Source: Candidatus Woesearchaeota archaeon (GTDB lineage: Archaea > Nanobdellota > Nanobdellia > UBA10117 > JABICX01). Taken from it: DNA of 38,205 nucleotides. Location of the stretch: contig CAZGVA010000002.1 in assembly GCA_964528765.1 (NCBI GenBank), positions 1 to 38,205 on the forward strand, in the 5' to 3' direction. A program made the translations under genes and the position numbers. The notes under the pieces are model-generated. The model was given only the letters and a program-made list of their open reading frames with translations, was not told where the DNA came from and ran no database searches. Shown piece by piece: positions 1-38,205 of the stretch. Each line of letters starts with the position of its first letter. Position 1 is the first letter of the stretch.

Positions 1-660
1 TTTCGATTTAAGTGATTCAATTTGATCATAAGTGTCTTTGATCTTTTGACTTAAATCTTCGAGACCAATACTTTCTAAAAAAGATTCAGTATCAATTTTT
101 TCTCTTAAAGTTTTATTGCGCAAGGTTACGCAATTATTTCGAGCAATTTCAAATTTATTTAAACCCATTAATTCATCGATACGTTTTTTACGTTCTTTTG
201 GCGAAAGTTTCAAAATCATATCAGTGTCATTTTGCATAGCATAGACAGTTCTTAGAAATATTTCATCATCAATTCCCAATGTTTTTTTAACAAACTCATT
301 AATTTGAGTTGTTTGTGGGCCTGCAAGTAATTTATTATCTTTATCTCTTACTGAACCTTCGCTTGCATTTTTTTTGCCATCAATTTTTCTTTTTATTATT
401 AAAGAATTTCCTTGAGGAGGTGTTAATGATAAAGTTATTTCAGATACTTTTATTTCAGCATCTCTTGAAATAATATCTGACGATTTTAAATCGCGATGTT
501 TTAATTCAGAAAATGTTCCAAAAAGCGCAAAAGATATTGCTTGAAGAACGGATGATTTACCGGCACCCATTGAACCAATTAATACATTTGTACCGGGTTC
601 AAATTTCAAGGTGCTATCTCTGTGGCTTTTCCAATTTTTAAGTTGTATATTTGTTATCAT
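1..660 (-). CDS. rad50: Rad50 ATPase, N-terminal part (the gene runs off the left edge of the window)
   Basis: Not in the ORF track. Read by eye, the minus-strand frame is open from the ATG at 660-658 to position 1 (220 codons). The N-terminus MITNIQLKNWKSHRDSTLKFEPGTNVLIGSMGAGKSSVLQAI carries a Rad50/SMC-type Walker A. Its ATG overlaps the mre11 stop as ATGA. Confidence 0.8.
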   Translation of the reverse strand, partial: MITNIQLKNWKSHRDSTLKFEPGTNVLIGSMGAGKSSVLQAISFALFGTFSELKHRDLKSSDIISRDAEIKVSEITLSLTPPQGNSLIIKRKIDGKKNASEGSVRDKDNKLLAGPQTTQINEFVKKTLGIDDEIFLRTVYAMQNDTDMILKLSPKERKKRIDELMGLNKFEIARNNCVTLRNKTLREKIDTESFLESIGLEDLSQKIKDTYDQIESLKSK

Positions 661-1865
661 TGCAATTTACCTTCAACAAGTTCTTCGAATAATTCTATTA
701 CTTTTTTAGCTTCTTCAGGGGTTTTAACTTTCATATTTTCAAGTAAAAGTTTCATACCAATATCTTCAATTGAAACTTTTTTTTGTTTAAGATCATAAAG
801 AAGTTTAGCTCGTTCAGTTAGTTGCGCGCTTTGAACTTTTGTTTTATCAAAATAAATTAATGCTTTTTCTGAGAATTTTTTAGATAGTCTGCTGAAATTA
901 ATATCTGTTGGCAGAAATCCTTTAGATAAAGAACCTTTTAGTTTAAATCGTATTATTGGCGATAATGAACTTGTATGTATTTTTAAAATGCTTATAATTT
1001 TTTCTTGAACTTCGGTAATAATTTCTGAAGGTTTTTTGTTAGTTACGTCAAGATGTTCATAATTGAATTTTCTTACACAATTAATCTTTTCAAAAGAGAC
1101 ATTTAATTTATCTTCTTTTGTGTCAATTATGTAAAATCCTTTTTCTCGTTGCGCTTCAATTTTTTTTAATTGCGTTCTTACTGTTGAACCTGGGACTAAT
1201 ATAAGCGTATTTGTCAATGGATGTTTATCTTCAACACGCCAATGTATATGACCTAATAAAAATAAATTAAATCCTGACGGAAGATCCGAATAACTCATTA
1301 CATCTTGTTTTACATCAGGTATTAATTCTTTGAAGGTTTGATGAATCATGAGAAAATTAAGTACTTGTGGAAATGGTTTTGGTGACCACGATTTCATTGC
1401 TTGTGCGGCAAACTGATCAGGAACACCGGATAAACCATGTATTCCAATACGTTCATTATTTGCTTCAATAAGTGCGGATTCTGCGTGAAGATATGTTAAA
1501 AAACCTGCTTTTTGAAGTAGTTGTATTGGATTTACATTGTCAGGGTTTCGTTTTTCATGAGTTCCATATATAGTAATAATTGCAGGAATTTCTTGATTTA
1601 AACTTTCATCTTTGTCATTCGATTTTAAATTTATAACTTTGATTTTAGGCAGTTTTTTCAGCTGAGCAAATAGTTCAATTGACTGACTTATAATTTCAGG
1701 TTTAGGTATTTTATCATGAAATATATCCCCCGGCATAAGAATTAAATCTACTTTTTCAGATAATATTTTAGTGAATGCTTCTTGTGCATTTCTAAATGCA
1801 TCTTTTCCTCTTTCTGTCCCAAATTGAAACCCTAAATGTAAATCTGAAATAACAGCTATTCGCAT
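657..1865 (-). CDS. mre11: Mre11 DNA double-strand-break repair nuclease (calcineurin-like phosphoesterase)
   Basis: Phosphoesterase motifs are present in order: VISDLHLG, MPGDIFHD, IYGTHE, LLGHIHW. The gene lies directly upstream of rad50 and overlaps it. Confidence 0.85.
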   Translation of the reverse strand: MRIAVISDLHLGFQFGTERGKDAFRNAQEAFTKILSEKVDLILMPGDIFHDKIPKPEIISQSIELFAQLKKLPKIKVINLKSNDKDESLNQEIPAIITIYGTHEKRNPDNVNPIQLLQKAGFLTYLHAESALIEANNERIGIHGLSGVPDQFAAQAMKSWSPKPFPQVLNFLMIHQTFKELIPDVKQDVMSYSDLPSGFNLFLLGHIHWRVEDKHPLTNTLILVPGSTVRTQLKKIEAQREKGFYIIDTKEDKLNVSFEKINCVRKFNYEHLDVTNKKPSEIITEVQEKIISILKIHTSSLSPIIRFKLKGSLSKGFLPTDINFSRLSKKFSEKALIYFDKTKVQSAQLTERAKLLYDLKQKKVSIEDIGMKLLLENMKVKTPEEAKKVIELFEELVEGKLQ

Positions 1866-1962
1866 AAATTTATTTTGAAGTTGAGTTTTAAATTAATTAG
1901 TAGGTTGGACTGGTGAAATACCAGATAGATAACGTTTTTAAACGATACTTAACAGTAACACT

Positions 1963-2358
1963 ATGCATAAACTTGGATATACGCCATATGCTCCAAAAAT
2001 TGGTACAGAAGACCCACGCAGTGAGGGATTTCTTGTGGGTTTTGATTCAACGTATTCTACGCGTGTAGAAAAAATTATTAAAGATGGAAGTATGGAATTG
2101 CGTGCAGGAGTAATTGGCGAAAATAGAATTAGCGGATATGTTCATGAATTAGATGAATTAATGCTAGATGGGATAGCAAAACGAATTTTAGATGATAATA
2201 CTAAAGCAATGCTTAATAATTTACGAGTAAGGTTTACTCAACGTCTTGGCGAAGATCCTATGGCGCATCCTGTGGCAAGAGATAATTTTGGTGATGTTGC
2301 AAATTATTCTGAATTTAGAGAATCTAGTATAAAATCAGAAGCATTTATTCGTAAATGA
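1963..2358 (+). CDS. Hypothetical protein (131 aa)
   Basis: A long open frame in AT-rich DNA with non-repetitive composition. No motif recognised. Confidence 0.45.
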   Translation: MHKLGYTPYAPKIGTEDPRSEGFLVGFDSTYSTRVEKIIKDGSMELRAGVIGENRISGYVHELDELMLDGIAKRILDDNTKAMLNNLRVRFTQRLGEDPMAHPVARDNFGDVANYSEFRESSIKSEAFIRK

Positions 2359-2370
2359 ATTTAATAATTT

Positions 2371-2748
2371 CTACGTATTGAGATATTTCTTTGTTTTACG
2401 ATGTTTTAATCCAATATCTTTTACGAAGAAGTGGGGACTCAGAGTTGCAGAAGAATTTTGAGCTAAATCAACTAAGGTTTCGCCAAGTGAGCGCCACTCT
2501 TTTGTTTTTGAAGGTATTGGTAAATAAACTGTGCAGAATTCTCCAGTAGTATTTTTACAACCAATTATTTTTGGAGTAGTATAATGACCACCGCTTTTGT
2601 TACAAATAATTTGTGAATCCGTGATGTCGATTCCTTCATCAATTAGTTTTAAAAGTAATCCTGCAGCTTTTTCATTTCGCTGTTGCTTGTCTTTTGCAAG
2701 CTTATAAAAATTAGCACCTAACATTGACTTAGTTAACTGTATTTCCAT
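2371..2748 (-). CDS. Hypothetical protein (125 aa)
   Basis: An open frame convergent with 1963-2358. No motif recognised. Confidence 0.45.
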   Translation of the reverse strand: MEIQLTKSMLGANFYKLAKDKQQRNEKAAGLLLKLIDEGIDITDSQIICNKSGGHYTTPKIIGCKNTTGEFCTVYLPIPSKTKEWRSLGETLVDLAQNSSATLSPHFFVKDIGLKHRKTKKYLNT

Positions 2749-2930
2749 GTACTAAAACTCAAAAATGGTTTATAATGCTTTCGTATTAACTTTTTTCCAC
2801 AATTTGCCGGTCTAAAAACCGTTATAAACGATAATTTTTAGTAATAATTAGCTATGAAAACAGCAAATAATGAAGGTGGTTACCTTCCTAATCAACTGTG
2901 AGAATTCTAATGTAGCTAAAGCTTTTCAAG

Positions 2931-3152
2931 GTGATTTACCCCCATGTTCGTAAACTTATTCTTTTAGTGATAGCTAGAAATGTGGGAACTAGTCAGAAAG
3001 AAATAATTTTCAAAACAGGATTTTCAGAAAGATGCGTTCGAAATAATTTAAAATTTCTTGAGGAGCGTAACTTGATTTCATCTAGCCGTGATTTTCGCAA
3101 TCTTAACTTTAAGCAATATAAAATTAAGGAGGATTTTGGGGTTGTAGTGTAA
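2931..3152 (+). CDS. Small winged-helix (ArsR/MarR/TrmB-like) DNA-binding protein, putative
   Basis: GTG start. The stretch TSQKEIIFKTGFSERCVRNNLKFLEERNLISS looks like helix-turn-helix plus wing. The last 15 nt overlap the 5' end of tRNA-Pro, so the true C-terminus and the reality of the gene are uncertain. Confidence 0.35.
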   Translation: MIYPHVRKLILLVIARNVGTSQKEIIFKTGFSERCVRNNLKFLEERNLISSSRDFRNLNFKQYKIKEDFGVVV

Positions 3153-3210
3153 CTTGGTATCACTCAGCGTTTGGGACGCTGAAATCCAGATTCGAATTCT
3201 GGCAGCCCCA
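3138..3210 (+). tRNA. tRNA-Pro (anticodon UGG)
   Basis: Manual cloverleaf. The acceptor GGGGTTG/CAGCCCC pairs with one G-U. The anticodon arm is CAGCG-TTTGGGA-CGCTG, giving anticodon TGG. The T arm is CCAGA-TTCGAAT-TCTGG. Discriminator is A and no CCA is encoded. Confidence 0.85.
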
Positions 3211-3247
3211 TCAAAACAAATATAAACTTTAGGATGTGATATATAAT

Positions 3248-4660
3248 ATGAAGAACAAAAAAGAAAATTTTTCAGAATGGTATACTGAAGTAATTCAAGA
3301 AGCTGGATTAATGGATTATACAAAAGTATCTGGTTGTATTATTTTTAAACCATATGCTTATGCAATTTGGGAAAAAATGGTTGCAGAAGTTGATAAACGA
3401 TTTAAGAAAATGGGCATTAAAAATGCATATTTTCCACTTCTAATGCCAAAGAGTCTTTTGATGAAAGAAGTGGAACATTTCAAAGGTTTTGCACCAGAAG
3501 TTGCATGGGTTACAAAAACTGGAAATACGGAGTTAGAAGAACCTCTTGCAATTAGACCTACATCAGAAGTTATTATGTATGATTCTTATGCTAAATGGAT
3601 TAGAAGCCATAGAGATTTACCTTTGCGATTAAATCAATGGAATACTGTAATTAGATGGGAATTTAAACACCCAACACCATTTTTACGGACTAGAGAAATT
3701 CTTTGGAATGAAGGACATACAGCATTTGCTACGAAAAAAGAAGCTGAAGCAGAAGGAAAACAAATTATGAGTCTTTGGAAAGAGATTAATGAGGATTATT
3801 TAGCTTTACCTGGAATTGAAGGACGCAAAACCGACAAAGAAAAATTTCCTGGAGCAGAATATACTCTCACTTTTGAGTATATTATGCCAGATAAAAAAGC
3901 AATACAGGGAGCAGATTTTCATCATGATGGTCAAAATTTCTCAAAAATGTTTAAAATACAATTTTTAGATGAAAATGAAAAAAAGCAATATGTCTGGCAA
4001 AATACTTTTGCGATGACTACTCGACAGATTGGTATTATGATTGCAACACATGGTGATGATAAAGGATTAGTTTTACCACCAAAAATTGCCCCAATTCAAA
4101 TAATAATTATACCTATTTTTGATGCTAAAAGCAAGAAAAAAGTGTTATTAGTGTCAAGCAAAATTAAAGAGCAACTTACTGATTTTTCTGTTGAAATTGA
4201 CGATAGAGAGGGATATTCACCTGGATGGAAGTTCCATGATGCTGAACTAAAAGGTATTCCTCTACGTATTGAAATTGGACCCAGAGATATTGAGAAAAAA
4301 ATGGTAGTTATGGCACGGAGAGACACTGGCGTCAAGGTTGACGTCAAAATGAGCCAAATAAAGAAAGAATCTGCTCATTTACTAGCAGATATACAGCAAA
4401 ATCTTTACAAAAAAGCTAAGAAGTTTTTAGAGTACAGTATTAATGAGGCTAGCAATATGGCTGCTTTTGAAAAGATATTATCTATACAAAAAGGATTTAT
4501 TCGAGCAGGATGGTGCGGCTCGCAAAAATGCGAAGATAGTATTAAAGATAGGACTGGAGCAAAAATTACGAATTTACCCTATAATCTAAAAGCTACAGGT
4601 AATTGTATTTATTGCAGTAAATCTGCTAAATATGTGGCGCATTTTGCGAAAAGTTACTAA
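3248..4660 (+). CDS. proS: Prolyl-tRNA synthetase, archaeal/eukaryotic type
   Basis: Class II aaRS pattern (FPLLMP, RPTSE, RLNQWNTVIRWE, FLRTREILWNEGHT). A C-terminal Cys-rich domain (CGSQKCEDSI...GNCIYCSK) ends in the terminal Tyr typical of archaeal-type ProRS. ATG 3248 is preferred over the track's GTG at 3236. Confidence 0.9.
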   Translation: MKNKKENFSEWYTEVIQEAGLMDYTKVSGCIIFKPYAYAIWEKMVAEVDKRFKKMGIKNAYFPLLMPKSLLMKEVEHFKGFAPEVAWVTKTGNTELEEPLAIRPTSEVIMYDSYAKWIRSHRDLPLRLNQWNTVIRWEFKHPTPFLRTREILWNEGHTAFATKKEAEAEGKQIMSLWKEINEDYLALPGIEGRKTDKEKFPGAEYTLTFEYIMPDKKAIQGADFHHDGQNFSKMFKIQFLDENEKKQYVWQNTFAMTTRQIGIMIATHGDDKGLVLPPKIAPIQIIIIPIFDAKSKKKVLLVSSKIKEQLTDFSVEIDDREGYSPGWKFHDAELKGIPLRIEIGPRDIEKKMVVMARRDTGVKVDVKMSQIKKESAHLLADIQQNLYKKAKKFLEYSINEASNMAAFEKILSIQKGFIRAGWCGSQKCEDSIKDRTGAKITNLPYNLKATGNCIYCSKSAKYVAHFAKSY

Positions 4661-4718
4661 TCTTTCCAAACGTAAGCTTTTTAAGTCTGAATATATTCAT
4701 ATTTTATTCTTAGTAATT

Positions 4719-4724
4719 AAGGAG
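4719..4724 (+). promoter_or_regulatory. Shine-Dalgarno-like AAGGAG upstream of psmB
   Basis: The aaggag lies 9 nt upstream of ATG 4734. Confidence 0.35.
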
Positions 4725-4733
4725 ATATTAATT

Positions 4734-5366
4734 ATGGAAAAGCAATATAAAAAAGGTACAACTACGGTAGGTATAATTTGCAAAGACGGTGTTATTTTAG
4801 CTGCAGATCAATTAGCTAGTTTAGGTGATTTCCAATTCAATAAAGATGCTAAAAAAGTATTCAAAATAGCCAATAATCTTGCAATGACTACTGCAGGAAC
4901 TGTTGGTGACAATCAAGCAATTTTACGTTTAATTAAAGCTCAAATGCGATTATATGAGTTAGATATTGGACAACCAACGGTTAAATCAGCTGTAACTTTA
5001 CTTTCTAATATTCTATCTGACAAATATTTGTATAGTTATTTACCTTACGGTCTTTTTGATTTAATTGGCGGATACGATACAAAACCACGTCTATTTAGTA
5101 TAGATCCGGTAGGTGGTCTTGGTGATGAGAAAAAATTCGCAGCAACTGGATCAGGTATGGTCGTTGCATATGGTATTCTTGATGCAAATTATAAATCTGG
5201 TATAAATATGGTAGAAGGAGTAAAATTGAGTGTAAACGCCATTGTAGCAGCACGTAAGAGAGTTAGTTCTGTTGGTGGCGATAATATTACTGTTTTTAAG
5301 ATAAGTGCTAAAGGTGTAGAAGAAGTTTCTGCAGAAGATGTATTAAATATTGCTAAAGCATATTAA
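4734..5366 (+). CDS. psmB: Proteasome beta subunit
   Basis: A short propeptide, MEKQYKKG, precedes TTTVGIICKDGVILAAD with the catalytic N-terminal Thr. The Ntn-hydrolase pattern GSG is also present. ATG 4734 has an upstream AAGGAG, and the track's longer 4632 start overlaps proS. Confidence 0.9.
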   Translation: MEKQYKKGTTTVGIICKDGVILAADQLASLGDFQFNKDAKKVFKIANNLAMTTAGTVGDNQAILRLIKAQMRLYELDIGQPTVKSAVTLLSNILSDKYLYSYLPYGLFDLIGGYDTKPRLFSIDPVGGLGDEKKFAATGSGMVVAYGILDANYKSGINMVEGVKLSVNAIVAARKRVSSVGGDNITVFKISAKGVEEVSAEDVLNIAKAY

Positions 5367-5406
5367 TAATTAAATAATTAACTAATTAAGTTACGGAACG
5401 ATAATA

Positions 5407-7284
5407 ATGACTGTGATTGATAAAATTCTAGAGAAAGTACCTCGCGACGCAATGATAGTTAATACCGCATACGAAGGTGCTAACATAATCTTGTATACTA
5501 AAAATAAGCGATTTTTAATGCATGGTGGCGATATTGTACGAAGACTTGTTGAAGATTTTAAAAAGCGAATTGAATTAAGAGCAGATTCATCAGTTCGTAT
5601 GGATCCAGAAACTACGCTTGCGTTTGTAAATAAAAGTATGCCCAAAGATGCAGATATTACAAATGTAATTTTAGAACCTGCACGAAGTTTAATTATAATT
5701 GAATCAAAAAATCCCGGTAGAGCAATTGGTAAAGATGGTGAACATCTAAAAAATATTAAAGAAAAAACATATTGGACACCAATTGTACGTAGAGAATCTA
5801 CAATACCTTCCAAAATAACTCAAAATATTAGAAAAGTTTTATATGAAGATAATATTGAACGTAGAAAGTTTTTACACAAAGTTGGCGAGCGTATATATGA
5901 ACACAAAAAATCATCAGGAAAAGAAATGTGGGCGCGTATATCCTTGTTAGGTGGCGCACGCCAAGTTGGAAGAAGTTGTCTTTTACTTCAAACACCTGAA
6001 TCTAAAATTTTGTTAGATTGTGGTGTTAATGTAGCAGCAAGTGGAAGTGACTCATATCCAATTTTAACTGCACCCGAATTTGATATACAAGATATTGATG
6101 CAGTAATTATATCTCACGCGCATCTTGATCACGCGGGATTTTTACCTTATCTATTCAAGTATGGTTATAATGGTCCAGTTTATTGCACAGCTCCAACTAG
6201 AGATGTTATGGCATTACTTCAATTAGATTATATTAAAGTTTCACATGCACAAGCAAAAAATGCGATTTATTCTGCAGAAGATATTAAACAAGTTGTTAAA
6301 AATACAATTGTTTTAGATTATAATGAAGTTACGGATATAACGCCAGATATAAGAATTACTTTGTATAATGCAGGTCATATTTTAGGTTCATCTATGATTC
6401 ATTTACATATTGGTGAAGGTTGGCATAATGTTCTTTATACAGGCGATTTCAAAACTATTCCAACAAAATTACTTAATCCAGGACATTGGACATTCCCTCG
6501 TGTAGAAACATTAATTACGGAGAGTACATATGGTGCACCAGAAGATATTATGGAATCTCGTGAAAAAAGCGAGACAGAACTTATTAAGTTAGTTAGAGAA
6601 ACGATTAAGAAAAAAGGTAAAGTTTTAATTCCCGTTCTTGGAGTTGGTAGAGCTCAAGAAGTCATGGTTATTTTAGAATCAGTTTTTAGAAAAGAAAAAC
6701 TTAGTGCTCCGATTTATGTTGATGGAATGGTTTGGGATGTTACTGCAATACATAATGCATATCCAAGTTTCTTAAATAAAGAAATTGTACAACAGATTTT
6801 TTATAATAATCAAGATCCATTTAGTGCAGGTTTGTTTAAAGAAGTTGCAGGATATAAAGAAAGACAAGAAGTTATTAGTGGCGGACCTTGTGTTGTCTTA
6901 GCTACATCTGGAATGCTTGTAGGTGGACCGTCTGTTGAATACTTAAAGAAATTTTGTGAAAATAAAAAAAATCGTTTAATCTTTGTAGGTTATCAGGCAG
7001 AAGGATCTTTAGGAAATAAATTACAACGTGGTGCAACTAGTTTTATGGAGAACAATGAGCATTTTGAAATTAATTTAGATATACATACTCTTGCAGGTTT
7101 ATCAGGACATTCTGACAGAAAAGAATTGATAGATTATGTTCGTAAAATCGAGCCAAGACCTAGAAAAATTATGATTGTACATGGCGAAAACTCAAAGTGT
7201 TTAAATTTAGCTTCAACATATCATAAAGAATTTAAAGTTGAAACAACAGCTCCACGTAATTTAGATGCAGTTCGATTAAGATAA
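5407..7284 (+). CDS. aCPSF1-type beta-CASP RNase (KH domains plus metallo-beta-lactamase)
   Basis: An N-terminal KH-like region (GRAIGKDGEHLKNI) is followed by the MBL motif ISHAHLDHAG and a beta-CASP region with a C-terminal HGE. The 625-aa size is typical of archaeal CPSF1. Confidence 0.9.
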   Translation: MTVIDKILEKVPRDAMIVNTAYEGANIILYTKNKRFLMHGGDIVRRLVEDFKKRIELRADSSVRMDPETTLAFVNKSMPKDADITNVILEPARSLIIIESKNPGRAIGKDGEHLKNIKEKTYWTPIVRRESTIPSKITQNIRKVLYEDNIERRKFLHKVGERIYEHKKSSGKEMWARISLLGGARQVGRSCLLLQTPESKILLDCGVNVAASGSDSYPILTAPEFDIQDIDAVIISHAHLDHAGFLPYLFKYGYNGPVYCTAPTRDVMALLQLDYIKVSHAQAKNAIYSAEDIKQVVKNTIVLDYNEVTDITPDIRITLYNAGHILGSSMIHLHIGEGWHNVLYTGDFKTIPTKLLNPGHWTFPRVETLITESTYGAPEDIMESREKSETELIKLVRETIKKKGKVLIPVLGVGRAQEVMVILESVFRKEKLSAPIYVDGMVWDVTAIHNAYPSFLNKEIVQQIFYNNQDPFSAGLFKEVAGYKERQEVISGGPCVVLATSGMLVGGPSVEYLKKFCENKKNRLIFVGYQAEGSLGNKLQRGATSFMENNEHFEINLDIHTLAGLSGHSDRKELIDYVRKIEPRPRKIMIVHGENSKCLNLASTYHKEFKVETTAPRNLDAVRLR

Positions 7285-7290
7285 ATTAAA

Positions 7291-7310
7291 ATTATTTTTT
7301 AAATAAAAAA
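7291..7310. terminator. Possible bidirectional oligo-T terminator between convergent genes
   Basis: A T6 run (7295-7300) follows the aCPSF1 stop. An A6 run (7305-7310, T6 on the minus strand) follows the rps3ae stop. Archaeal termination commonly uses oligo-T tracts. Confidence 0.3.
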
Positions 7311-7886
7311 TTACATTCGTTTAATTTTCCAAGTTATAACACTAACTGGATAAATTGTTTTTAATTGAGTCTTTAAACTATTGGAAATAGTTTTTGGCGT
7401 TGTAATTGCAAATACATCTTTTAGTTCTCTATTTTTAATGTATGCTTCAATATAATTGCGTGCTATTTTTTGAAGCTCAGTTTGAACACTTCTTACAACT
7501 TTATTTTGTAGTAATATGTATGCTTTAATCCGAATATTTTCTTTGTCTTTTGTTACACCATCGACAATCGTAATTATTCGACTTTTTGATCGTCTTTCAA
7601 TTCTTTGAATCTGAGAATTCTGAACAAATATTTCTAGCGGTTCTGTTTGGCAAGTTTCTCCTTGAACTTTTACAATTCTTAATTTTATTTTGCTACTAGA
7701 ATCGCGCATTGAGCCAGAAATTTCTTTAACGGGAATACAAGTTGTTCTTCCAGGTAGTTCAGCAGGTTCATATGCAGTAACTTCGCCAATTTCTACAGAA
7801 TTTAAATACGTAGGTGTGACTACTCTGAACCATTTCTTTTTTCCTTTTCGTATTACCTGTTTTGATTTTACTTTCGTTTTAACCAT
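7311..7886 (-). CDS. rps3ae: 30S ribosomal protein S3Ae (eS1)
   Basis: The N-terminus, KGKKKWFRVVTPTYLNSVEIGEV, and the approx. 190-aa size are typical of S3Ae. Confidence 0.85.
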   Translation of the reverse strand: MVKTKVKSKQVIRKGKKKWFRVVTPTYLNSVEIGEVTAYEPAELPGRTTCIPVKEISGSMRDSSSKIKLRIVKVQGETCQTEPLEIFVQNSQIQRIERRSKSRIITIVDGVTKDKENIRIKAYILLQNKVVRSVQTELQKIARNYIEAYIKNRELKDVFAITTPKTISNSLKTQLKTIYPVSVITWKIKRM

Positions 7887-7887
7887 T

Positions 7888-8343
7888 TTATCCTACTAAT
7901 AATCTTGCTCTCTCCGGGTCGTATTTCCATTTTGTAGGCAATACTCCTTTTTGTTTGTAATATTTTTCAAGTCTCCTAATTTTTGATTCGATTAATTGTA
8001 AACCGCGTTTTGAAGTCATATCTTTTTTGTTTAGTTTCATATGTTTTCTAACACCAACTGCACGTTTTATAAGATTTTGAACATCTTCCGGAATTTCGGG
8101 AAGTAATTTCTTTTCTTTAAGAATTTTAGTTATACTTTTTTTTGTAATAACTTCAACATCGGGAACACCATAAGAATCACGTAAAATCATACCAATTTCA
8201 CTTGTTTGCTTACTTTGCTTAGCTAATTTAACAACAAGCGCTTCAACTTCATCTTTTTTGAGTTTCATCCAGCTAGGTGGTGTAGTTGATAACGGTTTTT
8301 TACTACCAGATTGACCTTTGTGATGTGTATGCATTCTTGACAT
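7888..8343 (-). CDS. rps15: 30S ribosomal protein S15 (uS15/S13e)
   Basis: [17 protein letters not shown]...PSW is the characteristic archaeal S15 N-terminus. Start set at ATG 8343 rather than the track's upstream non-ATG start. Confidence 0.85.
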
Positions 8344-8465
8344 TTTATTTAATATAAGGTTAAAACTTAGTTCGGGTTTAACCAAGCCAAGACTGAGTTA
8401 ACCTATTCTTTTGCTAGTTTGGACGATTTATAAGCTTTTCTGCGAAGAAAAATTGGTTTATTTTT

Positions 8466-10265
8466 TTATTTTAATTGTGAATCTTGTGGAATAATTTCAA
8501 AATCAAACATTTGAAAATTAGTTGTATCCGAATTTAAACCAAGGTCCTTAGATAGCAGGTTAAAATAAATTTGTGTAGGTATATCTTCGGGATTTTCTTT
8601 TAATGATTTTTTAATATAACTAAATGCTTTATCTTTCTTATTTAAACCATGTAATATTTGCGCTTGACCTAAACGTATGAAGCTTTTTTGTTTTTTATCA
8701 ATATCACTAATTTTGTGAAATATTGTCGTATATACAGAAAGGACGTCCAATTCTTTTCCAGGTATTTGAGCTAATATTTCTGCTTTTGCGTAATAATTCA
8801 TTAAATCTTCAGGTTCTGCAATAAGGATTTTTTCAATATACGGTAAAGCTTTTTGATATTTTTCTAACCCCATTAAATTGTTAATTCTTAGTTTATTTGA
8901 GTTGTTTGTTGTTTCAGTTATATAATCTAATTTCAAATCATTATTATCTGCGAGAGTAGTTATAATTTCATCAAGTAATTTGTTAGATATGTCGAATTCG
9001 TTTAAATTTGTATTTGCAATAGCTGTATTAAATTTAAGCATAATTTCAGTAGGGTGTTCAGATAAATAATCTGCTGAAATATCGATTATTTTTTGCCATT
9101 GACCTAGAGCGTCATAACTGGTTTGTATAGCAGATAAAAAATCACATTTAGCATCGTTATCAATGTCATTCGTTGTATTTAAACAATGGAAAAATGCATT
9201 AATCGCTTTTTTAAAATAATTTAAATTATGGTAGCACAATCCTAAATTGTACCATGCGCTCTCAGATTCAGGTTCTAACGTAACTACTTCTTTGAAACTT
9301 GAAACAGCATCATAATCTTTTTCTAAATTTAGTAGAATGCGACCTTTTCTAAAATGAAATTCAGGGTTAGATCTATCTCGCATAATAGCAAAATCAATTG
9401 CAGATAGTGCTTCCTCGGGCTTTTCAAGATGCATTAAAATTGACGAAAGAAGTTCATAATTCTGGCTGTCAGTAGTACGTAGACCGTTTGTTATGTTTAT
9501 TGCGTCTAGTGCAAGTTCGTATTCACCTAATTTTTCAAGCACAACAGCTTTACCTCGCCAAGCTGATTGATGATTAAAGTCTGCGTCAGTACTTATATTA
9601 AAATATCTAAGTGCCAAAATATAGAATTCATCTTCAAACTCTAATGTTCCGTCTACGAAATTTACTTCTGCTTTATCAAATAATTTATCTGTTGAGTGAA
9701 GTATATTTATGTCATCGAGTACAAGAGCACTTTTATCAAATTTTTCATGTTGATAATAAATTTCACTTTTTAAAGTTAAAACTTGTGCCGGACTAAATCC
9801 ATCTTTAATCATATCTTCTAGAAAATTTATTGCGTCGTCAAGTTCAATTGAAATAAGGTTATTTTTTAAATCTTGGTAAATGTTCCGTAATTCGTGTAGT
9901 GTTGTTGCTTCTTCAGTTCGATGACTTAATTTTGTTAAATGGGCCTTTGTCTCGGTTTCATGAAATGCAACATAGGGTAGTATTGCGCGTGCTGCATCAA
10001 GAGGTTTTTCTTCTTTTTCAAAAAATAACGATTCATAGTATGCTGTGTGATGTGGCAGTAAATCTAATTTTGCTAAATATTCTCGCGCTTTATTTAAGTC
10101 ACCTTTGTTTGCAGCTGAACTCATTAATGCACCCAAAGCGAAATCACCATAATCACCTATTGAAAGAACTTTTTCTTCTTCAATGGGTTTTTCTTCAATT
10201 GGTGTTTTTTTCTTAAGTAAATCAACTACGGTAGTTTTTTCTACAATACTTTCTATTTGAGTCAT
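8466..10265 (-). CDS. TPR-repeat protein (599 aa)
   Basis: Repeated TPR-like 34-mers, e.g. AWYNLGLCYHNLNYFKKAINAFFHCL and AWRGKAVVLEKLGEYELALDAI. Confidence 0.7.
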   Translation of the reverse strand: MTQIESIVEKTTVVDLLKKKTPIEEKPIEEEKVLSIGDYGDFALGALMSSAANKGDLNKAREYLAKLDLLPHHTAYYESLFFEKEEKPLDAARAILPYVAFHETETKAHLTKLSHRTEEATTLHELRNIYQDLKNNLISIELDDAINFLEDMIKDGFSPAQVLTLKSEIYYQHEKFDKSALVLDDINILHSTDKLFDKAEVNFVDGTLEFEDEFYILALRYFNISTDADFNHQSAWRGKAVVLEKLGEYELALDAINITNGLRTTDSQNYELLSSILMHLEKPEEALSAIDFAIMRDRSNPEFHFRKGRILLNLEKDYDAVSSFKEVVTLEPESESAWYNLGLCYHNLNYFKKAINAFFHCLNTTNDIDNDAKCDFLSAIQTSYDALGQWQKIIDISADYLSEHPTEIMLKFNTAIANTNLNEFDISNKLLDEIITTLADNNDLKLDYITETTNNSNKLRINNLMGLEKYQKALPYIEKILIAEPEDLMNYYAKAEILAQIPGKELDVLSVYTTIFHKISDIDKKQKSFIRLGQAQILHGLNKKDKAFSYIKKSLKENPEDIPTQIYFNLLSKDLGLNSDTTNFQMFDFEIIPQDSQLK

Positions 10266-10300
10266 TTAGAGTGAGTTGTGAAAAATTTATAAAATATTCG

Positions 10301-10876
10301 TTATTCGTGCTTATACTTGCCTCGAAGCTCAACTTTCTTTAGTCTTTCAAGAACTGGCTTGTTTTTGTAAGTTTTTAGAAATTCTTTCCAGCAAGCTTGC
10401 CAGATATCAAAGTGTTTAGATTTCAAACATTCTTTGAAAAGATGAACATCAACTGCTTTGTCTTCGATTTTTTCGGAATATTGCGCTAATCCAAAGTCAA
10501 TAAAAACAATTTCCTTGTCTCGCAAAATCATATTAGATGTGGTTAAGTCACCATGCACAATATTTGCTTTGTGGAGTTTCAAAAGTTCTTTGCCAATTGT
10601 TTTACATATTTCTGGAGCAAATATATCTCGAACTTTCTTACCTTCAATTTTCTCAATCTTCAATTTCATATTTTTTTCATCAACATCAAGAATTTGAGGA
10701 ACTGGAACACCTGCTCGGCTAGCTTTTGCAATCAAGCGAGCTTCAGCTCTAGTCCGTTGTTTTCTAAGCTTCAAATCAATTTCAGGCAAGCGATAGTTCT
10801 TTTTGATTCGGTGTTTTATAATATCACCTTTTGAATCATATATTTTAGCTTCTGCACCTTGCGCAATTAATTTCAT
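10301..10876 (-). CDS. bud32: Bud32/PRPK-type KEOPS kinase
   Basis: A small RIO-like kinase: GAEAKIY, KHR..K, the catalytic loop IVHGDLTTSNMIL and the DFG-equivalent IDFGLA. Confidence 0.8.
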   Translation of the reverse strand: MKLIAQGAEAKIYDSKGDIIKHRIKKNYRLPEIDLKLRKQRTRAEARLIAKASRAGVPVPQILDVDEKNMKLKIEKIEGKKVRDIFAPEICKTIGKELLKLHKANIVHGDLTTSNMILRDKEIVFIDFGLAQYSEKIEDKAVDVHLFKECLKSKHFDIWQACWKEFLKTYKNKPVLERLKKVELRGKYKHE

Positions 10877-10908
10877 AATATAAACTAAAAGATATATATA
10901 TAAAAGTC

Positions 10909-12000
10909 CTACTTTTGTTTGGATTTTACTCTTTGTCGCGCTATTTTAAGTGCAGCTTGTCTTGGAGATATATTGTTTTTCTTTGAATGTTCAAGAGTTT
11001 CTCGCGTATTTTCAGTAACTTTTTCCTCAACAATCTTCCACATTTTTTTTGCATCTCCACCAATATGTTCAACATAGCTAGAGATTACTCCACCAGCATT
11101 AGCAACAAAATCAGGTACTAATAGAACGCCTTTATTATGAAATACTTCTTCAAGATCTGGTCGCATTACAATATTACTGCCACAAACAATTAGCTTAAAT
11201 TTCATATTGCTAATATCGTGTTCTTTTATCAAATCTGGAATTGCAGCAGGTATTAAAATATCTGCCTGAACTTTTAGAATCTCATGTGATGGTTTAACTA
11301 CGCCTTTTGCAGAAGTTACTGTGCCTTTTTTTGTTTTAGTTTCAGATAGTTCTTTGAAACTCAAACCTTCTGGATTAATTATAACTCCCTTGGAATCAGA
11401 TGCAGCAACACATTTTGCTCCAACTTCAGTCATGAATTTTGTTACAAACCAACCAACATTACCAAACCCTTCAACTGCAAATGTCTTGTCTTTCAAATCC
11501 CAACCAAGGTGTTCTGCAGCAACTTTTATTGCATGGAAAACACCAAAACCAGTTGATCCAAGCTCATGTGGTAAGCCACCCATCTTTGCGGGTTTTCCCG
11601 TACAACATTTTTTATTACCATTACCTTCAATCAACCATTCCATTTCATTTTCAGCCATATTCATATCTGGCGCAGCGATGTATAATGAAGGACAAATTGG
11701 CTTAATTGCTTCACCAAAAGATTTTACAAGAGCTTTTTTCTCAGAATTTGATAGTTCTTTAGCATTAGCAATAATACCGGATTTACCGCCACCAAAGGGT
11801 ATGCCTGCAAGTGCGCATTTCCAAGTCATTGCTCTAGCAAGTTTCATAACTTCTTCAATTGAAACTGACGGAGTCATTCGTATTCCACCTTTTGCAGGGC
11901 CAAGTGCCGTGTTATCAACTACAGTAAAACCATGTAATCCTGTTTTTTTATTATGGACTTCGAGAACTTTCTCTGGTCCAAACTCATCAAAATCTGTCAT
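10909..12000 (-). CDS. Glu/Leu/Phe/Val dehydrogenase family protein (short form, 363 aa)
   Basis: GPAKGGIRM and KCALAGIPFGGGKSGI (catalytic Lys region), followed by the Rossmann motif VEGFGNVG. Confidence 0.85.
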   Translation of the reverse strand: MTDFDEFGPEKVLEVHNKKTGLHGFTVVDNTALGPAKGGIRMTPSVSIEEVMKLARAMTWKCALAGIPFGGGKSGIIANAKELSNSEKKALVKSFGEAIKPICPSLYIAAPDMNMAENEMEWLIEGNGNKKCCTGKPAKMGGLPHELGSTGFGVFHAIKVAAEHLGWDLKDKTFAVEGFGNVGWFVTKFMTEVGAKCVAASDSKGVIINPEGLSFKELSETKTKKGTVTSAKGVVKPSHEILKVQADILIPAAIPDLIKEHDISNMKFKLIVCGSNIVMRPDLEEVFHNKGVLLVPDFVANAGGVISSYVEHIGGDAKKMWKIVEEKVTENTRETLEHSKKNNISPRQAALKIARQRVKSKQK

Positions 12001-12112
12001 ATTATGAAAAATTCAAAGAACTATAAAAGCTTAGTGGGTGTAAACTATCAATTATATATAAGATGACCAAAGACCTGCTTGAGCATCTGAAAGCTGAATG
12101 TCATAAGTTTTA

Positions 12113-12979
12113 GTGTCTGTATTGAATAAATCTTTAAATTTGCTGTTGAATTTAGAAGTAATGTTAACTGTAGATGAGATTAAGAAAATACCTTTGCTTC
12201 CTACTGAAGATGGTTTCGAAACAATTGGTATTGCAAAAAGTTATGCTTTAGGTGGTATTGTTAATTTTTGTGGTTATGATGTTACGCGTTTTACTCAAGA
12301 GGAATTAGATAAGGTAAGTGACGCTCGCTTTTTTAATCCGAGCATAACGTCTTTTGAAAATAATGATGACAGAGTTCTTGTTATTTATCGAGAATTGCGT
12401 ATGAATGAAAACCATCGTAATAAATTGACGAAGATTTTGAATGGAATCACTCATTGTTATTTTTCATCAAGTGGATTTAATAATCTAACGCCAGGAAGAT
12501 CAAGAGAATTAGTTGATGATAATAATGAACGAGTTTTAGATGAAAATCAGCAACCCAAATATGTTAATCTTTGTGGACCAAATAAATCTGCATTTGATCT
12601 AGGTCAAGAAATGAGTGCGAATTTGAAATATTTTGGGAAGGGCGGTAACAAAATGAGTTATCATGGCAAAGAATCATCCTACTTAATCGTTGAACATTTA
12701 GAAAATATTGTTGGTATTTTTAATACAAATACTGAAAATACTGTAACTTTGGAAACAAGACGTAATTTAGCTAAAGAAATGATACCCATATATACTGCAC
12801 TTGCATTATCTGAAACAATAATTGGTGAAAGTACAATGAGTGTATATAAAGAAAGAACTATTGCAGGCTTGTTAAGTAATGTTGATGCTTTTATTGAATT
12901 CGATAAATCATTAACTACACCACCAATATTTGATAAATTAAAATATGTAATTGATAAAGTAAAGGATGCTGTTTGTTAG
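12113..12979 (+). CDS. Hypothetical protein (ORFan; C-terminus ends ...KDAVC)
   Basis: An 867-nt open frame in AT-rich DNA. The track start is GTG, and ATG 12161 (MLTVDEIKK) is an alternative. No recognised domain. Confidence 0.5.
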   Translation: MSVLNKSLNLLLNLEVMLTVDEIKKIPLLPTEDGFETIGIAKSYALGGIVNFCGYDVTRFTQEELDKVSDARFFNPSITSFENNDDRVLVIYRELRMNENHRNKLTKILNGITHCYFSSSGFNNLTPGRSRELVDDNNERVLDENQQPKYVNLCGPNKSAFDLGQEMSANLKYFGKGGNKMSYHGKESSYLIVEHLENIVGIFNTNTENTVTLETRRNLAKEMIPIYTALALSETIIGESTMSVYKERTIAGLLSNVDAFIEFDKSLTTPPIFDKLKYVIDKVKDAVC

Positions 12980-13110
12980 TTATTTAATTCATTTAATGTA
13001 ATCGTTTCTAATCTTTTTTCCTATTTTTTAGTATTTTTTTACGTAATTAACCTGATTTTGTAATAGATATACTTATAAATGAATATGTATAACTACTTAT
13101 AAGTAAACTT

Positions 13111-13266
13111 ATGGTAGTTAAAGTAAAAGTTCAGGAATTTGGAAAGAATAAGCAAGTAATGGTATCTATACCACGAGCTATTGCGCAGTTACTTGGATAT
13201 AAAAAAGGAAAGACAGCTAACTGGATGTTAGAAGATGGCTTTCTTAAATTGAGGTTAGATGAATAA
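13111..13266 (+). CDS. AbrB/SpoVT (MazE/VapB-like) swapped-hairpin small DNA-binding protein, 51 aa
   Basis: Not in the ORF track because it is under 60 aa. The translation is MVVKVKVQEFGKNKQVMVSIPRAIAQLLGYKKGKTANWMLEDGFLKLRLDE. The core VSIPRAIAQLLGYKKGKTANW resembles the AbrB/SpoVT consensus (vtIPkeir..lgl..Gd.v). It overlaps the next gene by 8 nt. Confidence 0.55.
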   Translation: MVVKVKVQEFGKNKQVMVSIPRAIAQLLGYKKGKTANWMLEDGFLKLRLDE

Positions 13267-13864
13267 AATGAGAATACAAATGCGTGTAAGAACATCAGAA
13301 TACGCTCCATTAATGGATAAATTTATTCATGATAATGATAGAAAACTATATGAAACAAATCCGATAGATTGGCCAGAACCCGAAGCAATACATTTATGTT
13401 TAAATGATACACCAAAGCTTGAAGCATTTCTAAATGGAACTGAGTCTAATGTTGAACTTGGTTTTTTAGGCACATTAAATTCGTTCTCGCGCCCAAATAA
13501 ACGTGAGAATTATGAACATATAACTCGTGAACCGGGAAAAGATGTGAATTATTTTGTTGATATATTTTTTGAGATGAAAGGAATAGATACTAATGTGGAC
13601 CCTCGTCGATTAATTCCAAAGTTACCTTATTTTGTTGAATCTGGTTTTGTTGGTTTAGGTCATACACACAGAACAGGTAGTAGAATTGATTTTTCAGAAA
13701 CAGACAAAGAATTTCTGTCAGGATCATTTACGTATCGACCACACATATTATTTGCTCAGAACGAAGAGGGAAGAATTGTAGCAAACATGTACTTGCCGGG
13801 AAAAGGAACGTATCAAATTAGTCCTGAAAATATATTGTTAAAATCATTTGCAGAGGTTAGATGA
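13259..13864 (+). CDS. MPN/JAMM (JAB)-like metalloprotein, putative
   Basis: GLGHTHRTGSRIDFSETD resembles the JAMM motif HxHx7Sx2D, but with 8 residues between the second His and the Ser. A possible upstream Glu lies in PEPEAIHLCL. The call is weak and rests on this motif only. Confidence 0.4.
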   Translation: MNKMRIQMRVRTSEYAPLMDKFIHDNDRKLYETNPIDWPEPEAIHLCLNDTPKLEAFLNGTESNVELGFLGTLNSFSRPNKRENYEHITREPGKDVNYFVDIFFEMKGIDTNVDPRRLIPKLPYFVESGFVGLGHTHRTGSRIDFSETDKEFLSGSFTYRPHILFAQNEEGRIVANMYLPGKGTYQISPENILLKSFAEVR

Positions 13865-13867
13865 ATA

Positions 13868-14536
13868 ATGGTAAATGATAATCGAACCAACATTACTGAA
13901 GATCGTTTGAAGAATTTAGAAGGAATAACGCTCGAGAAAACAAAAGATAATATGCGAATGAAAGTTGATGATAAGTGGGTTTTTCCAGTTAGAAATAAGT
14001 ATATGTTTGCGCCAATTGAAGAAGATCCAATATATTTAAATATTCCAGCTCCAGCGGGAAAAGGAATACGGGTATACTTAAATGGAGAAAATTACGATCA
14101 GCTCAATGAAGAGTTAAGCAACAAATTAACAAATATTGTAGCTACAGTAAATGATGCACATGAATATGATTTTGGAGCATGTGTAAGAAAGCAAATTAAA
14201 CCTTATGAACAACAACCAGCACGGTCAAGAACAACATTAAATAAAGATATAGCAACAATGCTGGAATATGCTCCAGATATAAGTAATCCTGACGCGCCAA
14301 AAATAATTTGTACAGGTTCAACAGACTTAATTGCAGATGAATTAGAACGCGCAAATATACCTAAGTTATATTGGAAAGTAGGTAGCGCAATAAAGAAAAA
14401 TGGAATTCATCATAGTGTAGTTTTTGTATTTGATAACAAAGGCAAATGGGTTTTATTAAATGGTAAAACTCCAGCAAATAATTATACTATAATTCCAAAA
14501 TCCAGTTTAGATAATGACGTGGAGCGTGTTTGCTAA
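13868..14536 (+). CDS. Papain-fold / transglutaminase-like Cys-peptidase-like protein, putative (C-terminus ends ...ERVC)
   Basis: IICTGSTDLIADELERANIPKLYWKVG...IHHSVVFVFDNKGKWVLLNG matches the transglutaminase-core layout (C..f..l...lRa.GIPaR.v.G ... HaWvev....gW..lD). Candidate triad is Cys148, His181 or His182, and Asn198 or Asp189. Confidence 0.35.
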   Translation: MVNDNRTNITEDRLKNLEGITLEKTKDNMRMKVDDKWVFPVRNKYMFAPIEEDPIYLNIPAPAGKGIRVYLNGENYDQLNEELSNKLTNIVATVNDAHEYDFGACVRKQIKPYEQQPARSRTTLNKDIATMLEYAPDISNPDAPKIICTGSTDLIADELERANIPKLYWKVGSAIKKNGIHHSVVFVFDNKGKWVLLNGKTPANNYTIIPKSSLDNDVERVC

Positions 14537-15219
14537 TGGCAAATATTGATATATATGATGGAACTGCAACTCCGCGAGCAGGAAAACAACTTATGTATGC
14601 TCTGCAAGATTTAGCAAGGATTAGACAAAAGGAATTTCATATTTTTCCAGACCCTAGAAAATCAAATGATGAAAATACACGAAGATATAATATTGTTAAT
14701 GGCTTTGCTAATCTTAATTATTTTGAAAATAGAAATGGTAGAAATCAAGTTAATGTAGCACCCATGCCAAAACAAATGGCTGATGCTAAGGGTTTAGAAG
14801 AAATTGTAGATGTTGATAGTTTAAAAATTATTATTTTAGCTGATGATATTTTCTGCGGAGAAGAATCTAATTGGTGTATTGGTGTTGCAAATGGAGTTGA
14901 TTTGTATGATGAGCAAGGTAATTTATATGATGATAGAGACTTTTTAACTGTAACAACATATGACGCAAAGACTGATGTTCAGCTAAAAGATCGATTCTTA
15001 CATGAGCTTGGACATATTTTTGGTGCTGCTCCAAAAGGACGTTCAAATACTGAAGAATTTTTAGGACCTCACTGTATTAATGATTTGTGCGTAATGCAAC
15101 AAAGAGATACAGTGGATGGGCAAGAAGAATTAACTAGACAAAGACAAATATATCGTGCACCAACTTATTGTAATCAATGTGTTGCGGATTTAAAATCTTC
15201 TGCTAAATTTGAGAGATAA
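14536..15219 (+). CDS. amzA: Archaemetzincin-like zinc metallopeptidase (M54-like) with expanded signature
   Basis: HELGHIFG-(16 aa)-CINDLCVM-(24 aa)-CNQC follows the archaemetzincin signature HEXXHXXGX3CX4CXMX17CXXC, with two spacers lengthened. ATG 14536 overlaps the previous stop as TAATG. Confidence 0.75.
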   Translation: MANIDIYDGTATPRAGKQLMYALQDLARIRQKEFHIFPDPRKSNDENTRRYNIVNGFANLNYFENRNGRNQVNVAPMPKQMADAKGLEEIVDVDSLKIIILADDIFCGEESNWCIGVANGVDLYDEQGNLYDDRDFLTVTTYDAKTDVQLKDRFLHELGHIFGAAPKGRSNTEEFLGPHCINDLCVMQQRDTVDGQEELTRQRQIYRAPTYCNQCVADLKSSAKFER

Positions 15220-15250
15220 TTGAATACAAAACGGGAATTAATTAGTCAAG

Positions 15251-16165
15251 TTATTTATTTTCTTGAATATAATTATAAGCAGCTTGAGCTGCATGAGCTC
15301 CCTGAGCTACACCTGTGATTGCTTGCTTAAAATCATAATCTGTGCAATCTCCTGCTCCAAAAGCACCTGAAACATTTGTTTGAGAATGTTTGTTAACAAT
15401 TAATTCGTGTTTCTTATTTAGTTTGCAGCCGATTTTTTCAGCTAATTCGGTTTTTGGAATATATCCAATCTCAACAAAAATTCCATCAAGCTTTAATTCT
15501 TCTGAACTTTTGTATTCTCTGTCAAGAATAACTTGATTTACAAATTGTTTTCCTTGAATTTCTTTAAGATTTGCTTTGTAAATGATTTCAATTTTTTTGT
15601 TTGCTAAAACATTTTTGAAATTTATTGGTTCTGCGCGTAGTTTTTCTCCACGATAAATAATATAAATTTTCTTTGCAAATTGTGCTAGAAGAATTGCTTC
15701 TTTAGCTGCAGAATCTGAGCCACCAATAACTGCAACAGTTTTACCTGCGAAAAGTGGTCCGTCACATGTGCCACAGTAACTTACACCTTTACCTCTGTAC
15801 TCTTTTTCACCTTTAACATCTAGTTGTCGATGAAATGAGCCTGTTGCAAAAAGAACCGTTTTTCCTTCGTATTCGTTTTTTTCAGTTTTAACTTTAAACG
15901 AACTTCTTAGTTTTTTAATATCCTTAGCAGTTTCCTGTTTTATTGTAACTTTTTTGTAAGATTTAGCATGATCAATTATTTTTTGAGTTAACTCTAATGC
16001 TCCAATTTTTTTAAATCCAATATAATTCTCAATATCGTGAGTTTGTTGTAAAAGGCCACCTAGATTTTCAGCAAGAACAAGAACATTTAACTCATATCTA
16101 GCTGCATAAACCGCGGCACCTAAGCCAGCTACACCGCCACCAATAATAACTAAATCATATACCAT
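15251..16165 (-). CDS. trxB: Thioredoxin-disulfide reductase
   Basis: FAD motif VIIGGGVAGLGAA, the redox-active CGTCDG, an NADPH site VAVIGGSDSAAKEA, and a C-terminal GAGDC. Confidence 0.9.
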   Translation of the reverse strand: MVYDLVIIGGGVAGLGAAVYAARYELNVLVLAENLGGLLQQTHDIENYIGFKKIGALELTQKIIDHAKSYKKVTIKQETAKDIKKLRSSFKVKTEKNEYEGKTVLFATGSFHRQLDVKGEKEYRGKGVSYCGTCDGPLFAGKTVAVIGGSDSAAKEAILLAQFAKKIYIIYRGEKLRAEPINFKNVLANKKIEIIYKANLKEIQGKQFVNQVILDREYKSSEELKLDGIFVEIGYIPKTELAEKIGCKLNKKHELIVNKHSQTNVSGAFGAGDCTDYDFKQAITGVAQGAHAAQAAYNYIQENK

Positions 16166-16216
16166 AGAATAGAAAATAAGTGAAATATAAAAGCTTAATG
16201 GGCGAAATTTACTAAA

Positions 16217-16492
16217 TTATTCTCTAATTTCATATACAGGCAGTTCGTAATGAGTCATACCTGCTGAACCAAAATATGTAGCATTTTCTGCTTCACTTAA
16301 AATTCGCGGAGAAGAATTCACTATCTCTCGGTTGGGATTGACTTGGTCTTCAAGCTTACTAAATGCATTGATAGCTTCCATTGAATCTCTTCGTAGAGTT
16401 TGTCTAGATATATTGCCGCGTTTATTACGTTCATTAAGAAGCGCATCAGCCATTTCCTTTTTGCGTTTTTCTTTTCGTTTTCTTGTACTCAT
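16217..16492 (-). CDS. Hypothetical small protein with a basic N-terminus
   Basis: An open frame starting MSTRKRKEKRKKEM. The track's longer start (16534) would end 22 nt from the tRNA. No motif recognised. Confidence 0.35.
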   Translation of the reverse strand: MSTRKRKEKRKKEMADALLNERNKRGNISRQTLRRDSMEAINAFSKLEDQVNPNREIVNSSPRILSEAENATYFGSAGMTHYELPVYEIRE

Positions 16493-16556
16493 ATAACTAA
16501 ACGATAAAAACATTTTTAAAATTATCGTAACCACAGTAGTATTTTAAGAATATAAG

Positions 16557-16726
16557 CGAGCCCACAAGGATTCGAACCCCGATCAACCGGTATCTTCCCC
16601 CAAATTTTAGTTTCTGGGGTTGGAAGACCTCTTTTTAAAGAGGGATTCCGCCGAAGCCGGCCGCACTATACAGCGCTAAACATATTATTTGGGTTTATTT
16701 TAGCGTATCCATTATGCTATGGGCCC
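16557..16726 (-). tRNA. Intron-containing tRNA, best parsed as tRNA-Arg (UCG) with two introns
   Basis: Minus-strand reading, part 1: GGGCCCA-TA-GCAT-AATGGAT-ACGC, then about 40 nt, then G-GCCGG-CTTCGG. Part 2: about 59 nt, then A-CCGGT-TGAT-CGGGG-TTCGAAT-CCTTG-TGGGCTC-G. The acceptor (7 bp, one G-U), T arm, a D arm with GG, and an anticodon stem GCCGG/CCGGT are all recoverable. This is the only GC-rich island in the region. Exact splice sites are not resolved. Confidence 0.6.
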
Positions 16727-16756
16727 ACATATAGAAATGATTTTAAGGTTTCTTAA

Positions 16757-17731
16757 ATGTTACCTTTCATGTATGATGTTATAATTATCGGTGCAGGTCC
16801 CGCAGGTTGTCGAACTGCCGAATTGTTAGCGAAAGAGAAAAAAGTTCTTGTGATAGAAGAACACTCGGAAATTGGTAAACCGGTTCAATGCACGGGTCTA
16901 ATTTCAAGTCATCTCTTGAAAATCCATCATGATTTGCCAGATTCTGTTGTTCAAAATAAAATTAAAACAGCTAGATTCTTCACACCAAATAAAACAAATT
17001 TTACACTTTCTGTCAAAAAACCCGCGTTAGTTGTTAATCGAGCTAAGCTTGATTCTTGGTTAGAAAATAAAGCAAGAAAATTGGGTGTCAAATTTAAAAT
17101 TAACACAAAATTTGAAAAATTTACGCAGTTGAAAAATAAAATTATGGTTAAGACAAACAAAGGAGATTTTGAATGTAGATATTTAGTTGGAGCAGATGGA
17201 GCACTTTCCAAAGTTCGAGAACAGATGAAGATGGATTTTGAATACAAGCAACAAATTTTTTCCCAGAAAACAAAATCAGGAAAATATAAAGAAGAAGCAG
17301 AACTTCATTTTGGTGGACAATATTTTAATTGGATTGTTCCATTTTCTGAAACACAAGCAAGAATCGGCGGACCATCGAAAGAGCAAAAGTTCAAAGGTGA
17401 ATCTGGAGGAGTAATTAGATATGGATTGCTTCCAACTGCACAAAAAGAAAATATCTTCCTTGTTGGAGATGCAGCACTTCAAGTTAAACCTTTTTCTGGA
17501 GGCGGAGTTGTCTATGGTCAAATTGGAGCACAGTGTCTAGCAGATGCAATCATATGTAAGAAAGACTATAATCATCTTTGGCAAGCAAAATTAAAATGGC
17601 CAATACAGAAAGGTCTTTTGTTTTGCAGATTTTACTCTCTTCCAAATTGTCTAAAGAATTTGTGTTTTGAAATTGTATATAGAATGCGTTTAGAAAAAAT
17701 ACTAGAAAAATTAGATATGGATTTTTACTAA
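16757..17731 (+). CDS. Geranylgeranyl reductase family FAD-dependent oxidoreductase
   Basis: YDVIIIGAGPAGCRTAELLA (FAD GxGxxG), VGADGALSKVR, and LVGDAA...KPFSGGG. ATG 16769 is an alternative start. Confidence 0.75.
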   Translation: MLPFMYDVIIIGAGPAGCRTAELLAKEKKVLVIEEHSEIGKPVQCTGLISSHLLKIHHDLPDSVVQNKIKTARFFTPNKTNFTLSVKKPALVVNRAKLDSWLENKARKLGVKFKINTKFEKFTQLKNKIMVKTNKGDFECRYLVGADGALSKVREQMKMDFEYKQQIFSQKTKSGKYKEEAELHFGGQYFNWIVPFSETQARIGGPSKEQKFKGESGGVIRYGLLPTAQKENIFLVGDAALQVKPFSGGGVVYGQIGAQCLADAIICKKDYNHLWQAKLKWPIQKGLLFCRFYSLPNCLKNLCFEIVYRMRLEKILEKLDMDFY

Positions 17732-18405
17732 AGTATTGTTTTGATTTGTTTTGGCGTTAATGTGCAATACTTACCTGTTTCTAATTCACCGATTTTTATT
17801 TCTCCAATTTGAATCCGTTTTAATGTTTTAATTTTATAATTAAACGCATTAAACATACGTCTAACAATTCGATTTTTTCCTTCATGAAGCGTTATTTGAA
17901 CAACAGTCGGACTAATTTGACTTACCTTTGCTGGAGCAGTTTTTCCGTCTTCCAATACTACTCCTTTTGATATCTGATGAAGATGTTCTTCAGAAATTGG
18001 TTGGGTTAATTCAACGTAGTAGGTTTTATTTATGTTGTATCTTGGATGCATAACTTTATTTGCAAAATCACCGTCATTGGTTAATAAAAGTAAACCTGAT
18101 GTATTGTAATCTAAACGACCTATTGGAAACACTCTTGTTTTCAATTTAATATAATACATAATTGTTTTGTATCTAGTATCTTTCAAAGCTGTAACACAAC
18201 CAATTGGTTTGTTAAACATTAGATAAATTTTTTCTTGTTTACTAATTAATTTACCATCAATTGTGATTTTATCTGAATCTTGGGCTTTATTACCTAATGA
18301 AATAATTTTTCCATTAACTTTTACTTTACCTTCTGCAATTAAATCCTCTGCTTTTCTGCGAGAGCAATATCCGTAATTGCTTATTAGTTTTTGAACTCTG
18401 TGCAT
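17728..18405 (-). CDS. RsuA/RluB-family pseudouridine synthase with an N-terminal S4 domain
   Basis: S4 domain RVQKLISNYGYCSRRKAEDLIAEGKVKVNG, and the catalytic motif PIGRLDYNTSGLLLLTNDG. The stop overlaps the convergent GGR stop by 4 nt. Confidence 0.85.
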   Translation of the reverse strand: MHRVQKLISNYGYCSRRKAEDLIAEGKVKVNGKIISLGNKAQDSDKITIDGKLISKQEKIYLMFNKPIGCVTALKDTRYKTIMYYIKLKTRVFPIGRLDYNTSGLLLLTNDGDFANKVMHPRYNINKTYYVELTQPISEEHLHQISKGVVLEDGKTAPAKVSQISPTVVQITLHEGKNRIVRRMFNAFNYKIKTLKRIQIGEIKIGELETGKYCTLTPKQIKTIL

Positions 18406-18634
18406 AATATGGGTTATATCGCAGGTAATATAATATTAACTAATTTAACCTATGAATTTGATCCAAAAAAAGAAAGATGACCTAATTGCGTTGCTGACGC
18501 AACGAGATACGTTATTGATTAAGATTACTAACTCGATTTTTGGTGAGTACTTTATTGTTTATATTATGAATAATCTTTTATACATAAAGCCTCCACTTTC
18601 AAAATATTTATAAAATTACGTATTATAGGGTAGT

Positions 18635-19705
18635 ATGAGTCAAGTTGCAGTTCCATTAATTAGGAAACTAATGAGACGGCATCACCTCACTCGTGGTGAA
18701 AGTTTTATCTTGCTTAAAGATTTATTAAAAACCGATATAAATGCTTACCAGTTCCTCGCTTTTTCTGTTGCTTCTCAAACAAAAGGAGAGACACAGGACG
18801 AAATTTTAGGTATGTTCGACGCATTGCAGGATGTTACAGGATTAAATTCAGTTAGTGATAAATCTTTGACAGATATATCTAGTTCAGGTGGAGGCCAATT
18901 AAAGAAAATTAATGTTTCAACTTTGTCTGCCCTAGTTGTTGGAACTCCTGAAAAACCCGTACCTAAACAATCTTTCTGGGGAATTACAAGTGTTAGTGGA
19001 AGTTCTAATACTTTAAATGAAATCGGTATATTTGTTCCGAGTGTAACTTTGGACCTGTTGAATAAAAGTTTAGCAGAAGTAGGTGTTGGTTTTTATCATC
19101 ATCTTCATATGAGTCCAGGTTTGAATAATTTAGTTAGTTTTGGTAATGTTCTTAGAGATGTTGGTGTGAATACACCATTTAATCTAGTTGCACCAATGTA
19201 TACGCCATTGGATTTGAATTATCGTTTATTTGGTATTAATGATGAAAAACAACTTAATTTAATTTCATCTTGTTTTAAAAAAATGGGGTACGAGAACGTG
19301 TGGGTAGTTCATGCAGTAGGTGGCATGGATGAGATATCTAACTTTGGACCAACAAAAATTAAAGGATTTATCGGCGAATCAGAAATAGATGTTATACTTA
19401 ATCCTGAAGATGCAGGAATTACGCGAAGCAGTTATGACCAAGTAAAATCAACGAATATACGTTCAAGTACAGAAGATTTTATGAGGATAGTTTATGGACT
19501 AGAAACCGGCCCAAAACGAGATTTGGTTTTGATTAATAGTGGTGCTGCGCTTTATTTGTCTGGGCAAGCTAAAGACCTTTTTGAAGGAGTTAGTATCGCA
19601 CGAAAAAGATTAGAAAACGGAAGCGTTGGAACCAAATTAACTCGATTAGTAAAAATTATCGGGGATCCTGCTAAGTTGAAGAAGGCAAAGGAGCTTTATT
19701 TGTAA
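18635..19705 (+). CDS. Glycosyltransferase family 3 (TrpD / nucleoside phosphorylase-like) protein with a divergent active-site region
   Basis: The N-terminal helical domain resembles TrpD (LTRGESFILLKDLL...FLAFSVASQTKGETQDEILGMFDAL). The core DISSSGGGQLKKINVSTLSALVVG aligns with GTGGD..NiST. The canonical KHGNR position reads KQSFWG. Confidence 0.6.
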   Translation: MSQVAVPLIRKLMRRHHLTRGESFILLKDLLKTDINAYQFLAFSVASQTKGETQDEILGMFDALQDVTGLNSVSDKSLTDISSSGGGQLKKINVSTLSALVVGTPEKPVPKQSFWGITSVSGSSNTLNEIGIFVPSVTLDLLNKSLAEVGVGFYHHLHMSPGLNNLVSFGNVLRDVGVNTPFNLVAPMYTPLDLNYRLFGINDEKQLNLISSCFKKMGYENVWVVHAVGGMDEISNFGPTKIKGFIGESEIDVILNPEDAGITRSSYDQVKSTNIRSSTEDFMRIVYGLETGPKRDLVLINSGAALYLSGQAKDLFEGVSIARKRLENGSVGTKLTRLVKIIGDPAKLKKAKELYL

Positions 19706-20490
19706 TGAATCAATTGGCATTTAAAAATAGTGTTTTAAGAAACGCCATTTTATGCCAAGTTATTGAACCGTTAGCAGATAAACCTGGATGTACTACGAGA
19801 TATGTTGATTCTTCACCCGGAACTAAATTAGAGTATTTTATAGTTTCCGGAGTTAATTCAGGTAGATCATTTTATAATTTAGCAGACCGAATAATTAAAC
19901 AAGGAAGACAACCTCCGAAAATTTTTGATATTGCTTATCAGGCGCAACAAAATAGCATAAGAAATCGTCAAGGTGGCAAAGTTAATTTTGGCGAAATACT
20001 ACTTTTAGTTCCAATTATAGCCGCCCAAACTTTAGAATTTATAGATACAAATTATGCTACAAATATCGATAATATTTTAGATCGGACAGAAAGTGTTTTG
20101 AAAAATACTACTAATGATGATCTTGTTTATTTGGACTTATTTATTGACTTAGCGAGAAAGCAAGCACAAGCATATGCTAAGAAGATTGATAAGGAAAATA
20201 ATTTCGTTGTTTCCGAAAATCTTGCCGGGAAATTTGACAGTGTTTGGTCTGCAGCTAAATCAAATCCACCCAATGGCTTAGCGATAGAGCTAGCAAAGAA
20301 GTACCCTTATACTAAAAAAGCATTTGAAATAATGTCTGCAAATATAGACGAAGGAGTTATTCAAGCAAGTGAAGTTGCATATCAAGAACTTCTGCCTGAA
20401 GTTGGTCGAGCTGACGGAACTGCTGATTTTATTGTAGCTGCAATGTATTTAATCTTTGCAAAATTTCAAACAAAATGTCTTTTTCTTTAG
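19705..20490 (+). CDS. CitG/MdcB-like (triphosphoribosyl-dephospho-CoA synthase family) protein, putative
   Basis: PLADKPGCTTRYVDS...LEYFIVSG resembles, from memory, the KPGxV.R..D motif region of the CitG family. The start overlaps the upstream stop by 1 nt (TAATG). Confidence 0.4.
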   Translation: MNQLAFKNSVLRNAILCQVIEPLADKPGCTTRYVDSSPGTKLEYFIVSGVNSGRSFYNLADRIIKQGRQPPKIFDIAYQAQQNSIRNRQGGKVNFGEILLLVPIIAAQTLEFIDTNYATNIDNILDRTESVLKNTTNDDLVYLDLFIDLARKQAQAYAKKIDKENNFVVSENLAGKFDSVWSAAKSNPPNGLAIELAKKYPYTKKAFEIMSANIDEGVIQASEVAYQELLPEVGRADGTADFIVAAMYLIFAKFQTKCLFL

Positions 20491-21125
20491 ATTACATGAT
20501 ATTCTAAAAAAATATATCTTCCGATTTGCTGAAAAGAATCTAATTCTAGTTGCTGATTTGTATTTACTTTTTCGAAAACTTTAACCGATGAAGGGTCTAA
20601 ACTTATCGGCATTACAATAAGACTTACTTTGTTTACTAAATTATTATTTAATAATGCTCCATTGAGTCCACCACCACCTTCAACCAGAATTTTATTTATT
20701 CCCAATAATTCTAGTTCTTCTAGAAAATCCGATAAGTTAACTCTGTCCGATTCAGTTTGTATGTATTTTATATCGCGTGATTGAAGTAGTTCTAAATACT
20801 GTGGATTTGTTGATTTATTAACACCTATTATGGTATTTTCAGAACCGTCAAGGAAATGATAATCAATCGGAATTTTAGCAAACGGATCCAAAGTTATACG
20901 AGTAGTATCTCCTTTTTCTTGTAAATGTGAGTTGAGTTTTGGATCGTCTATCAGGACAGTTCCAATTCCCACCATTATTGCGTCATACTCCCTTCTTATT
21001 TGATATTGAAGATCTAATATTTCCTGAGGTACATTTAGTTTTTTTATTAGCGATAAACTGCTCTCACCTCGTTTAGCCGTAATAATTCCATTTATTGAGC
21101 AAGCAGTGAGTATATTAACTTTCAT
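20487..21125 (-). CDS. RibD C-terminal-domain / DHFR-like reductase (archaeal diaminohydroxyphosphoribosylaminopyrimidine reductase-like)
   Basis: MKVNILTACSINGIITAK...YDAIMVGIGTVLIDDPKLN...ILVEGGGGLNGALL is the RibD_C pattern. Start set at ATG 21125, which overlaps the upstream gene by 11 nt. Confidence 0.65.
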   Translation of the reverse strand: MKVNILTACSINGIITAKRGESSLSLIKKLNVPQEILDLQYQIRREYDAIMVGIGTVLIDDPKLNSHLQEKGDTTRITLDPFAKIPIDYHFLDGSENTIIGVNKSTNPQYLELLQSRDIKYIQTESDRVNLSDFLEELELLGINKILVEGGGGLNGALLNNNLVNKVSLIVMPISLDPSSVKVFEKVNTNQQLELDSFQQIGRYIFLEYHVI

Positions 21126-21756
21126 TTCGAAAAAATTCATCAACCTGAGCGAGGTCTTCGTAATCATCTATCTCAAATACGGGTGCAGTATATTCAACAA
21201 ATCTTACTTTTTCTCCAGATAAGATTGCTCGATTGATAAAATCATCTGGCGGGCGATCTTCTAGATATTCAAATATTTTTTTTGAATGCACTAAAAAATT
21301 AGGTATACTGAATGTGTATCCGGCATTTCTTGTTACAAAAATTTGAGGAGGGTTCGGTACAAATTTTGCTTTAAATCTCTCAGACTGAACATAAAATAAT
21401 GAAGTACAATATTTTTCTTCTATGTGTGTATCTACTAGTTTTTTGATTAATTTATTATCTGTAAAAAACATATCTCCCGATATCCAAGCGAAGTTATCAT
21501 CAATAATGGATCTTAACGAATAAATATCATCCAATAAGTGCGCATTATCATAAACTCTAACGTCTGCATCAACTTCATCAAAAAAATGCTGAGACATCGG
21601 ATTTGTTATTATGAGCGGCTCAGCGTTTAATTCGTTACTTAGTGCAAGATATCGATTAAGTAAAGTGCGTTCCCCAACCGCCATAAATTGTTTAGGTGTA
21701 TTGTTGGGACCGCGTAGCTTAGTGCTTTGTCCGCCAGCTAGTATAACTAACCGCAT
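21115..21756 (-). CDS. Nucleotidyltransferase (sugar-phosphate / MobA-like NTP-transferase fold)
   Basis: The N-terminal MRLVILAGGQSTKLRG....PKQFMAVGERTLL is the G-rich NTP-transferase signature. Confidence 0.6.
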   Translation of the reverse strand: MRLVILAGGQSTKLRGPNNTPKQFMAVGERTLLNRYLALSNELNAEPLIITNPMSQHFFDEVDADVRVYDNAHLLDDIYSLRSIIDDNFAWISGDMFFTDNKLIKKLVDTHIEEKYCTSLFYVQSERFKAKFVPNPPQIFVTRNAGYTFSIPNFLVHSKKIFEYLEDRPPDDFINRAILSGEKVRFVEYTAPVFEIDDYEDLAQVDEFFRNES

Positions 21757-21832
21757 TAAGTAACTATCAAGTAAGAGTTATAAGTATATCTTTCATTTGA
21801 AACTCTTTTAAAATCAAATCAATTAGTAAGCC

Positions 21833-22453
21833 ATGGTTGAGAAATATTTCTTTGGATTTAATATTGAAAATCCTTTCAGGAGCGATATTCTAAATATTCG
21901 TTCAGATTTAATAGAAAAAGGCATAGTACGACAAAAGAAAAGATATTTTCCACACGTAACAATATATCCACAAGGTTTTAACGATGAGAAAACACTTATT
22001 AAAATATTCAAGAGTTTATCTTTCTCAGAATTTGAATTAAGCTTTACTAAAATTTATATGAAGCAGTTCTCGAAAAAAATACTTTATTTAGAAGTAAAAA
22101 TTACACCCCAAATACAGAAAATACATAACATTTTTCTTGATAAATTCGCATCTTTGCGTAATAATGCTTTAGCACAAACTATTCTTCAAGAAAAATCAGA
22201 CATGTCTGATAAAAATATCGCACTAATTGAGAAGTACGGTTATCCTTATTGTAGAGACCAATATAGACCACATATAACTTTAGGAACATTCAATGACCTG
22301 AACAAATTGAAAATTGCTACGAAAGCATTTAGCAATATTGAAATTCCAGAATTTTTGTTGATTAAAGAAATAATTTTATTCAAATATAATGAAAAAAATG
22401 ATTTATGGGAAGAGTTAGATAAAATAAAATTAAGTGCCCCCAACGAGATTTGA
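21833..22453 (+). CDS. 2H phosphoesterase (LigT/ThpR-like RNA 2',3'-cyclic phosphodiesterase / 2'-5' RNA ligase family)
   Basis: Two HxT motifs with appropriate spacing: PHVTIYP and PHITLGT. The last 18 nt overlap tRNA-Glu on the opposite strand. Confidence 0.7.
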   Translation: MVEKYFFGFNIENPFRSDILNIRSDLIEKGIVRQKKRYFPHVTIYPQGFNDEKTLIKIFKSLSFSEFELSFTKIYMKQFSKKILYLEVKITPQIQKIHNIFLDKFASLRNNALAQTILQEKSDMSDKNIALIEKYGYPYCRDQYRPHITLGTFNDLNKLKIATKAFSNIEIPEFLLIKEIILFKYNEKNDLWEELDKIKLSAPNEI

Positions 22454-22509
22454 ACTCGTGTCCTCAGGTCGAGAACCTGAGATGATTGGCCGGACTACAC
22501 CATAGGGGC
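22435..22509 (-). tRNA. tRNA-Glu (anticodon CUC)
   Basis: Minus strand reads GCCCCTA-TG-GTGTAGTCCGGCCAATCAT-C-TCAGG-TTCTCGA-CCTGA-GGAC-ACGAG-TTCAAAT-CTCGT-TGGGGGC-A. The D-arm GTGTAGTCCGGCCAATCAT is typical of archaeal tRNA-Glu. No CCA is encoded. Confidence 0.9.
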
Positions 22510-22637
22510 CTGAGTAATTGCTTTGTTTTTTGTTTATAAACTTTTTTAAGAAATGTAGCGTTTTATAATAAGTGAATATTCCTAATAAGTAGTGACGTTA
22601 TCAAAAGTTTTTTAAAGGTATCTTTTTACTTACCAAG

Positions 22638-24329
22638 ATGACAATAAAACAACCAAACGCAGATAATACTATTGAACTAGAACAGCTAGCAAAACCTTTT
22701 GATGTATCTATGGAGTCCGGTAAATATGATACACTTATTAGTACAAACTTAGAATTTCTTCGAGGAACTGTTGAAAGAATCGAAAAAACACATGCTAGTG
22801 AAATTTCACCAGTTGATTCTAATCTTATGGCGTATTATGAAGGTGTTCGTGATAGCGATCGTAGCACACTAAAACCGTTTGAAATACAAACTATTGACGG
22901 TATTGAATCACAAATTCGGGGAGCTAAAACTTTTAACTTATTGGGTGAAGTAAAACGTCAAATTAGTACTGGAGATATTATATCAAGTTATTCAAGTTTG
23001 ATTGAATTAGCTAAAATTTTACCAAACGTAGAATCTGTTGAAGGAAATCAAACATATTCACCTGAAAAAATTGTAATTACTGTCGCAGACGTAGTTTCAC
23101 AAATTCCACCATCTAGACCTGGAAAACCAACACTTGTTAATATTCTTGTTAAGGACCCAAGTTGCTTAGCACAAAATGTTGAATTAAGTAATGAATTTGT
23201 AAGAGAGTTACTTGATAATTATGCAGTAGGTGCTTCTAGATCACGTAAAATCAATGGCGTAAATAATGGATTCAGTCAAGGTGTAATCTCTAAATATAGA
23301 TATGCAATTAAAAAATTACGTAAAGAATTACCTATATCTGACATTGATGAACAATCAATTTTAGCTGGATTACAAAGTAATTATACAATATTTGAATCAG
23401 AACTTAAACAAATTAACTTATCTCTAGAAGAAAAATTATCTTCAGGACAAAATATATCTAAAAGTTTGAGAAAATTACTTGGTGAAGTTGGTAGAGAAAA
23501 TCCATTAGAACAATCTCAAGAAATAATTGAATATGCAATTGGACATATGAATAGTGTACATGATTTAATTACACAAGCATCACGTATAGCGAAAGTGGAT
23601 AGTCCTGTAAGTGCAATTGATGAAATTGTTATACCTCAAAAACCCGTTGTTCAAAAAGAAAAAATTTCATATGGTGGGCCGTTAGTTTCGTTTGAAAGTC
23701 CAGTAGCTGAATATGATTGGAAAAAAGTCCAAACAAATCGAGATGAAGATAATCCTCTAGGATATTATGATATCGATGTTCCAATATCTGTATCTGTTCC
23801 CGTTAAAGAAGATGAAATTAGACGATTAGAATCAATTAATCAACGAAATAAAAAACAAGCTATGGGAGAAGTTAAAGGAATTCGTGCAAGACAGCAAAAT
23901 GATGCAGAATTTACTGTTGAATATTTAACTAGCGAATTAAATCAAATATCTAATCAATTATTTGGTGTTGATATTAATGAAGATTTAACTAAACATATTT
24001 TTGAAAGTGGAATTGAGAGAATGTCACCAAAAACTAGATCCTTGGAAGTAAAAATTAGCTCATTAAGATCGTATGTTAATGTCACTGAAATAAATAATAT
24101 GTTGAAAAAACAAGTTGCGGGAGAAACTGAAAGTATTTATTTTAATGCATTTGTTAAAGATATGGATGAGCGAAATCAAACATCTAGACTTGAAGCTGCA
24201 ATGTTGCTTGCTATCTCAGGAAGTAAAATTTTAGCAGATGGTGGAGAACTTACATCAGATAATGATGAAGTATGTTTAACTGTAAATGAAGCTATTGCTG
24301 ATTTGTTTAATATGAATGGAGCTGAATAA
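22638..24329 (+). CDS. Hypothetical protein (563 aa ORFan)
   Basis: A 1.7-kb open frame in AT-rich DNA. No TM segment, signal peptide or catalytic motif recognised. It appears largely helical and charged. Confidence 0.6.
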   Translation: MTIKQPNADNTIELEQLAKPFDVSMESGKYDTLISTNLEFLRGTVERIEKTHASEISPVDSNLMAYYEGVRDSDRSTLKPFEIQTIDGIESQIRGAKTFNLLGEVKRQISTGDIISSYSSLIELAKILPNVESVEGNQTYSPEKIVITVADVVSQIPPSRPGKPTLVNILVKDPSCLAQNVELSNEFVRELLDNYAVGASRSRKINGVNNGFSQGVISKYRYAIKKLRKELPISDIDEQSILAGLQSNYTIFESELKQINLSLEEKLSSGQNISKSLRKLLGEVGRENPLEQSQEIIEYAIGHMNSVHDLITQASRIAKVDSPVSAIDEIVIPQKPVVQKEKISYGGPLVSFESPVAEYDWKKVQTNRDEDNPLGYYDIDVPISVSVPVKEDEIRRLESINQRNKKQAMGEVKGIRARQQNDAEFTVEYLTSELNQISNQLFGVDINEDLTKHIFESGIERMSPKTRSLEVKISSLRSYVNVTEINNMLKKQVAGETESIYFNAFVKDMDERNQTSRLEAAMLLAISGSKILADGGELTSDNDEVCLTVNEAIADLFNMNGAE

Positions 24330-24331
24330 AT

Positions 24332-25516
24332 ATGAGTAATGGAAACAATTCTTATATTGCACACCATGTTAATCTTTGGAATAAAGGTGGAAAAGTTTTA
24401 AGTGGATTAACTTTTAAAAACGGTGGTCGTACATCTAAAAAATCAAAAATGAATCCTTGGCAGTATGTGTTAACTTTAAATCAATCTGGTTGGGATGTTG
24501 ATTTTTCTGGAGTTAGACGTGAAGATATTGCTAGAAAAAAACATGTTCCAGATTTACTTAAATTTTATATGTTAGAACATGGAATTATTTTCAAAGAAAT
24601 TGTAGCTCGTTTTGAGGGAGCAGTTAAAACTTCTGGAAGTGTTCGTCCAGTAAGCGAAATGATTGAATCCATTGGTGGATATGGTTCTTTTGGCCATAAA
24701 AAACAATTGTTTAACTCGCCAATTGGACGTAAGAGAGAGCATCGTAGTTTTTTGGAATATATTGGGGCCAATGAGTTATTTGATACGGTTAAAACAAAAC
24801 CTGAATTTACTAAAAGACATTTTATTGAAACAATTATTTTTCCGTTAAGAGAAAGTTGTAATTTTATGGGTTTAATTGACAGACCAACCGATAAAGATTC
24901 AAGAATTTACGTAAGACACACTACTGATGAAGGAGAGATTGTAACATTAAAAACTGATGCAAATGGTACTGATATATATGAAATTAATTTACCTGCTGCG
25001 CGATTAGATGACATGCGTAAAAGAAACACAAACACCTATGGAAAGTTTGCAAAGAGATATGGTAATATACCCGTTTTACCGGATAACCGTACAGGATTAC
25101 ATTTATCTAAAGTAACAACTAGTTGGGAAGATACAGTAAATTTCTTAAGAAAATCTGGTTTAAATCAGCCAATTAATTATTGGCAAGATTGCAATTTGCC
25201 AATTGCTCCCACAGATGTACTAAAATCTAAAACTCGTGCAGAAGAAGGTTATATTTCACTTGTATTTAGAACTCCCGTTGAAAACGAAACAGCAGTTATT
25301 AAAATAAATCGAGATACACTTGGTATGGAGTATCTCTTAGATGATAGCGTTATGAGTTCAGAACAATTTAGTTTACAGTTAATGAGTAATTTTTTTGCTA
25401 ATGTTATTGAACCATCTAAATTGTTCAAAACAACTTCAGACGCAGTTCAAGAAAGAGTCAGAAAGATGTCAACGTTAGAATCAAGATTACCTGCGTATAT
25501 GGGTAACGGTAAATAA
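24332..25516 (+). CDS. Hypothetical protein (394 aa ORFan)
   Basis: The open frame starts 2 nt after the upstream stop. It has a basic N-terminal patch (GGRTSKKSKMNPW). No motif recognised. Confidence 0.6.
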   Translation: MSNGNNSYIAHHVNLWNKGGKVLSGLTFKNGGRTSKKSKMNPWQYVLTLNQSGWDVDFSGVRREDIARKKHVPDLLKFYMLEHGIIFKEIVARFEGAVKTSGSVRPVSEMIESIGGYGSFGHKKQLFNSPIGRKREHRSFLEYIGANELFDTVKTKPEFTKRHFIETIIFPLRESCNFMGLIDRPTDKDSRIYVRHTTDEGEIVTLKTDANGTDIYEINLPAARLDDMRKRNTNTYGKFAKRYGNIPVLPDNRTGLHLSKVTTSWEDTVNFLRKSGLNQPINYWQDCNLPIAPTDVLKSKTRAEEGYISLVFRTPVENETAVIKINRDTLGMEYLLDDSVMSSEQFSLQLMSNFFANVIEPSKLFKTTSDAVQERVRKMSTLESRLPAYMGNGK

Positions 25517-27376
25517 TTATTTTTCAAAAAATTCTTGTATTTTATCACCAAAATAATCTGTTATTTGTGGATTCCAATCAGGAGGTATTATTGTAGCATA
25601 TCTGTTCCAAGAAAATCTTTTATCGAGAAATGCAATTATACCTCGATCTTTTTCACTTCGAATACATCGACCTGCTGCTTGTAGTGCTTTATTCATCGCG
25701 GGAAAAGTATATCCATATTCCCAACCTTTACCAAAATTATTTTGATAATAAGCAATAACTGCTTTACAAGTTAAATCTGGCGGTGCAAGAGGAACACCAA
25801 CAATACCCACGGCTTTAAGTAATTCTCCAGGTAAATCAATACCTTCTGAAAAACTTGCACCTTGTACGCCAATAAGTGCACCACCCCCATTTAGTAAATT
25901 TTGTTTAAATTTTGCGATTAATTCAGAGCGTTCAGATTTTTTCATTCCACGAACCTCGACAAAAAGTTCTTTTTCAGCAATATTCGTTAAGTAAAACATA
26001 GTTTTACTCAAAACATCATATGACGAGAAAAATATTGCCGAATTACCTTGTACATTGTTGATAATATATGCGCAAGATGCAGCAATTTTTTTGAACATTT
26101 GTTCATTACGTTCTTCGTATTTAGTTGTTATATTTGATGAAATAAGGACTAAACGATTTTTATCAGGAAATGGATTTTTATATATTTTGATTAAAGTATC
26201 TGTATTTAATCCTAGAATATCTCGATACATTTCACCTGGAACCAGTGTTCCCGACATTAGTATTGAAGAGTGCGCAGTATCAAAAACTCTTTGTGATAAA
26301 GCACCAGGATGCAAGCAATTATATTCAACGGATATAAATGGACGACCTCCTTTGGTTTTTTCTCTACGTAATATTCGTATAAAACCTTCTTCATCATTTA
26401 ACCAACTTTTCAGAAAATTAACAAAATATGTTAAATTATCTCCTTGATCAGGATCTTCGATATCGTCAATGGTGTCTTCAAATGAACTAACTACCTCATC
26501 ATATTTATTTTCAGAAGCTACTTCTACAATATCAATAAAATCTTTTTTTGAGATTTTTACTTCGTTTGATGCGTGCAATGCTTGATCAGCAAACATCTTA
26601 AGACGATTTGATATATCCTTTAACATAATATCTGTGTCATTAAAAACATCATTTTTTAACTCATCAGCTAATCGACTTAATGCAAAAGTATTGGTTTTAT
26701 GTGTTAGTAAATTTCGTACACGATTTGGAAGATTGTGTGCTTCATCAACAATAATAATTGATTGAGTGATATCTTTTTTTATCTTAGATAAAAAGAATTT
26801 TCGAACCTTTGGGCTAAATAAGTGATAATAATCCCCAATAATTACTTCTGCTTGTTGGGCCATTCGCATTGAAATTTCATATGAACAAAATTTTCCATAA
26901 CATAGCGAAACAACGTCTTCAACATTAAGTGGACCTTTTTTAAATAGTGTTTCAACAAAAGCGTCTGCATCATCAGTATATTCATTTTTTTTAAGAGTTT
27001 TAGTAATCAGTTTGCATTCTCCTTTTTTTCTTTGCGAAATACAAAATTCCATAAAACCAGGTACATCATAATCAGACATATGTGGGCACATATTTTTTTT
27101 ACCAACAAAATCAACTGCTTTTATTTTATGTTTTTTGTTTATTTCTTGTAATGTTTTTATAATCATATTATGTTGGGTATTTCGGGAAGTTAGAAAAAAG
27201 ATAGTTACACCTTTTTCAATAGCATATTCAAGTGCAGGTGTTAATGCAGCAGCAGTTTTACCCAAACCAGTGGGTGCATGCGCAATAAGATTTTTTCCAT
27301 TTTCAATTGCTTCTTTGATATCAGTCATTAATTTGTTTTGTTCAGGTCTAACTTTATCAAATGGAAAAATTTGCAT
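25517..27376 (-). CDS. xpd: XPD/Rad3-family (DinG-like) 5'-3' DNA helicase
   Basis: Walker A AHAPTGLGKT and DEAH box IIVDEAHNL. A Cys cluster compatible with a 4Fe-4S domain (CPHM...FCISQRKKGECKL...CYGKFC). C-terminal helicase motifs GGALIGVQGASFSEGID and QAAGRCIR. Confidence 0.85.
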   Translation of the reverse strand: MQIFPFDKVRPEQNKLMTDIKEAIENGKNLIAHAPTGLGKTAAALTPALEYAIEKGVTIFFLTSRNTQHNMIIKTLQEINKKHKIKAVDFVGKKNMCPHMSDYDVPGFMEFCISQRKKGECKLITKTLKKNEYTDDADAFVETLFKKGPLNVEDVVSLCYGKFCSYEISMRMAQQAEVIIGDYYHLFSPKVRKFFLSKIKKDITQSIIIVDEAHNLPNRVRNLLTHKTNTFALSRLADELKNDVFNDTDIMLKDISNRLKMFADQALHASNEVKISKKDFIDIVEVASENKYDEVVSSFEDTIDDIEDPDQGDNLTYFVNFLKSWLNDEEGFIRILRREKTKGGRPFISVEYNCLHPGALSQRVFDTAHSSILMSGTLVPGEMYRDILGLNTDTLIKIYKNPFPDKNRLVLISSNITTKYEERNEQMFKKIAASCAYIINNVQGNSAIFFSSYDVLSKTMFYLTNIAEKELFVEVRGMKKSERSELIAKFKQNLLNGGGALIGVQGASFSEGIDLPGELLKAVGIVGVPLAPPDLTCKAVIAYYQNNFGKGWEYGYTFPAMNKALQAAGRCIRSEKDRGIIAFLDKRFSWNRYATIIPPDWNPQITDYFGDKIQEFFEK

Positions 27377-27488
27377 TACTTTGAAGTTTATTTAAGTTAT
27401 TTAAACTTTTAGTGGAACTAGTAGATTGTATGTCAGAGTGAACAGTAGTTACGATATTTTTATATATACAAAGCTTTTCGTTAAGTAA

Positions 27489-27797
27489 ATGGGCAAACCT
27501 GTTTTAGTTTCTGGAAATCCTAATTTACTTTATGTAAAAAACTTACTAGCTGCACTGGACAAAAAAGGAATTCCAGTAGAACAAAAGAAGCCTGATTTTA
27601 ATAATGGTTCTAAAGTAATTGTTATTACTCGTTTAGATGATGTACTAGATTTTAATAGCACAGATTGGAGTAAATCAGATACACCTCGACCGAGAGTGTA
27701 CGCATTTGGTCAAATAATGTATCATGCAGATGGTTATTTTCCACCCGGCGATGTTGATAGGCTAGCTGAACAAATCGATCAAGATTTAAAAACATAA
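27489..27797 (+). CDS. Hypothetical protein (102 aa)
   Basis: Open frame only. No motif recognised. Confidence 0.4.
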   Translation: MGKPVLVSGNPNLLYVKNLLAALDKKGIPVEQKKPDFNNGSKVIVITRLDDVLDFNSTDWSKSDTPRPRVYAFGQIMYHADGYFPPGDVDRLAEQIDQDLKT

Positions 27798-27880
27798 TAA
27801 TTTACCATATTGTTTAAGCTAGATTCGAATTTCAAAAGGTTTTTAACTTTTTATTACTTATGTAATGATTAGGTGATAAA

Positions 27881-28411
27881 ATGGAACATGATTTTACTAA
27901 AATTGATAATGATTTTATAACTAGTCTTGAAATAGATCAAGCCAAATATGAGGAGTTTACAGCAAAATATGTGACTAAAGTTAATACCGAACTTGTAAAA
28001 GCAGGCGGTATTGAAGTAGTACTTACTGATTTTTTAATGCTACCACCAATGGTATCAAACAAAAACGATTTGTATGAAATGATGGAAGAAACAAAAGAAA
28101 GCACAGAGATCGGTCAACATTCTAAAGAGCAAATAGATAAATCAATCGATTTTTTGGTTAGTAAAAATATATTAATCGAATCATCAACAGAAGGAAATGA
28201 TGTATCTTATAAAATAAATCCATTACATCTTAAATTGTTGGGCACAGGGTATGGAGTACTTATGAAATATTTTTTTGATGGTACAATGAACTTTGATAAA
28301 GCACACCCATTTGAAATGAAAATGCCAGATGGGGAAGTTAAACAGGGTTTTATATGTAAAACTTGGCAGGAATATGCTAAGCAAATTAATCTTGAAGCGA
28401 TGAAATTATAA
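27881..28411 (+). CDS. Hypothetical protein (176 aa), possible winged-helix segment
   Basis: An open frame. The stretch IDKSIDFLVSKNILIESSTEGNDVSYKIN resembles a recognition helix plus wing. The assignment is weak. Confidence 0.4.
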   Translation: MEHDFTKIDNDFITSLEIDQAKYEEFTAKYVTKVNTELVKAGGIEVVLTDFLMLPPMVSNKNDLYEMMEETKESTEIGQHSKEQIDKSIDFLVSKNILIESSTEGNDVSYKINPLHLKLLGTGYGVLMKYFFDGTMNFDKAHPFEMKMPDGEVKQGFICKTWQEYAKQINLEAMKL

Positions 28412-29104
28412 TTAGAACTTCAATAATCGCCCATGTTGTTTAAGCCAACCTTTATGTCTGCGATAATCTGGACACTTATTCTGAACGTCTGTCCAGAATC
28501 TAGCAGAATGATTCATGTGATCTAAGTGCGTTATTTCATGAGCAACAACATAGTTTACAACTTCCATCGGAGCCATCATAAGTTTCCAGTTGAAATTTAG
28601 ATTGCGTTTAGTTGAGCAAGAACCCCAGCAAGTTTTCTGTCCTTTGATTGCAATTCTTTTGACGCGATCTGAATAACCAAAATTCTGAATCATATTGGGA
28701 AGGATTTTCCGACTTTGTTTAATATACCATTTCTTTAATTCAGCTCTTACTTGTTCATAATCGTGGTCACCAATTTCTAACTGAAATTTATTCGTTAGAA
28801 AATTTAATTTTAGTTTTTTAGAATCTGGAATAATTTCAACAGGATACGCGTTTCCCAAAAAACGAATCTCATCAATAATCTTTGGCCGAGATTCAATTTC
28901 TCGTTGAAGTTTATTTAAGTGAGTATAAATCCAACTAGCTTTTTTCTGAACAAGTTTAATTGCTTCTCGTTCATGATTTTTACGTGGAATTGTAACTGCA
29001 ACATCCCCTTCGTTTGAGATTCGTAAGATGATTCGCCTAGCTCGAGCATTGACTTTGATTGAAAATTCTATTTCTTGATCGCGGTAGAGAATTGAATGTT
29101 TCAT
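28412..29104 (-). CDS. DUF45/YgjP-family (M48-like) zinc metallohydrolase
   Basis: The C-terminal VVAHEITHLDHMNHSARFW is the characteristic HExxH..NHs..FW signature of the YgjP family. Confidence 0.75.
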   Translation of the reverse strand: MKHSILYRDQEIEFSIKVNARARRIILRISNEGDVAVTIPRKNHEREAIKLVQKKASWIYTHLNKLQREIESRPKIIDEIRFLGNAYPVEIIPDSKKLKLNFLTNKFQLEIGDHDYEQVRAELKKWYIKQSRKILPNMIQNFGYSDRVKRIAIKGQKTCWGSCSTKRNLNFNWKLMMAPMEVVNYVVAHEITHLDHMNHSARFWTDVQNKCPDYRRHKGWLKQHGRLLKF

Positions 29105-29105
29105 A

Positions 29106-30062
29106 TCAAAATGGGAAGTAATTTAACTTTAATAACTTGTTGTTAATCATTGTCGTATATGCTTTTAGAATTTCATTAAATTGATGTTTGAATTCAGATA
29201 TGAAATTGTTTAGTTCATTTAGATCCTTGATTGCAATATTTATCGAAAAATCAAATGATCCGATTCTTTTTGAACAATGGGTCACACACGCCTGAGATGC
29301 ACACCAGGAAATAATTTTTCGTTCATCTTTCATTGAGTGATTTTTTAACTGCAAGAGCAAATGATATTGATGATATCCAATCGCATTCAAATCAATTAAA
29401 ACTCGATTGGAAGTGATTAATTCTTTTTGTAACCTTCTGAGCCGATATTTTACAATATCAATCGTTAGTTTAGTTTTTTTTGCAATATCGATTATGTGGG
29501 TGTTGGATGCTTGAGAAAGTATCTTCAAGATTTGTCGATCTGCATTATCAATGTTGAGAAGTTTTTCTTCTCCAGAGTATTTTTCTATTTTGGGAGTTGT
29601 CGTTTTTTTATCGAGGAGGCGTTTATCTGCTTTGAATATTTTTGTGTATACTACAATATTGAAATTACATTCTTCAATTAAATCTTTAAATTCGTATTTA
29701 AGATCCATGATAAATGCATCTAATTCTACGATGTTTTTGACAGCTACAGCAATAGAATAATCGTATCCGCCTTCAGTTTTAATGCAGTATAATACTGACT
29801 TGTTTTTAATTAATGTGCGAATAAATTGCGGTTCAGTATGTTTGTTGTAATGTAATTTGAAGAATAGTCTATATGTTTTGTACCCGAGTTTACCTAAATT
29901 TATTGTACTTATATACTTCAGTATTATGCCCTGCTTTTCTAAATTAGCAATCCGATACGCTGCAACATTGCGTCCTATCCGCAATTTCTTTGCTAGTTGT
30001 GAGAGCGGTTGCCTGCAATTGGAATCTAATTCGCAAAGGATTTTTCTGTCAATTATGTCCAT
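29106..30062 (-). CDS. Tandem (duplicated) Lrp/AsnC-type transcriptional regulator
   Basis: Two HTH_AsnC-like units: DIIDRKILCELDSNCRQPLSQLAKKLRIGRNVAAYRIANLEKQGII, and a second at about residue 170, DNADRQILKILSQASNTHIIDIAKKTKLTIDIVKYRLRRLQKE. Each is followed by a segment resembling an RAM-type effector domain. Confidence 0.65.
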   Translation of the reverse strand: MDIIDRKILCELDSNCRQPLSQLAKKLRIGRNVAAYRIANLEKQGIILKYISTINLGKLGYKTYRLFFKLHYNKHTEPQFIRTLIKNKSVLYCIKTEGGYDYSIAVAVKNIVELDAFIMDLKYEFKDLIEECNFNIVVYTKIFKADKRLLDKKTTTPKIEKYSGEEKLLNIDNADRQILKILSQASNTHIIDIAKKTKLTIDIVKYRLRRLQKELITSNRVLIDLNAIGYHQYHLLLQLKNHSMKDERKIISWCASQACVTHCSKRIGSFDFSINIAIKDLNELNNFISEFKHQFNEILKAYTTMINNKLLKLNYFPF

Positions 30063-30153
30063 TTTACAATTCGAGTAAATAATATATAAGTTTTACCTTT
30101 TTTGTAAGAAATACGGTCGCAGATATTATATCTAAAGTAAGGTATAGTAATAT

Positions 30154-31050
30154 ATGAGAGACAAAGTGTATACGTCATCGGTGTGTAACATACCGCCGTG
30201 CGAAAAACTTCGTAATGTACTTTATGTAGAATTACAAAACGGATGCCCAAAAAAATGTAATTATTGTAAATCTTATCAAGGAATTCCTTTCAAAAATCAC
30301 GCGCTTTCCGCTGTTGAGAACAATACAGATATTGTGTTGAATGTTCTTGAAAATCGATTTAGTGTTATACATGGATCATCTGATGCTGAAGCAATTGATC
30401 GAGTTTATTTGGGAGGTTCAGATATCTTATTGTATCCATATGATGATCTAAAATGCGCAGTAAAAAACATTCAGACCAAATTGCATGAAAAAAATAACAA
30501 AATCAGAAAAATTAGTGGATATACGACGATTAAAAGCTTAAAGCAAATGTCAAAAAAGAAGCTTTCAGATTTGAATAATTTGGGAATAAATGTGTTATAC
30601 ATTGGTGTTGAGTCTGGATCAACTAATGTCTTAAATTTAGCTAATAAGGGAGACACAAAAGAAGATATAATATCTGTTGCAGATAAACTCCGTGATTTAG
30701 ATTTTATGCTTTCTGTAAACATCATGCCGGGACTCGGTAATATTCAGTATTATTATGAGCACATCGTAGATAGTGTGGATGTGCTTGTTGAACTAGCTCC
30801 AAAATGGATAACGTTTCTTTCATTAGATCCTACTGAAACAAAATATGATGAGATAGTTCGAGAAGAGGATAATCGATATTTGACTTCAGACGAGTTAGTT
30901 AGTCAAGCTAGAGCAATTTTATCTGGTTTGGAAGAGAAATTCCGATCAGATTCGCCATGTTTGGTAGCTGCATACTCTAATGAGGTCACAAGTATATGTG
31001 ACAATAACTTTATATTTAGAAGTCACATTGGAGGTAATAAAAATGACTAA
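30154..31050 (+). CDS. Radical SAM domain protein
   Basis: The CxxxCxxC cluster motif is in ELQNGCPKKCNYCKSY. A downstream Elp3-type core reads INVLYIGVESGSTNVL...VNIMPGLG. Confidence 0.7.
   Translation: MRDKVYTSSVCNIPPCEKLRNVLYVELQNGCPKKCNYCKSYQGIPFKNHALSAVENNTDIVLNVLENRFSVIHGSSDAEAIDRVYLGGSDILLYPYDDLKCAVKNIQTKLHEKNNKIRKISGYTTIKSLKQMSKKKLSDLNNLGINVLYIGVESGSTNVLNLANKGDTKEDIISVADKLRDLDFMLSVNIMPGLGNIQYYYEHIVDSVDVLVELAPKWITFLSLDPTETKYDEIVREEDNRYLTSDELVSQARAILSGLEEKFRSDSPCLVAAYSNEVTSICDNNFIFRSHIGGNKND
31030..31035 (+). promoter_or_regulatory. Shine-Dalgarno-like GGAGGT inside the 3' end of the radical SAM gene
   Basis: The ggaggt lies 7 nt upstream of ATG 31043, consistent with translational coupling. 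Confidence 0.4.
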
Positions 31051-32794
31051 AGCAATATTCGCGTTTACAGGTGATCCGCCAACACTCGGGCATAAAGACA
31101 TAGTTAATCGAGCGTCAAAGATGTTTGATTCAGTAATGGTAGGTATTGGAGCTAATCCATGTAAAACACCATTATTTAGTTTAGAAGAACGACTCCAAAT
31201 GTCTCGAGAAACATTTAAAGATATTCCAAATGCGAGCGTAGATTTTTTTGATGGTCTTTTAGTCGATTATGCTGTGGAGCAGGGTGCAAATGTTATTGTT
31301 CGGGGTGCGAGAAATTCACAAGATTTTGACGATGAAAAAACTTTACATCGAATAGGTCAGAGTCAATCTGATGTTGATACAGCAATCTTATTTGCAAGCT
31401 CAGAATTTGAACAGGTTAGTTCGACTTCAGTTAAAGCACTGCAAGTAGAAAATGGAAACATACGTGCACAGGTTTCATTGAATGTAAAGCAAGCGCTTGA
31501 AGCGAGATTATCTGGCCAGTACATGGTTGGGATTACTGGAACAATTGGAACTGGAAAATCATATGTTGCAGACAAATTAGTTGAAATCGGTAAAGAACGT
31601 TTTGTTGAAGTTCATAATGTTGATCTGGATAAATTAGGCCATTATATTTTAAGTAATTCTCCAGAACCTATTTACAAAAATGCTAGGGCGAAAATTATTG
31701 ATACGTTTGGTGCAGAAGTTTCAAATAAAAATGGAACAATTGATCGAAACTCACTAGGTAAAATTGTGTTCCAAGACAAAGAAAAATTAGCACAACTCGA
31801 TGAGATAATGTATGAACCAATCATGCTTAGATTAAAATATGAACTTAGAGGGAAAAAAGGAATTATTTTGATTAATGGCGCGTTACTTGCTGAAAATAAA
31901 TTATCTTACCTTTCAAATAATAATGCGATTTTAGTAGGTGTTGACGAAGAGGTTCACCACAAAAGATTGAATGCACGTGGTTTGACTCATGCAGGAATTG
32001 AGAAAAGATTGGCGAGTCAGCTAAGTACTGACGAAAAAAAAGATCAATTGGAAACACAAATTTCAAAAGATCAATACGGAAAAATTTTTGAATATAATAA
32101 TTCTGAGACTGGCGGACAAGGAGTTTACGCATTGTTCGAAGAATTGATTAAGGAAATAGATGTTTATGGTGAGTTAAGATTCAAGAGCACATGGGATAAT
32201 GTGCATGCTAACGGATCTGCAGATGAAGTGTATCGAAGTCTTGTTAAGAAATACTCTGAACCGCATCGACATTACCATAATCTTCAACATGTCATGTTAG
32301 GTTTGGGAACAATTGGTCGAAATAAAGAGAATTTCGAAGAGTTAGATTTGGCTACACTTTCTTGGTTTTTCCACGATGCAATCTATGATATCTTTGCAAA
32401 AGACAATGAACAAAAAAGCGGAGAATTGTTCTATAAGACATTCAAGGATGCAGGACTGCCAGAAGATTTTCTTCAGAAAGGTTATGATTTGATTGTTGGA
32501 ACTGAACATGCAGGTGGACTGGAGACAAACGACCAGCAACTTTTAGCAGACGTTGATTTGGCAGGATTAGCAAACCCTCCAGAATTATTTGATAATTATT
32601 CTAGATTGATTGAGCAAGAATATACTACTCGGACAAGTGTATCTAAGGTAGATTTTAAAGCAGGTAGACAAGCATTTCTTGAAATGTTCTTAGCTAAACC
32701 AAATATTTACTCAACTAATAAACTGAGAGATTTATATGAATCAAAAGCTAGAAGCAATATGGAACGAGAACTAACTCAGTTGGTTTCAGAATGA
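31043..32794 (+). CDS. Triple fusion: bacterial-type phosphopantetheine adenylyltransferase (CoaD), dephospho-CoA kinase (CoaE) and a C-terminal HD-type phosphohydrolase-like domain
   Basis: CoaD: AIFAFTGDPPTLGHKDIVNRASKMFDSVMVGIGANPCKTPLFSLEERL...GANVIVRGARNSQDFDDE. CoaE: VGITGTIGTGKSYVADKL. C-terminus: YSEPHRHYHNLQHV...WFFHDAIYD, the HD pattern of COG4339-like hydrolases. ATG 31043 overlaps the radical SAM stop as ATGACTAA. Confidence 0.8.
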   Translation: MTKAIFAFTGDPPTLGHKDIVNRASKMFDSVMVGIGANPCKTPLFSLEERLQMSRETFKDIPNASVDFFDGLLVDYAVEQGANVIVRGARNSQDFDDEKTLHRIGQSQSDVDTAILFASSEFEQVSSTSVKALQVENGNIRAQVSLNVKQALEARLSGQYMVGITGTIGTGKSYVADKLVEIGKERFVEVHNVDLDKLGHYILSNSPEPIYKNARAKIIDTFGAEVSNKNGTIDRNSLGKIVFQDKEKLAQLDEIMYEPIMLRLKYELRGKKGIILINGALLAENKLSYLSNNNAILVGVDEEVHHKRLNARGLTHAGIEKRLASQLSTDEKKDQLETQISKDQYGKIFEYNNSETGGQGVYALFEELIKEIDVYGELRFKSTWDNVHANGSADEVYRSLVKKYSEPHRHYHNLQHVMLGLGTIGRNKENFEELDLATLSWFFHDAIYDIFAKDNEQKSGELFYKTFKDAGLPEDFLQKGYDLIVGTEHAGGLETNDQQLLADVDLAGLANPPELFDNYSRLIEQEYTTRTSVSKVDFKAGRQAFLEMFLAKPNIYSTNKLRDLYESKARSNMERELTQLVSE

Positions 32795-32997
32795 GGCTCT
32801 TTCCATTTATATCTTGTGAATAATCCTTCTTTCTTTTTTTCAATATATTCTTGTTGAACTAACTCTTGAAAAACTTGAGCCCAAAGACGGTTGAATTGAC
32901 GGAGTTCTTTTTCAGCAACCCATTTGTTCGCCCATTGAGTCATAAATAAATATCTTATTTGATCAGCAACATGTCTCTTTTCAGTTTCTCTATCCAT
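32776..32997 (-). CDS. Hypothetical small protein (73 aa)
   Basis: An open frame whose ATG overlaps the stop of the upstream membrane-protein gene by 1 nt. Its 3' end overlaps the convergent coaD-coaE fusion by 19 nt. Confidence 0.35.
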   Translation of the reverse strand: MDRETEKRHVADQIRYLFMTQWANKWVAEKELRQFNRLWAQVFQELVQQEYIEKKKEGLFTRYKWKEPHSETN

Positions 32998-33548
32998 TAC
33001 ATTTTAATGGAGAGCATATTCTTAAATTTATCATAAACTGCATTTGTATCTAGCTTAGGATTATCTACAACAGCTTTGTAAATTAAAGCGCTGAACAGTG
33101 CAGAAAATCCAACGTTTCCAATTAAGTGATAAATTGTAAAAGGTATCTGACCAAGAACTGTAAATTGTAAGGTCTGGCCAAAGAAGAACATACCCATACC
33201 TACACCAGTTATTGCATCATATATAATTGTTCCAATTACAGCAAAACCCACATAGTAGCGAGTTTTATTTTTCTTACTCATTAAATATTGTGCAGCAAAA
33301 ATACCAATTACACCATAAGTTATTGAAGTGATTACTGTCCAAATTCCAACCATACCTGTTACAAAATCAATTGCAAGTATTGCAGTAAATGCAAATATAA
33401 ATCCAGCAACACTACCGTATTTTTTAGCAAAAGGCAACATAGTAAACATAATCGGTTCTATATTTGGTAAAGGCATGTTAATATATTTTCGAATAAATAT
33501 ACAGATTGTTAAACCAATAATATATTTAACTAAACTTTTTCGATTCAT
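32997..33548 (-). CDS. Integral membrane protein, ECF-transporter S-component-like (5-6 TM)
   Basis: Several hydrophobic spans, e.g. VAGFIFAFTAILAIDFVTGMVGIWTVITSITYGVIGIFAAQYL and YYVGFAVIGTIIYDAITGVGMGMFFF. Its size (183 aa) and topology resemble those of substrate-capture S components. No family assigned. Confidence 0.5.
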   Translation of the reverse strand: MNRKSLVKYIIGLTICIFIRKYINMPLPNIEPIMFTMLPFAKKYGSVAGFIFAFTAILAIDFVTGMVGIWTVITSITYGVIGIFAAQYLMSKKNKTRYYVGFAVIGTIIYDAITGVGMGMFFFGQTLQFTVLGQIPFTIYHLIGNVGFSALFSALIYKAVVDNPKLDTNAVYDKFKNMLSIKM

Positions 33549-33578
33549 AGTATATGATAAATTAAACAGTTTTTAAAT

Positions 33579-34115
33579 TTATATATTCTGGAGAAAATCT
33601 TTGAGTTTTGAGATTGCCAAACCGCGCATACTTATTTTATTTTTTTCATCAATAGACATTTCACTAAACGTTTTATCAAATCCATCTGGCTGGAAAATCG
33701 TATCCCATCCAAAACCATCTATTTTTGAAGTAACTAATTTGCCAGTTATTTTTCCTTCAAAAAAACTAATGTTGTCTTTATCTTTTGCATATCCAATTGA
33801 GCAAACCGCTGTTGTTTTGCAATCACCTAATTTTTCAGCAATCTCGTAAATCTTTTCATTGCCCATTGTTTTCAAAAACCATTTAATTAATGGACCTGGA
33901 AGACCATTTAAACAATCCATATGAACTGCAATATCGTCTACAATAAATGGTCCAGAATGATGTTTAAATGCTTCATGAAGTTTTGCCCCAATAACTTCTT
34001 TAGAATCAATACTTTGAATCTCAGGTAAATCAATGTTTAGTTGTTCAAGTTCAGGAATAAGTTTACTCGCTTCACGAAACTTTTTTTCATTTCCCGTTAC
34101 GAAATAAATTGTCAT
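33579..34115 (-). CDS. Non-canonical purine NTP pyrophosphatase (Ham1/RdgB/ITPase family)
   Basis: The N-terminal IYFVTGNEKKFREA, then LNGLPGPLIKWF and FGWDTIFQP, are Ham1 signatures. ATGA overlap with adk. Confidence 0.85.
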   Translation of the reverse strand: MTIYFVTGNEKKFREASKLIPELEQLNIDLPEIQSIDSKEVIGAKLHEAFKHHSGPFIVDDIAVHMDCLNGLPGPLIKWFLKTMGNEKIYEIAEKLGDCKTTAVCSIGYAKDKDNISFFEGKITGKLVTSKIDGFGWDTIFQPDGFDKTFSEMSIDEKNKISMRGLAISKLKDFLQNI

Positions 34116-34798
34116 AATTTAATCTTCTCTCCAAGTGCGTCAAGAACCGTTTTTGTCATAATTTCTTTGCTCCAAGGATTTAGGAATCCGTCAACTACAA
34201 CAAAATGAATATTTTGTTTTTTTAGTTCTTCAATTGCTGGAACAACTTTTGTGTTAAACTCATTTAATCGCGATTTTATTTTTTCAACAGTATCATCGCT
34301 TCGTTGGAAAACTTCACTATCACAATCATGACAATGAGTGTTGTTTTTTGGTGGATTGTCTAACATATGATAAGATTTATTACATTTCTTGCACGTTCTT
34401 CTGTGAATAACATGGTTGATTATGTTTTCATCTTCGCGATGAACTTCAATAATCATATCAACATGACTTCCATTAGCTTCAAGAATTTTCATTAAATATT
34501 TTGCTTGTTCAGGAGTTCTTGGATAACCATCTAATATGCATCCTTTGTAATCATGTTTGCTAAAATATTCTGCAAAAACTTTGTTTGTAACTTCATCTGG
34601 AACCCACTTCCCATTTTCAACATAAGATTTAACTTCTTGAGCCAGAGGATTATCTTTTGCAAGAATATCTCTAAAAATTTCACCAGTTGAAAGCTGTTTT
34701 AGTCCGAGAGTCTCAGCAATTACATCGATTCGTGGCTGTTTTCCCGCACCAGATTTGCCCATTACAATTATATTTTTAACTTCATGTTTTTGTATCAT
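34112..34798 (-). CDS. adk: Adenylate kinase, long form with a zinc-binding lid
   Basis: P-loop GKSGAGKQP (variant), STGEIFRD, ILDGYPRT, and a lid with CKKCNKSYH...CHDCDSEVFQRSDD. Confidence 0.8.
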   Translation of the reverse strand: MIQKHEVKNIIVMGKSGAGKQPRIDVIAETLGLKQLSTGEIFRDILAKDNPLAQEVKSYVENGKWVPDEVTNKVFAEYFSKHDYKGCILDGYPRTPEQAKYLMKILEANGSHVDMIIEVHREDENIINHVIHRRTCKKCNKSYHMLDNPPKNNTHCHDCDSEVFQRSDDTVEKIKSRLNEFNTKVVPAIEELKKQNIHFVVVDGFLNPWSKEIMTKTVLDALGEKIKL

Positions 34799-34927
34799 AT
34801 CACTGAGAAAAAAGATAATTTAAAAAGATATTGTCTGTTTAATGCGATAAATGTAATAATTTTAAATATTAAAACGTACGACTTATGTATTTAAATATGA
34901 ACGTATTGGTTCTGTTTGTAAATTTTG

Positions 34928-35482
34928 TTATAATATGCTAAGCGCGTAAGGCATTGGTTTGGATAATCTAAATTCAAGTGGAATCGTTTGTTGATTGATT
35001 CCCGGATTAATTTCCACAGTATTTTTAATTAAATCTATATAAATACTGCCTAATGATGGGTAGGATTGACCTAGAAAAGTATTTACTGGTATCGTTTGGA
35101 TTTTTAATTCACTTAATAATTTATTTGTAAATTCTTGTTTATTATAACTTTCAATTATTTGTATTGAGCTGGGCGTTTTTCCCGAATTTGTTTTAGATAA
35201 GTTCCATAGAATTGGCATGATGTGTTTGAAATCTTTTGCTTCAAAAAGATGTGCTAAAACAATATCTTCGGAATTTTCCCAAAAAATTCCCGTGCAAGTG
35301 TAAATTCCAACAGTTTTAATCTGTTCAGACACACAACCGGCTTTAAACAAGTAGGGCTCGCCGATTTTTCTATCATCTCGCGAATAATCGCAATGGTATA
35401 GCTCAAATGAACCGTCTTTTTTGATAATTACTCCTTCGCGTTCATGAAGATTTAGCACCTTCTCTATACTTTTAATAATCAT
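34928..35482 (-). CDS. Hypothetical protein (184 aa)
   Basis: Open frame only. No motif recognised. Confidence 0.4.
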   Translation of the reverse strand: MIIKSIEKVLNLHEREGVIIKKDGSFELYHCDYSRDDRKIGEPYLFKAGCVSEQIKTVGIYTCTGIFWENSEDIVLAHLFEAKDFKHIMPILWNLSKTNSGKTPSSIQIIESYNKQEFTNKLLSELKIQTIPVNTFLGQSYPSLGSIYIDLIKNTVEINPGINQQTIPLEFRLSKPMPYALSIL

Positions 35483-35563
35483 AACTACTCTCCGGTATTT
35501 AATTTAAAAAGGTTACTTCTACGCGAATAAAAACCCTTATATTTGATTTTTTAGTACTATGAA

Positions 35564-36115
35564 ATGTTAATGGAATCAGAATATGATGCACATTTTAACA
35601 AATATGTATCATTGATTGAGAAACTTGCACAAGGAGATATTTCAGTCGAATTTTTTAGATATTTGAGAAAAAATTATGAAAACGATCACAAATAGCTTCA
35701 TAAGCAAAACGAAAGCGTTTCATTCAAAACATCGTCTGAAATGCGAGATTTTTTGTTAAAACAATATTCAACATTATTAGATACACAATATAATTCCGTA
35801 GTAATGAATGAAATTAATAGAATGGCCTCGCATGAACAAACTCATGCAGAGGTTATGGAAGAACATGGATTTAAACCAAAATTTTATTTATTTAATGTAG
35901 GATATCCGCAGGAAGATAATCGTAATGATATGTTTTTGTGGAGCCCGTGTGTTATATAAACTAATTTTAATCGCAAAACGCGTAGATGGAACAAGCAAGA
36001 TATTTTAACATATTATGTTAAATTATGTACTTTTGCAGATGCATCAAATAGTGACAAGGCAGTTGCTAATGTTGCTCAACAAGGAATAAATAAGCTTACT
36101 TTAGCGCTTTCTTAA
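35564..36115 (+). pseudogene. Interrupted reading frame: 184 codons in one frame broken by in-frame TAG (35693-35695) and TAA (35957-35959); contains an HExxH motif
   Basis: Read by eye there are three segments in the same frame. They begin MLMESEYDAHF..., LHKQNESV...MRDFLL...MASHEQTHAEVMEEHG..., and TNFNRKTRRWNKQDIL... Only the middle part (35741-35959) is in the ORF track. Confidence 0.4.
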
Positions 36116-37070
36116 AATTCTTAATAAGTGATATAATTTCTTCTTCGTTTGAAGTATGATTAATTTTCTCACGCAATTTGGTACCACCAAAAATACCTTT
36201 TGTAAACAAATGTGCATGGGCGACCATATGTCCAACTGTAATGTTGTATTTTTTACAGAGCTTGGCGTACTCTAAAAAATGATTAATTTTTTGTAAATCA
36301 GTTGGCTCGGGCATTTCTTCACCCGTTTTAAGATAATGAATAACTCGCTTGAAAATAAATGGATCTTTAGCAGCCGCTCTCCCAATCATAATTGCATCGC
36401 AACCAGTTTCATCAAACATTTTCTTAGCCGAAGGACCATCAATAATATCACCATTTCCAATTACTGGAATTGAAACAGTTTCTTTAACCTCTTTTATTGC
36501 TTTATAGTCCACCTTACCAGAATAGCTTTGCGCAGTTGTTCGTCCATGAACAACAATTGCATCTGCACCTGCTTCTTCAGCAATCTTTGCAATTTGTTTA
36601 TGGTTCTTTTTCTTGTTATTTAATCCTATACGCATTTTTACTGTAACTGGTTTTTTTGTGTTTGCTTTTAAAATTTTAATGATTTTGCGAACTTTTTCAG
36701 GTCGGCCTAAAAGTGCAGAACCTGCACCATCTCTTAAAATATGTGTTGCAGGACAACCAATATTAAAATCAATAATGTCTGCCTGTTCACCAATTTTCTT
36801 AACGGCTTTTTCAATTTGTTCAATTTGTTGACCAAAAAGTTGTAATGCAACTGGACGTTCAGCATTTTCAACCTTTGTCATTTCCATTGTAATTCGATTA
36901 TTATGATTAATTGCATTAACTGAAACCATCTCTGTCCAAACTAAACCAACACCCTGCTTTTTTGAAAGAACTCTAAATGCTATATCAGTAAGACCGGCCA
37001 TCGGAGCTAGACATAGATTATTCTTTATTTTTACCGAACCAATCTTACAAGTCTTCATAATAAATATCAA
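36096..37070 (-). CDS. tRNA-dihydrouridine synthase (Dus family, TIM-barrel flavoprotein)
   Basis: LAPMAGLTDIAFR, IDFNIGCP, VTVKMRIG, and AIVVHGRT...GNGDI are typical Dus motifs. Confidence 0.85.
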   Translation of the reverse strand: MIFIMKTCKIGSVKIKNNLCLAPMAGLTDIAFRVLSKKQGVGLVWTEMVSVNAINHNNRITMEMTKVENAERPVALQLFGQQIEQIEKAVKKIGEQADIIDFNIGCPATHILRDGAGSALLGRPEKVRKIIKILKANTKKPVTVKMRIGLNNKKKNHKQIAKIAEEAGADAIVVHGRTTAQSYSGKVDYKAIKEVKETVSIPVIGNGDIIDGPSAKKMFDETGCDAIMIGRAAAKDPFIFKRVIHYLKTGEEMPEPTDLQKINHFLEYAKLCKKYNITVGHMVAHAHLFTKGIFGGTKLREKINHTSNEEEIISLIKNFKKALK

Positions 37071-37174
37071 ATTAATAATTTAAATAAGTGCTGGGGAAAG
37101 TTATTGATATAAATTTAATTTGGCTATCAACCACAATGGTGAAATCCTTAAAAATGTAACTTTAACGAAGTTAT

Positions 37175-37819
37175 ATGGATATGTATGCTGAGTGGGATAC
37201 TACCGAAGAATTGAATATGTATACTATACGGAATACTGTCGGTGAATTTTTTGAAAAAAAAATAGCAAAAGTCTTTGGTTTGTATACTACTAATGCTGCA
37301 AAGGCCGGTAAGCGAGTGTTAGATCTTTCAACAAAAGATAACTGCTGCGCCTTTGAATGCAAGGCAGGTTTTAAATCAAGTGGGGGAATTATTCTTGAAA
37401 AACAAATAAATCCAGTACAGCGACCATTACCTTGGATTAATATGTTCTATGTTTTTGGATACCATACTTTGAGACGTATACAAAAAAACTATGGAACTGA
37501 AGAAGAGCTCTTAACTGCATTAGATTCAAATATTACTTCTTATCATATTATTCCTGAGATGATTGTTAGTGCATATTTCAAAAGCAAAGTACCTCGTAAT
37601 ATAACTGCTAGAAACGGTTCTGTTCGGGATAGATATGTTCCAATGCCAGAATCTAACGCTAGAAAAATCTTTTACGAAGATCAAAGAATTTGGGCACAAA
37701 TGAAGCTTTCGCCAGATAAATTTCATACGATTAGCCCACATGAAAAAGTTTTTGTTACAGCTCAAAGTCCCGAGATGCTTGAGACGCTCTTAAAACACTT
37801 TGATTCTAAAAATGTTTAA
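37175..37819 (+). CDS. PD-(D/E)xK nuclease-fold protein, putative (Hjc / restriction-endonuclease-like core)
   Basis: GEFFEKKIAKVFG...GKRVLDLSTKDNCCAFECKAG has the E...D...ExK order and spacing seen in Hjc-type and restriction-type nucleases. The 214-aa length is greater than Hjc. Confidence 0.35.
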   Translation: MDMYAEWDTTEELNMYTIRNTVGEFFEKKIAKVFGLYTTNAAKAGKRVLDLSTKDNCCAFECKAGFKSSGGIILEKQINPVQRPLPWINMFYVFGYHTLRRIQKNYGTEEELLTALDSNITSYHIIPEMIVSAYFKSKVPRNITARNGSVRDRYVPMPESNARKIFYEDQRIWAQMKLSPDKFHTISPHEKVFVTAQSPEMLETLLKHFDSKNV

Positions 37820-37877
37820 GAATATCGAAAATTGAGTAGATTTTTAATCCCGAATTGTTAGTTGCAGATAAGTAATG

Positions 37878-38183
37878 TTACTGATACATCACACTATATG
37901 TTTCAATATTTTGAAGATATTGTAAAATTTCTTGCAGAGTAAGGTTTTTTGAAATGCGTGATACTCTTGTCAACTTTTTTGTTTGTTTAGCTATGAGAGT
38001 GCCTTGTATAATTGCTTCCGTACAGGATGCTAAATTCCGCGGCAGGTAATAATTTACTCTTGGGCTGGAAGTATCTCTGCTTCCATCATCCATCTCGATT
38101 GTATCTAATCCATTTTCTAGTTTTTCGGTTTCAATGATAAAACTGTATCCATTATTTGATTTTTTGTTGGTAATTAGGTGCAC
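37878..38183 (-). CDS. Hypothetical protein (101 aa)
   Basis: Open frame only, near the window edge. Confidence 0.3.
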   Translation of the reverse strand: MHLITNKKSNNGYSFIIETEKLENGLDTIEMDDGSRDTSSPRVNYYLPRNLASCTEAIIQGTLIAKQTKKLTRVSRISKNLTLQEILQYLQNIETYSVMYQ

Positions 38184-38205
38184 ATTTATTGTTCCTGAGC
38201 TAAAA

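Follow-up and report, generated by a model that had tools for sequence, protein, structure and literature searches.

Gene order and upstream region of the cassette

By ORF calling, a cassette of four genes (g1 to g4), all read in one direction, was identified at positions 13111-15219 of the analyzed stretch of DNA, which has a length of 38,205 nucleotides and is called the window in the following (Table 1). The window is regarded as chromosomal, because it encodes S3Ae, FttA, a proteasome subunit and ProRS. The host is a Woesearchaeota-like (DPANN) archaeon. In related genomes the neighborhood of g1 comprises a Bud32 kinase, a thioredoxin reductase (TrxR) and a geranylgeranyl-reductase-like gene (GGR). 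TrxR and GGR are 78 and 65% identical to their counterparts in a Woesearchaeota MAG, where X-g1 is found among the same neighbor genes. No mobility genes were found nearby in a scan of the window ORFs, and the composition is uniform.

The four genes are tightly packed. The junction of g2 and g3 reads TGA-ata-ATG with a gap of 3 nt, and g3 and g4 overlap by 1 nt in the sequence TAATG, the start of g4 at ATG 14536 being backed by the N-terminal alignment with its homologues. Both junctions agree with the first-pass annotation, but the 8-nt overlap which it gave for g1 and g2 exists only if g2 begins at ATG 13259, whereas ATG 13268 leaves a gap of 1 nt. From the sequence, ATG 13268, one nucleotide past the g1 stop codon, is the most likely start of g2, because the alignment with its homologue P0011 begins there and because GAGG, which then begins 16-17 nt 5′ of the start, lies at a distance near that in g3 and g4 (14-15 nt). 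A motif scan found SD-like GAGG-type motifs preceding g2, g3, and g4 and none before g1. These motifs and the tight junctions support the earlier assignment to one closely coupled operon.

The four ORFs are genuine genes and not chance ORFs, since g1 shows a third-position bias, g2, g3, and g4 have homologues with conserved motifs and the 51-aa ORF g1 is called by public gene callers. The GC content is even across the genes, and hydrophobic segments are absent from all four proteins. Scans of the proteins of g0 (the ORF upstream of the cassette) to g4 against Pfam, PHROGs, PADLOC, and NCBIfam gave nothing significant, with weak M54 matches for g4, and single-protein sequence searches of the PDB returned no relevant match. 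Furthermore, no Rfam family matched the region 11900-16900, no relatives of g1, g3, and g4 were found among the IMG/VR viral contigs, and none of g2 and g3 in the GTDB representative genomes.

Upstream of g1, a spacer of 131 nt follows g0. It contains a T-rich tract and, as oligo-T termination is established in archaea, this is likely a putative terminator parting g0 from the cassette. In addition, a TATA-like sequence (TTATAAAT, 13073-13080) is located about 31-38 nt ahead of the g1 ATG, which would fit a predicted promoter giving a leaderless-type g1 transcript. The same region includes the imperfect inverted repeat I11 (arms 13063-13078 and 13097-13112, 81% identity) in AT-rich DNA, which could be an operator. 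Being imperfect and surrounded by AT-rich sequence, this repeat may also be due to chance.

The first-pass annotation had suggested that the cassette matures or processes the product of g0. Adjacency and the shared strand speak for this idea, but the spacer with its three T6-T7 runs and the TATA-like box separates g0 from g1. Moreover, g0 has no counterpart beside g1 in the related loci L003 and L017, where the upstream ORFs of 304 and 278 aa are not significantly similar to g0 (z = 0.35 and 3.9, pairwise E = 0.078 and 0.013), nor was a relative of g0 detected among the GTDB representative genomes. We consider a role of the cassette in the maturation of g0 extremely improbable.

Table 1. Positions of the cassette genes and associated sequence features in the window.
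Feature	Position	Strand	Description	Basis
g0	12113-12979	+	288-aa ORF	
T-rich tract	13013-13040	+	T6, T6, T7; 3′ of g0	sequence, T-run scan
Promoter region	13063-13112	+	predicted	sequence, inverted-repeat search
g1	13111-13266	+	51 aa, basic, pI 9.9	homologues, codon-position bias, weak AbrB-family matches
Repeat copy 1	13251-13266	+	GAGGTTAGATGAATAA; true 3′ end of g1 (…RLDE, stop), including the SD-like GAGG for g2	
g2	13268-13864	+	198 aa, MPN+/JAMM-like; alternative starts 13259, 13280	homologue alignment, AlphaFold2 and Foldseek
Repeat copy 2	13853-13868	+	final codons of g2 with its stop, in another frame, SD-like motif, A of the g3 ATG	
g3	13868-14536	+	222 aa, soluble; conserved C148 (14309-14311), H182 (14411-14413), D189, N198	one homologue
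g4	14536-15219	+	227 aa, divergent archaemetzincin-type metzincin	family profile, PF07998, NCBIfam, motif alignment

Properties of the four encoded proteins

The homologues of g1 share 78% (L003) and 71% (L017, Woesearchaeota MAG) identity with it. Their differences amount to 73 at third codon positions versus 30 and 16 at the others, which points to purifying selection. The earlier designation of g1 as AbrB-like is weakly supported. PF04014 matched one of three g1 homologues with E = 0.027, which is above the significance threshold, and the sole PDB match was 7d2n, an AbrB/MazE/SpoVT protein (E = 0.99, not significant). The central stretch VSIPRAIAQLLGYKKGK aligns with IPKALAQQVG of 7d2n, and g1 carries the AbrB-like motif IPxxIAxxLG. 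PHROG 13486 was matched with E = 7.7e-4, and a tblastn search against phage records gave no match. On this weak evidence, g1 is probably an AbrB/SpoVT/MazE-type swapped-hairpin DNA-binding protein.

For g2, an exhaustive search yielded only six genuine relatives, and among 1.84 billion the family counts about 7 representatives. A match to the 1177-aa repeat protein P0013 was spurious and caused by low complexity. The candidate active-site residues of g2 are E63 (13454-13456), H132 and H134 (13661-13669), S143 and D146 (13703-13705). The Glu (ELGF), the motif G-x-G-H-x-H-P-x-G and the Asp are invariant in the family; in the alignment of seq­uences, from which and not from model coordinates these positions were read, all 7 sequences agree at E63, H132, H134, and D146, S or G stands at the Ser position, and the HxH-to-Ser spacing is x8. 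The C-terminus of g2 is shorter than in the homologues.

The AlphaFold2 model of g2 reached a pLDDT of 80.6 and a pTM of 0.79. With this model Foldseek returned 39 PDB matches with E < 1e-3, almost all of which are JAMM/MPN enzymes or complexes holding them, among them BRCC36, PfJAMM1, CSN5, Rpn11, BubCD, and Cap3. The top 34 had a probability of 0.97-1.00, with modest query-normalized TM-scores of 0.30-0.41. Of six significant BFVD matches, five were MPN/JAB-type by name or without a useful name and one was named 'Ubiquitin-like protein'. The family gave no match to the Pfam JAB models (best Prok-JAB, E = 0.17 in one of seven members), and its profile none to PDB sequences. Based on the model, g2 is an MPN/JAMM-fold protein and a predicted zinc (iso)peptidase, as the first-pass annotation had proposed. 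It represents a very rare JAMM-like family, the active site of which looks complete, with no ubiquitin-like partner found nearby.

On an 80-kb contig, the single homologue of g3, P0010 (51% identity), is encoded immediately 5′ of the g4 homologue. The layout C148-x34-H182-x16-N198 is conserved, but the family has only two sequences, so that this conservation carries little weight. Neither the full-length protein nor its C-terminal part gave a relevant Pfam, NCBIfam, PHROG, PADLOC or PDB match. The AlphaFold2 model, built with the sole homologue, was unusable (pLDDT 39.9) and a fold search with it returned only noise; in this low-confidence model C148 lies four residues ahead of a helix and H182 within a strand. 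The protein might be a thiol hydrolase, for which the residue layout makes it a candidate. Two other assignments were rejected. The C-terminal fragment aligned weakly and at full length with HIV-1 protease (E = 0.04, CTGS in place of the DTGA of the protease), which was not significant, and for an E2-like protein the spacing of H98 and C105 misfits, by eye, the HPN-x-Cys pattern.

The motifs of g4 are HELGH (15001-15015), H179-C180 (15070-15075), C185, M187, and C212/C215 (15169-15180). Its subfamily comprises 7 proteins in 5.8 billion. HELGH-x2-G is present, H179-C180 is invariant in the family with 15 residues between the Gly and the His, and no change at C180, C185, M187, C212, or C215 is seen among 6 family members. 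Against the PDB, the family profile found two archaemetzincins, 2x7m (E = 1.6e-4) and 3zvs (E = 4.8e-3), and PF07998 matched 5 of the 6 members (best E = 1.5e-6). The protein g4 itself is below the curated cut-offs of Pfam (16.2 versus 24.4 bits) and NCBIfam archmetzin (18.6 versus 145, E = 1.4e-3). These profile matches support the earlier naming of g4 as archaemetzincin-like, and its sequence is that of a divergent archaemetzincin-type zinc peptidase with predicted activity. The motifs E..HTH..S..D in g2, C148, HH181/182 and D189/N198 in g3 and HELGH...HCx4CxM...CxxC in g4 were all present.

Related loci and a 16-nt direct repeat

The order g1-g2-g3-g4 was found only in contigs of the same strain, which are 100% identical. 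Relatives carry other combinations: g1-g4 with a frameshifted g4, a g1-sized ORF followed by g3 and g4, a 51-aa ORF and, after the same 1-nt gap, two g2 paralogues, the group lying immediately 5′ of GGR, and X-g1 alone, which occurs in at least 23 contigs. The 51-aa ORF (20-kb contig) and a 54-aa ORF (80-kb contig) were taken as g1 homologues from size, position and synteny only. In L003, g1 is coupled straight to g4 via TAATG. The frameshift of g4 (+2) recurs across four independent assemblies from a single lineage, all with an intact g1, and indicates that g4 is a dispensable pseudogene there. Of g0 to g4, g1 alone adjoins every related module with readable sequence, with HELTH and Tiki/ChaN-like genes upstream and JAMM and archaemetzincin-like genes downstream. 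Beside the more distant relatives of g4, neither g1 nor g2 nor g3 is present, and where examinable these relatives lie in housekeeping contexts. Distant g2 relatives gave no match to g1, g3 or g4 in the searchable loci. The fixed coupling of three peptidase-like genes assumed in the first-pass annotation was not found beyond the one strain, nor does the cassette recur in the neighborhoods of the archaemetzincin homologues examined, and the idea of a conserved three-protease system finds no support.

A direct repeat of 16 nt without mismatch (GAGGTTAGATGAATAA, family D6, 100% identity, spacing 602) is present at the end of g1 and across the g2/g3 junction. Neither this repeat nor the T6-T7 runs and the TATA-like box ahead of g1 had been noted in the first-pass annotation. 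The g2/g3 junction reads GAGGTTAGATGAATAATG and matches the g1/g4 junction of L003, GAGGTTAGACGAATAATG. By its sequence, the second copy is what remains of another g1 3′ end and appears to be the scar left by recombination when two modules fused. On the same grounds the operon is read as a recent, strain-specific mosaic of two g1-headed modules and not as a conserved multi-protease system. This scar would offer a view, at the level of base pairs, of how a new operon is assembled in a reduced DPANN genome via a shared small head gene.

Loci in which effectors are exchanged have a precedent in mix-and-match type II toxin-antitoxin (TA) and polymorphic toxin loci. Accordingly built, the cassette would be a TA-like or conflict module with g1 as AbrB-type antitoxin or immunity partner and its variable neighbors as exchangeable effectors. 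JAMM, archaemetzincin-like, HExxH, Tiki-like, and GNAT-like neighbors vary and overlap the constant small AbrB-like gene, the distribution is patchy with one partner being a pseudogene, the scar would reflect recombinational shuffling, and the weak PF04014 match is to 'MazE_antitoxin'. However, AbrB-type antitoxins (VapB/MazE) bind the toxin via a C-terminal tail, and g1 consists of the core domain of about 45 aa only. Furthermore, g4 stands without g1, g2, and g3 in the housekeeping contexts of the relatives examinable, which is unexpected for a toxin, and g1 holds the same chromosomal neighborhood and changes at the rate of its housekeeping neighbors. PADLOC gave no match, and the uniform composition and the lack of mobility genes nearby also argue against such a module. 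An obligate pairing is contradicted by distant g4 without g1, by g1 without g2 or g4 and by the PADLOC result. Overall, this reading seems rather unlikely.

It is similarly doubtful that g1 anchors an unrecognized, recombination-driven family of polymorphic loci in Woesearchaeota, serving conflict, TA-like functions or host interaction with peptidase effectors, in which HExxH, Tiki-like, GNAT-like, JAMM, and archaemetzincin-like effectors would be swapped on both sides of g1. If true, this would be the first defined biological context for archaemetzincins.

The first-pass annotation had further proposed a pathway for the processing and deconjugation of protein tags or peptides, in which JAMM, thiol peptidase and archaemetzincin would act on one modified protein or peptide. 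The modeled MPN+ fold and the residues of g2, which are those of deubiquitinase/desampylase-type enzymes, the translational coupling of the three genes and one distant g2 relative, which overlaps a radical-SAM/SPASM gene in a peptide-maturation-like context, are consistent with it. But the combination is restricted to a single strain and of recent origin, and each of the enzyme families is found without the other two in relatives. Neither the cassette nor the 35 larger ORFs scanned in the window gave a ubiquitin-like (ThiS/MoaD), E1 (ThiF) or E2 (UBC) domain, g1 ends with RLDE and lacks a C-terminal Gly-Gly, and the peptidase fold of g3 is only a candidate. The pathway is quite improbable.

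Finally, g1 could interact with the peptidases encoded beside it, as an in-trans inhibitor, chaperone or substrate, instead of being a DNA-binding regulator. This would suit the TAATG coupling to g4 in L003 and the fact that g1 always lies within operons with hydrolase-like genes. The catalytic types are unrelated, though, and unlikely to be served by a single inhibitor, g1 is intact where g4 is frameshifted and also where no downstream gene exists, and it has a basic pI and the AbrB-like IPxxIAxxLG motif. We hold this role to be very unlikely.

Proposed model and comparison with known systems

On balance, the cassette is somewhat more probably than otherwise a mosaic chromosomal accessory operon, in which cytoplasmic peptidases are co-expressed behind a conserved small DNA-binding protein. 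A [g1-g2-type] module at the present locus would have fused with a [g1-g3-g4] module near a TruB/ribosomal-protein cluster, the two being separate in relatives. For the mosaic operon we infer DNA binding by g1, an operator, co-transcription, enzyme activities and substrates as follows. The gene g1 would be transcribed from its own leaderless-type promoter with g2, g3, and g4 on the same transcript, and g1 dimers would occupy the inverted repeat lying over the TATA box, setting the expression of the whole transcript. The products of g2, g3, and g4 would be co-expressed, separate intracellular peptidases or amidases trimming peptides or proteins, and would not form an obligate three-step pathway. 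As a counterpoint, g1 stays beside metallopeptidase-like genes of several kinds. This proximity could reflect a functional tie beyond shared regulation.

Compared with AbrB/SpoVT/MazE proteins, g1 is basic and its 51 aa are close to the bare domain length, whereas all its matches are statistically weak and, unlike AbrB-type antitoxins, it has no C-terminal extension. The ImmR-ImmA and Xre-COG2856/IrrE systems of mobile elements are pairs of a repressor and a zinc metalloprotease. The small DNA-binding-type gene g1 beside the HExxH zinc peptidase gene g4 resembles them, as a functional analogy only, which suggests that control could run from peptidase to regulator or in the opposite direction. 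However, the folds differ (AbrB-like versus HTH for g1, M54-like versus M78 for g4), g1 persists without g4, and there is no mobile-element context here.

With the MPN+/JAMM proteins (PfJAMM1, Rpn11/CSN5/BRCC36, Cap3, BubCD/Bil) g2 shares the predicted fold and the invariant Glu, HxH, and Asp. Among these, we take Pyrococcus furiosus JAMM1 to be a SAMP desampylase-type enzyme and Cap3 and BubCD/Bil to be bacterial deubiquitinase-like enzymes. In g2, about 80 residues lie between Glu and HxH, the motif HxH-x8-S-x2-D departs from the pattern E-x(n)-H-x-H-x7-S-x2-D, and its Ser varies. In contrast to SAMP-JAMM1, Bil/Bub, and CBASS Cap2-Cap3, no Ubl, E1 or E2 partner of g2 was found nearby. The residue order and spacing of g3 resemble the Cys-His-Asp/Asn triad of the transglutaminase-like/papain-like superfamily, from which g3 differs in having no sequence-profile or structural support.

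The archaemetzincins, family M54 of MEROPS, include AmzA of Methanopyrus kandleri (2X7M), AmzA of Archaeoglobus fulgidus (3ZVS) and AMZ-tk of Thermococcus kodakarensis. To our knowledge, their physiological role is not yet established. With them g4 shares the HExxHxxG helix, the His right before the first Cys, the Cx4CxM Met-turn and the distal CxxC, and its upstream motif D-x-F...N-W/F-x-F-G aligns with AmzA. The canonical motif is HEXXHXXGXXHCX4CXMX17CXXC (PMC3427221, PMC4681839). In g4, 15 residues instead of 2 separate the Gly from the third His, corresponding to a 13-residue insertion with the invariant R169, T172, and G177, and the spacer to CxxC has 24 residues instead of 17. In three close lineages the g4 subfamily is located downstream of g1 or a g1-sized gene, either directly or with g3 (here also g2) between. 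This proximity of g4 and g1 gives a modest, testable lead on archaemetzincins, with g1 as possible regulator, partner or substrate.

Gene layout and upstream signals

The DNA of the window belongs to the chromosome of a small archaeon. It carries genes for the ribosomal proteins S3Ae and S15, FttA/aCPSF1, a proteasome subunit, ProRS, Bud32, GDH, thioredoxin reductase (TrxR) and a geranylgeranyl-reductase-like protein (GGR), with TrxR and GGR being 78% and 65% identical to their counterparts in a Candidatus Woesearchaeota MAG. GC content is even across the genes. At 22638-25516, Pfam gave no match at E<=1e-4 for two large neighbouring ORFs of 563 and 394 aa, which are separated by 2 nt.

The four ORFs g1 to g4 are located on one strand at 13111-15219 (see the table). 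The co-directional genes reported in the first-pass annotation were found again by ORF and sequence reading, and its interpretation as one operon is upheld. Two of the three tight junctions it described are correct, namely g2/g3 (TGA-ata-ATG) and g3/g4 (TAATG). The 8-nt overlap between g1 and g2 seems to be replaced by a 1-nt gap behind the g1 stop codon, as ATG 13268 is probably the better start of g2. This start is favored because the alignment to P0011, the closest g2 homologue, begins at its methionine and because its GAGG motif, which begins 16-17 nt before the ATG, is spaced similarly to those of g3 and g4 (14-15 nt). The check for this motif before each start codon found none upstream of g1.

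The 131-nt spacer between g1 and the upstream 288-aa ORF g0 contains three runs of T6-T7 clustered at 13014-13040 and a TATA-like box (TTATAAAT, 13073-13080) about 31-38 nt ahead of the g1 ATG. From general knowledge of archaeal signals, this fits transcription ending behind g0 and resuming at g1 with a leaderless-type transcript; a maturation of the g0 product by the cassette is considered highly improbable. The products of g1 to g4 are soluble, with hydrophobic segments in none of the four.

Coordinates of the cassette genes in the window and of related features in other assemblies (L numbers)
Feature	Position	Strand	Length	Remarks
g1	13111-13266		51 aa	
g2	start 13259/13268/13280, end 13864			
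g3	13868-14536		222 aa	
g4	14536-15219		227 aa	
Split g4 orthologue	L003:5729-6402			also in L025, L026 and a 27.8-kb JGI contig
Tiki/ChaN-like ORF	L003:4741-5577		278 aa	overlaps g1; PF04187, E=4e-6
Conserved divergent ORF with HEAGH	L003:3885-4643	-	252 aa	SprT-like, E=0.13
ORF with HELTH	L017:2814-3728		304 aa	overlaps g1

Protein families of the cassette

A word-indexed search with g2 returned nothing but g2 itself, and an exhaustive HMMER search of 1.84 billion representatives identified six genuine relatives; a seventh match, P0013, was dismissed as a repeat artefact. All relatives share the invariant residues E63 (within ELGF), G-x-G-H132-x-H134 and D146, and also Y-x-P-x-x-G in the C-terminal part. 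The family is not recognised by Pfam, the best match being Prok-JAB to one member (E=0.17). The AlphaFold2 model, built from the 7-sequence alignment, reached a pLDDT of 80.6 and a pTM of 0.79. Of its 39 Foldseek matches in the PDB with E<1e-3, nearly all belong to JAMM/MPN enzymes or to complexes containing them, led by BRCC36 (8e-6) and JAMM1 of P. furiosus (3e-5), followed by CSN5, Rpn11, BubCD and Cap3. Among the six significant BFVD matches, three have MPN/JAB/proteasome-type names, another is labelled 'Ubiquitin-like protein', and the remaining two lack a useful name. Since fold matches and invariant motif agree, the JAMM-like character proposed for g2 is supported by the predicted structure, and g2 forms a new, very small family inside the MPN+/JAMM fold.

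In the region L021:51-3210, the distant g2 relative P0017 shares 17 nt with a radical-SAM/SPASM gene and is followed by a B12-binding radical-SAM gene, a context which looks like peptide maturation. In the region L018:186-4374, the g2 relative P0014, a 342-aa protein with a long N-terminal extension, originates from a metagenome of the window strain (JGI 3300025669), whose source samples also include JGI 3300005916 and ENA ERZ27315536. It is preceded by ORFs of 483 and 262 aa, both without a Pfam match, and adjoins a convergent metallo-beta-lactamase-fold gene matching the Anti-Pycsar Apyc1 family.

For g4, only seven proteins matched in a collection of 5.8 billion. Its family alignment shows invariant D104, N112, G116, HELGH, G163, R169, T172, G177, H179-C180, C185, M187, Q189, C212, C215, and D218. 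Among solved archaemetzincins, the family profile matches 2x7m (E=1.6e-4) and 3zvs (E=4.8e-3) in an alignment which takes in the upstream D-x-F…N-x-x-F-G motif. PF07998 was found in five of six members (best E=1.5e-6) and the NCBIfam model 'archmetzin' matches g4 with E=1.4e-3. Profiles and invariant motif residues support the earlier assignment to the extent that g4 is archaemetzincin-like. Measured against the published motif HEXXHXXGXXHCX4CXMX17CXXC (PMC3427221, PMC4681839), however, g4 has a 13-residue insertion from the Gly to the His-Cys and 24 instead of 17 residues ahead of CXXC, and it scores under the curated family cut-offs. For these reasons its predicted product is labelled a divergent archaemetzincin-type metzincin, not a canonical member; it is a new variant of this type.

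Further members of the divergent subfamily, with the signature HExxHxxG, a loop of about 15 residues and HC…CxM…CxxC, are located at L005:5356-6231, L006:5581-6234, L004:183-941, and L012:814-1530. Their hosts are Candidatus Saccharibacteria MAGs and one MAG labelled Rhodospirillaceae, all lacking the cassette partners. As Saccharibacteria are included, the subfamily is common to CPR bacteria and DPANN archaea. In the region L001:2972-10868 (identical to L002), another g4-like gene borders a series of about 18 ORFs that are mostly small and share one strand. Almost none of them has a Pfam match, and they are interspersed with class II tRNA-synthetase-like, eIF-1A-like and SUKH-3 domain genes; the series may represent an element that is viral or unusual in some other way.

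The small g1 protein has a pI of 9.9. No family signal was obtained beyond a PF04014 (MazE/AbrB) match to one homologue (E=0.027), a single PDB match, to an AbrB/MazE/SpoVT protein (E=0.99), and a match to a functionally uncharacterised PHROG (E=7.7e-4). An AbrB-like nature is plausible from these comparisons, and g1 is probably a domain-only AbrB-type protein.

The only g3 homologue, P0010, is 51% identical and keeps C148, H182, D189, and N198. No profile, PDB or defence-library match was obtained for g3, and its AlphaFold model (pLDDT 39.9) was unusable and yielded noise in the fold search. These results speak neither for nor against the transglutaminase/papain-like character proposed for g3. 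Residues 135-222 (window 14270-14536) align with HIV-1 protease over its whole length at a non-significant E of about 0.04, with IICTGSTD opposite retropepsin LLDTGADD and LLNGKTPAN opposite VLVGPTPVN; this likeness is probably due to chance.

Gene order in relatives and origin of the arrangement

Apart from the window, the order g1-g2-g3-g4 was found only on contigs that match it at 100% identity and stem from four further samples, whereas close relatives carry other combinations; the proposed fixed multi-protease cassette is therefore not supported. In L003 and three more assemblies, the Tiki/ChaN-like ORF is followed by g1 and then, via TAATG, by g4; g2 and g3 are absent. This g4 is disrupted in every assembly by a 2-nt TA insertion within a run of TA repeats (L003 …AGATATATAATATAG… vs window …AGATATAATATTG…), which splits it into ORFs of 53 and 153 aa. 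As the same split occurs in four independent assemblies, it is no assembly error but reflects either a genuine pseudogene or a site prone to slippage. On an 80-kb contig, a GNAT-like ORF of 152 aa is followed by a 54-aa ORF and by homologues of g3 and g4, all overlapping. On a 20-kb contig, a 227-aa ORF, a 51-aa ORF and the tandem g2 paralogues P0012 and P0011 are located immediately upstream of the GGR orthologue. Both contigs, like the 27.8-kb one, come from JGI sample 3300072015, and their 54-aa and 51-aa ORFs are candidate g1 homologues.

The abundant L017-type lineage of Woesearchaeota (23+ contigs) shows the order Bud32-HAD-TrxR, the HELTH-containing ORF overlapping g1, a tRNA and GGR, without g2, g3, or g4. 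The tRNA (L017:3871-3991, - strand; Rfam RF00005, 52.9 bits; missed by ARAGORN) probably contains an intron because of its length of 121 nt; a tRNA is missing from the matching position in the window. The more distant relatives of g4, with identities of 28-38% and partly from Saccharibacteria MAGs, lie among unrelated neighbours and have no adjacent g1, g2, or g3. The contexts of more distant g2 relatives are likewise unrelated.

Homologues of g1 are 78% (L003) and 71% (L017) identical, and the differences fall on third codon positions in 73 cases vs 30 and 16 at the others. The neighbourhood of g1 in relatives is that of the window and its rate resembles that of the housekeeping neighbours, while its partners vary. 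Across these arrangements, g1 thus stands out as the one constant element, passed on vertically. Metallohydrolase-like genes adjoin it in relatives.

A perfect 16-nt direct repeat (GAGGTTAGATGAATAA) is present at 13251-13266 and 13853-13868, with no third copy in the window. The first copy closes g1 at its 3′ end, encoding …RLDE and the stop. The second, together with the next TG, is identical to the g1/g4 junction of L003 (GAGGTTAGACGAATAATG) and in the g2 frame provides the three final codons along with the stop codon, which is why the g2 C-terminus is several residues shorter than those of P0011 and P0012. Deletion of 13267-13868 would recreate a g1-TAATG-g3 junction, and the 1-nt gap at g1/g2 equals that between the 51-aa ORF and P0012 on the 20-kb contig. 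Most simply, a g1-g2-type module already present at the GGR-linked locus would have fused with a g1-g3-g4 module like that near TruB in relatives, leaving only the final 16 nt of the second g1. A 16-bp target duplication by an insertion is a conceivable alternative for the repeat.

Proposed function and comparison with known systems

The evidence tips slightly towards an accessory mosaic operon. In it, g1 would act as a DNA-binding (auto)regulator, possibly via a candidate inverted repeat at 13063-13112, which spans the TATA-like box, and g2, g3, and g4 would be co-expressed yet independent cytoplasmic peptidases or amidases. That g1 instead serves as a protein partner of these peptidases seems quite improbable. 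The variable partners of g1 would also suit a toxin-antitoxin-like or conflict module, but this is unlikely, as g4 relatives without g1 exist, g1 has no C-terminal tail and a stable chromosomal position, and PADLOC matches none of the genes. A dedicated pathway for deconjugation or processing is rather less likely still, given the recent and strain-specific assembly and the lack of Ubl, E1, and E2 domains in the scanned ORFs.

Literature searches on archaemetzincin with operon, and on AbrB with JAMM in archaea, gave nothing relevant. To our knowledge, no described system combines archaemetzincin-type, JAMM-like and AbrB-type genes. As the combination of g1 to g4 is not conserved, it does not constitute a 'system' either, and the remaining interest lies in the recurrence of g1 beside diverse metallopeptidase-like genes.

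Follow-up and report, generated by a model that had tools for sequence, protein, structure and literature searches.

Two large adjacent genes, here called ORF1 and ORF2, form a genuine, tightly coupled pair between a tRNA-Glu gene and an XPD helicase gene in the window (the whole analysed stretch of 38,205 nucleotides). We assign a probability of roughly 55% to the reading that the pair is a genuine two-gene operon among the flexible, strain-specific genes of a DPANN-like salt-lake archaeon with a small genome, gained on the branch of that organism and encoding proteins that would act together. ORF1 (22638..24329, plus strand) encodes 563 amino acids and ORF2 (24332..25516, plus strand) encodes 394, each from an ATG start, and 2 nt separate the ORF1 stop codon from the ORF2 start codon. 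The segment that holds them is bounded on the left by tRNA-Glu(CTC) (22434..22509, minus strand; Rfam tRNA, 53.7 bits) and on the right by the convergent XPD gene (25517..27376, minus strand; DEAD_2, HBB and Helicase_C_2 domains), whose stop codon directly abuts that of ORF2 with no gap. It measures 3.0 kb from the XPD stop codon to the tRNA-Glu promoter. The layout described in a first-pass annotation of this DNA, with the pair beside the tRNA gene and against XPD, is borne out by these coordinates.

Both frames are real coding genes rather than chance openings, as the first-pass annotation had argued from their length. With a stop probability of 0.086 per codon, stop-free frames of 563 and 394 codons have P = 8e-23 and 3.5e-16, respectively, and in 2000 first-order Markov shuffles of the region no stop-free stretch exceeded 207 codons (median 91). 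Codon usage agrees with this, since a positive fit to the genome is confined to the annotated frames: ORF1 scored 0.378 and ORF2 0.324, whereas the shifted frames ranged from -0.23 to -0.06. Among 674 ORFs of the genome, these values place ORF1 at the 98.7th percentile and ORF2 at the 80.6th, and the GC3 of ORF1 is 0.112. The full-length relatives of ORF2 described below lead to the same conclusion.

Candidate expression signals surround and connect the two genes. An A/T-rich, TATA-box-like element (22608..22616, plus strand) is centred ~26 nt before the ORF1 ATG; we take it to be a candidate promoter by the archaeal promoter consensus, and transcription from it would yield a leaderless or near-leaderless mRNA. 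Within the last codons of ORF1 lies GGAGCTGA (24318..24325, plus strand). Its GGAG core stops 10 nt short of the ORF2 start codon, and the motif is Shine-Dalgarno-like by its letters alone, the 3' end of the organism's own 16S rRNA not being found in the assembly. Across the genome, such tetramers precede 17.6% of 681 ORFs, compared with 7.9% at a control offset. A run of five T residues (25520..25524, plus strand), a candidate archaeal oligo-T terminator, starts 4 nt past the ORF2 stop codon and lies within the final codons of XPD, which is encoded on the opposite strand. The pair thus combines what an operon is recognised by, namely a common strand, minimal spacing and a candidate ribosome-binding signal for the second gene inside the first. 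ORF1 and ORF2 are probably translationally coupled, and we infer that they are co-transcribed.

When 1.84 billion proteins were searched exhaustively with HMMER, two full-length relatives of ORF2 were recovered, both from metagenome assemblies. The first, P0003 (393 aa; contig of 1406 bp), shares 38% identity with ORF2 (E = 4e-61), and the second, P0004 (389 aa; contig of 3902 bp), shares 32% (E = 7e-55). The alignment of the three proteins spans residues 1-388 of the 394 in ORF2 and contains 80 invariant columns, with the strongest motif at residues 159-173. The relatives resemble ORF2 in length, in this central motif and in a basic, Gly-rich N-terminal stretch, which in ORF2 is rich in Gly, Lys and Arg and carries a net charge of +7 over residues 16-45 (whole-protein pI 9.4). 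The alignment indicates that ORF2 is part of an undescribed family that is conserved but very rare, with three representatives in 1.84 billion proteins. The family alignment matched nothing in genome, metagenome or viral contigs, and inspection of the conserved core by eye revealed no conserved (D/E)xK of the PD-(D/E)xK-like kind.

ORF1 differs from its partner in being acidic (pI 4.9, net charge -22) and is predicted to be mostly helical. A variant in another assembly is identical at 560 of 563 positions. Word-based searches, run with the whole protein and with residues 335-450 alone, returned only ORF1 itself, and neither the scans of viral and metagenome contigs nor tblastn against phage and plasmid sequences gave a match. 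One protein among 400 genomes of the class (G276; 441 aa, coiled-coil-like) matched ORF1 with 27% identity over 90 residues at a per-genome E of 0.00137; as ~0.5 such matches are expected across 400 genomes, we judged it a chance match. Relatives of ORF1 were sought by word-based and genome-sample searches, the exhaustive HMMER search having been run on ORF2 alone; since the word-based search overlooked both relatives of ORF2, ORF1 may have undetected relatives too. The term ORFan, applied to both proteins in the first-pass annotation, therefore holds for ORF1 within the word-based and genome-sample searches, but ORF2, with two relatives at 32-38% identity, is on these matches not a strict ORFan.

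The other protein-level claims of that annotation, namely that the two proteins lack a known family, a membrane segment and a recognisable catalytic motif, stood up well. Neither protein matched Pfam, NCBIfam, PHROGs, PADLOC or PDB sequences, and neither was matched in phage and plasmid records. The maximum Kyte-Doolittle mean over 19 residues is ~1.0 in each, no membrane segment was found, and both products look soluble and cytoplasmic. Neither contains internal repeats, the two show no mutual similarity, and they have neither paralogues in their own genome nor similarity to ORFs at the syntenic loci. Structure prediction gave unusable models, with single-sequence AlphaFold2 mean pLDDT values of 33.6 for ORF1 and 33.8 for ORF2 and Atlas models at 0.37-0.39. 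The predicted ORF1-ORF2 complex, computed from a three-row alignment, scored 0.00 against a mark of 0.32. The literature search on the pair returned only general background.

We found neither gene in any of 40 relatives, in agreement with the claim that the pair is lineage-specific; these include two genomes of the same genus, G001 and G002, whose completeness of 88% and 77% limits how firmly absence can be called. Two genomes of a neighbouring genus also lack the pair. The wider search was equally negative: the pair was not found in 400-genome samples of the class and of the phylum, the ORF2 profile matched none of 38 genomes of the order and none of the 400 sampled from either the class or the phylum, and a scan of genome contigs for the XPD locus gave no match. 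In G001 the gene order is YgjP-XPD-tRNA-Glu, with the tRNA only 24 nt past the XPD stop codon, so that the two genes that are 3.0 kb apart in the source genome (G000) are adjacent there. The BRE/TATA-like stretch upstream of tRNA-Glu (~22526-22545) is conserved between the two genomes. Taken together, these comparisons indicate that ORF1 and ORF2 are accessory and lineage-specific.

The pair is large, yet it is not exceptional, because strain-specificity extends to the remaining unassigned ORFs of the window: all four of those tested are missing from the five closest genomes, as is a LigT-like gene on the far side of tRNA-Glu. Overall, 14 of the 39 ORFs in the window lack a Pfam match, and ORF1 and ORF2 stand out among them by size (563 and 394 aa, compared with 101-288 aa for the others) and by their organisation as a coupled operon. 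Strain-specificity is ordinary in this window. Ten shared genes form a collinear backbone that measures 29.2 kb in G000 and 13.2 kb in G002; among the extra segments of G000 are ordinary genes, for example Ham1, glutamate dehydrogenase and CoaE.

We infer that the direction of change was gain. The XPD proteins of G001 and G002 are 79% identical to each other, whereas either is 68-69% identical to that of G000, and the neighbouring genus also lacks the pair, so that a single gain explains the pattern more simply than two losses would. The pair would thus have been gained between XPD and tRNA-Glu on the branch of the source organism. The opposite direction, in which the ancestor of the genus or family already carried the pair, which was passed on vertically and then lost by reductive evolution in the more streamlined relatives, seems to us possible but doubtful. 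It fits the size of G000 (0.95 Mb at 85.5% completeness, compared with ~0.7 Mb for G001 and ~0.6 Mb for G002), the longer backbone and the fully native GC and codon usage of the two genes, as well as the lack of an integrase and of a flanking repeat; moreover, the ordinary metabolic genes among the extras of G000 are explained equally well by loss in the relatives, which is a point against gain. However, it requires at least two losses, in the ancestor of G001 and G002 and in the neighbouring genus, and it sits poorly with the absence of the ORF2 profile from the sampled genomes of class and phylum and with a patchily distributed family whose only relatives of ORF2 are 32-38% identical to it.

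The location beside a tRNA gene brings to mind genomic islands and integrative elements, and the pair could be residual cargo from a virus, plasmid or integrative element inserted by tRNA-Glu, whose recombination genes have since been lost. The segment adjoins the tRNA and is missing in a congener, each of the two genomes carries a further gene beyond the same tRNA (the LigT-like gene, found only in G000, and a different, unassigned 360-aa gene in G001), and the ORF2 family is patchy. An Atlas feature search, to be taken as a lead only given its low feature count, also placed ORF2 nearest to tailed-phage clusters (score 0.87-0.90). Nevertheless, of the usual marks of an island we found only presence and absence at one site. 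No recombinase domain, integrase or transposase was detected among the 37 window ORFs scanned, and both tyrosine recombinases of the genome (PF00589) sit on other contigs (C15 and C3). Neither an att-like direct repeat nor a repeat pair flanks 22510-25516; the junction alignment yielded just ~9 nt of AT-rich resemblance, possibly a remnant of the XPD end, upstream of the tRNA. Integration usually targets the 3' side of a tRNA gene, but this insert, only 3 kb in length, sits on the 5' side, where the promoter is. Searches of PHROGs, viral contigs and phage and plasmid records gave no match. Composition is native as well: GC is 0.309 in ORF1 and 0.324 in ORF2, around the genome ORF mean of 0.317, and neither GC nor codon usage shows a sign of recent import. 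The GC and codon comparison proposed in the first-pass annotation as a check for recent acquisition accordingly gives no sign of it, and we regard an origin as mobile-element cargo as unlikely.

Least probable is that the two proteins, or one of them, belong to a known family with a housekeeping or defence role and have diverged beyond recognition by sequence methods. High divergence is common among DPANN proteins, and each of the two had one weak lead. For ORF1, this was AbiQ in PADLOC (E = 0.0039, 15.5 bits), with no stretch of the protein passing. For ORF2, it was RNA polymerase Rpb2 domain 2 (PF04561), suggested by Atlas feature neighbours annotated RNA_pol_Rpb2_2 at a score of 0.90, where the 102-117 shared features of 256 fall within the range expected by chance; this domain is not listed at E <= 1 in Pfam for any of the three family members. 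The ORF2 profile was also without a match in NCBIfam, PADLOC and PDB sequences (best E = 0.52 for the last), and neither ORF2 nor P0003 nor P0004 was assigned a PADLOC family. The relatives without the pair have small genomes that nonetheless work, which argues that the pair is not essential.

If the pair was gained, as we favour, its source would have had a similarly AT-rich composition, or the gain would be old enough for codon usage to have adjusted. With regard to function, we propose with low confidence that an acidic, helical ORF1 works with a basic, possibly nucleic-acid-binding ORF2. The two proteins may act as a complex in which the basic N-terminus and the conserved core of ORF2 would make contact with nucleic acid, with ORF1 as a helical scaffold or a regulator; nucleic-acid binding is suggested by charge alone, in an organism whose whole proteome is basic (median pI 8.3). 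Maintenance of, or protection against, foreign DNA or RNA would be conceivable roles, as would RNA handling. The first-pass annotation had offered host interaction or defence as examples, and this suggestion gained nothing from our searches, as PADLOC returned no significant match and both proteins look cytoplasmic. A bolder version, in which a basic protein of an undescribed family and its acidic, helical partner make up a new two-protein system that spreads by horizontal transfer between AT-rich ultrasmall archaea or their viruses and works on nucleic acid in defence, counter-defence or element maintenance, appears improbable to us.

The favoured reading, an operon of the flexible gene set, places the pair among the lineage-specific hypothetical proteins of DPANN archaea, which it resembles through the large unassigned share of its surroundings. 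Strain-specific genes are numerous in genomes of this kind, and the pair is an unremarkable case. In one study, 35.9% and 37.0% of the proteins of two cultivated nanohaloarchaea are given as hypothetical (PMC10266531). The pair is of modest practical value. With it, the “dark matter” of the genomes of ultrasmall archaea grows by one accessory operon that is well delimited and clearly real, and a new, tiny protein family is defined, which comprises ORF2 and the two relatives recovered from 1.84 billion representative proteins. Compared with its congeners, G000 has many additional genes lying between the conserved genes of the backbone, a pattern that bears on gene gain and loss in reduced archaeal genomes. 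The stretch itself is contained in three sequencing runs from three studies, all of salt-lake DNA, with no RNA run listed; one contains 0.98 of the sampled words and may be the source, and the other two contain small pieces of the stretch that show no differences.

The two large reading frames between tRNA-Glu(CTC) (22434-22509, minus strand) and an XPD-type helicase gene (25517-27376, minus strand; DEAD_2, HBB and Helicase_C_2 domains) are a real, coupled, strain-specific gene pair whose function is not assigned; we consider the observation sound and its interpretation partly supported. ORF1 (22638-24329, plus strand, 563 aa) and ORF2 (24332-25516, plus strand, 394 aa) both start with ATG and lie exactly where the first-pass annotation had placed them. 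The compact layout it described was also confirmed: 2 nt separate the ORF1 stop from the ORF2 start, the tRNA gene lies on one side, and on the other the stop codons of ORF2 and XPD touch with zero gap. The two frames are not due to chance, in agreement with the earlier view that they were unlikely to be non-coding. If each codon has a 0.086 probability of being a stop, P is 8e-23 for 563 open codons in a row and 3.5e-16 for 394; the longest stop-free run in 2000 shuffles of the region was 207 codons, and the codon-preference score was positive in the annotated frames only.

Reading the sequence around the pair yielded three plus-strand candidates that we take to be expression signals on the basis of archaeal consensus sequences. 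About 26 nt upstream of the ORF1 ATG lies the center of an A/T-rich, TATA-like element, a position that would give a leaderless ORF1 message; a Shine-Dalgarno-like GGAGCTGA lies within the end of ORF1, with its GGAG core ending 10 nt before the ORF2 ATG; and a T5 run begins 4 nt past the ORF2 stop codon. Such Shine-Dalgarno-like tetramers are about twice as common upstream of ORFs in the host genome as at a control offset (17.6% vs. 7.9%, n = 681); no 16S 3' end was recovered from the assembly.

Both proteins had been described as large, unassignable ORFans. The absence of a known family was upheld, as all matches to ORF1 and ORF2 fell below significance in Pfam (best E = 0.37 and 0.18), PHROGs (0.17 and 0.037) and PDB sequences (1.2 for each), NCBIfam returned nothing for either, and PADLOC returned AbiQ alone for ORF1, at 15.5 bits and with no stretch passing. 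In a word-indexed search of 5.8 billion proteins, each matched only itself. An exhaustive HMMER search of 1.84 billion proteins with ORF2 recovered two further representatives from metagenome assemblies, P0003 (393 aa, 38% identity, E = 4e-61) and P0004 (389 aa, 32% identity, E = 7e-55). The three proteins can be aligned along their whole length, 80 columns being invariant, and share a basic, glycine-rich N-terminal stretch and a strongly conserved central motif at ORF2 residues 159-173; searches with their family profile against PDB sequences, Pfam, PHROGs, PADLOC and NCBIfam gave no match. Judged by this alignment, ORF2 is a conserved protein that founds a new, tiny and hitherto undescribed family. 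Since full-length relatives exist, ORF2 is not a strict ORFan; the label stands for ORF1 as far as the word-based search goes, and because that search missed the ORF2 relatives, its blank does not prove that ORF1 lacks relatives. Other assemblies contain nearly identical copies of the two proteins (393 of 394 residues for ORF2, 560 of 563 for ORF1). One such ORF1 variant, P0006, differs solely at three consecutive residues, 40-42 (window ~22755-22763), as would result from a short, compensated change of frame or from a difference between assemblies.

Six-frame searches of 40 relatives recovered neither ORF1 nor ORF2; among those searched were two congeneric genomes, of 88% and 77% completeness, and three from the same family. 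Likewise, the ORF2 profile had no match among 38 genomes from the order, nor in class and phylum samples of 400 genomes apiece; these sets overlap. A marginal ORF1 match among 400 class genomes was rejected as chance. Scans of phage and plasmid records and of viral, genome and metagenome contigs revealed nothing for the pair.

Comparison with the same-genus genomes, G001 and G002, bears on how the pair came to be there. In G001, the order is YgjP, XPD and tRNA-Glu(CTC), with the tRNA beginning 24 nt past the XPD stop codon, which itself sits within the TATA-like box of the tRNA promoter (contig L003, 2426-2528). The host keeps these genes in the same order and orientation, with XPD and the tRNA separated by a 3.0-kb segment that bears ORF2 and ORF1; the sequence directly upstream of tRNA-Glu is conserved in both genomes. 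In XPD, G001 and G002 share 79% identity, whereas each shares 68-69% with the host. Because the two are closer to each other and the pair was not found in the neighboring genus, a single gain on the host branch is simpler than two losses, as judged from one gene and incomplete genomes. Recent acquisition, raised by the first-pass annotation, found no support: GC content (0.309 for ORF1, 0.324 for ORF2) is native, as is codon fit, which places the two at the 98.7th and 80.6th percentiles among 674 ORFs, the window carries no recombinase gene (both PF00589 matches of the genome are on other contigs), and no repeats were found flanking the segment, its junction alignment giving only a short AT-rich resemblance. 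Recent or classical insertion is therefore disfavored.

Reductive loss from the relatives, rather than gain in the host, is nonetheless a serious rival to a single gain. Between 7888 and 37070, ten backbone genes (S15, RIO-like kinase, thioredoxin-reductase-like, FAD-binding, pseudouridine synthase, XPD, YgjP, a 183-aa protein, adenylate kinase and Dus) are collinear with a 19-kb stretch of G002 (contig L007, 5714-18929), spanning 29.2 kb in the host vs. 13.2 kb; the host thus has extra segments at most backbone junctions, partly unassigned ORFs and partly ordinary metabolic genes. This pattern is compatible with loss in the relatives and also with repeated gain in the host, and we therefore retain loss as a rival. 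The pseudouridine synthase gene has opposite orientations in the host and in G002.

Within its own genome, the strain-specificity of the pair is not very unusual. Fourteen of the 39 window ORFs of at least 90 aa taken as genes have no Pfam match, and the unassigned ORFs at 27489-27797, 27881-28411, 12113-12979 and 13868-14536 were found in none of the five closest genomes. The first two, of 102 and 176 aa on the plus strand, separate YgjP from XPD at a position where G001 has only 44 nt, and the 176-aa ORF is back-to-back with the YgjP stop (TAATTA), a zero-gap junction like that of ORF2 and XPD. The other two belong to four consecutive plus-strand ORFs without Pfam matches (12113-15219; 288, 201, 222 and 229 aa), which may be another strain-specific block. 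A LigT-like 2H phosphoesterase (PF13563, PF02834; 21833-22453) shares 20 nt with the tRNA-Glu 3' end but lies on the other strand. It too was missing from the five closest genomes, and its family occurred only in the host among five genomes searched, so strain-specific genes lie on both sides of the tRNA. In G001, a 360-aa ORF without a Pfam match (L003, 2534-3616) converges on the tRNA-Glu 3' end. The tRNA-Glu neighborhood is variable within the genus.

ORF1 is acidic (pI 4.9, net charge -22) and, in a low-confidence model, largely helical, its short middle part being rich in strands; ORF2 is basic (pI 9.4), with a net charge of +7 over residues 16-45. The proteins are dissimilar, neither contains internal repeats or membrane segments, and no usable model of either protein or of their complex was obtained. 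With low confidence, and from charge, gene coupling and family conservation only, we propose that the two products may assemble into a complex in which ORF2 would touch nucleic acid and ORF1 would act as its scaffold or regulator. A surface role is less likely, as no secretion signal or membrane segment was recognized in either protein; roles in defense or host interaction are neither supported nor excluded. The literature provided general background only, and our finding no paper on the pair carries little weight, the pair having no name. One study reports hypothetical proteins at 35.9% and 37.0% in two cultivated nanohaloarchaea, and genomic islands as common among DPANN genomes (PMC10266531). 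As matters stand, the pair is of modest interest.

The window is otherwise ordinary archaeal chromosome, encoding ProRS, a proteasome subunit, the FttA termination factor, the ribosomal proteins S3Ae and S15, adenylate kinase, Dus and others. A 604-aa protein (30980-32794) has both a cytidylyltransferase-like and a dephospho-CoA kinase (CoaE) domain, and its gene shares 71 nt with the radical-SAM gene that precedes it. The assembly comprises 0.95 Mb in 78 contigs (85.5% complete), with a coding GC of ~32% and a proteome that is not acidic (median pI 8.3, 551 ORFs). Three salt-lake metagenome DNA runs contain the stretch. A contig from one, X1, joins 22628 to 27296, omitting ORF1, ORF2 and most of XPD; this junction is unreliable, its shorter side being 21 letters. 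In X1 and another run, X3, contig depth is raised and identical loose ends occur up to 24942 and 27821 (window 24676-24942 and 27821), where both stop, the former within the most conserved part of ORF2; this extra depth may represent a second, related sequence from another organism of the same lakes.
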